From positions 1 to 50,164 of the forward strand of contig JAZRDG010000053.1 of assembly GCA_045660125.1 (NCBI GenBank): DNA of 50,164 nt, read 5' to 3'. A model generated the notes under the pieces. That model searched no databases and was not told the DNA's origin. It saw only the letters and a program-made list of their open reading frames with translations. The DNA is from Eubacteriales bacterium. Its GTDB lineage: Bacteria > Bacillota > Clostridia > Oscillospirales > CAG-272. Below are positions 1 to 50,164 of the stretch, piece by piece. A program made the translations under genes and the position numbers. The first letter of the stretch is position 1. Each line of letters opens with the position of its first letter.

Positions 1-84
1 CTGATAGGCTTTGACAAGCAAGGTGAACGCCTCACTGTCCCCTGCCTTGGCTGCCATAAGTAGCCTTGTCATATCCTCGGACAC
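1..84 (-). CDS. sigma-70 family (ECF-like) RNA polymerase sigma factor, N-terminus only (runs off the window)
   Basis: Manual translation from GTG at 84: MSEDMTRLLMAAKAGDSEAFTLLVKAYQ, typical sigma N-terminal 'AkaGDxeAFxxLvxxY'; GAGGTG RBS upstream. Confidence 0.65.
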   Translation of the reverse strand, partial: MSEDMTRLLMAAKAGDSEAFTLLVKAYQ

Positions 85-117
85 GCGCGTTCACCTCACT
101 TTCCTATATATTATTCG

Positions 118-1140
118 TTATTGCTCCTGCTTTTGCATGGACATCAGCTCATCGTAGACGGCGCGGATATCCTCGGGGGTCTCGGCTTGCATGATGCGAT
201 CACGCGTCAGTGCCGCGTAGCGCACGTCACGCACGTACCATGCCGCATGCTTTTTGGCTTCTGCCATGCCCACGCGCATGCCCTTATGCTGCACCATTTC
301 GTGTATCTGCTCCATTGCGGTGTCAAACCGCTCGTTTATGGTGGGCAGCTCATAAGCTTGTCCGCGCAAGAGTGCGGCAGTCTGCGCAAAGATCCACGGG
401 TTTCCGAGTGCGCCGCGACCGATCATGACACCGTCGCAGCCTGTGGTCTGCATCATGCGCAAGGCGTCCTCGGGGGTATAAATGTCGCCGTTGCCCACAA
501 CCGGAATGCGCACGCTCTCTTTCACCTGTCGCACCACCTCGGGATTGACGCCCGGGGAGTACATTTGCTGGCGCGTGCGGCAATGTACGAACAAGGCACT
601 CGCGCCTGCTGCCTCGGCAACGCGCGCAAGCTCTACTGCGTTGATGTGATCTGCATCCCATCCCGCACGCATTTTAACCGTGACAGGCAGCTTGACAGCA
701 CCCACGACAGCCTCGATGATCTTGCCCGCCAAGGGGATATCCTTCATCAAGGCACTTCCCTCGCCGTTGGCAACCACCTTATTGACCGGGCAGCCCATGT
801 TGATATCAATGGCAACGGGCGGCACCTCGCTTTTACATCCCATGTAATCGCACGCCTCAATCATGCGTGCCGCCTCTGCCATCAACTCGGGCTCATGCCC
901 GAACAGCTGCACCGCCATGGGATTCTCGCGCGCGAGCACGCAAGCAAGCGGTGCGCTCTTGGAGCGCGTTGCAAACACAGTGCTCTTTTGCTCATAGCAA
1001 AGAGCCTTTGCCGACACCATTTCGCTGACTGTAAATTCCGCGCCGCGCTCACGGCAGATGCGACGAAAAGACCTGTCCGTCGCCCCCGCCATGGGTGCTA
1101 AAAACAAGCCGTTCTCTAACTTTACATTACCGATCTGCAT
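118..1140 (-). CDS. dusB: tRNA-dihydrouridine synthase B
   Basis: LAPMAG, DINMGCP, VTVKMR, GNGDI, GVMIGRGALGNPWIF motifs; start taken at MQIGNVK. Confidence 0.93.
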   Translation of the reverse strand: MQIGNVKLENGLFLAPMAGATDRSFRRICRERGAEFTVSEMVSAKALCYEQKSTVFATRSKSAPLACVLARENPMAVQLFGHEPELMAEAARMIEACDYMGCKSEVPPVAIDINMGCPVNKVVANGEGSALMKDIPLAGKIIEAVVGAVKLPVTVKMRAGWDADHINAVELARVAEAAGASALFVHCRTRQQMYSPGVNPEVVRQVKESVRIPVVGNGDIYTPEDALRMMQTTGCDGVMIGRGALGNPWIFAQTAALLRGQAYELPTINERFDTAMEQIHEMVQHKGMRVGMAEAKKHAAWYVRDVRYAALTRDRIMQAETPEDIRAVYDELMSMQKQEQ

Positions 1141-1210
1141 ACGCGTTCCGTCCTTTGTGCTATGATTAAAAATGATACCATATTTTTGGCTGTTTGTCAA
1201 GTCAAAAGAG

Positions 1211-1234
1211 CCCCGCGGCATGATTGCCGCGGGG
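1211..1234. terminator. stem-loop after the sigma/anti-sigma operon
   Basis: ccccgcggca-tgat-tgccgcgggg perfect 10-bp stem with A/T-rich flanks. Confidence 0.7.
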
Positions 1235-1245
1235 AAAGAAAAATA

Positions 1246-2325
1246 TTACTCTGCCTGTACGGTAGGCTCAGTGATGGGAATAATGAACCATGCGCCCTCG
1301 GACAAGGTTTCGCCTTCTGGGGTTTTGACTTTGACATTGACGTGACAGTCAAACGCCAAGCGTCCGTCATCTAATCTGACCAACTTATCTATTTCAGCCT
1401 TATAAGTCATTTCATAGTCTTCTTTTTCTGTTAATTGTCTATAAATGCTTTGCACTTCGTTTTCAAGTGCCGCATACGCATTTTGTATGATCTCATCGGG
1501 TATAGACTGCACATTGCTCATTTCGTTAACATGTTCCAGTTTGTACCGACATACTTCTCCTATTTGATCTACCCAAACAAATACTCTTTCATATGTTTCA
1601 ACACTATTATTTGTTCGAACAAACCAAACAATTAAGATCCCGGATATATTCTCTTCTCTCACAATTTGAAACTGCTCCGGATTGATCACTTGATTCTCCA
1701 AAAACTCATACGCGAGCTCTTGCTGTTTTTCTAAAGACACAATCTTTGTGTCATCGTATTCCTTGATGCGTAAATCAGAGAAAAAAATACATTTCCCACT
1801 ACCCGCACTAAACCACTGTTCAACAGTTCCGTCGCTATATTTATGAACGGTATCCCGATACAACGGACCATCCGAAGACTCCTTATATGTCAACTCATAC
1901 TCGGTTCCTTGCATATTGACTTTGAGGTTTTGGATCACAGATTTGTCCTGATAATCGTAGTCGTTCCAAGAAAAATTATTCTTGTGATCGGTCGGCAATC
2001 CAGATGCCTCCGAGGAACCGTACTGCCACACACTCAGACTTTCCACAAAAGCACCGTCAACGATCACCGGGTCTTGCGTAGTTGTTTCTTCTTGTTTTTC
2101 GGACGTGCTTTCTTGATTAGTACCTATCGGCGGCACATCCGGACCTTCGCGCATGGAAATCAAGATCATAACAGTCAGCACGCCTACAAGCAAGCAAGCA
2201 GCGGCTGCGATGATCAGCATTTTGCGCCATGCGGGGCTGCGGCGGGGAGCGGGTACTTTTTTGGCGTTTACGATCAAATCGCCGTCAATTTCGCCCATCA
2301 AATTCAAAAATTCGTTTGCTTTCAT
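1246..2325 (-). CDS. putative membrane-anchored anti-sigma factor
   Basis: Overlaps the stop of the ECF sigma gene; short N-terminal 'GEIDGDLI' domain, one TM helix, Ser/Thr/Glu linker, extracellular domain. Confidence 0.7.
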   Translation of the reverse strand: MKANEFLNLMGEIDGDLIVNAKKVPAPRRSPAWRKMLIIAAAACLLVGVLTVMILISMREGPDVPPIGTNQESTSEKQEETTTQDPVIVDGAFVESLSVWQYGSSEASGLPTDHKNNFSWNDYDYQDKSVIQNLKVNMQGTEYELTYKESSDGPLYRDTVHKYSDGTVEQWFSAGSGKCIFFSDLRIKEYDDTKIVSLEKQQELAYEFLENQVINPEQFQIVREENISGILIVWFVRTNNSVETYERVFVWVDQIGEVCRYKLEHVNEMSNVQSIPDEIIQNAYAALENEVQSIYRQLTEKEDYEMTYKAEIDKLVRLDDGRLAFDCHVNVKVKTPEGETLSEGAWFIIPITEPTVQAE

Positions 2326-2882
2326 ATTGCATACCCCTCCTTTTCCATTGCTTTTTTGAGCTTTTGTCTTGTACGGGAAAGGATCACGAGCACGTGGCTC
2401 TCCTTGAGCCTGTATGTTTTTGCAATCTCGGAAACGGATTCCAAGTAAAAATAACGCAGGATGAATACGTTGCGCTCACGCTCGGGCTGCGTTTGCAGAA
2501 ACTGATCCAGAAACGCCACGAACGCGCGCTGCTCTACCTCAGACAGCACGTCATTGGTCGCTGGAAAGACATCCTCGATCTCCGAGAGTGCGACGGACAC
2601 CTGTCCGCTGCCACGCTTTTGGCGCGTGCGGTCACGGTAGCGATCCAGTGCCATATTTCTCACAATTTTGGCAATATACGCCTTGAGATCCTTGGGATTT
2701 TCGGGTGGGATCAAGTTCCATAGCTTGAGCAGCGCATCGTTCAGACATTCCTGTGCGTCCTGTACGTTATCCAGAATGTTGTGCGCAATGCTCATCACAT
2801 ACTCGCCGTATTTTTGCTGCGTTTTTGCAAGGGCGATTTCGTCCCTTGCAAAATACATGGTAATGATTTGTCGGTCATCCAT
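2322..2882 (-). CDS. ECF RNA polymerase sigma factor
   Basis: MDDRQII, DAQECLND, RNMALDRYR (region 2), FILRYFYLESVSEIA (region 4). Confidence 0.92.
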   Translation of the reverse strand: MDDRQIITMYFARDEIALAKTQQKYGEYVMSIAHNILDNVQDAQECLNDALLKLWNLIPPENPKDLKAYIAKIVRNMALDRYRDRTRQKRGSGQVSVALSEIEDVFPATNDVLSEVEQRAFVAFLDQFLQTQPERERNVFILRYFYLESVSEIAKTYRLKESHVLVILSRTRQKLKKAMEKEGYAI

Positions 2883-2906
2883 AACGCTTCCCCCTTTCTA
2901 AAATGA

Positions 2907-2948
2907 CCCTTTCACTCCTAAAGACGTCATTTTCTCATATTTCTAACA
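2907..2948 (-). promoter_or_regulatory. candidate ECF-type (autoregulatory) promoter
   Basis: Minus strand TGTTAG-N16-CGTC upstream of the sigma gene. Confidence 0.45.
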
Positions 2949-3178
2949 GCTTTTTTTCATTATAGCAAATATTTTACTAAAAAGCAAGCACTGCCTATAT
3001 TGGTTACGCGAAAAATGTCGCACGATTTTTTTGCGCGAAGTGCGTCACAAGGGGGCAAAGGCACGCAGGTGCGGTCAAAGCCGAGGGCTGTGTGCCGAAG
3101 TGCGTCGCACGAAATGCTTTGACAGTGTGCATAAGCCTTGCTATAATCAAAGCACATTCAAAAAAAGGAGGTACGTTC

Positions 3179-4033
3179 ATGAAAATCACATGGACAAAAA
3201 CAATGGCGTTTGCGCTGATCGGCTTGCTTTTGGTATCGGCAAGTGCGTGCAACAAAAACAAGGATGAAAGCCCCGACACAGGGACTGAACAGACAACCGA
3301 CATGCTGCAGGGCGGCTTTGATCAAAACCCGGGCAATCAGTACAATGACCCGAACAATCAAGGCAACCAAGGAAATCAGGGTAACCAAAACATTCAAACC
3401 CCGCCTACGGGCAACGAGCAGCAGACGCAGCCTGTCATCAACATTCCCGATCAAGGCAACCAAAACCAAAATCCCGGCAACACGGGTAATCAAGGCAACA
3501 ATGGTAACAGCACAGACAGCGCAGGTCTTACCTTTACCTCAAACGGTAACGGCACCTGCACCCTGACAAGCATTGGCACTTGCCGTGACATTTGCGTGGT
3601 CGTGCCCGCCACCAGCCCCTCGGGCGACAAGGTGACCGCCATTGGTGCGCAGGCGTTCTACAACTGCACCGCGATCACGGTGGTGCAAATTCCCGCAAGC
3701 GTGACCAACATCGGGCACTTGGCGTTTGGTGGCTGCACCAGCTTGGTTTACATCACGGTCAGCACGGGCAACTATTCCTACAAGGACATTGGCGGCGTGC
3801 TTTACACGATTGACGGCAAGACGCTTGTGCACTACCCTGCAGGCTCGGGCACGTCCTCGGTCAACATTCCCGCAAGTGTGACCAAGATCGAGGATATGGC
3901 GTTTTACGGCTGCAAGTCGCTTAAGAGCGTGCGCTACGGCGGCACGCAGGATGCTTGGTCGCGCGTGGCGGTAGGCTCGATGAACTACAGCCTCAACGCG
4001 GCATCGGTCACCTGTCAGGACTCGGGCAAATAA
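3179..4033 (+). CDS. lipoprotein with N/Q/G-rich linker and BspA-type leucine-rich repeats
   Basis: AAGGAGG RBS; lipobox SASAC; (NQG)n low complexity; repeats VTAIGAQAFYNCTAIT / VTNIGHLAFGGCTSL / VTKIEDMAFYGCKSL. Confidence 0.85.
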   Translation: MKITWTKTMAFALIGLLLVSASACNKNKDESPDTGTEQTTDMLQGGFDQNPGNQYNDPNNQGNQGNQGNQNIQTPPTGNEQQTQPVINIPDQGNQNQNPGNTGNQGNNGNSTDSAGLTFTSNGNGTCTLTSIGTCRDICVVVPATSPSGDKVTAIGAQAFYNCTAITVVQIPASVTNIGHLAFGGCTSLVYITVSTGNYSYKDIGGVLYTIDGKTLVHYPAGSGTSSVNIPASVTKIEDMAFYGCKSLKSVRYGGTQDAWSRVAVGSMNYSLNAASVTCQDSGK

Positions 4034-4036
4034 TGC

Positions 4037-4065
4037 TTGACAAAGCGAGGAGCGTGTGATATACT
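4037..4065 (+). promoter_or_regulatory. sigma-A promoter
   Basis: TTGACA-N17-TATACT with TG extension. Confidence 0.7.
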
Positions 4066-4101
4066 GAACGTATAAATCTTTGATACATAAGGAGATATCA
4101 C

Positions 4102-4458
4102 ATGTACGGAAAGAACGTTTGGATGATCCCCGACGGCTATATGAGCGACACGGTCAAGGGCGAATTTGTCAGCCACGAGGCTGTTTGCGTGCTCAATCTT
4201 TCGGGCAAGACCGCGCACATTGACCTGACCATTTATTTTGAAGATCAGGAGCCGCTGACCGGCTTGCACGCAGTTTGCGAGAACAACCGCACCAACCACA
4301 TCAGACTTGACAAGATGGTTGCCGACAACGGTCAACCCATTCCCCGTAACAAGCCCTACGCAATTTTGGTGGAGAGCGACCAGCCCATCGTGGCACAGGC
4401 GTCCAGACTGGACGTTTCCCAGCCCGAATATGCGCTGATGACGACTATTGCATATTGA
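4102..4458 (+). CDS. sensory rhodopsin transducer (ASRT) family protein
   Basis: GKxxWxIPDGY, SHEAVCVLN, IYFED, RTNHIRL, ESDQPIVAQASRLD, LMTTIAY. Confidence 0.88.
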   Translation: MYGKNVWMIPDGYMSDTVKGEFVSHEAVCVLNLSGKTAHIDLTIYFEDQEPLTGLHAVCENNRTNHIRLDKMVADNGQPIPRNKPYAILVESDQPIVAQASRLDVSQPEYALMTTIAY

Positions 4459-4467
4459 TCCAATACG

Positions 4468-4504
4468 AAAACAAGCCCCGAGCGATTGCTCGGGGCTTGT
4501 TTTG
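4468..4504. terminator. bidirectional intrinsic terminator
   Basis: aaaacaagccccgagc-gatt-gctcggggcttgtttt between convergent genes. Confidence 0.85.
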
Positions 4505-4518
4505 TTATTTCTCTAAAA

Positions 4519-5319
4519 TCATTTCTTTTCTCCCACGAACAGCAAATGATTCGTCATGCCAAGCATTTCCGGCTTTTCGCAGATGTAGAAGTGATATCGG
4601 AGATACTGTGCGTAGTCCTCGTCGCTCATTTTGTTGATCCTTGCTGCCAAAAGCTCGCTTGCTCCATCAGATGCTACCTCGTGCAATACGTTTATGCCGC
4701 CGTCTGCAAGAAGTTTTCTTGCAGCACCAACCGTATGGAACACAAACGGAAAGTCGTTGAGTTTGAATGTCTCCTTATCGTAATCGCCGTTGCTGAAATA
4801 TTCAACGTCGTATCCGAATTCGGTGAGGAAAACAAAGTCGTTGGAAATAAATGCGAAGAAGATCTTTCCGCCGTCTTTACAAACACGCTTTGCTTCGCAG
4901 ATACATTTCTGTTTGTCCGCATCATTTTGGAGATGATAGAGCGGGCCGAACAGAAGCACGATGTCAAAGGCTTTGTCCGCATAGCGAGAGAGATCAAGGG
5001 CGTTGCCTTGAACGAGATCAATCTTATCTTCGGGTGTCAGCTTCTTTTTGAAGGCGGCAATATTGGCATCTGCAAGCTCAAGAGCCGCCACTTCATAACC
5101 CTTACGGGCAAAATAAAGGCTGTATTCGCCCGCACCTGCGCCGATGTCGAGTATCTTGTTGCCCTCTTTTAAGTATTTTTCTATGTAGTGAACGGTAGTC
5201 AGAAATTCAACTCTTGCAGCTTTTGAATGATTGAGCCTTGCGTCCTCATTGAACATATCATAGGTTCTGTTTACACGTTCACTTTCGTTTTCTATTTTTG
5301 CAAGTTGTTCAAAGTCCAT
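4519..5319 (-). CDS. class I SAM-dependent methyltransferase
   Basis: ILDIGAGAGEY, FDIVLLFGPLYHL. Confidence 0.9.
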   Translation of the reverse strand: MDFEQLAKIENESERVNRTYDMFNEDARLNHSKAARVEFLTTVHYIEKYLKEGNKILDIGAGAGEYSLYFARKGYEVAALELADANIAAFKKKLTPEDKIDLVQGNALDLSRYADKAFDIVLLFGPLYHLQNDADKQKCICEAKRVCKDGGKIFFAFISNDFVFLTEFGYDVEYFSNGDYDKETFKLNDFPFVFHTVGAARKLLADGGINVLHEVASDGASELLAARINKMSDEDYAQYLRYHFYICEKPEMLGMTNHLLFVGEKK

Positions 5320-5322
5320 ACA

Positions 5323-6102
5323 CTATCCCTCAGCTTTAATAATATGTTCGCGAATCTCAGATTCATGTTCTTGACAATAGGCGTAGCTGTTACGCATAAA
5401 GTCCTCAATGCTTTGACTCTTATACATAGCATCCAATGTGTCTAAAATTGGCTTGCCATCTACTATCATATCAAAGAAATAAGGATAGACACACCCGCCG
5501 TTTTCTCTTGGAAAATACGGGTTAATGGAACTAAGACGCTTATCCTTCATTACGGATTCGACTACCATTTCGCTCAAAATCCATTTGAGTGAGGGACGCT
5601 CGTATTCGTTGTAACTGTCTCCGAACAATCTGTTCCATACATAGAACCAAACAAAATGTATGATCTCGTGTATTCCGCCACCGATAGCGCCTCTTTCGCT
5701 GTTCAAATAGAAAGTATCATAACAGCGTTCTTTTAGAAAACGCGGCTCAATAGGATTCAAACTCAAATTACACCGTATGTCGTTAAATAAGTTAGTACAA
5801 TCCACGCCAAAAGCATCGGATAAAGCTGCTGTAATCTGTGGTTTGCAAGCGATCCAATGCCGAGTATATAAAGATACCTTTTTATTGATCGTATCTTCTA
5901 ACTCAGAATATACGGCTCGCATTGTACGTTCAATATGTTTTTTTCTATCAGCAAACGGCAAACTTGTAGCGTATGCTTTATCAAGTTGCGGATAGAAATG
6001 GTATAGGGGTTCAGACCAAATGGCTGATTCAGCTTCGGTCTGAAAGTCCATAATCCGCTGAATCATATAATCAGCACCAGGATTTATAAATTTAATGTTC
6101 AT
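5323..6102 (-). CDS. hypothetical protein with HExxH (possible zinc metallopeptidase fold)
   Basis: AAGGAG RBS; IHEIIH followed by a downstream Glu (LSE). Confidence 0.6.
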   Translation of the reverse strand: MNIKFINPGADYMIQRIMDFQTEAESAIWSEPLYHFYPQLDKAYATSLPFADRKKHIERTMRAVYSELEDTINKKVSLYTRHWIACKPQITAALSDAFGVDCTNLFNDIRCNLSLNPIEPRFLKERCYDTFYLNSERGAIGGGIHEIIHFVWFYVWNRLFGDSYNEYERPSLKWILSEMVVESVMKDKRLSSINPYFPRENGGCVYPYFFDMIVDGKPILDTLDAMYKSQSIEDFMRNSYAYCQEHESEIREHIIKAEG

Positions 6103-6105
6103 GTT

Positions 6106-6194
6106 ACTCCTTATACACAAAGTACACTATCTCATCGGGCAGATTCATCATGTACCAACACCATTTTTCTGATATTCGGATGCAGCAATGATAA
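6106..6194 (-). pseudogene. possible remnant of a deleted GNAT acetyltransferase gene
   Basis: Intergenic minus strand reads IIIAASEYQKNGVGT (acetyl-CoA motif A-like) then LPDEIVYFVYKE-stop in another frame. Confidence 0.35.
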
Positions 6195-6722
6195 TCATAG
6201 CTCAATCCAAAACCTTTTCAAATCCTTGTTTTCATTCGGTTCGTGTACTGTTGATTCAAAAACACCGCCGTTTGCAAGAATGGTCTTTTCACTTCCAATG
6301 TTTCCGTCCATGCAAGTAATCAGAACTTTATCCAGTCCGATCTCACGGCAGAATGGGAGTGCCATTTTGAGCATTACTTTTGCGTATCCCTTTCGCCTTT
6401 CGCTCGGTCTTACGGAGTATCCGATATGACCGCCATATTTGGATAGATAATCATTAAACTCGTGTCGTACCTGCAAGAAGCCCAATACCTTGTTATCAGC
6501 TTTCCTCACAAGCATAAACTGTGTTGCAGGAACAAGCGAATCGGGACAGGTTTCGGGGTTTTCCTCAAGGGCGCATTTTTCAATATATTCCATTGGATCG
6601 TCCGTGCGGCGCATCGAACCGCATCCATCCATAGAGCTGCCTGCCGCAAGGTATTCTTTTTTGCATTCCATGATCTGTTTTGCATATTCTGCAGTTGGTC
6701 TTAATAAATCAAGTTCTTCCAT
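6195..6722 (-). CDS. GNAT family N-acetyltransferase
   Basis: GGHIGYSVRPSERRKGYA, NIGSEKTILANGG. Confidence 0.9.
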   Translation of the reverse strand: MEELDLLRPTAEYAKQIMECKKEYLAAGSSMDGCGSMRRTDDPMEYIEKCALEENPETCPDSLVPATQFMLVRKADNKVLGFLQVRHEFNDYLSKYGGHIGYSVRPSERRKGYAKVMLKMALPFCREIGLDKVLITCMDGNIGSEKTILANGGVFESTVHEPNENKDLKRFWIEL

Positions 6723-6725
6723 AAC

Positions 6726-7610
6726 CTATATATCCTCTCCATCAAAATCGGGGGTGTACTTCGCGGTAGCCGACTCGCGCTGTTGCATGTAGCCCACAAA
6801 GCCCAGACGCTCGGCATGCTGCATGACCGAGTCGTATTCAAAGGTGGTCACGCGGCGGTGGAGATTGGTATACGGTGCATCGGTGGCAAATTCGGGGGTG
6901 TACTGACTCATCAGGCTCAGGCGGATATCCTGCACGGGCACGGTCTCGGCAAGGCGATCCAGCACGGCGAGTGAGTCCTTGCGGCAGCCCGGCAGCACCA
7001 AATGGCGCACCAGCACGCCGCGCGTCATGATTCCCTGTTCGTCAAATTGCACCGCCCCCGCAAGCTCGTACATTTTGGTAATGGCGCGCGCTGCGACATC
7101 GGGATAATCAGCTGCGCCTGCGTATCTGTGCGCGATCTCGGGATCGGCAAACTTGAAATCGGGCATCCAAACGTCCACGTATGGGGCAAGCAGTTCTATG
7201 ATCTCGGGCTTTTCGTAGCCGCCCGTGTTATATACGATGGGGATATGCAGCTGCGGCTTGAGTGCCTTCAGCAGCGGCACGAGCTGCGCGGCAAAGTGCG
7301 TGGGGGTGACCAGATTGATATTATGCGCGCCTGCCTCTTGCAGCGCAAGCATTTTTTGCATCAGTTCCACTGCGCTGATCTCTTTACCCTGTCCGCGGTG
7401 GCTGACGCGATAATTCTGACAAAACACGCAGCCGAGGTTACAGCCCGAGAAAAACACAGTACCCGATCCCTGCGTGCCGCTGATGCAGGGCTCTTCCCAC
7501 AGGTGCAGATCGGCACGCGCGATACGAAACTCGTTGCGCTGACCGCAATAGCCTGCATGTGTATCTCGGTTTGCGCCGCAGTTACGCGGACACGCCGTAC
7601 ATTTGCTCAT
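6726..7610 (-). CDS. radical SAM protein, PflX-like
   Basis: CTACPRNC, WEEPCISG, FSGCNLGCVFCQN (CxxxCxxC), NINLVTPTH, VRHLVLP. Confidence 0.9.
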   Translation of the reverse strand: MSKCTACPRNCGANRDTHAGYCGQRNEFRIARADLHLWEEPCISGTQGSGTVFFSGCNLGCVFCQNYRVSHRGQGKEISAVELMQKMLALQEAGAHNINLVTPTHFAAQLVPLLKALKPQLHIPIVYNTGGYEKPEIIELLAPYVDVWMPDFKFADPEIAHRYAGAADYPDVAARAITKMYELAGAVQFDEQGIMTRGVLVRHLVLPGCRKDSLAVLDRLAETVPVQDIRLSLMSQYTPEFATDAPYTNLHRRVTTFEYDSVMQHAERLGFVGYMQQRESATAKYTPDFDGEDI

Positions 7611-7737
7611 ATGCTCCCCTCCTTTTTTTCACCGTTTCTTACATTATACGAAAAAAAGCGCGCGCTGTCAAGCCAAGTGTTTACAAAACCGAAGGTTTGT
7701 GATATAATGGGCGTAACGAACGCAAGGAGGCACAAGT

Positions 7738-8271
7738 ATGCAGATTGCAGAACGAATTATCATCACGCCCAATCCCGTCGAGGATCTTTACAAAGTATTT
7801 TCAAACTACGGCTACCGCGTTGCCACGGCAGAATCCTGCACGGGCGGCTTTGTGGGCGGCGTGCTGACCGCCATGCCGGGCATCTCCTCGGTGTATCTGG
7901 GCGGCTTTGTGACCTATACCAACCAAATGAAGATCGACCTTTTGGGTGTGGATCCCGCAGCGATTGAGCAGTATACCGAGGTATCCGCACGCGTTGCCGA
8001 GCAGATGGCGCAAGGGGCGCGCGAGCGCACGGGTGCGGACGTTGCCGTGTCGCTGACAGGCATCGCAGGTCCCGGTGGCGGCAGCGAACAAACGCCCGTG
8101 GGCACGGTTTATATCGGCATCAGCTCCAAGGCGCACACCTATGCGGTGCGTTACTGCATGCCCTCTTATCTCCCAAGACACGAGATTCGCAGTCGTGCCG
8201 TACTGCTTGCTATCACGCTTGCGACACAAGAAGCGAAAAATTATCACACTTTCTGCGAAGAATTGAGATAA
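7738..8271 (+). CDS. cinA: CinA C-terminal / nicotinamide mononucleotide deamidase (PncC-like)
   Basis: ATAESCTGG, TGIAGPGGG, PVGTVYIG; upstream TTTACA-N17-TATAAT promoter. Confidence 0.88.
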   Translation: MQIAERIIITPNPVEDLYKVFSNYGYRVATAESCTGGFVGGVLTAMPGISSVYLGGFVTYTNQMKIDLLGVDPAAIEQYTEVSARVAEQMAQGARERTGADVAVSLTGIAGPGGGSEQTPVGTVYIGISSKAHTYAVRYCMPSYLPRHEIRSRAVLLAITLATQEAKNYHTFCEELR

Positions 8272-8356
8272 AACCCTTGATTTTTTTCATATCCTGTTGT
8301 AGAATATATAATTGAGATAATTTTTGTCCCATGATGGGAAAAGAAAGGCAATTTAC

Positions 8357-9433
8357 ATGGCAAAGTTCAAGAAAATTGGCGTACTCACCTCCGGTGGTGA
8401 CGCGCCCGGTATGAATGCGGCTGTCAGAGCCGTAACAAGAAAGGCTCTTGCTGAGGGCATTGAGGTTATTGGTATCAACGGCGGTTATGCAGGTCTGCTC
8501 AACGGCGATCTGACCCCCCTGACCTCCCACGCAGTTTCCAACATCGTAACGCGCGGCGGTACGATTCTGTACTCCTCTCGCTGCCCCGAGTTCAAGACTC
8601 CCGAGGGTATGGCAAAGGCTCTGCAAACCTGTAAGGATAACGATATTGACGCGATCGTGGCAATCGGCGGCGACGGTACCTACCGCGGTGCGACCGACCT
8701 GACCAACCACGGTATTCCCTCGATCGGCATTCCCGCAACCATTGACAACGACATTACCGCAACCGACCTGACCATCGGTTACGATACTGCTGTCAATACC
8801 CTGCTCTCCATGATCGACTACCTGCGCGACACCTGCGAATCCCACGCAAGATGCAACGTTGTTGAGGTAATGGGCAGAGATTGCGGCTTGGTTGCACTTT
8901 ACGCAGGCATTTGCACGGGTGCGGTTTCGATCGCGATTCCCGAAGTGCCCTTTAACGAAGAGGCTGCTATCAAGAAGATCGCAAACGTACGCGACATGGG
9001 CAAGAGAGGCATTATCGTAGTCTTCTCCGAGGGTATGCCCCAGGTAAACGGCAGAAAGTACAGCGAATACTTTGCCGAGAAGGTTGAGGCGCAGACCGGT
9101 ATTGAAACCAAGTTTGCTCGCGTTGGTCACATCATTCGCGGTGGTGGTCCTACCCTGCGTGACCGTATGACCGCAACCCAGATGGGTGTTGAGGCTGTCA
9201 ATCTCTTGCTGCAGGGCAAGAGCAACCGCGTTATGTGCGTGCTGGAAAACAAGATCACCAACGAGGACATCAACTTCGCGCTGGTGCTTGACCGCATGAA
9301 CAAGGGCAAGCTCAAGGATGGCGATCTGGACAGATTCAGCGCCGATGAGATTGCTTCTATGCGTGCGCGCTGCGCATACAGACAGGCAAAGATCGAAAAG
9401 CTTTACAAGATGGCTTACGAGATTTGCAACTAA
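8357..9433 (+). CDS. pfkA: ATP-dependent 6-phosphofructokinase
   Basis: LTSGGDAPGMNAA, GGDGT, TIDND, VEVMGR. Confidence 0.95.
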   Translation: MAKFKKIGVLTSGGDAPGMNAAVRAVTRKALAEGIEVIGINGGYAGLLNGDLTPLTSHAVSNIVTRGGTILYSSRCPEFKTPEGMAKALQTCKDNDIDAIVAIGGDGTYRGATDLTNHGIPSIGIPATIDNDITATDLTIGYDTAVNTLLSMIDYLRDTCESHARCNVVEVMGRDCGLVALYAGICTGAVSIAIPEVPFNEEAAIKKIANVRDMGKRGIIVVFSEGMPQVNGRKYSEYFAEKVEAQTGIETKFARVGHIIRGGGPTLRDRMTATQMGVEAVNLLLQGKSNRVMCVLENKITNEDINFALVLDRMNKGKLKDGDLDRFSADEIASMRARCAYRQAKIEKLYKMAYEICN

Positions 9434-9445
9434 TCGAAAAAAATC

Positions 9446-9476
9446 GGGACTCCGCTTTGGCGGAGTCCCTTTTTTT
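9446..9476 (+). terminator. intrinsic terminator
   Basis: gggactccg-loop-cggagtccc followed by a T run. Confidence 0.85.
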
Positions 9477-9479
9477 GCG

Positions 9480-10562
9480 TTAATTTCTGGGCAGATAGGT
9501 ATACAGCCCTGCTATACTTGTCGGAAATACGCCCTGATCTGCGGAATAGGATGCGTAAAGCTTGGCGCCTTCAGGGAAATCATTCAAAGCAGTAAAGCTG
9601 CCATCAGAGTTGGTTAACACGTAATCGGGAACAGACTGCACAGCAAAATTACTCTCTCCCATCAGCATCTTTTTGCCTGTAGCGGCATCCTCTATCACGG
9701 TCAGCACACATATGCGGGCATTTCTGACGTCCACGCGCTTGACTTCACCGTCCACGAACACAACGTTCGCGGGATAAGATTCTTGGGTCAAGCATTCTCC
9801 GGTAAAGCTCACGTATACCTCGTCGCCCGCGATCAAAGGCACGTCCACAAATACGGTGGCACTGTCCATGAGCAGCGTGGCTTTATTTTCTCTGATAACA
9901 CCGTAATCATAACTGGTTTGAAATGCAGTCTGCTGCGTTTCTCTGGGTGCGTAGGCATACGCTGCCAAGGGCGTTATGGCTTTGCCCGGCTGAAGCAGAT
10001 TACGGTAATAGGTGACGTAAAGCGCCTTGGTCGTATCGTAATCCGCAAGTGAACAAAAGCTTCCCTGCTCGTCAAGGATGACGTATTCACAAAGCTCACC
10101 CGAAATCTGATAGCCATTCTCAACAGGCTTCCAGCCGCCGTCATACTCAAGGCAAAGGATGCCCGCGTCAACGCGCGTAACGTCAAGAAAACCACCCTCG
10201 GGCAAAATCACCGTGCCCGGATAGGTTTCCTGCACCATGAGCTCTCCCATATAGGTCAAATGATATATGTCCCCCGGCACAAACACATCCAAATCCCAAA
10301 CGTCCTTGTCCAGAAACTCGGTCGTGCAGCTGTTGAGCAGCGGTGTTGCCAAGCCGGAGCGATGCATACCGTAATCCATACTCACTTGCATGCTTTGCGC
10401 ACTGAACTGCACAATATCCATGGGCGGTGTTGATAAAATAGGCGGATGCTCATGGATCACTTCACCAAGCAGCTCACTTACCAGCCCGTTGGCGCAGCCC
10501 GAAAACAGCGCAGCGCAGCAGATAAGCAGCGTAAACACAACAAACAAATTGCGTTTTTTCAC
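9480..10562 (-). CDS. lipoprotein with an internally duplicated domain (GD...QE(T/S)YP, YobA/DUF3221-like)
   Basis: GTG start; lipobox FSGC; two homologous halves visible by eye. Confidence 0.7.
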   Translation of the reverse strand: MKKRNLFVVFTLLICCAALFSGCANGLVSELLGEVIHEHPPILSTPPMDIVQFSAQSMQVSMDYGMHRSGLATPLLNSCTTEFLDKDVWDLDVFVPGDIYHLTYMGELMVQETYPGTVILPEGGFLDVTRVDAGILCLEYDGGWKPVENGYQISGELCEYVILDEQGSFCSLADYDTTKALYVTYYRNLLQPGKAITPLAAYAYAPRETQQTAFQTSYDYGVIRENKATLLMDSATVFVDVPLIAGDEVYVSFTGECLTQESYPANVVFVDGEVKRVDVRNARICVLTVIEDAATGKKMLMGESNFAVQSVPDYVLTNSDGSFTALNDFPEGAKLYASYSADQGVFPTSIAGLYTYLPRN

Positions 10563-10565
10563 GGT

Positions 10566-10841
10566 TCATTCCTCCTTTGTCTGATCGGTTGTTTTTTCCT
10601 CGTTCTCCTCGGGAGCTACGTGCATCTTCTTAAGCACCATTTTTGCTGCGTACAAAGCAAAAATCACAACTGCGACTGTGATCACAAGAATCAGGCTGAC
10701 GGTTTGTATGACGTCCATGCTCAGCATGAGCTTGGATTGCTCCTCTGCTTGCTCGCTTGCAAACGCAAGCAGCGTTCCCGCCGTGCTTGCCCCTGTCGTG
10801 CATACGATTGCCCAAATCTTTTTGAAAATGCTTTTCTTCAA
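10566..10841 (-). CDS. small membrane protein
   Basis: TTG start with GGGGTG RBS; signal-like N-terminus plus one TM helix. Confidence 0.6.
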   Translation of the reverse strand: MKKSIFKKIWAIVCTTGASTAGTLLAFASEQAEEQSKLMLSMDVIQTVSLILVITVAVVIFALYAAKMVLKKMHVAPEENEEKTTDQTKEE

Positions 10842-10874
10842 GTGATCACCCCCGGAGTAAAAATGTTCTCTACT

Positions 10875-10906
10875 TATATAGACGACAAAAATCGAAAAAA
10901 GTTTCT
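10875..10906 (-). promoter_or_regulatory. ECF-type promoter
   Basis: Minus strand GAAAC-N16-CGTCTAT, like the B. subtilis SigM/SigW-type consensus. Confidence 0.6.
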
Positions 10907-10949
10907 CGTTTTTTGAAAGTTTTTTTGATTTTTTTAAATATTTTTGTTT

Positions 10950-12272
10950 TTATTTGTTTTTTGCGATAAAATCACGGTAAAAATGCGCGCTCTTCTTCCA
11001 TGCGGTATTGCCTTCTCGGTCGCAGGACATGATGCCGAACTTAAAGTTATAGCCCGCGCTCCACTCAAAGTTATCCATCAAGCTCCACAGATAATAGCCG
11101 CGTACGTCATACCCTTGGTCAATCGCCTTTTCAAGATACTCCAAAAAGCCCTGCACGTAGCGGATACGGTCATCATCATGGATCATGCCGTCTGCGCCCA
11201 CGGGCTCGTCACCCTCAAAGTACGTGCCGTTTTCGGTGATATAGAACGGGATATCCAGCTTGTACATATCCTTAAGCATGACGATCGCGTCGTACACCGC
11301 CTTGGGATAGTACTCGGTGCGGTTATTCAGGAAATTGCCGCCCTGTGAGAAATCCGCCTGCACCTTTTGATTATGCGTCACGGGTACGCGGTTATATACG
11401 TTCAGACCAAAATAATCGGTCTTTTGGCTCATCAGCTCATAGTCACCGGGAGCGATGTGCATCAAGGTACCCTCTTTTTCAAGGTGCTCCAGAATGTAAT
11501 CGCTGTAGCGACCTGCGTACAGCGGATCGCAATAGAACTTCCAGTTGCGCTCGTCCTGATCGATCATGAGTGCAATATCCTCGGGAGAATCGGTCAGCGC
11601 GTGACGCTTCCAGATATCAATGACAGCACCGACTTGGCTGTTCCCCAGATTGTGCGCGCGGAACGCCTGAACGCCCTTACCGTGTGCGACCAAAATATTG
11701 TGGCGCGCCTGATTGCCCCACGCTTCATTGGTATGTCCGGGTGCAAAGCCGCCCAGCGCATAGCCTACGTAGGTAGCGATCGGCTCATTGATTGTTGCCC
11801 ACATGGGCACGATATCACCGTATGCGCCGAACATCTTGTCAGCGTACTCGCCAAACCACTCGATCGAGTCGCGGTTGACCCAACCGCCCTTATCCTCAAG
11901 CACCTGCGGCAGATCCCAATGGTACAGTGTGACGCAAGGCGCAATGCCCTTTTCCAAGAGCGCCTCAAATGCGCGTCTGTAATAGTCTATGCCCGCTTGG
12001 TTGACTTCGCCAACGCCATTGGGCATAACGCGCGACCAGGAGATCGACATACGGTAAGAATTGACGCCAAGTTCACACAGATTTTGCAGATCGCGATCAA
12101 AGCGGTGATAGCTGTCGCAAGCGACGTCGGGTGTATGACCGCCAAAAATCTTACCCGGCTTTTTTGCCATGGTATCCCAGATGCTGGGAGTTCTGCCGTC
12201 AGCGATGACGCCGCCCTCGATCTGTCCTGCACTGGTTGCCGTGCCCCATAAAAAATTCTTCGGAAATGCCAT
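10950..12272 (-). CDS. glycoside hydrolase family 1 beta-glucosidase
   Basis: FPKNFLWGTATS, TLYHWDLP, TINEP (acid/base), ITENG (nucleophile), WSLMDNFEW. Confidence 0.95.
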   Translation of the reverse strand: MAFPKNFLWGTATSAGQIEGGVIADGRTPSIWDTMAKKPGKIFGGHTPDVACDSYHRFDRDLQNLCELGVNSYRMSISWSRVMPNGVGEVNQAGIDYYRRAFEALLEKGIAPCVTLYHWDLPQVLEDKGGWVNRDSIEWFGEYADKMFGAYGDIVPMWATINEPIATYVGYALGGFAPGHTNEAWGNQARHNILVAHGKGVQAFRAHNLGNSQVGAVIDIWKRHALTDSPEDIALMIDQDERNWKFYCDPLYAGRYSDYILEHLEKEGTLMHIAPGDYELMSQKTDYFGLNVYNRVPVTHNQKVQADFSQGGNFLNNRTEYYPKAVYDAIVMLKDMYKLDIPFYITENGTYFEGDEPVGADGMIHDDDRIRYVQGFLEYLEKAIDQGYDVRGYYLWSLMDNFEWSAGYNFKFGIMSCDREGNTAWKKSAHFYRDFIAKNK

Positions 12273-12283
12273 AGTCTGCCTCC

Positions 12284-13483
12284 TTACATATCAAACAAGC
12301 TCCAAGGATAGCCCTTGGGCGGGTTGCTTTGTACTTCTATCAATCGTTTCGTCATGGGATGCATGACGCCCAGGCGCGTTGCCCACAGCGCGGTGGTGCA
12401 GCCCTTTTCACGGCTGCCGTATTTACCGTCTCCCAGCAGCGGATGCCCTGCATGCGAGAGCTGCGCGCGGATCTGATGCGTGCGTCCTGTTTCCAAGGTC
12501 ACCTCAACCAAGCTGCAGTCACCGTTTTGCGCAAGCGTGCGATAGCTCAGCCTTGCTTCCTTGACACCGTTTCGCGGCGTCTTGACCACGAACGCCTTGT
12601 TTTGTGCCTTGTCATGGTATAAAAAGTCGGTCATTCTGCCCTTTTCGGGTGTCAGCGCGCCATGTACCACAGCCACATACTGCTTGCTGATCTGCTTGCC
12701 GACCACCATGCCGCCAAGCTTTGCCGCGCTTTCGCGATCCTTGGCAAACAGAATTGCGCCGCCCGTAGCGGTATCCAATCGGTGCACAAGAAAGATCTGC
12801 CCCGTAAATCCGCAAAGATTGCGCCAGTTTTGCACGCAAGTCAAAAGATCCGAGCCGTCCGCATGCGCGGGATCGGGTTGGCTTGGCTGTCCAACCGGCT
12901 TTTCGCAGATCAGAATATTTCTGTCCTCGTACAGTACCACGGGGGCTTTTTGATAGGTCTGTCGCAGATCGCGCTCGTATCCCACGCGCATAGCGCCGCT
13001 TTCCAAGCGAATATTACCGCAAACGGCAAAGCCCTGCTTATCCAAGAATCTGCGCATGCGCAGATTTCCCTCGTGCGTGTCAATACGTACCGACACAGCA
13101 CCCATGCGCAAGGCGCGTGCTATGGCGTAGCTGACCACCAGATCTGCTGAGCCGCTACCGCGAAGTGCGTCCGAAAGCGCCACGCGGTGCAAGGTTACGT
13201 AATTATCCCCTTCCGTTTGCCACGCACCGTCATACACGGTTGCGTAAGTCGGCTCAGGCGTGGTCATCAGCACAAAATAGCCAACAACCTTGCCGCCAAG
13301 CATCAGCGCATAGCCCATTTTCTGGTCAATGTCCTGTATCAGTCTTTGATCGGACGGATATCCGTCCTGCCATTGATCAATGCCAAGCACCGCGATCGCT
13401 GCGCGCGCCTGATCAAACACCTTTTGTATCTCGGGCAGCATATCCACGGCTGCCGTTCTGATTTTGATATCGTTTACGTTCAT
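12284..13483 (-). CDS. fused GNAT acetyltransferase / RluA-family pseudouridine synthase
   Basis: N-half QWQDGYP, LHRVAL, RIDTHEGN (GNAT); C-half YEDRNILICEKPVG, VHRLD, GRTHQIR, GDGKYG (RluA). Confidence 0.88.
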   Translation of the reverse strand: MNVNDIKIRTAAVDMLPEIQKVFDQARAAIAVLGIDQWQDGYPSDQRLIQDIDQKMGYALMLGGKVVGYFVLMTTPEPTYATVYDGAWQTEGDNYVTLHRVALSDALRGSGSADLVVSYAIARALRMGAVSVRIDTHEGNLRMRRFLDKQGFAVCGNIRLESGAMRVGYERDLRQTYQKAPVVLYEDRNILICEKPVGQPSQPDPAHADGSDLLTCVQNWRNLCGFTGQIFLVHRLDTATGGAILFAKDRESAAKLGGMVVGKQISKQYVAVVHGALTPEKGRMTDFLYHDKAQNKAFVVKTPRNGVKEARLSYRTLAQNGDCSLVEVTLETGRTHQIRAQLSHAGHPLLGDGKYGSREKGCTTALWATRLGVMHPMTKRLIEVQSNPPKGYPWSLFDM

Positions 13484-13797
13484 GTATTTCCTCCCGCACA
13501 GCGCGAGCAAGGGCTGCTTGCTCCGTGATTCGTTGCCTGTGCAACTGTGCCCGATTGCAGCTGCTTTGCATTTTGCAGGTAGCTGCAGTCAGGGTCTTTG
13601 TGATATTTCGTGCCGCTTTGCGACCAATAGACCGTGCCCTTTACAGATACTCCATCCTGAAAGGATTGTTCCTCATAAAGTAAAGCTTGCTCCTCGGGGC
13701 TAAGCACCTCTCCGCTTGAGATCTCCTTACCGCTTGGCACACTGCAGCCTGCCAGCACAAGCAGCAAAAGCAGCGCAATACAAATAAATCTGGTCAT
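13480..13797 (-). CDS. small lipoprotein with Cys/His metal-binding module
   Basis: Lipobox LAGC; VYWSQSGTKYH...C...PCSRC; ATGA overlaps with both neighbours. Confidence 0.75.
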   Translation of the reverse strand: MTRFICIALLLLLVLAGCSVPSGKEISSGEVLSPEEQALLYEEQSFQDGVSVKGTVYWSQSGTKYHKDPDCSYLQNAKQLQSGTVAQATNHGASSPCSRCAGGNT

Positions 13798-14687
13798 AGC
13801 GTGCTCTCCGCAAGCAATCTTTCCTGCACAGAAAGCTTGTGCAGCGCGTGCTCGTATGCGCCCTTGTAATCGTCCAGCTGCTTGCAGCATATCTCCATAT
13901 CCTGCAGCACGCCATACAAAAGCACAGGCACGGGGGCATGCTCGTCCGCCAAGATCTGCTGCAGCACGGCATACGCTGCGGCGTATGCCCCTCTCTTTTG
14001 CAGCACGGTTGCCTGCACGTGCAACGTCAGCTGGCGTTCCAAGGGCGTATCACCGTCAAAGCGGTGCAAGGCATGCATGTGTTCAAGCTGCTCCATGATC
14101 AAGGTATAGCGGCAAAAGGTATCCTGCCATGCCGCAAAATCGCGCTCTCCGGGCAAAAGGTCTGCCGCCTCATAAGACGCCAGTGAGGGAGAGATGCCGC
14201 GCATATAGCGAAAATACACGATGGTGGGGGCGGTGATATGCTCGGTATGGTATGCGGTATTGTCCGCGTCGCGCAAGGCAGTATCAAACCAATAGCAGGC
14301 GTTATGCAAGTTTCCCGCAAAAAACTCCTCCTTGGCAAGACCCAGCGCACACTCTGCCATAAGCAGCGCGATCTCGTCATCCGACTCGGAAAGCACCGAG
14401 CCGCAAAGCTCGCGGCAAATGCGATAGTCACCCATCTGGAATGCTCTGCGGATATTGGGCATATAGCGGATCTTTTGGTACAGGAATTCATTCTCCTCCT
14501 CTGCAAGCAAAAAGCCCGCAGGCACGTTGAGTCTGCTTGCAAGATATATGACCGTGGGCAAGGACGGCAGTGCCGCACCGTGCTCAATGCGCGAGAGCAT
14601 ATTGCGCGTGATAAAATCGCCCGCAAGCTCTTGTTGGGTGATCATTTTGGACATCCGAAGATTTTTGATCTTCTCACCGATGTTCAT
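13794..14687 (-). CDS. XRE-family HTH regulator with TPR-like helical C-terminus
   Basis: IGEKIKNLR...TQQELAG..ITRNMLSRIEHG..LPS; Ala/Tyr-rich helical repeats. Confidence 0.82.
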   Translation of the reverse strand: MNIGEKIKNLRMSKMITQQELAGDFITRNMLSRIEHGAALPSLPTVIYLASRLNVPAGFLLAEEENEFLYQKIRYMPNIRRAFQMGDYRICRELCGSVLSESDDEIALLMAECALGLAKEEFFAGNLHNACYWFDTALRDADNTAYHTEHITAPTIVYFRYMRGISPSLASYEAADLLPGERDFAAWQDTFCRYTLIMEQLEHMHALHRFDGDTPLERQLTLHVQATVLQKRGAYAAAYAVLQQILADEHAPVPVLLYGVLQDMEICCKQLDDYKGAYEHALHKLSVQERLLAESTL

Positions 14688-14816
14688 GGCTACCTCCTTG
14701 AAGGTAAATTCTATTTACTATATTATACTGTATTCCAAGCTGTTTTTCAAGTTTTTTTTGCAAAAATCACGCAGATTTTTTGATTTTATGTTATAATAAA
14801 TGCAGAGTTCAAGGAG

Positions 14817-15548
14817 GTGAGCCGTTTGAGCATATTCTGGATCAAGATCATTGCAGCCGTGACCATGCTGATCGACCATATCGGCAGCTTTACGCCCTTT
14901 GCGGGCTGGGAACACATGCGCATGATCGGGCGCGTGTCCTTTCCCCTGTACGCCTTTATGCTGGCGCAGGGCTTTTTGCACACCAAAAGCAAGTGGAAAT
15001 ACCTCTGGCGCATGCTGATTTTGGCATGTATCACGCAGCCGATCTACACCTATTGCTTTTACGGCGACGCTTGGAAATGGGATTCCCTGAACATCCTCTT
15101 TACGCTATCTGTGGGACTTGTCTGCATGTGGCTTTTGCAGATCGGCAGAGATGCCGCGCAAAAGCGTAAGCGCGCATGGTGGCTTTCTTGCCTTGGGCTG
15201 TGCGCCGCGACCTGCGCTATCATTTGGGCGTCTGACCTTTTGGGAGTCGATTACGGCTGGACAGGCGTTTTGCTGCCCGTGCTGCTCTACCTAACCGCTG
15301 ACTTTAAATGGGCGTGCATCCCCATCGTCACACTGTTTGCCCTGCGCAATCAGCTCATGACCGGTGCTTGGGATGAGCCTGTGTACCAGCGCAGTATTTT
15401 CTCGGTTGTTGCCCTCTTGCCCATGCTATTCTACGACGGCAAGCCGGGCCCCAAGCCGCAAAGCAAATTCGGCGCCGCCCTGCTCAAATACGGGTTCTAT
15501 GCGTTTTACCCCGTGCACCTTTTGGTGTTGGCATTGATTTTCAGATAA
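14817..15548 (+). CDS. TraX family membrane protein
   Basis: KIIAAVTMLIDHIG, IGRVSFPLYAF, NILFTL, DYG, FYAFYPVHL. Confidence 0.88.
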   Translation: MSRLSIFWIKIIAAVTMLIDHIGSFTPFAGWEHMRMIGRVSFPLYAFMLAQGFLHTKSKWKYLWRMLILACITQPIYTYCFYGDAWKWDSLNILFTLSVGLVCMWLLQIGRDAAQKRKRAWWLSCLGLCAATCAIIWASDLLGVDYGWTGVLLPVLLYLTADFKWACIPIVTLFALRNQLMTGAWDEPVYQRSIFSVVALLPMLFYDGKPGPKPQSKFGAALLKYGFYAFYPVHLLVLALIFR

Positions 15549-15717
15549 GAAAGACTGAATAAGCTGCAGAAAAACCGCATCTCTTCCTTCTTCCCTGTCA
15601 ATATAAAAAACCACCTTCGCATTTGGCGTGACACTCTTAATGGAGGATTTGCGAGCACAAAATTTCGGCAGAAATATTGTCTTCTTCTCTACCGATTTGT
15701 GTTATAATGTGGCTAAG

Positions 15718-15836
15718 AAAAGGCCTCTCCCCAAGGGAGAGGTGGCGGCGTAGCCGACGGAGAGGGCAAAATGGAGCAAATAGGTAAACGCCCTCTCACC
15801 CGCTACCGCGGGAGCTCTCCCCAAGGGAGAGCCTTT
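15718..15836. repeat. REP-like palindromic element (CTCTCCC..GGGAGAG family)
   Basis: Two copies of ctctccccaagggagag (15725-15741, 15815-15831), internal gagagggc/gccctctc pair, terminal aaaggc/gccttt. Confidence 0.75.
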
Positions 15837-15951
15837 GGATACGCACGTGCATCTTGAGGGGTATGGGCTTTGCCCGATGCCCTCGTTGCTTGCAACGCCG
15901 TAATACAAAGGCAAAACTGGCGATAAATAAATATAAACTAAACGGAGATAA

Positions 15952-16377
15952 ATGATGACAACACAGATTTATTCTAAAGAGAATTTTGCAAAAATGGATT
16001 CTATGCATGATTCTCTTGCTACGCATATTTCAATAGATAACAAAACGTTAGTGATTATTTACGATACACTCGACCAAAGTATCATCGGACAGGATGGGTT
16101 GCCATATTATCAAGGCAAGAAATTAACGATTGAGTACGCGATTGATTCCTATTGTGAAGTTAGACTTTTTAAGAATAATAAATACAAATATGTTGACCTC
16201 TTGGCAGAAAAAGATAAATTTTATAAGTTGACGAATAACTGCAAATTTATGTCCTACAAATATGCTGTTGATAGCTTTAAAGAAATCACTTTGGAGTTTA
16301 CCATTCAAGGAAAAAACAAATATTGGAATTTTGAAATTAGTATGGATCCGGAAAAAATCACATATTATTGGGAATAA
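15952..16377 (+). CDS. hypothetical AT-rich protein
   Basis: GGAG RBS, 141 aa ORF, much lower GC than its neighbours. Confidence 0.7.
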   Translation: MMTTQIYSKENFAKMDSMHDSLATHISIDNKTLVIIYDTLDQSIIGQDGLPYYQGKKLTIEYAIDSYCEVRLFKNNKYKYVDLLAEKDKFYKLTNNCKFMSYKYAVDSFKEITLEFTIQGKNKYWNFEISMDPEKITYYWE

Positions 16378-16465
16378 ATGATATTCCATAGAAAAATTCC
16401 CGACAGACCTATATGAATCTGTCTGGGCTAATTACCGCTCATCCGAGCGGTTTTTCTACCACAAT

Positions 16466-16494
16466 TATTCATTATTCAATATTCATTATTCATT
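16466..16494. repeat. heptamer tandem repeat (TTATTCA)x~4
   Basis: ttattca ttattca atattca ttattca. Confidence 0.6.
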
Positions 16495-16534
16495 AAAAAA
16501 CACACCCGCGACACAATGTCGCGGGTGCGTTTTT
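16495..16534. terminator. terminator of the hydrogenase operon (bidirectional)
   Basis: aaaaaa-cacacccgcgaca-caa-tgtcgcgggtgcg-ttttt. Confidence 0.85.
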
Positions 16535-16551
16535 ATTGGATGATCTGTAAA

Positions 16552-18303
16552 TTACAGACCTCTCTTCACGTAAGTGGTGTGAAGCAGCTCGTGAGCCTTG
16601 TGGCTGTTGGGCTTGCCAAGGAAAGTGTCGTACAGCTCCTTAATTGCAGGGTTCTCGTGAGACAGACGCAGAGGCATGGAAGCGTCCAGGTTGTACAGTA
16701 CGCTTGCACGCAGAGCGCGAACGTCGGTCCAGTTGAGTACCTTTGCTTCTACGTGAGGCTGACCGCCGCCATTTACACAGCCGCCGGGACAACCCATGAT
16801 CTCGATGAAGTCGTATTTCTTCTCACCGCTCTTGACAGCGTCAAGCAGAGCGGCAGCGTTCTTGGTGCCGGATGCAACTGCAACGTTCAGGGTGATGCCT
16901 GCAATGGTGTAGCTTGCTTCCTTCCAGCCCTGGGTACCACGAACCTCGTGGAACTCAAGCTTTTCGGGGTTAGAGCCGGTCAGTGCGAATACTGCGGTTC
17001 TCAGTGCAGCTTCCATAACGCCGCCGGTTGCGCCGAAGATAACGCCTGCACCGGTGGAGATGCCCAGAGGTGCATCAAACTGCTCCTCGGGAAGCTCGTT
17101 GAAGTTGATGCCTGCACGGCGGATCATACGAGCCAGCTCTCTGGTGGTCAGAGAGTAGTCAACGTCCGGAACACCTGCTGCGTTCTCGTCGTCTCTGCCG
17201 ATCTCGAACTTCTTTGCAGTACAAGGCATGATGGATACTACGACGATGTCCTTAGCATCCCAGCCCATCTTGTCTGCATAGTAGGTCTTGATGATCGCAC
17301 CCAGCATCTGGTGAGGAGACTTGCAGGAGGACAGGTTCTCGGTGAACTCGGGATAGTAGTGCTCGCAGTACTTAACCCAACCGGGCGAGCAGGAGGTGAT
17401 CATGGGCAGAGTGCCACCGTTCTTGAATCTGTCAAGGAACTCGGTTGCTTCTTCCATGATAGTCAGGTCTGCTGCAAAGTCGGTATCAAATACGTTAGCA
17501 AAGCCCAGGCGACGCAGAGCAGCAACCATCTTGCCCTCTCCGTTGGTGCCGATGGGGTTGCCAAACTCCTCAGCGATTGCTGCACGAACTGCAGGAGCAG
17601 TCTGTACGACAACGTGCTTGGAGGAATCAGCCAGAGCCTCGAATACTTCATCAGTGGTATCCTTCTCGTACAGAGCGCCTACGGGACATGCGTTGATGCA
17701 CTGACCGCAGTTGACGCAAGAGGTGGATGCCAGAGGAATATCAAAGGTGCAGCCGATGTGGGTATCAAAGCCACGATCGTTTGCGCCGATAACGCCAATG
17801 CCCTGTACCTTTTCGCACATTGCGGAGCAACGGCGGCACAGAATGCACTTGCTGTTATCACGGATGATTGCGCAGGAAGAGTCGTCAATGCGGCTCTCGG
17901 TCTTTACACCGCCAAAGTAATCTTCCTCAACACCGTACTCCTGGCACAGCTTCTGCAGCTCGCAGTTGGTGGAGCGCACGCAGGACAGGCACTTCTTGTT
18001 GTGGTTAGAGAGCAGAAGCTGCAGGTTGAGCTTTCTTGCCTTGATAATAGCGGGAGAGTTGGTGACGATCTCAGTGCCGTCACGCTCGATGGGGTATACG
18101 CAAGCGGTTACAAGGCCGCGCGCGCCCTTAACCTCTACAAGGCAGAGACGGCAAGCGCCGATCTCGTTGATGTCCTTGAGGTAGCAAAGGGTGGGAATAT
18201 CGATGCCTGCCATCTTGGCAGCTTCGAGAACAGTGGTTCCGTACGGTACGGTATAGGGCTGACCGTTGATCTTAATATTGAGCATTTGGGTTTCCATATC
18301 CAC
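16552..18303 (-). CDS. hydA: [FeFe]-hydrogenase catalytic subunit (group A3, HydA/HndD-like)
   Basis: N-terminal 2Fe-2S, His-ligated and 2x[4Fe-4S] domains; H-cluster motifs TSCSPGW, MPCTAKKFE, EIMGCPGGCVNGGGQP. Confidence 0.95.
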   Translation of the reverse strand: MDMETQMLNIKINGQPYTVPYGTTVLEAAKMAGIDIPTLCYLKDINEIGACRLCLVEVKGARGLVTACVYPIERDGTEIVTNSPAIIKARKLNLQLLLSNHNKKCLSCVRSTNCELQKLCQEYGVEEDYFGGVKTESRIDDSSCAIIRDNSKCILCRRCSAMCEKVQGIGVIGANDRGFDTHIGCTFDIPLASTSCVNCGQCINACPVGALYEKDTTDEVFEALADSSKHVVVQTAPAVRAAIAEEFGNPIGTNGEGKMVAALRRLGFANVFDTDFAADLTIMEEATEFLDRFKNGGTLPMITSCSPGWVKYCEHYYPEFTENLSSCKSPHQMLGAIIKTYYADKMGWDAKDIVVVSIMPCTAKKFEIGRDDENAAGVPDVDYSLTTRELARMIRRAGINFNELPEEQFDAPLGISTGAGVIFGATGGVMEAALRTAVFALTGSNPEKLEFHEVRGTQGWKEASYTIAGITLNVAVASGTKNAAALLDAVKSGEKKYDFIEIMGCPGGCVNGGGQPHVEAKVLNWTDVRALRASVLYNLDASMPLRLSHENPAIKELYDTFLGKPNSHKAHELLHTTYVKRGL

Positions 18304-18315
18304 AATTCTCCTTTC

Positions 18316-20139
18316 TTAGTCCTTATAGATTGCGCCGAACTTACAGCCGGATACGCAAGCGCCGCACTTAACGCACTTAGCAGCGTCAATCGTCAGCGAG
18401 GGCAGCTTGTGGCCGGGAGCTACGTAGTCGGTCTTCTTGATCGCGTCTGCGGGGCAGTTCTTGAGGCACTTGCCGCAGCCAATGCACTTTTCGCGATCGA
18501 TTACGTAAGACATCAGGCTCTTGCAGACGCCTGCAGGGCACTTCTTGTCTACGATGTGTGCGATGTATTCATCACGGAAGAAACGCAGGGTTGCAACAAC
18601 GGGGTTGGGAGCAGTCTGACCAAGGCCGCACAGAGATGCGGACTTGATGTACTGGCACAGCTCTTCCATTCTGTCAAGGTCTTCAAGCTCACCGTTACCG
18701 GAAATGATCTTGTCCAGAATCTCAAGCAGTCTGCGAGTACCTACGCGGCAGGGGGTGCACTTACCGCAGGACTCATCAACCGTGAACTCCAGGAAGAACT
18801 TTGCGATGTCAACCATGCAGTTGTCCTCGTCCATAACGATCAGACCGCCCGAACCCATCATACAACCGATAGCAGTCAGGTTGTCGTAGTCGATGGGGGT
18901 GTCGATCAGGGATGCGGGGATACAACCACCGGAAGGACCACCGGTCTGAGCAGCCTTGAACTTCTTGCCGTTCGGGATGCCGCCACCGATCTCCTCGATA
19001 ACCTCGCGCAGGGTGGTACCCATGGGAACCTCAACAAGACCGGTGTTGGTGATCTTGCCGCCCAGTGCGAATACCTTGGTGCCCTTGGACTTCTCGGTAC
19101 CCATGGAAGCAAACCAATCAGCACCGTTGAGAATGATCTGAGGAATGTTAGCGTAGGTCTCTACGTTGTTAAGTACAGTAGGCTGGTTGAACAGACCCTT
19201 TACTGCCGGGAAAGGAGGACGGGGTCTGGGCTCACCGCGGTTACCCTCAATAGAGGTCATAAGTGCGGTTTCCTCGCCGCAAACGAATGCGCCTGCGCCA
19301 AGACGGATCTTCATATCAAAGTTGAAGCCCGTGCCAAAGATGTTTTCGCCAAGCAGGCCGTATTCTCTTGCCTGATCGATTGCGATCTGCAGACGGTTTA
19401 CTGCGATGGGGTACTCTGCACGAACGTAAACGTAACCTTCGTCAGCGCCGATAGCGTAAGCAGCGATTGCCATAGCCTCGATAACTGCGTGGGGGTCACC
19501 CTCCAGAATGGAACGGTCCATGAACGCACCGGGGTCGCCCTCGTCTGCGTTACAAGCAACGAACTTCTTTACGTTGCCGCGGTTGCCCGAAGCGAACTTC
19601 CACTTCAGACCCGTGGGGAATCCGCCGCCGCCTCTGCCGCGCAGACCGGAATCCAGAATGGTCTGGATAACCTCATCGGGGGTCATCTCGCGCAAGCACT
19701 TTTCCAGCGCGAAGTAACCGTCCATTGCGATGTACTCGTCAATGTTCTCGGGGTTGATAACGCCGCAGTTACGCAGCGCAACTCTCTTTTGCTTCTTATA
19801 GAAGGTGGTCTCGCTCAGAGAAGCAAGCTCAATCTCTTCCTCATCCTTGCTGTCGGTTTCGTTGTAAACCAGACGCTCAACGATTCTACCCTTTTCCAGG
19901 TGCTCGGAAACGATCTCGGGGATGTCTTCGAGGGTAACTCTGGAATAGAAGGTGCCTTCGGGATAAACGATCATGATCGGGCCGAGAGCGCAAAGACCGA
20001 AGCAACCGGTCAGTACGATCTTGATCTCTTCATCTAAGCCCTTTGCCTTGAGTTCCTCTGCAAGCTTCTCGCTCAGCTTAACGCTGCCCGAAGAGCTACA
20101 GCCGGTACCGCCGCAAATCAGTACGTGAGAACGAATCAT
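18316..20139 (-). CDS. hydB: NuoF-like FMN/NADH-binding subunit (HydB/HndC-like)
   Basis: GLRGRGGGGFPTG, CNADEGDPGAFMDR, GAGAFVCGEETAL, ESCGKCTPCR, C-terminal 2x[4Fe-4S]. Confidence 0.95.
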   Translation of the reverse strand: MIRSHVLICGGTGCSSSGSVKLSEKLAEELKAKGLDEEIKIVLTGCFGLCALGPIMIVYPEGTFYSRVTLEDIPEIVSEHLEKGRIVERLVYNETDSKDEEEIELASLSETTFYKKQKRVALRNCGVINPENIDEYIAMDGYFALEKCLREMTPDEVIQTILDSGLRGRGGGGFPTGLKWKFASGNRGNVKKFVACNADEGDPGAFMDRSILEGDPHAVIEAMAIAAYAIGADEGYVYVRAEYPIAVNRLQIAIDQAREYGLLGENIFGTGFNFDMKIRLGAGAFVCGEETALMTSIEGNRGEPRPRPPFPAVKGLFNQPTVLNNVETYANIPQIILNGADWFASMGTEKSKGTKVFALGGKITNTGLVEVPMGTTLREVIEEIGGGIPNGKKFKAAQTGGPSGGCIPASLIDTPIDYDNLTAIGCMMGSGGLIVMDEDNCMVDIAKFFLEFTVDESCGKCTPCRVGTRRLLEILDKIISGNGELEDLDRMEELCQYIKSASLCGLGQTAPNPVVATLRFFRDEYIAHIVDKKCPAGVCKSLMSYVIDREKCIGCGKCLKNCPADAIKKTDYVAPGHKLPSLTIDAAKCVKCGACVSGCKFGAIYKD

Positions 20140-20159
20140 AACTCTTTAATCCTCCTTGA

Positions 20160-20531
20160 TTACTTCTTGTTTGCGCTGATGGTATACTCAGCAACAGGCT
20201 TGCCGCCCTTGATGTGCTTTTCGATGACTTCCTTTGCCTTGTCAGCGGTCATCTTGACGTAGGTAACCTTCTCTGCGTCCTTGGTGTAAACCTCAACGAC
20301 AGGCTCGTACTGGCAAATGCCGATACAACCGGTCTGAGTAACGATAACACTCTCGCCCAGGCCTGCTTCGGTAATACCCTCGACAAATGCGTTGAGAACG
20401 GGACGTGCACCTGCTGCGATACCGCAAGTAGCCATGCCGACTACGATACGGATGTCACCGCTGGATTTGCGCAGAACAACCTTGTCCTGCATTTTGGCCT
20501 TGATGGCCTTCAGCTCTTCAAGTGACTTCAT
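20160..20531 (-). CDS. thioredoxin-like (2Fe-2S) ferredoxin subunit (HydD/HndB-like)
   Basis: VGMATCGIAAGA, QTGCIGIC..EPVVEV. Confidence 0.9.
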   Translation of the reverse strand: MKSLEELKAIKAKMQDKVVLRKSSGDIRIVVGMATCGIAAGARPVLNAFVEGITEAGLGESVIVTQTGCIGICQYEPVVEVYTKDAEKVTYVKMTADKAKEVIEKHIKGGKPVAEYTISANKK

Positions 20532-20584
20532 TGTGATGATCCTTTCAGATTATAATTATAAATTTTTTTATTAACGAAATTGTA

Positions 20585-21133
20585 TTACAGCCCCTCGTAC
20601 TGCTCTTCGAGGTACGAGCCGATCCAGGACAGGATCTCGGGCTCGCCAAGCGAGATATCCTCGCCCAGCACCTCGCGCAAATCGCGCGTGGACAGTGCGA
20701 CCTCTCCCTGCTCGGTCTTATGCGAATACTCAAAATCGATGTCGGGCGAGCCCTGAATCAGCGTTTTGACTGTTTCGATCATATCCCCAAGCGGAATAAA
20801 GTCGATATGATTTTTGCCAAAGGTGGCGTGTGTGACCGTTCCGTGCTGCTCGCTTTCCGATTCGTGCACCGAGGTGATCTCTACCCCGCCGCCCGTCATT
20901 TCGGCAAGCATTTTTAAAAACGGAATTCCCAAGCCAACCTTTCTGGTCTTTCTGGTGGTGAAAAAGGGGTTTGCTAACTTATCCACCTGCTCCCCGGTCA
21001 TGCCGCATCCGTTATCGCTGACGCGAAAATGCAACCATTCGCCCTGCTCGGTAAGCTCGATTGAAATGAGCGTAGCCCCTGCCCTGACCGAATTCATGGT
21101 GATATCCAATACGTACAGTGAAAGCTCGTCCAT
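20585..21133 (-). CDS. HATPase_c (histidine-kinase-like ATP-binding) protein
   Basis: LDITMNSVRAGA, DNGCGM, PFFTTRKTRKVGLGIP. Confidence 0.88.
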   Translation of the reverse strand: MDELSLYVLDITMNSVRAGATLISIELTEQGEWLHFRVSDNGCGMTGEQVDKLANPFFTTRKTRKVGLGIPFLKMLAEMTGGGVEITSVHESESEQHGTVTHATFGKNHIDFIPLGDMIETVKTLIQGSPDIDFEYSHKTEQGEVALSTRDLREVLGEDISLGEPEILSWIGSYLEEQYEGL

Positions 21134-21134
21134 A

Positions 21135-21887
21135 TCATTCTCCTTCTTTGCATCCAAGCAAATAGTCAATCAGCTTGTCCCTGACCCGTTGTGAGGAATA
21201 CGGCTCGTCGTCCAGCTCGACGGCAAAGCCCTCTTCTGCAATGTCTGTCAGGTAATGCGCATCCGATGATGCAACGAATGCAAGACCTCGCTCCCTGAGC
21301 ACGGGATATTGCTCAAGGCTTTGCTCCAGCTTTGCGATATCGCGCAGCTCAAAGGCGGTAAAGGGCGGATCGGGCGGAAAGTCACCAAGCATTGCGATAA
21401 TGCCGTTTGACTCTCGGTCGATGTGTGCCGGATAGCAAACGCCTCCGCGCGCCTTGACCTCAGCATACGCCTCCTCCAAGGACAGGTACGATGCGTTGAG
21501 CAAGAGATATTGCTCTTGGTCAACGATCTCGTCGTTCTCGTCGGTGACGTACTGATTGCCGAATATCTCCGGCTGATTCTGGATTTTGAAGCGATGCGCG
21601 TCCACGTATTCCCCGAACGCCATAGCACTCTCCAGATCTCTGAAAAGGCAGACCGCGTGAACGTCCTCAGCGGTGGTCAGCTCCATACCAGCAACGGGTA
21701 TGATGCCGTTTGCCTTGGCGATCTTGAAAAACGCGGGGCAGTTTTTGGTGGAATTGTGATCGGTCAGCGCAACGATCTGTAATCCGTTGAGCAACGACAT
21801 GCCCACGATGTTGCCCGGTGTCATATCCTCATCCCCACAAGGGGAAAGACAGGAATGCAGGTGCAGATCGCACCGATACAGGCTCAC
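21135..21887 (-). CDS. PHP-domain phosphoesterase
   Basis: DLHLHSCLSPC, ALTDHN, PAHIDR, SSDAH. Confidence 0.9.
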   Translation of the reverse strand: MSLYRCDLHLHSCLSPCGDEDMTPGNIVGMSLLNGLQIVALTDHNSTKNCPAFFKIAKANGIIPVAGMELTTAEDVHAVCLFRDLESAMAFGEYVDAHRFKIQNQPEIFGNQYVTDENDEIVDQEQYLLLNASYLSLEEAYAEVKARGGVCYPAHIDRESNGIIAMLGDFPPDPPFTAFELRDIAKLEQSLEQYPVLRERGLAFVASSDAHYLTDIAEEGFAVELDDEPYSSQRVRDKLIDYLLGCKEGE

Positions 21888-21890
21888 GGG

Positions 21891-22220
21891 TCACGCCCCT
21901 GCCATCTGTCCGATGGCACAGCAGATCTCGTATGCAGACATGGAGGTGCTCATGACGCAAACGCCGTTTTCCTCGGCTGCCTTCAGCACGTCCTGCTGCA
22001 TGGTGACGTCCTCTGCGAGAATAATGACCGCAGGTTCTGTCAGGTTAGCAACCGCAACGACGTTGATATTCGCCATAATAGTGACCCATGCGCAGCCCGC
22101 CTCGACGCGACTCATCGCGCGGCTGAGCAAGTCGCCCGTATAAACGCCGTCAAACTCGCCGTCCGTGGTGCCGCAAAGCACGCGCGCGTCCAGCAGTCCT
22201 TGCAATGCATCTACCTTCAT
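21891..22220 (-). CDS. DRTGG-domain protein
   Basis: YTGDLLS, WVTIMANINVVAVA; start at MKVDALQ after GAGGGGG RBS. Confidence 0.85.
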   Translation of the reverse strand: MKVDALQGLLDARVLCGTTDGEFDGVYTGDLLSRAMSRVEAGCAWVTIMANINVVAVANLTEPAVIILAEDVTMQQDVLKAAEENGVCVMSTSMSAYEICCAIGQMAGA

Positions 22221-22224
22221 TGGC

Positions 22225-23562
22225 TTAGTCCCCCTCGTCACGGTGATTTTCTTTGATAATTTGGTCAAACCTTGCAAGAATTTGCTCTCGCTCAGTTTCA
22301 ATGCCGCGTTCCTTCATCAGTCGCTTGAGCATGACCGTGCATTCATCCGCACCAGCCTCGCATTTGACGATATCCTCGGCAAACGCCATGCAGTTGGGTG
22401 CTCCGCACGAGCCGCAATCAAGTCCCGGGAGTGCCTTGCCGATGCATTCGATGTCACTCATCATGCGCATGGCAGTGCGTCTGTCCGAGGAAAGCAAGCC
22501 GTAAGGATTGTACTCGATCTCTTTTTCATGGAAATACTTATCGGGAATCCAATCGCTTGCGGGTCTGTTGGGTGAAACGGGCAGATAACGCTTGAGCGAT
22601 TGCAGTCTTGCCTGTGCAATGTAGGGGTTAGCCACCGTCATAGCACCGCCGACGCAGCCGCCGCTGCAAGCGTTGAGCTCCACAAAATCCAGCGTTGTGA
22701 TATCCGCGCTGTCAATGCGGTCAAGCACGCGGATACAGTTTTCAATTCCGTCAGCCGCTAAGTAGCGGTCGTTGAGAATTGCGGTGGATTCGCCTCCCGT
22801 GGACGCCCAGCCGATACCAATGATACCTGCCTCGGTGACCTCGTAAGGCTCTTCCTTATAGCTGTTCATTTTGTCAAGCAATGCGAAATAGATATCTCTG
22901 ACCGAAACGGTCGCGGATACGTAATTTCGCTCTCCCGCAAAGTTGTTCTTGACGTAACTGACCTTGGCGGGACAGGGTGAGATAAAGATGATACCGATGT
23001 CCTCATCCGAAAGTTCGGGATGCTCCTCCATCGCCTTCTCTCTTGCCAGCATAGCGGCAATATCCATAGGCGACAGCATCGGCATAATGTTCTCACACAA
23101 ATAAGGATAGTTTGTACTGATCAAGCGCATGATTGTCGGACAAGCCGAGCTGATCACGGGCTTTTTCACGTCTTCACGGTAGATGTACTTGCGCGTATAC
23201 GCGCTGACCAGCTCTGCGGCACAGGCAACCTCAAACACATCATCAAACCCAAGATCCAAAAGACCGCGAATGATATAGCCGATGTTGTCAAGGTTATCAA
23301 ACTGACCGTAAAGCGAGGGCGCGGGAAGCGCGACCGTATACTTGTAGTCATCCAGCACGCTCAGTGCGTCGTGCGTCGCCTTTTTTGCCTTATAGGGGCA
23401 AACGCGAATGCACTCACCGCAGTCAATGCAGCGCACGGGATTGATCACCGCATGGCCGTCGCGAATACGAATGGCCTCGGTCGGGCAGCGTTTGAGACAC
23501 GCCGTACATCCCTTACATTTTTCGATATCAAGTGATACCGAGTGTTCGTACTGTCGTAGCAT
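22225..23562 (-). CDS. sensory-type [FeFe]-hydrogenase-like protein (group C/D-like, no PAS)
   Basis: 2x[4Fe-4S] N-terminus; variant H-cluster motifs SSACP, SPCPAK, ELNACSGGCVGG; C-terminal LPGLDCGSCGAPNC Fe-S motif. Confidence 0.85.
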   Translation of the reverse strand: MLRQYEHSVSLDIEKCKGCTACLKRCPTEAIRIRDGHAVINPVRCIDCGECIRVCPYKAKKATHDALSVLDDYKYTVALPAPSLYGQFDNLDNIGYIIRGLLDLGFDDVFEVACAAELVSAYTRKYIYREDVKKPVISSACPTIMRLISTNYPYLCENIMPMLSPMDIAAMLAREKAMEEHPELSDEDIGIIFISPCPAKVSYVKNNFAGERNYVSATVSVRDIYFALLDKMNSYKEEPYEVTEAGIIGIGWASTGGESTAILNDRYLAADGIENCIRVLDRIDSADITTLDFVELNACSGGCVGGAMTVANPYIAQARLQSLKRYLPVSPNRPASDWIPDKYFHEKEIEYNPYGLLSSDRRTAMRMMSDIECIGKALPGLDCGSCGAPNCMAFAEDIVKCEAGADECTVMLKRLMKERGIETEREQILARFDQIIKENHRDEGD

Positions 23563-23598
23563 ACACACCTCGCATCATTTGATGAATTTTTTGACGGG

Positions 23599-24021
23599 TT
23601 AGAGCAAAACGGTCATGGTAATGGTCGTTCCCTCTCCCACTACGGTATCGATCTTGAGATCGTCCGTATATTTGATCATATTGGGCAGACCCATGCCCGC
23701 GCCAAAGCCCAAGTTACGGATATGATCCTTTGCCGTGGAATAGCCCGCCTGCATGGCAAGCTCCACGTCGGGGATACCGGGGCCCTTATCTGCAAGAATG
23801 ATGACGATCTTATCATCCGACGCTTCAACCTCGGCAACGCCGCCGTTTGCGTGAATGACCATATTGATCTCACCCTCGTACATGGCGATCGACACACGTC
23901 TGATCACCTCGGGCGAATATCCGAGCTGGCGCAGTTTTTTCTTGACCGTCACAGACGCAGCACCTGCGGACGAAAAGTCCGCGCCGTCCACGTCGAAACG
24001 GAACTTTACAACGTCAGACAT
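23599..24021 (-). CDS. anti-sigma regulatory factor-like Ser/Thr kinase (RsbT-like)
   Basis: YEGEINMVIHA, DKGPGIPD, GYST, GFGAGMGLPN. Confidence 0.88.
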   Translation of the reverse strand: MSDVVKFRFDVDGADFSSAGAASVTVKKKLRQLGYSPEVIRRVSIAMYEGEINMVIHANGGVAEVEASDDKIVIILADKGPGIPDVELAMQAGYSTAKDHIRNLGFGAGMGLPNMIKYTDDLKIDTVVGEGTTITMTVLL

Positions 24022-24371
24022 CAATGACCTCCCGAATGGGACAGCCCGGCAGCATACAGAATACCGCTTGCCTCAAACGCACGCTTTTCGGTGCACATAA
24101 CGGCAATGCCGCACTCCTCTGCCAGCTCAACCATATCTGCGGTAGGCTTCTTGCCTCTGACAAAAACGATGCAGATCATATCCATCATATTCGCGGTACG
24201 AATGACCTGCGAATTGATCAGACCCGTGATAAGTACTCCTTGGTCCTTGACGTAAGCGAGCACGTCGCTCATCATGTCACTGCAGCAAGCCGAGATCACG
24301 TCACTCTCAAGGTGCTCCTCGCCTGCAAGCAGCTCTGCGTCCAAAAGTTTACCGATTTCGCTGATCTTCAT
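24021..24371 (-). CDS. DRTGG-domain protein
   Basis: SDMMSDVLA, LITGL, QVIRTA, IVFVRGK. Confidence 0.87.
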   Translation of the reverse strand: MKISEIGKLLDAELLAGEEHLESDVISACCSDMMSDVLAYVKDQGVLITGLINSQVIRTANMMDMICIVFVRGKKPTADMVELAEECGIAVMCTEKRAFEASGILYAAGLSHSGGH

Positions 24372-24429
24372 ATTTTTTCTCCATCTGATTTGCGGTAAAA
24401 CCGCGGATTTGTGGGGTGTAGTCTATTGA

Positions 24430-24927
24430 TTAGTCTACGTACTTCTTGAGAATTTCGGGAACGTCAGCAACGGTCAGTCTGCCGTAAACCTCACCGTTAA
24501 CGGTCAGTACGGGTGCAAGACCGCATGCGCCGATGCATCTGGTAGCCTCCAGAGAGTACTTACCGTCAGCAGAGGTGCTGCCAACCGGAACGCCGAGCAG
24601 CTCGGAGAACTTGTTGATAATGTCGCCCGAACCCTTTACGTAGCAAGCGGTACCCAGGCAAACAGCAACTGCGATGTCGCCGTCGGGATTGAGCTTAAAC
24701 TGTGCGTAGAAGGTAGCAATACCGTAGATCTTCTCAACGGGAGTGCCGGTCTTTTCTGCGATGATCTTCTGGACCTCGTAGGGCAGATAGCCGTAGATTG
24801 CCTGAGCTTCCTGCATAATGGGCATGGTTGCACCGGGAATACCCTTATACTTCTCGATTACTTCAAGCAACTGAGCTTCCTGCTCGGGAGTGCCACGAAA
24901 TTCAACCGTAGTCAATTTCTTTTTCAT
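24430..24927 (-). CDS. hydC: NuoE-like 2Fe-2S subunit (HydC/HndA-like)
   Basis: YGYLP, ATFYAQF, VCLGTACYVKG, CIGACGLAPV. Confidence 0.93.
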   Translation of the reverse strand: MKKKLTTVEFRGTPEQEAQLLEVIEKYKGIPGATMPIMQEAQAIYGYLPYEVQKIIAEKTGTPVEKIYGIATFYAQFKLNPDGDIAVAVCLGTACYVKGSGDIINKFSELLGVPVGSTSADGKYSLEATRCIGACGLAPVLTVNGEVYGRLTVADVPEILKKYVD

Positions 24928-24973
24928 GGTAGTAAATTCCTCCTGTGAATTACTTTATAATTATAAGCGATTT

Positions 24974-25025
24974 ATTATATCATATATTTTTATAAAAGTC
25001 TATAGGTTTGTGAAATTTTCGTCAT
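24974..25025 (-). promoter_or_regulatory. sigma-A promoter of the hydrogenase operon with adjacent imperfect Rex-like box
   Basis: Minus strand TAGACT-N17-TATAAT (TG-extended); 25008-25025 ttgtgaaattttcgtcat has one perfect Rex half-site. Confidence 0.55.
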
Positions 25026-25216
25026 TATTTTCGCAAAAAAGGACGGTTTTTGCCCCAAAATCGTGCACAGTTACCTGCGTTTTTTCGGGCGCTAACGGGT
25101 GCGCTTGAAAAATGTAAAATTTCCGTGAACGATCCCCTGCTGCGCACCGAAAAACAAAAACAGCACCCACAGTAAGTGAGTGCTGTGAGACGGGAATCAT
25201 CGCCCGATACTGATTA

Positions 25217-25825
25217 TCACTTTTTCAATACTTTCTTGCACCAAGTGCGCTTGTTGCAGTTCGGGCACATCAGGTAACGAGTCGTTCCCCTGTGCATCGC
25301 ATTCAGTGCCTGCTTGTAGGTGGGCACAATTTCGTAACCGCAATTTTTGCACTTATAAGCACCCACGCTGACTTCAAGCTTTAATGCATAGAAGCACGGA
25401 ATCAAAAATACGACGACAATTCCGATAATCGCGACAAGCTGCCACACGCCTTCGGGTATCAAGAATGCGGCAATAAAGATACCTGCAATGAGTGCCGTCA
25501 TACTGACGATCATAATCGCCCACATAGACGACCAGATTGTTTTGTTCTTCTTTTCTAATTCCTTTGCCATTTCAAGCAAAAGCTGTTCGTTTTTTTGATC
25601 GTTGTTCTCCACGTTGATCTTCTCCCCACTTAATAATTCGTTTACGCTGATGCCAAGAATATCACACAAATCAAGCATAATGGAAGAATCGGGCAAGGAT
25701 CTTCCCGTTTCCCACTTGGGTACTGCTCTGTCGGTGATGTTCAGCTTTTCTGCCAGCTGCGCTTGCGTATAGCCTTGCAGCTTTCTGCACTCGGCAATAA
25801 ATCTGCCGATTTTGATCTGATCCAT
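25217..25825 (-). CDS. XRE HTH regulator with two TM helices and C-terminal zinc ribbon
   Basis: IGRFIAECRK..TQAQLAEKL..KWETG; CKNC...CPNC. Confidence 0.88.
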   Translation of the reverse strand: MDQIKIGRFIAECRKLQGYTQAQLAEKLNITDRAVPKWETGRSLPDSSIMLDLCDILGISVNELLSGEKINVENNDQKNEQLLLEMAKELEKKNKTIWSSMWAIMIVSMTALIAGIFIAAFLIPEGVWQLVAIIGIVVVFLIPCFYALKLEVSVGAYKCKNCGYEIVPTYKQALNAMHRGTTRYLMCPNCNKRTWCKKVLKK

Positions 25826-25880
25826 TTCGTTATCCTCCTTTCGCCGTCATCATACTCGACTTAAATGTATAAATCAACAC

Positions 25881-25915
25881 ACCACCGGTTGGTTTGGGGA
25901 GCATCAACCGATGGT
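25881..25915. promoter_or_regulatory. inverted repeat, candidate XRE operator
   Basis: accaccggttg ... caaccgatggt just upstream of the XRE gene promoter. Confidence 0.45.
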
Positions 25916-25925
25916 AGAGTGATTT

Positions 25926-26702
25926 TTATTTGTTTATCAAAGATTTTACCCAATTCAAAATATCATCATCAGCATCAACAACAAATTCCTGACCACGCAT
26001 CGCAGATTGAAAATATCCGTCACGAACATTGTTTGCAGAATGGTAGGAAATGGTCTTTCCCTGCAAGCATTGAGGCAATACCCATCTCGACCTCTGCTCA
26101 CCCGGCTTGGTCAAAACCAATCTATCGTCGTAAGTAAAAACACCGTAGCCCGGCTGGTCAAGATCCAGCACGTGATCCGACGCCACAAAAATAGCGTTAA
26201 GCGAATCGCCGTAATCCGCGTGCGGATGCCAAGCAAGCGACCTCAATTGCTCAGTTCCCTTAAGCATCTTTCCGACCTGCAGATATCCGTAAATCACGTG
26301 TATATCCGGAGCGTTTTTCACAAAACGCAAATTACCCTCCGCGGTGTACTCGGTTTTCCTAAACCAACCAAAATACAGAAATAGATCACCCTCGCCAACG
26401 CCCTGATTTTCCAAGTGCTTTAATGCTGCACCTCTCTGACCAAAAGCTGCGACCCAATCATCGGTTCTTGTACGACATGCTTTTCGGATATCAGGGTCTA
26501 AATGGCAATTTGTGTGATCAAATGAAGGCTTCAGCTCTTTTATAATCTGCGCATATGATCGATCACCTATAAACAATTCGTTATAAGTACAACGATTGTC
26601 CGCAGGAATTGGCATGGATAGCAGCGTTCCATCAGGCAAAATCGGGCTGGGAATACCGCCCGCAGCCGAATCAAATCCCTTTCGGGATAAAATCACTTTC
26701 AC
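25926..26702 (-). CDS. Nmad3 (nucleotide modification associated domain 3) family protein
   Basis: MKVILSRKGFDS..GG.PSPILPDG.LLS.PIP, CHLDPD, FGQ, GDLFLYFGWF, HPH, GQEFV. Confidence 0.8.
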   Translation of the reverse strand: MKVILSRKGFDSAAGGIPSPILPDGTLLSMPIPADNRCTYNELFIGDRSYAQIIKELKPSFDHTNCHLDPDIRKACRTRTDDWVAAFGQRGAALKHLENQGVGEGDLFLYFGWFRKTEYTAEGNLRFVKNAPDIHVIYGYLQVGKMLKGTEQLRSLAWHPHADYGDSLNAIFVASDHVLDLDQPGYGVFTYDDRLVLTKPGEQRSRWVLPQCLQGKTISYHSANNVRDGYFQSAMRGQEFVVDADDDILNWVKSLINK

Positions 26703-26732
26703 AGCTACTCCTCCTTATCCTTCACTTGTTTA

Positions 26733-27176
26733 TTACGTATGCTTTTTCATCTCCATATACGGCAGGAAATCAAAGCCTGCCTTTTTGTAAACGCCGATGG
26801 CGTACTCGTTTTCCGCCTCGACCTCAAGGCGCAAGAGCGCGCCGGGGTAGGTGCGCGAAACCTGCTCAATAAAGCGGCTGCCCAGTCCCTTGCCACGGCA
26901 AGCGTCGCGCAGGTAGAGATCCTCGATCCAGATGCAGGGCTTGCCAAACTCGGTGGAGTAGCTTTTTGCCAGCATGGCGTAGCCCTGCACCTCGCCGTCC
27001 ACCTCAAACACGTAGCCCTCTACGTAGGGGCTGCCCGTAATGCAGGCGTCCACGTCCGCGTAAAATATCTCGTCCGAGCCGTCTGTGGACACGTAGGGCG
27101 TGGCGTAAAACTCGCGCATGAGCGCGACCACCGCTTCCCTGTCCTCGGCTGTGATTTTTCTGATAACGTCGTTCAT
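26733..27176 (-). CDS. GNAT family N-acetyltransferase
   Basis: WIEDLYL...RGKGLG, LRLEV..EN..A..VY.KAGF. Confidence 0.9.
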   Translation of the reverse strand: MNDVIRKITAEDREAVVALMREFYATPYVSTDGSDEIFYADVDACITGSPYVEGYVFEVDGEVQGYAMLAKSYSTEFGKPCIWIEDLYLRDACRGKGLGSRFIEQVSRTYPGALLRLEVEAENEYAIGVYKKAGFDFLPYMEMKKHT

Positions 27177-27185
27177 GTATGCTCC

Positions 27186-27605
27186 TTATTTTTGCTCTGC
27201 GCCCTCGACCAGTCCTGCAACGTATGCGTGCACGTCAAAATCCTCCTGCACGCGATACAAATCCCCGTAATCGATCACGTTCTTGCCCGCAACCACAGCG
27301 AGAGAATCGACCCCAACGCCGCCTGCATTGCAAAAGCTGAGCAAATACGACACTCCAAGCGGTTCTGTGATCCTGACCTTTTCCAGCTCCAGCGAGGAAA
27401 ACGTATCGCAGATCTCGCGCACGGTCGCTCTGTCGGTAATGACGTAATCGGTATAGGTTTGATCGGTGATCGAATACACGCGGATCTCGATGCTGCCCGT
27501 GTTGCGCGTGGCGGTCAGCGCATCCTGCATGGGGTTTTGCGTCGCGCAAGCGACAAGCGCCAAGGCAAGAGATGCCAAAAGTACGATAGCGAATAATCTT
27601 TTCAT
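27186..27605 (-). CDS. hypothetical lipoprotein
   Basis: AAGGAGG RBS; MKRLFAIVLLASLALALVAC lipobox. Confidence 0.75.
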   Translation of the reverse strand: MKRLFAIVLLASLALALVACATQNPMQDALTATRNTGSIEIRVYSITDQTYTDYVITDRATVREICDTFSSLELEKVRITEPLGVSYLLSFCNAGGVGVDSLAVVAGKNVIDYGDLYRVQEDFDVHAYVAGLVEGAEQK

Positions 27606-27616
27606 TGTCGTCCTCC

Positions 27617-28126
27617 TTACAGTCTGCCAACAAACGCCGCAATACGCGCAGCCGTTTGCGCAACCGTCTCGTTCGTGTTGTCGATATGCAGTGCAAATTT
27701 GCCTGCGTTTTGCAAAAACCAAGCGTTGTACGCAATTTGCGCGGCAATAAACTCCTCGCTGCCGCACATGCGCTCAGGGGGTCTTTCCAAGAGCCTTGCG
27801 CGCACCGCCTCCGGCGAGCAGGTCATGGCGATCAGCGCAGTAGAGCCAATGCCATCGGGCAAGCTCATTTTGCTATAAAAATCAATCGGGCTTAGGCAGG
27901 TGGTAAAGATCAAATGCTGATCCCCCACTCTTCTGATAGCCTCTTCAAGCCCGTCCTGAATGTAGCCAAACTCATGGTCGGTGCCTGCGTAATCCCACCA
28001 GTTCAGACCCATCTCATCGCTGCCCATGCAAACAAAGCCATCGAGCAGATCGAGCTCGCGCAAGGCATCCGTCACCGCAGATTTTCCCACGCCGCACGCA
28101 GCGGATATGATAACAAGCTTTTTCAT
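27617..28126 (-). CDS. P-loop nucleoside/nucleotide kinase-like protein
   Basis: IISAACGVGKS Walker A; R.RL..R lid motif; IDNT. Confidence 0.8.
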   Translation of the reverse strand: MKKLVIISAACGVGKSAVTDALRELDLLDGFVCMGSDEMGLNWWDYAGTDHEFGYIQDGLEEAIRRVGDQHLIFTTCLSPIDFYSKMSLPDGIGSTALIAMTCSPEAVRARLLERPPERMCGSEEFIAAQIAYNAWFLQNAGKFALHIDNTNETVAQTAARIAAFVGRL

Positions 28127-28156
28127 AGCGAGCCTCCAAGTTTGGTTTTACAATTT

Positions 28157-28199
28157 CATTATACCACAGAATAAGAGAAATGTAAAGAGGGCGTGGGGG
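28157..28199 (-). promoter_or_regulatory. sigma-A promoter module, copy 2
   Basis: Minus strand cccccacgccctcTTTACAtttc...tggTATAATg (N17); near-identical flanks to 32634-32677. Confidence 0.75.
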
Positions 28200-28249
28200 T
28201 GTTTGGAAATTGACCTCCTTGATCGCCCGCAATTTCACACAATTTGCGC

Positions 28250-28432
28250 GTAGGGAGGTGGCTTGCTGCCGCCGCGCTGCCCCAAGATCGTTTGGGCGGC
28301 CGCTCAATTCGGAAAACCAATCCCCCCTTTTTCGGTAGGGGTCGGCGCCCATCGACACCCGTCAAACGAAGGCGGCAGGAGCAAGCCCCTGCCCTACAAA
28401 ACACACGCGGGCGATTCGTGAATCGCCCCTAC
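28250..28432. repeat. cluster of GTAG-type REP sequences
   Basis: GTAGGG-hairpin units at 28250 and 28335; inverted hairpin-CCCTAC units ending at 28397 and 28432. Confidence 0.75.
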
Positions 28433-28440
28433 GACCATAT

Positions 28441-28468
28441 AAAAAAGCCCTGCATAGCAGAGCTTTTT
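28441..28468 (-). terminator. intrinsic terminator (copy of 29293-29319)
   Basis: aaaaaagccctgc-ata-gcagagcttttt. Confidence 0.8.
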
Positions 28469-28510
28469 ATATGTTGCACCAAAATCACACCAACATTCAA
28501 CGCTGTTCTG

Positions 28511-28529
28511 CTCGACAAATTGGAATTTG
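28511..28529 (-). repeat. gene-boundary palindromic motif, copy 1
   Basis: Minus strand CAAATTCCAATTTGTCGAG, 1 nt after the TAG stop. Confidence 0.7.
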
Positions 28530-28530
28530 A

Positions 28531-29184
28531 CTACCTTTTCTTGTATATCACAAGTTCAGGATTCTCTCCGTTTGCTTCATATGTGCATACAAGAAGAAAA
28601 TCCATATTGGCGACAATTCCGTAGCACTTTGTTTGACCCTCAAGTTGACTACCGAGATAGGTCTGCTTATAGTCAAGAAATTTCACTTTTTCTCCGTTTG
28701 GGAGTGTGTATTCTATATTGACAAATTCACCGGGCAGCACGTTCAGATTCTCAACCTTGGGCAATCCTTCGATATGCAAAAGTGTGTTAAATTCGTTTAT
28801 CAGCTGCTCTTTGAATTCTTCGAGCTTTTCTTTTCCGCCAATTTCGGCATATCGCTTCCAGATATCAAGGGTGTATTCACCGTCGGCATAGCACCATTTG
28901 CAGTATTCCTCATTGAAATTGCCGTCGGTTTCTTTGCTGATATTATAGTCCTCGAGAGGCATACCGCAGCATTCGCAAATGAGTTCTCTCGGAGAACCGA
29001 GGAGCGTATTGATCGACACGTCAAACAATTTTGAAAGAAGCTTGAGCGTATCTATATTCGGTATCGTTTCACCTGTTTCCCAACGGGAAACCGCCTGACG
29101 AGTAACGAACACCTTTTCTGCGAGTTCCTCTTGCGAAAGTCCTTTTTTTGTTCTTAATTCGTAGATTACATCTTTCGTTTCCAT
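28531..29184 (-). CDS. XRE HTH regulator with zinc ribbon and C-terminal domain
   Basis: LSQEELAEKVFVTRQAVSRWETG; CECCGMP...YCKWC; own promoter TTGTCA..TATAAT with palindrome agcaac-ttgct-gttgct at 29243-29259. Confidence 0.88.
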   Translation of the reverse strand: METKDVIYELRTKKGLSQEELAEKVFVTRQAVSRWETGETIPNIDTLKLLSKLFDVSINTLLGSPRELICECCGMPLEDYNISKETDGNFNEEYCKWCYADGEYTLDIWKRYAEIGGKEKLEEFKEQLINEFNTLLHIEGLPKVENLNVLPGEFVNIEYTLPNGEKVKFLDYKQTYLGSQLEGQTKCYGIVANMDFLLVCTYEANGENPELVIYKKR

Positions 29185-29292
29185 AAAATCACCACCTTCG
29201 TTAGTTGTGATTGTATTATACCACGGGCTGTCAGCATTGACAAGCAACTTGCTGTTGCTGTCAGCTCTGCATTTGACCCCCATCCGATAAGC

Positions 29293-29319
29293 AAAAAGCC
29301 CTGCTTTGGCAGAGCTTTT
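29293..29319 (-). terminator. intrinsic terminator (copy of 28441-28468)
   Basis: aaaaagccctgc-tttg-gcagagctttt. Confidence 0.8.
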
Positions 29320-29338
29320 CAGGAGCTGCGCCAATCGG

Positions 29339-29659
29339 TCAGCTTTCGCTTTCTTTTTTTATAGAGAGTGCGGGATACGGCTGCTTTGCATCGGGCATAA
29401 ACGCGGTTTCAACCGTAATCACGTCTCCAACTGCCAGATCCGCAGGCACGTTCAGCGATTTTCCCGTAATACTGAAGCAGATCTCCGTGCCTTGATCGTC
29501 AATGGGCATGATCGTAACGGTCGTGTCAGTAAGCTCCGTGACCTTCCCCGTGTATATTTCGTGCCCGAGAAGCGGTGCGGGTCCGGGCGCAGGTACGGCA
29601 CAAGCAGCCAAACCCAAAACGCAAACCAAGATAATCATGCATGCTATCAACTTTTTCAT
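29339..29659 (-). CDS. small lipoprotein, OB-fold/YobA-like
   Basis: Lipobox LAAC; YTGKVTE...VGDVITV...YPA. Confidence 0.7.
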   Translation of the reverse strand: MKKLIACMIILVCVLGLAACAVPAPGPAPLLGHEIYTGKVTELTDTTVTIMPIDDQGTEICFSITGKSLNVPADLAVGDVITVETAFMPDAKQPYPALSIKKESES

Positions 29660-29673
29660 ACTCGTCCTCCCTC

Positions 29674-29692
29674 TTTGTCATAACCGGATTTG
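29674..29692 (-). repeat. gene-boundary motif, copy 2 (degenerate)
   Basis: Minus strand CAAATCCGGTTATGACAAA directly after TGA. Confidence 0.55.
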
Positions 29693-30046
29693 TCATTCGG
29701 TCAGGTTTCCTGTCTCAATCAAAACACCTAATGCCTTTTGAGGTACGTCGTCCTTGGAGCCGGATGCAATTTTTATCATTAAATAGGCTCTCGTAGATTC
29801 CGGATAGCTCTCCGCAAATGCCGACTTATGTATAATGAGCAGCTTGTCGCCCGTTTGATAGTCTGTGTCCTTACCGTATGCAAGTCCGACAGGTCTGTCG
29901 TCATATACCATATACACACGATTATTATCGCTGATAATACATCTCGCAACCGTAATTTGATTGCCGCTGAAATATACGCCCGCAACGCCCAATAAAAGGA
30001 TCGACACGATGATTATAACAGGAATGAACCATTTTTTATTTTTCAC
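29693..30046 (-). CDS. small membrane-anchored protein with GD...AESYP motif (YobA/DUF3221-like)
   Basis: GTG start, N-terminal TM helix, TGDKLLI...FAESYP. Confidence 0.7.
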   Translation of the reverse strand: MKNKKWFIPVIIIVSILLLGVAGVYFSGNQITVARCIISDNNRVYMVYDDRPVGLAYGKDTDYQTGDKLLIIHKSAFAESYPESTRAYLMIKIASGSKDDVPQKALGVLIETGNLTE

Positions 30047-30080
30047 GGTAAACTGCCCTCCATTTTATAAAAGTTGTTAT

Positions 30081-30122
30081 CCCTTCACACTATAAGACGG
30101 CAAAAATGGTCGGAAGGTTACA
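30081..30122 (-). promoter_or_regulatory. ECF-type promoter
   Basis: Minus strand TGTAAC-N17-CGTCTTAT. Confidence 0.6.
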
Positions 30123-30150
30123 TCAAATGAAAAAATTTACCTTGATATAC

Positions 30151-31041
30151 TTATTCGACCTTGTATATTTCATATTTCACGTTGTCCGGATCGGATTTAT
30201 CCACGATACAATGGTAGAAAGCCCCTGTTTCCTCGTCGATATATACCTGTACCGCTCTCCCCGTTTTGTGATCGGTACCATAAAATTTCAACGGCTTCCC
30301 ATCAACAAAAGGAAAGGTAATTCCCCAGCCAAAGCTGCTTCTCATTCTTTTGGCAATGAAGATTTCCTTGCACCGCTCGTTACGCCATTTGGTGATTTCT
30401 TTGCCCGTCAACCCCTCGGGGGTGTTTTGAATGACGTGCTCTATGATGTATTTTTCGGTGTTGGAATTGACAAATCTTGCATCAACGTTGCATTTATTCG
30501 TAAGATAATAGTAATCGGACAGATACCAATCGTGCCCTTTTTCCGACGCCAATTCCGTATGACCTATTTTTTCGGCAGAATCCTTATACAGTTTCATTTG
30601 GTGTCCGTAGAAAATCTTACAATACAAAGCATTATAATGCGCAATGCCGTTCAGATAACCCGTTTCAAAGGGCTGTATATTTTCATGATAAAATGCGTCA
30701 ATCGTATTTTCAAATGCATCTGCATCTATCTCGAAAAAGTCCCAATGATAGCCGTCCGCCGTTTTGTAAAACAACTTATTCGCCGTGTAGGTATCTATCA
30801 GCATCGCATCATCCAAAATGCTCTTTGTGATTTTGCCGATTTCGGGATGGCATTCTTTTATGATCATGCTTAAATACATTTCAGCTCCGCCGTTGTAAAC
30901 GGCTTGCTTCAAGATGATGATCGAATCCTTTAACTCCAAATAAAACAATTTGGAACCGCAGTTCTTAAAATTGTATTTTCCTAAAGAATGCTTTAATAAT
31001 TTGCCTAACGATTCTTTATCCGTACTATGGTTTGTTTTCAC
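30151..31041 (-). CDS. hypothetical protein (AT-rich)
   Basis: GTG start after GAGGTG RBS, 296 aa, no family recognised. Confidence 0.7.
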   Translation of the reverse strand: MKTNHSTDKESLGKLLKHSLGKYNFKNCGSKLFYLELKDSIIILKQAVYNGGAEMYLSMIIKECHPEIGKITKSILDDAMLIDTYTANKLFYKTADGYHWDFFEIDADAFENTIDAFYHENIQPFETGYLNGIAHYNALYCKIFYGHQMKLYKDSAEKIGHTELASEKGHDWYLSDYYYLTNKCNVDARFVNSNTEKYIIEHVIQNTPEGLTGKEITKWRNERCKEIFIAKRMRSSFGWGITFPFVDGKPLKFYGTDHKTGRAVQVYIDEETGAFYHCIVDKSDPDNVKYEIYKVE

Positions 31042-31048
31042 GTAACAC

Positions 31049-31067
31049 CTCGTCAAATTGGGATTTG
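31049..31067 (-). repeat. gene-boundary motif, copy 3
   Basis: Minus strand CAAATCCCAATTTGACGAG, 3 nt after TAA; its end supplies the next RBS. Confidence 0.7.
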
Positions 31068-31070
31068 CAT

Positions 31071-31736
31071 TTAGATAGTCTTTAAATTGTTATCTAAAAA
31101 TTCAACGATTTCGGAAACAGGTGGCGATGCATCTCCGCGCTGCTTATCAAGCGGATGCGCATTTCTATATGCATCAAGCTTGGATTTCAAAGCATCCCGA
31201 TCATACGTTGATCCCAAGTTGCTTTCTTCAACTCTGACGAAATTTTCGCCATGGTCAAAGCTTATGTAATAATCTTCAAAACCGGGATGTATTCGAATTA
31301 CAATATTATCTCTGGTAAGAAGATGAACTTTATGATCAGACTTATATTGAAACCCTTTTGTTATCAGCTTTTTAAAAGATCTTTTACCGGGTATACCAAA
31401 GCAACTAAAAGGTAATAAAACAATCAGAGCAATAAAACCGATTGGTAATACCAAAACAGTAGCCACTCCCATTATGATCCTATTGATGAAAGCACCTATT
31501 TTACCCCAAAGGTTCTTCCCTTTAAAAGATTCGTCAACGTCAATAAAATATATTTCAATCAGAATTCTGGATACCATCAATACCGCAGCAGGAATCGCCA
31601 ACAATATAATTGCCCACCAATCCATCGGTCCTGTAGGTTGCTTATTGAGTACACAATAATATAACGTCAAGAATAAAGCAATTAAAATCGTTGTGACTCC
31701 ACTGATCACTAATAAACCCTTGATTTTTCTTTCCAT
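31071..31736 (-). CDS. hypothetical membrane protein (~3 TM)
   Basis: GGTGGTG RBS, MERKIKG start, hydrophobic segments. Confidence 0.7.
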   Translation of the reverse strand: MERKIKGLLVISGVTTILIALFLTLYYCVLNKQPTGPMDWWAIILLAIPAAVLMVSRILIEIYFIDVDESFKGKNLWGKIGAFINRIIMGVATVLVLPIGFIALIVLLPFSCFGIPGKRSFKKLITKGFQYKSDHKVHLLTRDNIVIRIHPGFEDYYISFDHGENFVRVEESNLGSTYDRDALKSKLDAYRNAHPLDKQRGDASPPVSEIVEFLDNNLKTI

Positions 31737-31750
31737 TGTTTCACCACCAT

Positions 31751-31769
31751 ATCTGCTAATTGGAAGTTG
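31751..31769 (-). repeat. gene-boundary motif, copy 4
   Basis: Minus strand CAACTTCCAATTAGCAGAT, 10 nt after TGA. Confidence 0.55.
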
Positions 31770-31779
31770 TTCTGACCGG

Positions 31780-32022
31780 TCATGATGCATCATTCAAAAT
31801 TCGGATACCTTCCGCAACTCCAAACTTATACGTATCCATAAATATTCCTGCTTCCTTGATAATGATAGCAGATACCGAACAAAGGCAGGAAAAAGTAATG
31901 AGTATATAAAAAGCAACCGCACTTTGTTCTTTCATGAAAAGTCCACCCACAAATAAAGATAAGGCTAATACGAGCAACAAAGCAAAAATAACGAAAGTGA
32001 TAACATATTTTTGAGTTGTCAT
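31780..32022 (-). CDS. small 2-TM hypothetical protein
   Basis: GAAAGGGA RBS, 80 aa. Confidence 0.6.
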   Translation of the reverse strand: MTTQKYVITFVIFALLLVLALSLFVGGLFMKEQSAVAFYILITFSCLCSVSAIIIKEAGIFMDTYKFGVAEGIRILNDAS

Positions 32023-32040
32023 ACAGATCCCTTTCTATAT

Positions 32041-32592
32041 TTATTCTGTGAAATCATGTTGTTTGGTATTATTATCTAATAGTGACACGAGTTTGTTTTT
32101 ATATTCTTTTAGCTGTATTTCATCATCCGCAAATGTTTTTTTGATCAATTCATACACCATTTGTGCAGTAGGAATTCCTCTTACGTACAAAAAGGTTGGA
32201 TCAGTAATTTCATAATGAGAAATCACGTCAATAAGGTAATCCACGATTTCAACTGCGTCATGATTTCTGTTGACTTCGCAAAGGATCAATCCATAATAGT
32301 ATCTTACAAAGCAACCGCTCAACTCCATCGGTTCTTTTTTAAGATTGGGAGAATAGCACTTCAGCTTTTCATATAATTTGTTTTCAACCTCGGTTTTTCC
32401 GCAATATACCGCACACTGAAACAAATTAAACGTATTGGTTGCATTGCTGTTTTTGTGATATAATTTCTCAAATATCGGATATGCTTCTGCATGTTTTCCA
32501 TCTTTTGATAAAATCAATGCTTGCTGCAATTCCGTATCGGGTTGTGCTTTATCAGACTTGCGTTTGTCTTTCAACCAACCAAACAATCCCAC
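32041..32592 (-). CDS. hypothetical TPR-like protein
   Basis: GTG start after GGAGG; MGLFGWLK N-terminus; helical A..G.H.EAY.IFEK pattern. Confidence 0.7.
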   Translation of the reverse strand: MGLFGWLKDKRKSDKAQPDTELQQALILSKDGKHAEAYPIFEKLYHKNSNATNTFNLFQCAVYCGKTEVENKLYEKLKCYSPNLKKEPMELSGCFVRYYYGLILCEVNRNHDAVEIVDYLIDVISHYEITDPTFLYVRGIPTAQMVYELIKKTFADDEIQLKEYKNKLVSLLDNNTKQHDFTE

Positions 32593-32602
32593 AGTTCGTA
32601 TC

Positions 32603-32622
32603 CTCCGTCAAATTCAAGTTGA
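32603..32622 (-). repeat. gene-boundary motif, copy 5 (between promoter and first gene)
   Basis: Minus strand TCAACTTGAATTTGACGGAG, 12 nt after the -10 box, running into the GGAGG RBS. Confidence 0.6.
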
Positions 32623-32633
32623 TCCGTCTGTTC

Positions 32634-32677
32634 CATTATACCATAAAATTCCCGAAATGTAAAGAGGACGGCGGGGG
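32634..32677 (-). promoter_or_regulatory. sigma-A promoter module, copy 1 (array leader)
   Basis: Minus strand cccccgccgtcctcTTTACAtttc...tggTATAATg (N17). Confidence 0.75.
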
Positions 32678-32752
32678 CTTTACTGATTCCGGGCTTAATG
32701 AAATAATTTTTCTTTGCTTGATAGGTTTTTACATATATTCGACGTTTTTCTC

Positions 32753-32781
32753 TTGACGAAAGACAGATTTGCGGGTATAAT
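32753..32781 (+). promoter_or_regulatory. sigma-A promoter
   Basis: TTGACG-N17-TATAAT. Confidence 0.7.
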
Positions 32782-32822
32782 AATAGCATGATTACCAATA
32801 AATTCCATTTTGGAGTGTGAAT

Positions 32823-33881
32823 ATGTCAAACAAAGCAGAACATTATTCCGAACATATACATCCTGCCTTTGCGGGCTTTCGCCGTGAAAATCTGCTGTCC
32901 TGTTTTGGCGCTCTTTGCGAAAATGCGACCGTGACGCGCGCAGAGCTTGCCGCTGCGACCGAGCTTTCGATTATGACGACGGGCAAGATTGCGGACGCCA
33001 TGATCGAGAGTGGTGCGCTTGTGGAGCAAAAGCTGCCCTGCGCAAGCGCGGGGCGACGTCCGGGCACGTTGGGGTTTGCCGCAAAGCCCATTTTCCTGAT
33101 CCTTGATCTGGGCAGCCGCCGCTTTTGCGCGCATCTGCTCTCCCCTGCCTTGACTTACAAGGAGATCTGCGTGCATGATTACAACGATATTTTCCCGTTT
33201 GACGATAACCTGCTCATTTTCCTCAACGCCGTGCGCAGAGGGTGCAACGTTTCCAAGGATGCCTTGCCCTATCTTGCCGTGATCTGTGCGCCCGAGGACG
33301 ACAAGCGGCAATGCATTACGCGCTCGCTGCCCGTCTCACCGCGCTCTCGCCAGCATATGCTTGACTTTATTGCCAAGATCCTGCGGCGCGAATGCGATCT
33401 GGTGACGGATGAGGTCACAGCCGCACAACAGTATTTCAATTCCATGTCCGAGTACAAGAACATCGGCTGCGGCGCTTACGTGTGCCTGTCGGACATGACC
33501 TATGCCGCAGTTTGGATGCGCGGCAACCTGCTCAGCCCTCGCATTTGCAAGATCGGGGATCTGATCATGTCGGATCGCCGCCGCATCGCGGACGTGCTGG
33601 CAGACGCGCTTTGCACTGAGGATGCCACAGCACCCACCGCATATGCCATCAGCACGCTCGAAACCTTTTTCACGCCCGATTGCATCGTGCTGGAATCGGG
33701 ACGCTTTCGCATCGACGAGGCGTTTTTGGAGGGCGTTTATGCCGAGCTTGCGCGACTTGCTCCCGATCACGAACGCATTATCCCCTTGAAAACCTCGGAC
33801 GCAAAGCCGAGCATTGCGATCTGTGGCTGCGCCGCGGAATTGAGAAGAATGTGGTTTTATGATTTGACGGGGTTGGGATAA
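32823..33881 (+). CDS. divergent ROK-family transcriptional regulator
   Basis: TRAELAAATELSIMT HTH, AGRRP, LILDLG; size and layout of a ROK repressor, sugar-binding motifs degenerate. Confidence 0.75.
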   Translation: MSNKAEHYSEHIHPAFAGFRRENLLSCFGALCENATVTRAELAAATELSIMTTGKIADAMIESGALVEQKLPCASAGRRPGTLGFAAKPIFLILDLGSRRFCAHLLSPALTYKEICVHDYNDIFPFDDNLLIFLNAVRRGCNVSKDALPYLAVICAPEDDKRQCITRSLPVSPRSRQHMLDFIAKILRRECDLVTDEVTAAQQYFNSMSEYKNIGCGAYVCLSDMTYAAVWMRGNLLSPRICKIGDLIMSDRRRIADVLADALCTEDATAPTAYAISTLETFFTPDCIVLESGRFRIDEAFLEGVYAELARLAPDHERIIPLKTSDAKPSIAICGCAAELRRMWFYDLTGLG

Positions 33882-33904
33882 GTAAGATAAGAGATAAGAT
33901 ACTT

Positions 33905-34062
33905 CAACGGGAATCTGAACCCGTATTTCGAGCTGCGCTCGAAATGTCAAGCTGCTTTTTTTGTCGTATTGTGCGAAACTTTTCCGGCAGCTTGAAATGG
34001 TTTCGATTGAGCCCGTTGGGGTGCCAAAAAGGGACACACCGCAAAAGCGGCGTGTCCCTTTT
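33905..34062. repeat. tRNA-derived repeat element and terminator downstream of tRNA-Arg
   Basis: Inverted copy of the tRNA 3' half at 33997-34026, GC hairpin with T/A runs, degenerate direct copy of the T-arm at 33905-33922. Confidence 0.75.
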
Positions 34063-34137
34063 TGGCACCCCCAACGGGAATCGAACCCATAACTAACCCT
34101 TAGGAGGGGTTTATTATATCCATTTAACTATGGAGGC
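34063..34137 (-). tRNA. tRNA-Arg (anticodon CCT)
   Basis: GCCTCCATAGTTAAATGGATA...AACCC-CTCCTAA-GGGTT...GGTTCGATTCC...TGGGGGTGCCA; 75 nt cloverleaf with encoded CCA. Confidence 0.95.
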
Positions 34138-34284
34138 GTACTATTTGATTGACAAATGGAATTATAACACAAAGTCAGTAAAAAAGCAATACCTAATGAA
34201 AAATATCTCACTGCGAAAAAGTATTGCAATTTGAGGATTTTTGTGATATAATATTGGCAATAACCCAAGAAAGGATACACGATT

Positions 34285-35046
34285 ATGGGAAGAATGCTTG
34301 GTTCTTTTGCGGACGACGACGAGCTCGATCGCCCGGATCTTAATAAATGCCCCGACTGTGATTGCTTTTTTGCAAGCGATACCTGTCCGCTTTGTAAAAA
34401 GGTTTGCCCCGAGGAGATGCGCGCGGGCAACCGCAAGACCGTTAAGCCCAAGAAGCAAAGAAGACGCTCGGGCTCGGGCAGAGTCATGTTCATATCGTGG
34501 TATCACCGCTGGTGGTTTATCATACTCATGCTTGCGCTGTTCCCTTTGGTCGGCATCATTCTTTGCATCACCAGCCCGCACCAAACCTGGAAAAAGATTT
34601 TGTGCATTGCCCTGTATCTCCTGTTACCCACTTTGATAGGCGGTACGATGGTTTTGGGCTCCATTTTCATGGGAGAGATTTTCGGAGAGGATTTCGTTGA
34701 TACGTCACTGACGCGCGAAGAATACGTTGCGGCGTGCCAAACCGTTACCCCCGAGGAATATTACCGTTCTCCCGGCACATACAAGGATGCCTATATAACA
34801 ATGACGCTAAAGGTCGTTCGCAGAGAGGTCTCCGACTCGGGCGTATTTTACGTTTGCACCGATCCCGATAACGCCGACATCGTGATCGTGGTGCGCGACT
34901 ACCTGATCGAGGATCAGCAGAATTTCCTTGCAGGAGATACCGTTACGATATACGGTCAATACAGCCCCACCACCGCACGTATCGAGGCGAATGGCACAGA
35001 GCATATCGCACCGTTCATTTTTGCAGCTTATGCTGTGGTCAATTAA
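34285..35046 (+). CDS. membrane protein with N-terminal zinc ribbon and C-terminal OB-fold-like domain
   Basis: CPDC...CPLC, two TM helices, YYRSP..YKD...GDTVTIYG. Confidence 0.7.
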   Translation: MGRMLGSFADDDELDRPDLNKCPDCDCFFASDTCPLCKKVCPEEMRAGNRKTVKPKKQRRRSGSGRVMFISWYHRWWFIILMLALFPLVGIILCITSPHQTWKKILCIALYLLLPTLIGGTMVLGSIFMGEIFGEDFVDTSLTREEYVAACQTVTPEEYYRSPGTYKDAYITMTLKVVRREVSDSGVFYVCTDPDNADIVIVVRDYLIEDQQNFLAGDTVTIYGQYSPTTARIEANGTEHIAPFIFAAYAVVN

Positions 35047-35051
35047 AAAAT

Positions 35052-35080
35052 AAGAGGACACGCAAGTGTCCTCTTTATTT
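35052..35080. terminator. bidirectional terminator
   Basis: aagaggacac-gcaa-gtgtcctctt between convergent genes. Confidence 0.8.
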
Positions 35081-35930
35081 ATTTGATTGCAGCCTCTGCA
35101 GCAGTCAGCGTGTTCTGCAGCAGCATGGTAATGGTCATAGGACCGACGCCACCGGGTACGGGCGTGATCATAGATGCCACTTCGGAAACAGCCTCGAAAT
35201 CAACGTCGCCGCAAAGCTTTCCTTCTGCGTTACGGTTGATGCCCACGTCAATAACCACGGCGCCCGGCTTGACCATATCGGCAGTGACGAATCCTGCCCT
35301 GCCAACCGCGCTGACCAGAATATCCGCTTGCAGCGTTTGCGCCTTCAGATCGGGCGTGCGGCTGTGGCAGACCGTGACGGTGCCGTTATCGTGCAAAAGC
35401 AGCATTGCCATAGGCTTGCCCACGATATTGGAGCGACCGATCACCACGCAATGCTTGCCCGATGCGCTCACGCCGCTTCTTGCAAGCAGCTGCATCACGC
35501 CTGCGGGGGTACAAGGCAATACGTGATAGTCACCGATCATGATCTTGCCTACGTTATAAGGATGGAACGCATCCACGTCCTTTTCGGGCTTGATGCGCAA
35601 AAGGATCTTTTGCTCATCAAGGTGCCTCGGCAGCGGAAGCTGCACCAAAATGCCGTGAATACTGCTCTGCTCGTTGAGCGTGTCGATCAGCGCGAGTATC
35701 TGCTGCTCGGTCGCGTCTGCAGGCAGCTCGTGTACCTCGGAGTAAAAGCCCACCTCGGCGCACGCCTTATGCTTGTTTCTGACGTAGACGCGCGATGCGG
35801 GGTCTTCCCCTACGATAATGACCGCAAGTCCGGGCACGATGCCGTGCGCTTGCTTGAATTGCTCTGTTTTAACAGCCAGCTCTGCGCGGATCTCGGCAGA
35901 GATGCGTTTTCCGTCAATGATCGTTGCCAT
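35079..35930 (-). CDS. folD: bifunctional methylenetetrahydrofolate dehydrogenase/cyclohydrolase
   Basis: GILVQLPLP, KDVD, PCTPAG, GRSNIVGKP, TPVPGGVGPMT. Confidence 0.95.
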   Translation of the reverse strand: MATIIDGKRISAEIRAELAVKTEQFKQAHGIVPGLAVIIVGEDPASRVYVRNKHKACAEVGFYSEVHELPADATEQQILALIDTLNEQSSIHGILVQLPLPRHLDEQKILLRIKPEKDVDAFHPYNVGKIMIGDYHVLPCTPAGVMQLLARSGVSASGKHCVVIGRSNIVGKPMAMLLLHDNGTVTVCHSRTPDLKAQTLQADILVSAVGRAGFVTADMVKPGAVVIDVGINRNAEGKLCGDVDFEAVSEVASMITPVPGGVGPMTITMLLQNTLTAAEAAIK

Positions 35931-36987
35931 CTTGATTCTCCTCTTGATCTTGCTGCTCGGCAGGCTCTTGCACCTTGCCCGCTCTTGCAGCGCGCTTTGC
36001 AGCCACGCGCTCTTCTTCAATTCTCTTTTGCTCTGCGCGGAAAGCCTTAACGTCGGGCACAAAATCGGGAACCAGCGCCTTTGCAAGCTTGTTCTTATAC
36101 GCGAACACAAAGCCTACGATCAGCACGGCAACAGATGCGATGAGCAGCACAAGGCCCAGCATCTGCGAGATACGGATGCCCGTGCCGGGGATAAACAGGC
36201 TATCTGTACGCAAGCCCTCGATAAACATTCTGCCAAAGCCGTACCATGCAAAATACATGAGTGCGATCTGACCGTTAAACTTCTTCTTTCTGTAAATCAC
36301 GTTGATCAGCACAAAGCCGAGCAGATTCCACATGGACTCGTAAAGGAAGGTGGGCTGCACCTCAACCATACCAAGGTATCCGTCTCCGTGCGTAGTACTC
36401 GATTCAACAGCCATGCGAAGCTTGTACAAAAGGTTGCTCTCGCCTACGGGATAGGTCTTTTCGGGGCCGAGGAATGCATAGGTGATCTGTCCGTTCACGA
36501 TAGGAGAGCCGAACGCCTCACCGTTGCAGAAGTTGCCCCATCTGCCGATCGCCTGCGCGATCATAACACCGGGTGCTGCGCTGTCAAGCACGGCAAACAC
36601 GTTGGCTTTGCGGATCAGCGACATGGCGACAAGACCGATCACACCGCCAATGATGCCGCCGTAAATGCCCAGACCGCCGTTGCGGATATTGATCCAATCC
36701 TTAAGCGTATTGTAGCTTCCCGTATCCAGCGAGGTCAGCACGTAGTAAAGGCGCGCACCGATCACACCCAGGATCACGGTAGCCATTGCAATATCCAAAA
36801 GATTATCGGTAGAGACCCACTCGCGCTCAGAGCGATACTTGGTATAGAACACCGCCAGCGCAATGCCGCACGTGATCAGCAGCGCATACCAATAAATTTC
36901 CACGCCAAACACCGAAAAGGCGACGCGGTTGATCTCAAATTCCCCGATACCAAGACCGGGAAACGCGATTTTGGTAATTTCACTCAT
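35914..36987 (-). CDS. lgt: prolipoprotein diacylglyceryl transferase
   Basis: GARLYYV, GGLGIYGG, QAIGRWGNF.N.E, PTFLYES, EGLRTD. Confidence 0.95.
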   Translation of the reverse strand: MSEITKIAFPGLGIGEFEINRVAFSVFGVEIYWYALLITCGIALAVFYTKYRSEREWVSTDNLLDIAMATVILGVIGARLYYVLTSLDTGSYNTLKDWINIRNGGLGIYGGIIGGVIGLVAMSLIRKANVFAVLDSAAPGVMIAQAIGRWGNFCNGEAFGSPIVNGQITYAFLGPEKTYPVGESNLLYKLRMAVESSTTHGDGYLGMVEVQPTFLYESMWNLLGFVLINVIYRKKKFNGQIALMYFAWYGFGRMFIEGLRTDSLFIPGTGIRISQMLGLVLLIASVAVLIVGFVFAYKNKLAKALVPDFVPDVKAFRAEQKRIEEERVAAKRAARAGKVQEPAEQQDQEENQDGNDH

Positions 36988-36999
36988 ACAATTTCCTCC

Positions 37000-38307
37000 T
37001 TATTCCTGACCGCCTTCGGGATAGACCACGGACAGGCACATTTTTTGCTCGTCAAAGCACTCGTGCAGATATTTACTTACCTGCTCAAGCGTCACGCTCT
37101 GCATCACCGACGGATACGAGAGCATTTCGCTGCCGTCATCCGCAAAGGAAAGCAGCATGTTGACGATATTTTCGGGAGAATCGAACTCCGCTACAAAGTT
37201 GCCGTATTCCACGCGGCGACAGCGTTCAAAATCTTCTTCGGGTATTCCCTCTTTTTTCAGCTTTTCGATATACGCAAGCACCTCGGCATACACCGCCTCG
37301 GGGTCATGCGCCTCACCCGCAGCCGTACCCGTTGCCACGCGCTCGTTGATCGAATATCCGTAATACATACCGTAGGAAATCTGTCCCTGCTCGTAAAGAT
37401 CGCTGCAAAGCTTGCCCGACATGGAAAAGATCAGCTCGAACAAGAGCGTCATGCAAGCATCCTTGTGGATGCGCTCTGCGGGATCGTCCGAAATATCGGT
37501 ATCCTTGAGCCCAATGTAAAAGACCGGCTTGGGCACGGGCATATAGCTGACCGCGCGCGTGCTTTGCACGTTCGGGCTTTCCTCAAAGCGTTTGTGAGAA
37601 AACGCGGGGGTTGTATACTCGGGAGAAACCTGCTCGTCCACGATGCGCAGCACCTGCGCGGGAGTGACGTCGCCGCAAATGGCAAGCGACATATTGGAAG
37701 GCACGTAAAACGTATCCGTGCACGCATACAGCAGCTCGGGGGTGACGTGCGCAATGGATTGCTCGCTGCCCGCGATCTCATATCTTACGGTATGCTGCTT
37801 ATACATTGCCTTGATCATTTGCGCATACGCGCGCTCCCAAGGATGATCTGCTGCGCCTCTGATCTCCTCTGCAATGATGCCTCGCTCGCGCTCCACCGAT
37901 TCCTCGGTAAAATACGGGTGCGTGACAAAGCGCAAAAGCTCGGCAAGGCAGGCGTTTACGTTGGAGGTGGTGTTGAACAGATACGCCGTTCTGTCGTACG
38001 AGGTAAAGGCGTTGCATTCCGCGCCAAGCGCGCTAAAGCGCATATCGGAATTGACGCCATCCGCATTTTCAAACATTTTGTGCTCAAGGTAATGCGCCGT
38101 GCCAAGCGGCATGGTGCAAGCATTGCCCTGTGTGTCCAGATACTCGCTATCCAATGAGCCAAGCCCTACCTGCAAAATCGCATATACGGACGAGCACTTT
38201 TTGGGGTAAACAAAGATCTTAAGTCCGCTTGCATGCACGATCTCGGTGTAGCGTTCGCCCAGTCGCGTGTTTCTGTGCACGCATCTTGCAATAACGTGAT
38301 TATTCAT
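37000..38307 (-). CDS. M16 family zinc peptidase (YmfH-like)
   Basis: GTAHYLEHKMFE (HxxEH), NAFTS, ERGIIAEEI. Confidence 0.9.
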   Translation of the reverse strand: MNNHVIARCVHRNTRLGERYTEIVHASGLKIFVYPKKCSSVYAILQVGLGSLDSEYLDTQGNACTMPLGTAHYLEHKMFENADGVNSDMRFSALGAECNAFTSYDRTAYLFNTTSNVNACLAELLRFVTHPYFTEESVERERGIIAEEIRGAADHPWERAYAQMIKAMYKQHTVRYEIAGSEQSIAHVTPELLYACTDTFYVPSNMSLAICGDVTPAQVLRIVDEQVSPEYTTPAFSHKRFEESPNVQSTRAVSYMPVPKPVFYIGLKDTDISDDPAERIHKDACMTLLFELIFSMSGKLCSDLYEQGQISYGMYYGYSINERVATGTAAGEAHDPEAVYAEVLAYIEKLKKEGIPEEDFERCRRVEYGNFVAEFDSPENIVNMLLSFADDGSEMLSYPSVMQSVTLEQVSKYLHECFDEQKMCLSVVYPEGGQE

Positions 38308-39604
38308 CGTCCTCACCCTCCCCGTTTAGCGTTCCGTTGAGAAAATATACGGTATCGGGCACGGTTGCGCATGCAACGCGCATGACGTCCTGCGCCGTGA
38401 CGGACTTGACGCGCTCAATGCACTTTTCGGGTGTGAGCACAGAGCCGTAAAACACCTGTCTGCCAAACCAATACGATTGTATTGCCGCAGGAGAATCGGT
38501 GCACTGGCGCAGCGCGTTGATCAGCGACTTTTGCGCCATTTTGAGCTCCGCCTTGGAAACCGGCTTTTGCTGCAAGCGCGCCAGCTGCGCAAAGATCTCG
38601 CGCTCGGCAACCTCTCTGTTATCGGGATGAATGCCGCAGGACACGGTCATAATGCCCTTATGTGCCACGGCAGAAGAATGGCAATAATAGCAAAGGCTCT
38701 TTTTCTCACGCAAATTGAGGAACAGGCGCGAGACCGAGCTGCCGCCAAACAGCTCGTTGAATACGCTTTGCGCCACCGCATCGGGGTGATCGGGCATGAT
38801 GCCCGTGCGCAAGCCGATCTCCAGCTTGCCCTGCGCCACAGCCATATCCTCGCTGACGTATTGCACCTGCGCGCGCAGCTGCAGGCTCTGCGTTTGTGCC
38901 ATGGACTGCAGCGTCATAGGTGCTTTGGAAAACATAACGCCAAGCAGCTCTGCAACATATGCAGGGTCGTCGCTGCCCACGTAAAAGCACTCGATTCTCG
39001 CGCTTTGCAAGAGGTGCTTGTAATGCTTGGTGAGCATTTCGGGCGTAAACGCCTCCACCTGCTCAACCTTGCCAACCAAGGAAGCACCGTAGGGCTGCCC
39101 TTCAAACATGCACTCGCGCAAGCGCATGCGCGCATAGGAGCGCGTGTCGTTGATCTGTGCGCGGATATCGTCACATGTGTTTTGTATTTCACTTTGCACT
39201 GCCTCGGCACGCAAAAGTCCGTTCTCATCCAACAAGGGATGGAACATCATTTGCTCGATCACGCCAAGTCCCTTTTGGAGCGGATCAGTCTGCTCGCCCG
39301 TCGGCAGATAACGCTTGCCAAGCGTTTCAAGCACAAAGCCGATGACCTGCGAGTCACCGAAAAAGGTATTGCGATAGGAAAGCGACGCGCCGTAAAGCAT
39401 ATCCAGCACGTAATTGAGCTCCTTGATGGTGGGATATTGCTCCGTGCCGCGGCGCAGCACCGAAAACAGCAGCGTAGTCAAGGGCGAAAGCTCTCGGTCT
39501 GCCGGTAAGATCAGCGACACAGAAAGCTGCGCGTTCTTAAATCTGTCGGTTTGTATTGCCCGCAGATTGACCGCAGGCGCGATTTTATATAAAGTTGGAA
39601 TCAT
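38300..39604 (-). CDS. M16 family inactive peptidase partner (YmfF-like)
   Basis: TDRFK, LRRGT..YP, LYGA, SRLFLNLREKKSLCYY; no HxxEH. Confidence 0.88.
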   Translation of the reverse strand: MIPTLYKIAPAVNLRAIQTDRFKNAQLSVSLILPADRELSPLTTLLFSVLRRGTEQYPTIKELNYVLDMLYGASLSYRNTFFGDSQVIGFVLETLGKRYLPTGEQTDPLQKGLGVIEQMMFHPLLDENGLLRAEAVQSEIQNTCDDIRAQINDTRSYARMRLRECMFEGQPYGASLVGKVEQVEAFTPEMLTKHYKHLLQSARIECFYVGSDDPAYVAELLGVMFSKAPMTLQSMAQTQSLQLRAQVQYVSEDMAVAQGKLEIGLRTGIMPDHPDAVAQSVFNELFGGSSVSRLFLNLREKKSLCYYCHSSAVAHKGIMTVSCGIHPDNREVAEREIFAQLARLQQKPVSKAELKMAQKSLINALRQCTDSPAAIQSYWFGRQVFYGSVLTPEKCIERVKSVTAQDVMRVACATVPDTVYFLNGTLNGEGEDDE

Positions 39605-39744
39605 TTTTTCTCCGTAAATATAATACTTCAATATTATCATACACCAAAACGCAAAAAAATGCAAGACTTTTCCCTATTTTGCTCTTGCGTTTGGGGCAAA
39701 AATCCGATATAATGATACTATAAAGACATACGGAGGTAACAATC

Positions 39745-40086
39745 ATGCCCTTTATTGACGTAAAAACCAACAAACAAGTAAGCAAGAACGAGGAGATCGC
39801 GCTCAAAGCGGCACTTGGCAAGGCGATTGCCATTCTGCCCGGTAAGAGCGAGCAATGGCTGATGCTGGAGATCAAGGACGGCTGCCGCATGTATTTCCAC
39901 GGTGACGATGCGCCCTGTGCTATGCTGCAGGTGCAGGTATTTGGCAAGATCAACACCGAAAAGTGCGAGGAGCTGACCGCCGAGATCTGCCGCATTATGG
40001 ACGACACGCTGCAAATCTCCCCTGAAAACACCTACGTCAAATACGAGGAGATCTCGCTCTGGGGCTGGAACTCGCAGAACTTTTGA
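39745..40086 (+). CDS. MIF-like tautomerase
   Basis: Catalytic Pro2 (MPFI), PGKSEQWLM, WGWN..NF. Confidence 0.88.
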   Translation: MPFIDVKTNKQVSKNEEIALKAALGKAIAILPGKSEQWLMLEIKDGCRMYFHGDDAPCAMLQVQVFGKINTEKCEELTAEICRIMDDTLQISPENTYVKYEEISLWGWNSQNF

Positions 40087-40928
40087 TGGATAAGCTGCTT
40101 TTAGTGGACGGGCATTGCCTGCTCTTTCAAATGTTTTACGGCATGCCTGCGCGCATTACGGGCAAGGACGGCAGACCCATACAAGGCACGCTTGGCTTTG
40201 TGGGGGCTTTGCGCAAGATCCTTGCCTTATCAGCGCCCAGCCACGTAGCCGTGATTTTTGACGGTGAGACGCATAATCCGCGCACCGACCTGGATGCCGA
40301 CTACAAAGCTAACCGCGAGGATTTTTCTCTTGTTGCTGACGAGGACAATCCCTTTTTGCAGCTGCCCGATATCTATCGCGCTTTGGACTTTATGGGCATT
40401 GCGCACACCGAAACCACCGATTGCGAGACCGACGACGTGCTTGCGGCATATGCAAAGACTTACGGCAGCGAGTGCGAGGTGATCATATGCTCGCAGGACA
40501 GTGACTTTTACCAGCTGATTACGAATCAAGTGCACATACTGCGCTATCGCGGTGAGAAAAGCGTGACGTGTGACGTGGCGTTTATGCGCGAAAAATTCGG
40601 CATTCGCCCCGAGCAATATGCCTTTTTCAAGTCGCTGACGGGTGACGGATCGGATAACATCAAGGGGATCCCCGGCGTCGGCCCCAAGACCGCGGCTGCG
40701 CTGGTAAATCAATTTGGTACTCCCGAGGCACTTGTGCAAAACGCAGACCTGATCAAGCAGCCCAAGCTGCGCGAATCGGTCAAACAAAACGCACACAGAC
40801 TTGCGCTGAACCTCAAGCTGATCACGCTGGACGGCTGTGCGGCGATTCCCTTTTTGCCAGAGCAAATGTTGTTTCAAGGTCAGACATTTACAACAAACGA
40901 AGTATTACAGGGTATAGGAATCAAATAA
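40086..40928 (+). CDS. stand-alone 5'-3' exonuclease / flap endonuclease
   Basis: LLVDG, YKANR, ETDD, SQDSD, GDGSDNIKGIPGVGPKTA. Confidence 0.92.
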   Translation: MDKLLLVDGHCLLFQMFYGMPARITGKDGRPIQGTLGFVGALRKILALSAPSHVAVIFDGETHNPRTDLDADYKANREDFSLVADEDNPFLQLPDIYRALDFMGIAHTETTDCETDDVLAAYAKTYGSECEVIICSQDSDFYQLITNQVHILRYRGEKSVTCDVAFMREKFGIRPEQYAFFKSLTGDGSDNIKGIPGVGPKTAAALVNQFGTPEALVQNADLIKQPKLRESVKQNAHRLALNLKLITLDGCAAIPFLPEQMLFQGQTFTTNEVLQGIGIK

Positions 40929-40984
40929 GCATTGCATCATCTGCGGGAGCAAGTCTCAATGCCATAAAGTTAAGGAATTGCTAT

Positions 40985-41141
40985 CCCCGCCCCCTGTCAT
41001 CCTCGAGCAAGCCTCGTCCTTCGAGATTCTTCGCTTCGCTCGAGAATGACAACGAAGGACGAGGCGCCGCGAAGGATCTCGGGGCGGGGGCGCATCGTCA
41101 TTTGTTAACTTAATGATATTGGAGCAAGTCCCCCGCCCTAC
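40985..41141. repeat. nested REP-like palindromic element (TGTCAT..ATGACA family) plus a GTAG-type REP
   Basis: Four inverted-repeat pairs in 40985-41089; ggagcaagtcccccgccctac at 41121-41141. Confidence 0.75.
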
Positions 41142-41184
41142 GTGGTTTCCGGATCGGTTTCAATCATCGAATAAGGAGGACGAT

Positions 41185-41664
41185 ATGAAAATCAACACTC
41201 ATAAAGGATTACTATCGTTTTTTGCAATCACATTAGGCATTATTTTGGTCATGCTTGAAGCGATATTGCTTGTGTTCGCTATCAATTCAGAATTCACCGC
41301 TGAGATCATTATGACCATGCTTATTTCTGTCGGATGTTATGTATGTGCCGTTCTTGTTTTCTATTTGCTTTCTTACATTGATAAGTGTTACCTTTACATC
41401 AACGATGCATCTGTGACATACCGAGCTCTCGGTGATACTCATCCCGTTACCGTTTCATGTTCGGACATTATTGCATTAGAATACTACAGACTCTTATCTC
41501 TAAAGTCTTGGTTAATGGCACTCACCACGTTTGTAGCTCCGCAAGCAGTATTTTTGACATATGCAGATGGCGAAGATTCCAAAACAGTCCTGCTTGGATA
41601 TATCACAAAAAAGCAACTTAAGCAGATTGAGAGCGAATACGGGTTCAAAATCAAATATCAATAG
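41185..41664 (+). CDS. hypothetical membrane protein (AT-rich)
   Basis: AAGGAGG RBS; two TM helices then a soluble domain. Confidence 0.7.
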   Translation: MKINTHKGLLSFFAITLGIILVMLEAILLVFAINSEFTAEIIMTMLISVGCYVCAVLVFYLLSYIDKCYLYINDASVTYRALGDTHPVTVSCSDIIALEYYRLLSLKSWLMALTTFVAPQAVFLTYADGEDSKTVLLGYITKKQLKQIESEYGFKIKYQ

Positions 41665-41671
41665 TAAAGCA

Positions 41672-41703
41672 AGAGCGTTGCCGATACGGCAACGCTCTGT
41701 TTT
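41672..41703. terminator. bidirectional terminator
   Basis: agagcgttgccg-ata-cggcaacgctct. Confidence 0.8.
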
Positions 41704-41704
41704 G

Positions 41705-44020
41705 TTATTGGTCTTGGGGAATCTGTCCCTTGAATTTCTTGATCTGCTCGCGCATCAGGTCGTAGTAGAACGTACCGTGGATCTGCGAGGGCTCCATATC
41801 CTTGGACACCTCGGGCGAGGGCTGCTCGCCTGTTACCCACTCGTTCCAGGAAACGATGATCACGATACCCGCACCGAGATCGCACGCGCGCTGGAACTGA
41901 CGCTTGAACGTAGCACCGTTCTCTCTGCCTGCAGCGGGAATATAGCCGCTATCCCCCTCTTTTCCCTGCGGACGCGTAGCTGCGCTGACCGTGACCGCCT
42001 CAACCTTGCCGTCAAGCACGGTAAAGGTCTGTGCACCTCTTTCCTCCCAGCTCCAGTAACCCTTGGAGACCAGCGTTTTTTGATTGTACAGATTGCTCTG
42101 CTGACCAACGTAGCCTGTAATCCAGCGCACGGTGTATCTGTCGTCATCCCATTTGTTCTGCGGCTTAGCTGTATACTGCGTGGGGGTTGCGCCGTAGCAA
42201 GCCAGCAAGGGCTTGCCTTGGTAATAGAAATACATATCCGCGCGGTCGGGGTTGGAGACGTAATCGCGCCATACCTGATCCGCTTTCTTTTGGTGGTTGC
42301 CACTGTCAACCGATTCCTGTCCCGTGTGTCCGGGGCCAAGGAAAATGCAGATCTTAGGTGCCCCCTCAACCGTTTTCCATACGTCAAACAGCTTGTCGGT
42401 CGCTTCCTCGATCATGCGGAAGTCCTCTCTGTGATCGCGCATGGTGGGCGGGTCGTAATTGGTGTTGTTGGACCAGTCCACAAACACGAAATCCACGCCC
42501 GCGTCACGCAGCAGCTCTGCGTGATAGCGCAAAACCTTTTCGTCATCCGATACGTAAGGTCCGCAAAGCGGCAGATCCCACGTGCCGCTGCCCCAACTGC
42601 GCGAGGCAGTATGCCAGGTGGTATATGCAATGCCGACAACACGCTCCTCGTAAGGAGTGGGCTGATACAAGCCAACGCCTGTTTGGTCACATTCTACGTT
42701 ATCGTAATTGTAAACCACGTTTTGATACAGATCAAACGAATCCTTTGCCATATTCATAGCCTCCTGTAGGTTATCTTTTTGGGAAAGCACGGTCATTTCT
42801 GCGTTTTCATCGGCTGCATATCCCATCATTTGCCCGAACGCAGCCACGGGCAGCATAAAGGTATTCTTGGTCAGCACCACGGTCGGGAATGCATATGCCT
42901 GCCCGTTGACGTCAATTTCCGTTTTACCCGCATGCAGCGTCAGCGTCACGCCGTCGCGCATAAGGGTCAAGGTGTCAGCGTTCTGCGCGTACGTAAAGCC
43001 AAACATCTTGGCAAGCTCAGCTGCATCGGCATACGTCACGCCCGAATAGGCTGCGGTGGGAATGGCGGTCAGATGCTGCACCTTATCGGCAAACGCATAA
43101 AAAAGACCTGCCTGGAACGCGACCATTTGCTTTTCGGGCGAATACGCGCGGGTGGTCTCGCCATGAACGCTCATAGACTCCAGCGTGCTGAACGCGTAAT
43201 GCGACATATAGCGGAAATAGCCGTTGCCACTAAGAGCAACGTTATCGGTTGCGCAATTGGCAACCACATTGCCCTGCGCGTCCTTGACGATCAGTCTCTC
43301 GCCGATCTCCACGGTCGCTACAAGCACGTCGTTTGCATAAATTTCAGCGCCCTGCCCGTTCCCTTCTGCTCGGAACGATACACCGTCCGTTGCCGAGAAA
43401 GGCAGATTGGTCGTGATCACTTTTTCAACGCCCTGCTTTACGTACACGGCTGCCGTGCTCTCCCTGAAGGAAAACCACAAGCCACCGTCAATAAACAGAT
43501 TGTTGGCAGCCTTACAATACATGCCCACCATGGCGGCGTTATAAGGTCCGCTGCGGTCGTTTTTCGACACGGTAAACTGCGCTTGCAGGGTGTAGGTATC
43601 GGTTGAGATCGGCTTTGAAAATCCAACGGAATCCCAGTTGTCATTTTTGGTGGTCAAGCCCGCGTCATTTTTTTGGAACAGGCTGCCGTTTACAAAGGTC
43701 AAGCCCTCGCCCTTGAGTTGGCTGACCGTTTTGCCCTTGGCACTAAAGGAAAGCTCCAGCACATCGCTCTGCCCACGCAGCAGCGCAGTCAGATCGGGCA
43801 GCTCACCCTCGGGCACCTCAATCTCAATGGGCGGCTCGGTTTGCACCTCCGTGGTGGCTTCCTGCGTATCTTGCTCGGTTTGCTGCTCGGTTTGTTGCTG
43901 ATCGGTTTGTTGCTGATCGGTCGAGTCCTGGGTGTCAGGAGTGGGATTAGGTGTGCACGCGCCAAGCACAAAGCAAAGGGCTAACAGGGCGCACATCGCC
44001 ATGCAGATTTTTGTTCTCAT
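41705..44020 (-). CDS. multidomain lipoprotein: beta-sandwich, copper-amine-oxidase-N-like domain, GH99/GH71-like glycoside hydrolase domain
   Basis: Lipobox LGAC; T/Q/E linker; HAELLRDAGVDFVFVDWSN, YQGKPL, GRENGATF, VSWNEW, DMEPS. Confidence 0.7.
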   Translation of the reverse strand: MRTKICMAMCALLALCFVLGACTPNPTPDTQDSTDQQQTDQQQTEQQTEQDTQEATTEVQTEPPIEIEVPEGELPDLTALLRGQSDVLELSFSAKGKTVSQLKGEGLTFVNGSLFQKNDAGLTTKNDNWDSVGFSKPISTDTYTLQAQFTVSKNDRSGPYNAAMVGMYCKAANNLFIDGGLWFSFRESTAAVYVKQGVEKVITTNLPFSATDGVSFRAEGNGQGAEIYANDVLVATVEIGERLIVKDAQGNVVANCATDNVALSGNGYFRYMSHYAFSTLESMSVHGETTRAYSPEKQMVAFQAGLFYAFADKVQHLTAIPTAAYSGVTYADAAELAKMFGFTYAQNADTLTLMRDGVTLTLHAGKTEIDVNGQAYAFPTVVLTKNTFMLPVAAFGQMMGYAADENAEMTVLSQKDNLQEAMNMAKDSFDLYQNVVYNYDNVECDQTGVGLYQPTPYEERVVGIAYTTWHTASRSWGSGTWDLPLCGPYVSDDEKVLRYHAELLRDAGVDFVFVDWSNNTNYDPPTMRDHREDFRMIEEATDKLFDVWKTVEGAPKICIFLGPGHTGQESVDSGNHQKKADQVWRDYVSNPDRADMYFYYQGKPLLACYGATPTQYTAKPQNKWDDDRYTVRWITGYVGQQSNLYNQKTLVSKGYWSWEERGAQTFTVLDGKVEAVTVSAATRPQGKEGDSGYIPAAGRENGATFKRQFQRACDLGAGIVIIVSWNEWVTGEQPSPEVSKDMEPSQIHGTFYYDLMREQIKKFKGQIPQDQ

Positions 44021-44033
44021 CTCTTCTCCTTTC

Positions 44034-45203
44034 TCAATCGTACAATCTGTACTGATCGTAAAGCGGCATAAACGCTGCCGCCTCTGCTTGCCAACGCTCG
44101 ATGATGCGCTCCGCGCTCTCTTGCGACGTACGCAGATCGGTATTGCCCGACGCAAGATCGATATGCCATCTGCCACCGTTCGGGGGCGGATTGAAGGCAA
44201 AATCGTTCGGATACATCTGCTGAACCGTGCGCATCATATGTACGCCAAGAGATACCGGCTGCACCGCCTTTTGATCAAGCACGTGAATGTCCACGCCGTA
44301 GCAGACCGTGTTTGCGTGCTTGCCAAACGAAGGTCTGAAAAATGCGGGCGAGAATGCAAGCCCGGGCAAACCGAGCGCATTCATTTTTTCTGCAAGATGC
44401 ACGGGGTTGATATACGGTGCGCCCACCGTGGTAAAGGGCGTTGTCGTTCCCCTGCCCTCGGATACGTTGGTGCCCGAAAACAGGCACGTACCGTTATACA
44501 CCGTGATGGCGTCCATGCTTGGCAGATTGGGACTTGGCTTGACAAAAGGCAAGCCCGTGTCGCCATAGAACATATCGCGCGTCCAGCCGTCAAGCTCGAT
44601 AACGTGCAGCTCACATCCAAGACCGTATTCGCCGTTATAAAGCCGCGCCAGCTCGCCAAGCGTAAGCCCGTGTCGGATCGGCACTTGGGTCAGCCCGATA
44701 AACGAGGACATTTCGGGCTTTGAAACGTTGCCCTGCACCGCGCCGCCGATCGGATTGGGTCTGTCCAGCACGCAAAGCGGTATGCCCTTTTTGGCGCATG
44801 CCTGCATGCAGTAAAACAAGGTGGAGGCGTAGGTGAAATAGCGCGAGCCGACGTCCTGCATGTCAAAGACAAGGATATCTATGGGCAGCCGGTCGGGTGC
44901 GTATACACGCTTTTTCTGCCCCTCGTCCTCGGAAAACACCATGTCGCGAAACAAACTGAAAGAGGCAATGCCCGAAACCTTGTCCACGCCATTCTCAACC
45001 GCCTCACCGGGGCCGAGCACGCCGCGACTGCCGTGCTCCGGCGCGTAAAGCGCCGTAACACGGTAAAGTTCGGTCATTGCCTCAATCGTTCCAAGGTATT
45101 TGCGGTTCAGTCCGGACGCGCCGCCACAAAGACCGATGCGCTTGCCTTCAAGCAAGGCTCGGACGTTCGGCTCGCATATTCTGTCGATACCGGCCTTTAC
45201 CAT
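44034..45203 (-). CDS. exo-beta-N-acetylmuramidase NamZ family (DUF1343)
   Basis: APEHG, FDMQDVGSRYFTY, LDRPNPIGG, RHGLTLGELA, PSPNLP, SEGRGTT.PF. Confidence 0.9.
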   Translation of the reverse strand: MVKAGIDRICEPNVRALLEGKRIGLCGGASGLNRKYLGTIEAMTELYRVTALYAPEHGSRGVLGPGEAVENGVDKVSGIASFSLFRDMVFSEDEGQKKRVYAPDRLPIDILVFDMQDVGSRYFTYASTLFYCMQACAKKGIPLCVLDRPNPIGGAVQGNVSKPEMSSFIGLTQVPIRHGLTLGELARLYNGEYGLGCELHVIELDGWTRDMFYGDTGLPFVKPSPNLPSMDAITVYNGTCLFSGTNVSEGRGTTTPFTTVGAPYINPVHLAEKMNALGLPGLAFSPAFFRPSFGKHANTVCYGVDIHVLDQKAVQPVSLGVHMMRTVQQMYPNDFAFNPPPNGGRWHIDLASGNTDLRTSQESAERIIERWQAEAAAFMPLYDQYRLYD

Positions 45204-45212
45204 ACATACCTC

Positions 45213-46046
45213 TTAAGCATTGTTCAGCTTATCTTCAATTTTGTCGGATGCAGCGTCCATATAGTCGTTCTGCATCATTTCGATCCAGCCCTTATCTACA
45301 AGCGCTGCAAGCTTTGCATCCATCGGGATCTGTGCCAGCAGCTCGTAGCCGAACTGGTTAGCGATCTCTGCGATATGGCTCTCGCCAAACACGTTGATCT
45401 TCTTGCCGCAGTCGGGACAGAGCACGTAGCTCATGTTCTCAACCAAGCCAAGCACGGGAATATCCATCATATCCGCCATGTGTGCAGCCTTCTTTACGAT
45501 CATGGAAACCAGATCCTGAGGGCTGGAAACGATGACGATGCCGTCAAGCGGAATGGACTGGAACACAGTCAGCGGTACGTCGCCGGTTCCGGGAGGGCAG
45601 TCTACGAACAGATAGTCAAGATCAGCCCAAACGGTCTGCGACCAGAATTGCTTTACCGTACCTGCGATCACGGGACCTCTCCAGACAACGGGTCTGGTCT
45701 CATCGTCCAAGAGCAGGTTGACAGACATGATCTCAATGCCTGTGGTGGTTGCGGGAGGCACCATGCCGTCGCCATCACCCTCAACGGGCTTGTTCAGACC
45801 AAACGCCTTGGGGATCGAGGGGCCGGTAATATCAGCATCCAGAATGCCGACGCGATAGCCCTTGCGCTGCATGAGCACTGCCAGCATAGAGGTAACGAGC
45901 GATTTGCCAACGCCGCCCTTGCCGCTGACTACGCCGATGACGTGCTTGACGGACGAAGCGGGATGGGGGGCTTCATACATGCTCTTCTTATCGCGCGAGC
46001 CGCAATTTGCAGAGCAAGTGGAACAGTTATGGGTACATTCGGACAT
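45213..46046 (-). CDS. Mrp/NBP35 (ApbC) Fe-S cluster carrier ATPase
   Basis: CTHNCSTC, SGKGGVGKS, DADITGPS, WRGP, DCPPGTGD, ENMS..CPDC. Confidence 0.93.
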   Translation of the reverse strand: MSECTHNCSTCSANCGSRDKKSMYEAPHPASSVKHVIGVVSGKGGVGKSLVTSMLAVLMQRKGYRVGILDADITGPSIPKAFGLNKPVEGDGDGMVPPATTTGIEIMSVNLLLDDETRPVVWRGPVIAGTVKQFWSQTVWADLDYLFVDCPPGTGDVPLTVFQSIPLDGIVIVSSPQDLVSMIVKKAAHMADMMDIPVLGLVENMSYVLCPDCGKKINVFGESHIAEIANQFGYELLAQIPMDAKLAALVDKGWIEMMQNDYMDAASDKIEDKLNNA

Positions 46047-46247
46047 TTTTAAACACTTCCTTTTACAGATAATACTTTTACCCAAGTATTATACCGCACA
46101 TTTACGACAAATGCAAGGGGCTTGACGATTTTTTTGCAAAATTTGGACAAACTTTCAATATTTTTTCGATTGCATCTTGCAATTGCTCGCAAAAAATAGT
46201 ATAATATATAAGATTGAAATATTACACACAAAGTTTTGGAGGAAGAA

Positions 46248-47909
46248 ATGAATCAACTGCAAAAGCTTAACAAATTCAATGGCGTGCAGGGCCCCGTTCT
46301 GACCATCGTGATGGATGGCGTAGGTCTTGCTCCCGATACCGTTTCCAACGCCGTTGCGGGCGCGTACACCCCCACGCTGGATGCTCTGATGAGCAAGTAC
46401 CCCATGGTCAGCCTCAAGGCACACGGCGTAGCTGTGGGCTTGCCCTCTGACGACGATATGGGTAACTCCGAGGTTGGTCACAACGCACTTGGCGCAGGTC
46501 AGGTATTTGCACAGGGCGCAAAGCTGGTTTCCAACTCGATCGAGTCCGGCAAGATGTTCGCATCCGCTACCTGGCAGGAGCTGATCGCAAACGTTAAGGC
46601 AAACGGCTCCACCCTGCACTTTATGGGTCTGTTCTCTGACGGTAACGTGCACTCTCACATCGACCACCTCAAGGCAATGATCACTCACGCTAAGGCTGAC
46701 GGCATCAAGACCGTTCGCGTACACATTCTGCTGGACGGCAGAGACGTAGGTGAGACCAGTGCTCCCGACTACATTCTCCCCTTCGAGGATTTCCTGGCAA
46801 GCCTGAACGATGCTTCCTTTGACGCTAAGATCGCATCCGGCGGCGGCAGAATGACCGTAACCATGGACAGATACGAGGCTAACTGGAGCATGGTGGAAAA
46901 GGGCTGGCACACCCACGTACTGGGCAACGGCAGACAGTTCGCATCCGCTATCGAGGCTTACAACACTCTGCGCGCAGAGACCGGCAAGATCGACCAGGAT
47001 ATCGATCCCTTTGTCATCGCTGCTGACGGCAAGCCCGTAGGCACCATCGAGGACGGCGACAGCGTGATCTTCTACAACTTCCGCGGCGACCGCGCAATCG
47101 AGATCTCCAAGACCTTTGATACCGCAGAGGGTGAATTTGACAAGTTTGACCGCGTACGCTACCCCAAGGTAGTTTATGCAGGCATGCTGGAGTACGATGG
47201 CGACTTGCACATCCCCTCCAAGTACCTGGTAAATCCCCCCGAAATCTCCAACACCATGGGCGAGTACCTTGCTAATACCGGTGTTGCACAGTATGCAATT
47301 TCCGAGACCCAGAAGTACGGTCACGTGACCTATTTCTGGAACGGCAACAAGTCCGGCAAGTTCTCCGAGGAGCTGGAAACCTACGTGGAGATCCCCTCCG
47401 ACGTCGTTCCCTTTGAGCAGCGTCCCTGGATGAAGTGCGCTGAGATCACCGACGAGCTGATCAAGGCTCTGCGCGAGGGCAAGTACACCTACTACCGCGT
47501 CAACTTCCCCAACGGTGACATGGTTGGTCACACCGGCTCTCTGGCAGCAACTCGTTGCTCCATGGAAGCACTTGACCTGCAGCTCGCAAGAATCCTGAAG
47601 GTTGTTGACGAGCTTGGCGGCGTGGCTCTGATCACTGCTGACCACGGCAACGCAGACGAGATGTACGAGATGGACAAGAAGTCCGGCCAGCCCAAGGCAG
47701 ACAAGAACGGCAACTTCAAGGCAAAGACCAGCCACACGCTCAACCCTGTTCCCTGCATCATTTACGATAACACCGATGCAAAGAACAGCTACAGTGTCAA
47801 GGCTGACAACGGCAGCTTCGGTCTTTCCAACGTCGCAGCTACCATGGTTAACCTCATGGGTTACAAGGCTCCCGATATGTGGAATGAGTCGATCATTGAC
47901 GTTGAATAA
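46248..47909 (+). CDS. gpmI: 2,3-bisphosphoglycerate-independent phosphoglycerate mutase
   Basis: MDGVG, MGNSEVGH, DGRD, NFRGDR, SETQK, DMVGHTG, ITADHGN. Confidence 0.95.
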   Translation: MNQLQKLNKFNGVQGPVLTIVMDGVGLAPDTVSNAVAGAYTPTLDALMSKYPMVSLKAHGVAVGLPSDDDMGNSEVGHNALGAGQVFAQGAKLVSNSIESGKMFASATWQELIANVKANGSTLHFMGLFSDGNVHSHIDHLKAMITHAKADGIKTVRVHILLDGRDVGETSAPDYILPFEDFLASLNDASFDAKIASGGGRMTVTMDRYEANWSMVEKGWHTHVLGNGRQFASAIEAYNTLRAETGKIDQDIDPFVIAADGKPVGTIEDGDSVIFYNFRGDRAIEISKTFDTAEGEFDKFDRVRYPKVVYAGMLEYDGDLHIPSKYLVNPPEISNTMGEYLANTGVAQYAISETQKYGHVTYFWNGNKSGKFSEELETYVEIPSDVVPFEQRPWMKCAEITDELIKALREGKYTYYRVNFPNGDMVGHTGSLAATRCSMEALDLQLARILKVVDELGGVALITADHGNADEMYEMDKKSGQPKADKNGNFKAKTSHTLNPVPCIIYDNTDAKNSYSVKADNGSFGLSNVAATMVNLMGYKAPDMWNESIIDVE

Positions 47910-47924
47910 TCAATAAGCAAAAAT

Positions 47925-47953
47925 AAGGGCTTCGCCGTTTGGCGAAGCCCTTT
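47925..47953. terminator. bidirectional terminator
   Basis: aagggcttcgcc-gttt-ggcgaagccctt. Confidence 0.85.
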
Positions 47954-47957
47954 GATT

Positions 47958-49835
47958 TTACTGTATCAATGCTTTGACTGTTTTTTCAACACACGCAGCA
48001 TCAATCCCTGCGGTGGTATAGACCGACTCGTTCTTTGTCTGCACGACAAAGTTGTCGTCAATTGCCATGATAGCATGGCGAGGCAACGTGCCCTTTCTTG
48101 CCATGGCGTCGGACAGCATCATGCCAAAGCCGCCTGCGCGGATCTCTTCCTCCAAGAAGACGATGGGGGTAGCGGCATTATCTGTCAGCTCAGATATCCG
48201 AGCTGCGAGCTTATCGTAAGGCTTGATGTATTCGCAAAGCAGAATACCCGCGCGAATGCCCTGTTCTGCCAAGGTCTCTGCCGCCTTGATCGCCTCGCGC
48301 ACGATCTTGCCGTGCGTGACGATGAGGCACTGCGCGTCTTTGGTATTCCATGCGCGCACGTCGATATCCTCGTATGCTTCGTTCGGATAAAATCTTGCCA
48401 GCACGTCGTCGTGCTCCCTGCCGTTGGGGTAACGGATCGCCACGGGGCAGCCGTCATTGATCGCTGCTTTGAGCGACAGTGCAAGTCCGTCGGTTGTTAC
48501 GGGTGTGTAGATCTTGACGCCAGGAATATGCGACAGAAACGCCACGTCGAAAATGCCGTGATGCGTCGCGCCGTCCGCTGCGCTGATGCCTGCGCGGTCA
48601 ATGCACATGACCAGCGGCAGATTCTGCAAGGCAGCGTCATGAATGATCTGGTCATACGCTCTTTGCAGGAACGTGGAATACACCGCAAACACGGGGATAT
48701 AGCCGTTTGCAGACATGGCTGCGCCAAAGGTTACGGCGTGCTCCTCTGCAATGCCCACGTCAAAATATCTGTCGGGATGCGCTTTATGGAAGATCTCCAA
48801 GCCCGTACCGTCGCCCATAGCTGCCGTAATGGCGCAAATGCGCGCGTCTTTCTCTGCAAGTTCGGTCAGCACCTGACCGCAAACGGTGGAGAAGCTTTGC
48901 TTTTGCGATGCCTTTCCCACGGGAGCAACACCGTGATATGCCGTAGGTGCTTGCTCTGCGGGCTGATATCCCAAGCCCTTGCGCGTTTTGACGTGAATGA
49001 TCACGCTCTCATCCAAATTCTTTGCCTCGCGCAAGAGTGCCTCGATCGCCATGGCGTCGTTTCCGTCCACGGGACCAAGATAAGTCAAGCCAAGATCCTC
49101 GAAATAGTTACTGCCGTACAGGAAGTTTTTAACGCCCATCTTGACGCGCTTGACAGCGGAAAACAAGGGCTTACCGACAAGCGGAATGCTCTTGAGTACG
49201 TTTCGCGTGACTTTTTTGGCTTTGAAATACGCTTTTCTGCGGCGAATGCGTGCCAGGCTGTTGGCAAAGCGGCCCGTATTCTTGGCGATCGACATCTCGT
49301 TTTCATTGAGCACGATGATCAGTCGCAGATCCTTTTCCACGTTGTTGAGTGCCTCGTGCACCATGCCGCCCGTAAACGCACCGTCACCGATCACGGCGAT
49401 CGAATACGCATCCGAGCCCGCAAGCTTATCGGTGATGGCAAAGCCGAGCGCTGCAGAGATCGAGGTCGAGCTGTGCCCTGCGCCAAACGGATCGTGCGCG
49501 CTCTCGCTTCTCTTGGTAAAGCCCGAGAGCCCGCCGCTCTGTCGCAGCGTGTCAAAGCGGTCAAGTCTGCCCGTCAGCAGCTTATGTACGTAGCATTGGT
49601 GTCCCACGTCCCAAATGATATGGTCCTTGGGGGAATCAAACACGCGATGCAATGCCACGCTCAGCTCAACCACGCCGAGATTGGATGCAAGGTGTCCACC
49701 ATTTTCGCTGACGCGCTCGATCAAAAATTCTCTGATCTCTCTGTTCAGGCAAAGTATTGCCTGCTCGTCAAGCGATTTGAGTGCTTGCGCATCGCTCATC
49801 TTGCCAAGATACTGATATTTTGAAGTGTCCTGCAT
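47958..49835 (-). CDS. dxs: 1-deoxy-D-xylulose-5-phosphate synthase
   Basis: GGHLASNLG, WDVGHQ, GHSSTSIS, GDGA...NENEMSI, DVGIAEEHA, YSTFLQRAYDQ. Confidence 0.95.
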   Translation of the reverse strand: MQDTSKYQYLGKMSDAQALKSLDEQAILCLNREIREFLIERVSENGGHLASNLGVVELSVALHRVFDSPKDHIIWDVGHQCYVHKLLTGRLDRFDTLRQSGGLSGFTKRSESAHDPFGAGHSSTSISAALGFAITDKLAGSDAYSIAVIGDGAFTGGMVHEALNNVEKDLRLIIVLNENEMSIAKNTGRFANSLARIRRRKAYFKAKKVTRNVLKSIPLVGKPLFSAVKRVKMGVKNFLYGSNYFEDLGLTYLGPVDGNDAMAIEALLREAKNLDESVIIHVKTRKGLGYQPAEQAPTAYHGVAPVGKASQKQSFSTVCGQVLTELAEKDARICAITAAMGDGTGLEIFHKAHPDRYFDVGIAEEHAVTFGAAMSANGYIPVFAVYSTFLQRAYDQIIHDAALQNLPLVMCIDRAGISAADGATHHGIFDVAFLSHIPGVKIYTPVTTDGLALSLKAAINDGCPVAIRYPNGREHDDVLARFYPNEAYEDIDVRAWNTKDAQCLIVTHGKIVREAIKAAETLAEQGIRAGILLCEYIKPYDKLAARISELTDNAATPIVFLEEEIRAGGFGMMLSDAMARKGTLPRHAIMAIDDNFVVQTKNESVYTTAGIDAACVEKTVKALIQ

Positions 49836-50046
49836 ACTCTGCCCTCCCTTCTTGTTCATAACTATAGTATTATATCACACTTTTTGTACAAATGCAAATC
49901 ATTTTTACGGTTTTTTGAAAAAAACGACTGTTTTTTTGCGCTTTTGCGCCTATAAGCCTGTTATTTCCAAAAAACTCTTGACAAATCCGCGCATATCATA
50001 TATAATGTTGAGTAACATTTTGAATTAAGGAGATTAGAATTTTACT

Positions 50047-50164
50047 ATGGACGCGGACAGTATACGATTATTTTTGCTTTTAATCGTATTTGTTGCCCTT
50101 GTATCCTGCAGTGGATACTTTTCGGGCGCGGAAAGCGCTTTTACTACGCTTAATAAAATCAGAA
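50047..50164 (+). CDS. hemolysin/CNNM (DUF21) family protein, N-terminus only
   Basis: MDADSIRLFLLLIVFVALVSCSGYFSGAESAFTTLNKIR; TTGACA..TATAAT promoter and AAGGAG RBS upstream. Confidence 0.8.
   Translation, partial: MDADSIRLFLLLIVFVALVSCSGYFSGAESAFTTLNKIR

What the first reader, a model, noticed from the sequence alone, without database searches (positions are those of the whole stretch)
28441..32677. Candidate integron-like gene-cassette array punctuated by a short palindromic boundary motif
Seen: seven co-oriented, mostly unrelated and AT-rich ORFs (about 35% GC in a sampled line) follow a strong promoter. A related 19-20 nt motif sits at five gene boundaries (minus strand): TCAACTTGAATTTGACGGAG (32603-32622, between promoter and first gene), CAACTTCCAATTAGCAGAT (31751-31769), CAAATCCCAATTTGACGAG (31049-31067), CAAATCCGGTTATGACAAA (29674-29692) and CAAATTCCAATTTGTCGAG (28511-28529). 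The core is a CAAATT-NN-AATTTG palindrome. Four copies lie 0-10 nt after a stop codon, and two run into the next RBS. I did not see it between the housekeeping genes. Inference: promoter + leader site + site-delimited cargo + terminator is the logic of an integron, but these sites are much shorter than attC and lack its RYYYAAC/GTTRRRY ends. No recombinase is in the window, so this may be an undescribed cassette-capture system acting in trans. Caveat: three junctions (about 32030, 30140 and 29300) have no convincing copy.
Basis: partly seen in the sequence, partly recalled or inferred. Interest (0 to 1): 0.85.

Follow-up and report, generated by a model that had tools for sequence, protein, structure and literature searches.

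The report
Decayed cargo array of rpsI-targeting elements
The region is a worn-down piece of a widespread gut-Clostridia gene-cargo array that is built when small mobile elements insert one after another behind a ribosomal protein gene, and the short palindrome marks the edges of each cargo gene.

Summary
Three of the five reported sites are real (site 1, 32609-32622; site 3, 31054-31067; site 5, 28516-28529). Sites 2 and 4 score no better than chance.

The motif belongs to a conserved module found in at least 120 gut Oscillospiraceae/Clostridia MAG contigs. Its order is: integrase 3' end, 'box', sigma-70 promoter, palindrome B, RBS and cargo ORF(s), palindrome A abutting the stop codon, TTGGTGCAA repeats, about eight CACGATAT repeats, a 13-nt copy of the rpsI 3' end, then a terminator.

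Units sit in tandem directly after rpsI. Intact relatives encode a 387-aa tyrosine integrase just upstream of the promoter. Most array units keep only its last codons or nothing.

My reading is tandem accretion of integrative elements at the rpsI 3' end, followed by deletions that fuse cargo genes and leave only the palindrome between them. The window copy has lost the integrase, the CACGATAT repeats and the att core, so it is probably immobile.

"Integron" and "recombination at the palindrome" are not shown. The palindrome's own role is open: secondary recombination site, operator, or outer arm site. I rate it a new variant of a known kind.

The parts
32635..32664 (-). Sigma-70-type promoter of unit I (CTTTACATTT..TGGTATAAT); its -35 side is homologous to the family's promoter. 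The upstream 'box' is truncated to GTAAAG.
   Evidence: alignment with G007 by eye
32609..32622 (-). Site 1 = palindrome B (promoter-side type, TCAACTTGAATTTG), followed by ACGGAGGA (RBS).
   Evidence: PWM 19.5 bits, 10 genome positions score as high; same position as B in 74 distinct sites of other loci
32041..32592 (-). Cargo gene 1, 183 aa, TPR-like. It occurs as cargo in 7 loci.
31780..32022 (-). Cargo gene 2, 80 aa, small membrane protein.
31751..31769 (-). Identical in G007. At most an eroded copy.
31071..31736 (-). Cargo gene 3, 221 aa, membrane protein; no Pfam family.
31054..31067 (-). Site 3 = fused site: stop-side left half CAAATCCC plus gene-side right half AATTTG-ACGAGG (RBS).
   Evidence: PWM 17.7 bits; same fused type in 20 distinct sites elsewhere
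30151..31041 (-). Cargo gene 4, 296 aa, no family (weak DUF4304/Imm25-like lead). Replaced by another gene in G007.
30054..30139 (-). Remnant of a short inter-unit spacer without a palindrome; homologous to spacers in G007 and G010.
29693..30046 (-). Cargo gene 5, 117 aa, membrane-anchored. Absent at this place in G007/G010.
29674..29692 (-).
29339..29659 (-). Cargo gene 6, 106 aa, lipoprotein-like, followed by a terminator at about 29292-29320.
28531..29184 (-). Gene 7, XRE HTH + Zn-ribbon regulator with its own promoter. It recurs as cargo in these arrays.
28471..28529 (-). Site 5 = palindrome A (28516-28529) plus TCGAGCAGAA plus a truncated TTGGTG repeat block. The CACGATAT repeats and the rpsI-end core are deleted here.
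   Evidence: PWM 24.0 bits; 86-100% identical copies in relatives; deletion seen against G007
28441..28470 (-). Intrinsic terminator of the unit backbone.
28137..28215 (-).
   Evidence: alignment with the G007 backbone; Pfam AAA_18

Best explanation
The region is a decayed stretch of a tandem array of remnants of small integrative elements.

In the intact element a tyrosine integrase gene is followed by a conserved 'box', a strong promoter, a 14-bp palindrome (B), an RBS with one or a few cargo ORFs, a second palindrome (A) touching the stop codon, three TTGGTGCAA repeats, about eight CACGATAT repeats at a period of about 10 nt, and a 13-nt copy of the last codons of rpsI.

Shown: this order, its conservation, its position behind rpsI, and the presence of the integrase.

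Inferred: the integrase inserts the circular element at the 3' end of rpsI. The rpsI copy is the crossover core and the periodic repeats are arm-type binding sites. Repeated insertion stacks elements in tandem. Deletions then remove the integrase and other element genes, leaving promoter-cargo-terminator units. Further deletions between A and B fuse neighbouring cargo genes, so that only a hybrid palindrome remains between them.

In the window, site 1 is B, site 3 is an A/B fusion, and site 5 is A with a truncated arm. The integrase, the CACGATAT repeats and the core are gone, so this copy is probably fixed.
For: (1) Same feature order in 120 loci hit by an exact 23-mer, plus relatives.
(2) 79 of 82 distinct CACGATAT clusters are followed, at exactly 18 nt, by CTC[C/G/A]AAGAGATAA, the end of rpsI. 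Four array-less relatives end rpsI in QFSKR followed by unrelated DNA; two of them (L156, L158) carry the identical 13-nt end.
(3) The rpsI end lies upstream of the first array feature in 38 of 46 loci with at least 1.5 kb of upstream sequence. The window's own genome has rpsI-core-box-promoter-B at the end of contig C17.
(4) Integrase 3'-end remnants lie between core and box. Nine high-identity places in 401 genomes are all open frames of 97 aa or fewer.
(5) Intact integrase followed by box/promoter-B-cargo-A-repeats-core is seen in L214; L215 and L216 show integrase-box-B, and L213 shows integrase-B. A complete 8.7-kb element is bounded by the rpsI end and a core copy in L207.
(6) The non-coding backbone is 90-97% identical between genera, where rplM is 70-75% and rpsI 75-82%.
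(7) A deletion series exists between A and B: about 450 nt, about 100 nt, about 45 nt, and the fused 14-mer.
(8) The 3' end of rpsI is a known target of tyrosine integrases, with tandem accretion and decayed elements, in streptococci (PMC5357655, passages read).
Against: - No excision or circular form was seen. The read/contig joints had sides of 28 nt or less and are unusable.
- The window array is not next to rpsI. Its upstream flank is a ROK-like gene and tRNA-Arg.
- 8 of 46 loci show no rpsI upstream within the DNA held.
- The model does not explain why unrelated cargo ORFs are trimmed so precisely to RBS and stop codon, nor what the palindromes do.
- A sister element (L209) has cargo but no palindromes, so they are not needed for integration.
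- Binding of the integrase to the repeats is inferred only.
Confidence: 0.7

Rival explanations
1. One reading: the palindromes are true secondary recombination sites. The adjacent tyrosine integrase (or another enzyme in trans) exchanges RBS-plus-ORF cassettes between B (attI-like, just after the promoter) and the stop-side sites (attC-like). Integration at rpsI moves the whole platform.
For: - The same nucleotidyltransferase and P-loop kinase cargo occur in the promoter context and in the after-gene context, with the switch at core index 7.
- All four half-site combinations occur: promoter-side/gene-side 74, stop-side/arm-side 106, stop-side/gene-side 20, promoter-side/arm-side 5.
- Sites abut stop codons at 0-1 nt.
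- The left half plus centre of A/B resembles the left side of the att core (AAAACTCCAA vs CAAATTCCAA/TAAACTTGAA; read by eye).
- Cargo and backbone identities are uncoupled. L017/L123: cargo 79%, downstream backbone 96%. L022/L123: upstream 98%, cargo 78%.
- The layout int-promoter-site-cargo mirrors intI-Pc-attI.
Against: - Imprecise A-to-B deletions (CGATA microhomology in L027; A+B tandems in L133, L149, L207) show that ordinary deletion produces similar junctions.
- The centres of A (CC) and B (TG) differ.
- No circles were seen.
- The G007/window breakpoint by site 3 lies about 20 nt beyond the site, and the gene 5 insertion has a site-like string on one side only.
- Gene conversion among tandem backbones could uncouple the identities.
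Confidence: 0.2
2. The palindrome is an operator or architectural protein-binding site, for example for one of the XRE regulators that ride in these arrays. B at about +6..+19 represses each promoter. A is a second site for looping, or the outer edge of the att region. Cassette boundaries coincide with it only because conservation of the backbone ends there.
For: - B sits 12 nt after the -10 box in every unit.
- A similar site lies in the leader of the ROK-like gene.
- The extended form is a good dyad (CGACAAATTCCAATTTGTCG).
- XRE-family genes are the most frequent proteins in the loci: 46 copies in 42 loci, of several subfamilies.
Against: - 106 of the typed sites are A-type sites after stop codons, not at promoters, and 20 lie between genes of one operon.
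- No single regulator family is constant.
- An operator does not predict the site touching stop codons of unrelated genes.
Confidence: 0.08
3. Chance plus shared ancestry: the motif copies in the window are coincidental AT-rich strings in an AT-rich island.
For: Sites 2 and 4 are not above chance. AT-rich intergenic DNA yields many weak matches: 212 positions reach 8 bits or more genome-wide.
Against: Sites 1, 3 and 5 are among the roughly 20 best of 4.78 million positions. They sit in the same contexts as hundreds of copies in other genomes.
Confidence: 0.02

Closest known systems
Integrative and mobilizable elements (IMEs) and decayed elements in tandem accretion at the 3' end of rpsI in streptococci (PMC5357655; cis-mobilizable elements of Pavlovic 2004 / Bellanger 2011, seen as citations in that paper only)
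   Same: Tyrosine integrase; target is the 3' end of rpsI; a direct repeat of the gene end at element borders; tandem stacking with integrase-less decayed elements; resistance-like cargo.
   Different: Here the surviving units are about 1 kb (promoter, one cargo ORF, terminator). Their non-coding backbone is 90-97% conserved across genera. The cargo slot is bracketed by a 14-bp palindrome. Hosts are uncultured gut Oscillospiraceae/Clostridia. The element carries ArdA and an SF3-helicase-like gene; no relaxase was identified.
Integrons (IntI, attI, attC cassettes)
   Same: Integrase next to a promoter; a site directly after the promoter; an array of mostly unrelated, small, co-oriented cargo genes whose ends touch a recombination-site-like motif; cargo of acetyltransferase, nucleotidyltransferase and kinase type.
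   Different: No attC (14 bp instead of 60-140 bp; no RYYYAAC/GTTRRRY). The integrase has a phage-type domain make-up and is co-directional with the cargo. Most units carry their own promoter and terminator. Growth is best explained by whole-element insertion at rpsI.
rAID-1 clusters of Bacteroidales (10.1101/471110, passages read)
   Same: Gut bacteria; skewed GC; arrays of small accessory genes with repetitive intergenic sequences 'reminiscent of integrons'; a conserved tyrosine recombinase.
   Different: Another phylum; XerD-family recombinase; cargo is immunity genes. Here cargo is mainly small-molecule-modifying enzymes, regulators and membrane proteins, with only a weak Imm-like lead for gene 4.
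pdif modules of Acinetobacter plasmids
   Same: Short recombination sites bracket single accessory genes, with the enzyme supplied in trans.
   Different: Those sites are 28-bp XerC/XerD sites in inverted pairs. No Xer-type site was recognised here, and no test was made.

Membership tests
Integron | IntI-type integrase adjacent to the array | tested here: not met
   No recombinase in the window. The genome has only two Xer-like tyrosine recombinases, on other contigs, and no resolvase. The integrase of relatives matches Phage_integrase + Phage_int_SAM_3 + Phage_int_M. The IntI-specific insert was not examined.
Integron | attC sites (imperfect 60-140 bp palindromes with RYYYAAC...GTTRRRY) after each cassette | tested here: not met
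   Boundaries are a 14-bp dyad (C/T)AAA(C/T)T-NN-AATTTG; read directly from the sequences.
Integron | Common promoter upstream of the first cassette, with a primary site just after it | tested here: met
   Promoter 32664-32635, then site 1 at 32609-32622.
Integrative element in tandem accretion at a gene 3' end | Tyrosine integrase encoded at the element border | tested here: met
   Met in relatives: L207, L209 and L213-L216. Remnants are in array units. Not met in the window or its genome.
Integrative element in tandem accretion at a gene 3' end | Direct repeat of the target gene's 3' end at each unit border | tested here: met
   79 of 82 repeat clusters are followed by the rpsI-end 13-mer at a fixed 18 nt. 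Absent from the window copy.
Integrative element in tandem accretion at a gene 3' end | Array starts at the target gene (rpsI) | tested here: met
   38 of 46 loci and contig C17 of the window's genome. The window array itself is not adjacent to rpsI.
Integrative element in tandem accretion at a gene 3' end | Excision to a circle / integration activity | not testable with these tools
   Only contigs of four runs could be laid. The joints had short sides.
Repressor operator | Sites found mainly at promoters, with a cognate regulator | tested here: not met
   106 A-type and 20 fused sites lie after stop codons, against 74 promoter-side B sites. No constant regulator.
rAID-1 | XerD-family recombinase at the head of an immunity-gene array | tested here: not met
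   No recombinase heads the arrays. Ten cargo proteins scanned in Pfam gave 4 GNAT, 1 nucleotidyltransferase, 2 AAA kinase-like, 1 PAP2 and 2 with no family.

The most novel reading that the evidence does not exclude
The 14-bp palindromes are working secondary core sites of the phage-type tyrosine integrase encoded just upstream. This would make a Firmicute counterpart of the integron. One enzyme would both park the platform at rpsI and swap RBS-plus-ORF cassettes at a minimal site that touches the stop codon, with no attC-like folded site needed.
Probability: 0.2. Interest if true: 0.85.

Novelty: new variant of a known kind. Interest (0 to 1): 0.62.

Why it matters
Integron-like gene collections are essentially unknown in Firmicutes. 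Here, accretion and decay of minimal integrative elements yields chromosomal arrays of individually promoted accessory genes in many uncultured gut Clostridia. Cargo includes acetyltransferases, a nucleotidyltransferase, kinases, PAP2, a beta-lactamase-family protein and a restriction-modification fusion.

The non-coding backbone is far better conserved across genera than the neighbouring ribosomal protein genes. That points to recent horizontal spread in animal gut microbiomes.

The system offers a defined integrase, att site and cargo slot that can be tested at the bench. It also bears on how ORF-precise cassettes arise, which is still an open question for integrons.

Tried and rejected
- Rfam (E up to 1) on L011 and L012: no family.
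- Plasmid and phage collections with the 447-nt backbone: no match.
- IMG/VR: the 23-mer gave no hit. The 19-mer of two CACGATAT units hit 4 related phage contigs that hold only two repeats. I treat this as a chance-level match.
- Looking for a recombinase next to arrays:
  - PF00589 and PF00239 hits in G000, G011, G048, G097 and G142 are all on other contigs.
  - Clustering of flanking ORFs gave no recombinase.
  - Pfam tally of 114 ORFs of 230 aa or more near arrays showed none among the 25 families displayed, of 128 matched. Single hits could have been hidden.
  - Ten large ORFs had none.
  - The remnant was found only with a home-made HMM.
- CACGATAT repeats outside arrays in 5 genomes: none.
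- Sequencing runs: the best holder had 0.16 of the sampled words. In the laid contigs the joints 28527>29641 and 28529>32601 had sides of 21 and 20 nt at near-palindromic sites, so I reject them as evidence of excision. Loose ends at 28529-28531 and 28474 show only that other genes and the longer repeat block abut site 5 in other organisms.
- Census of short gene-gene junctions: 14 strong, 1 weak and 13 none, of 28. This count is unreliable because TTG inside the site was taken as a start codon in at least three 'none' rows.
- XRE + Zn-ribbon gene 7 as the constant 'core' gene: rejected. The cluster mixes at least five XRE subfamilies, and only about 7 members are of the gene 7 type.
- The small ORF over the repeats (64 loci): judged spurious. 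It has no RBS and runs through the terminator.
- Atlas lead Imm25/DUF4304 for gene 4 (score 0.88): a lead only.
- Literature searches for a prior description (terms 'gene cassettes', 'integron-like', 'Clostridia', 'conserved intergenic', 'integrase-less', 'tandem array', 'ribosomal protein S9', 'attachment site', 'acquired interbacterial defense', 'recombinase-associated') found none for these arrays. This does not prove that none exists.
- Supplementary Table S1 of PMC5357655 was not seen.
- No structure prediction, complex prediction or large protein database search was run.

Full report
**The observation**

On the minus strand, a promoter (CTTTACATTT..TGGTATAAT, 32664-32635) precedes seven co-oriented ORFs (32592-28531). 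Terminators lie at about 29292-29320 and at 28441-28470. GC is 36.5-39% across 30001-33000, against 53.4% for the 2.39-Mb, 161-contig genome. Only gene 7 has a Pfam family (HTH_3 + Zn_ribbon_2); gene 1 looks TPR-like.

- The 19-mer consensus with up to 3 mismatches finds only sites 3 and 5. The expectation is 0.03, and 0 of 100 shuffles reached 2.
- I trained a 14-nt matrix on 246 sites from other genomes and scanned all 4,775,096 positions of the window's genome.
  - Site 5 scores 24.0 bits (3 positions score as high).
  - Site 1 scores 19.5 bits (10 positions).
  - Site 3 scores 17.7 bits (20 positions).
  - Site 2 scores 5.9 and site 4 scores -2.3. Both are below a level that 212 positions reach.
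- A further strong copy (19.8 bits) lies at 32799-32812 (+), in the leader of the divergent ROK-like gene.

**The motif is part of a larger, widespread module**

The 4.2-kb region is mosaic among same-genus genomes. G007 keeps genes 1-3 at 96% identity and genes 6-7 at 89%, but has a different gene in place of genes 4 and 5. Single genes match alone in other genomes. Short non-coding pieces recur in many genomes.

Reading those places gave a constant order:
- the stop codon of a cargo gene;
- palindrome A, CAAATTCCAATTTG, followed by TCGAGCAGAA;
- two or three TTGGTGCAA repeats at an 11-nt period;
- about eight CACGATAT repeats at a period of about 10 nt;
- a short hairpin and an intrinsic terminator;
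- often REP-like hairpins;
- a 'box', GGGCGGTTCAATTTGTAAAGAA;
- a promoter;
- 12 nt further on, palindrome B, TAAACTTGAATTTG, followed by ACG and the RBS of the next cargo gene.

How widespread it is:
- The 447-nt backbone matches 34 of 121 sampled genomes of the family, in 30 of 97 genera.
Almost all are gut MAGs labelled Oscillospiraceae, Eubacteriales, Clostridia or Acutalibacteraceae, with the same feature order.
- Plasmid and phage collections and Rfam gave nothing.

**Cargo boundaries**

I found 265 distinct palindrome copies in array neighbourhoods. Both halves could be typed for most of them, and they fall into four combinations of two left halves and two right halves:

| Left half | Right half | Count | Meaning |
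|---|---|---|---|
| promoter-side (TAAACT TG) | gene-side (AATTTG ACG + RBS) | 74 | B |
| stop-side (CAAATT CC) | arm-side (AATTTG TCGAGC) | 106 | A |
| stop-side | gene-side | 20 | fused, between two genes |
| promoter-side | arm-side | 5 | no cargo between |

- Of 140 stop-side sites, 102 have an ORF stop within -20..+60 nt. The usual gap is +1 (24 sites), 0 (16) or -3 (12).
- The 102 cargo proteins fall into 76 clusters.
- The same nucleotidyltransferase cargo lies behind a promoter in L047, L123, L137 and L017, and behind another gene in L060, L079 and L026. A P-loop kinase does the same in L020 versus L079. In each case the sequences switch exactly at the centre of the palindrome.
- Ten cargo proteins scanned in Pfam gave 4 GNAT acetyltransferases, 1 nucleotidyltransferase, 2 AAA_18/33 kinase-like, 1 PAP2 and 2 with no family. 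Other cargo includes a 1286-aa restriction-modification fusion, a beta-lactamase-family protein, GrpB and a nitroreductase-like protein.

**A second and better-supported recombination core**

- In 79 of 82 distinct CACGATAT clusters, the 13-mer CTC[C/G/A]AAGAGATAA follows at exactly 18 nt.
- This 13-mer is the end of rpsI (..QFSKR, stop). Arrays begin right after rpsI: the rpsI end lies upstream of the first array feature in 38 of 46 loci that hold at least 1.5 kb of upstream DNA.
- In four array-less relatives, rpsI also ends in QFSKR and unrelated DNA follows. Two of them (L156, L158) carry the identical 13-nt end.
- The window's own genome has rplM-rpsI-core-box-promoter-B at the broken end of contig C17. 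A further GNAT unit is on C151.
- A copy of a target gene's 3' end at every unit border, next to periodic direct repeats, is the signature of integrase-mediated insertion.
- The 3' end of rpsI is a documented target of tyrosine integrases in streptococcal IMEs and ICEs, with tandem accretion and decayed elements (PMC5357655, passages read).

**The recombinase**

- None is near the arrays in five genomes.
- The window's genome (80.6% complete) has only two Xer-like tyrosine recombinases and no resolvase.
- A home-made tyrosine-recombinase HMM, run against 1488 ORFs of the loci, found 85- and 110-aa remnants of an integrase C-terminus (..HLGHCNTEITSNIYVHIF..IEHDLL, stop) lying between the core/terminator and the box. 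The last codons are visible in several other units.
- In 401 family genomes, the nine places with 86-97% identity are all open frames of 97 aa or fewer. Intact relatives reach only 58-64% identity.
- One intact relative, L207, is a complete 8.7-kb element. Its order is: rpsI end, a TTGGTGCAA repeat, several ORFs, ArdA, integrase (Phage_integrase + SAM_3 + Int_M), B, three cargo genes, A, the repeats, and a core copy.
- A metagenome scan then found four contigs with an intact 387-aa integrase that is 100% identical to the remnant over 60 residues.
- In L214 the order is: SF3-helicase-like gene, ArdA, an 84-aa ORF, integrase (3020-4183), box (4191), B (4264), cargo, A (5043), repeat block (5091, 5130), core (5225).
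- A sister element, L209, has integrase-promoter-cargo-repeats-core without the palindromes. Others have the integrase and core with no cargo.

**How the arrays and the window copy arise (inference)**

Elements insert at the rpsI end and stack. Deletions remove everything but the cargo module.

- The backbone is 90-97% identical between genera, where rplM is 70-75% and rpsI 75-82%. This argues for recent horizontal spread.
- Between A and B there is a deletion series: the full backbone of about 450 nt; A-repeat-B of about 100 nt, joined at a CGATA microhomology (L027); A and B in tandem about 45 nt apart (L133, L149, L207); and the fused 14-mer.
- In the window, site 1 is B. Site 3 is a fused site. 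30054-30139 is a decayed short spacer.
- Site 5 is A with a truncated repeat block. About 170 nt, holding the CACGATAT repeats and the core, are missing compared with G007.
A box/promoter/half-B remnant at 28215-28137 precedes a P-loop kinase gene.
- No core, CACGATAT cluster or integrase remnant is present in the window, and none was found in the assembled genome.
- Compared with G007, the upstream flank of the window array is broken inside the box. The array is not adjacent to rpsI here.

**What remains open**

The role of the palindromes is not settled.

In favour of true recombination sites:
- the exact central switch;
- all four half-site combinations occur;
- the contact with stop codons;
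- the uncoupled identities of cargo and backbone;
- a resemblance of their left half to the left side of the att core (by eye).

Against:
- the imprecise deletions;
- the different centres of A and B;
- breakpoints outside the motif in the one close pair available;
- the lack of any circle.

An operator role fits B, but not the many stop-side copies.

Odds: accretion and decay for the array, about 0.7. Of the named rivals, true cassette exchange at the palindromes gets 0.2, an operator or architectural binding site 0.08, and chance 0.02.

**Comparison and novelty**

The system works like tandemly accreted IMEs at rpsI. In layout it looks like an integron, but it fails the integron tests for attC and, as far as tested, for the integrase type. 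It resembles rAID-1 of Bacteroidales only in general form.

My three searches found no description of these arrays. All carriers are uncultured MAGs. I rate it a new variant of a known kind, with moderate to high interest.

Noticed in passing
window 32799-32812 (+): A strong palindrome copy (TAAATTCCATTTTG, 19.8 bits) lies between the -10 box and the RBS of the divergent ROK-like gene (32817-33881). This is the same placement as palindrome B in the arrays.
   Followed up: partly
L089 (Thermohalobaculum xanthum contig NZ_JAEHHL010000004.1), reverse strand about 1090-1135: The exact 23-mer TTGGTGCAAATTTGGTGCAACAC of the repeat block sits about 60 nt after a tRNA gene and about 70 nt before a 352-aa tyrosine integrase gene in an alphaproteobacterium. 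This is an odd cross-phylum identity at a typical att arm position.
   Followed up: partly
window 28240-28430 and many contigs of the family: REP-like GC-rich hairpins (GTAGGGGCGATTCACGAATCGCCC type) are scattered through the genomes and inserted in the unit backbones. They account for the q253-313 matches.
   Followed up: no
G000 contigs C17 (24818-24921), C151 (432-1156) and window about 32690: The genome's array is split over at least three contigs. Compared with G007, the DNA between the GNAT unit and the TPR unit is replaced. The breakpoints fall 12 nt after palindrome A (C151) and inside the 'box' (window). This could be a rearrangement or an assembly break.
   Followed up: partly
L067 829-4686: One unit carries a 1286-aa fused restriction-modification protein (N6_Mtase, Methylase_S, HSDR_N_2) as cargo.
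   Followed up: no
L207 7522-9626: The intact element of G259 carries a beta-lactamase-family protein, a GrpB protein and a P-loop kinase as its three cargo genes.
   Followed up: no
L159-L162 (IMG/VR contigs): Four related phage contigs share a pair of TCACGATAT repeats near a promoter. In L161 this lies about 100 nt after the end of a tyrosine integrase gene. Probably unrelated.
   Followed up: partly
L210 6570-6760, L211 3050-3240: Cargo-less rpsI-core elements with a 379-aa integrase carry three TGATGTCC repeats, a different set of putative arm sites, right after the integrase stop codon.
   Followed up: no
window 34063-34137 (-): tRNA-Arg (CCT) lies 1.4 kb upstream of the array promoter.
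   Followed up: no
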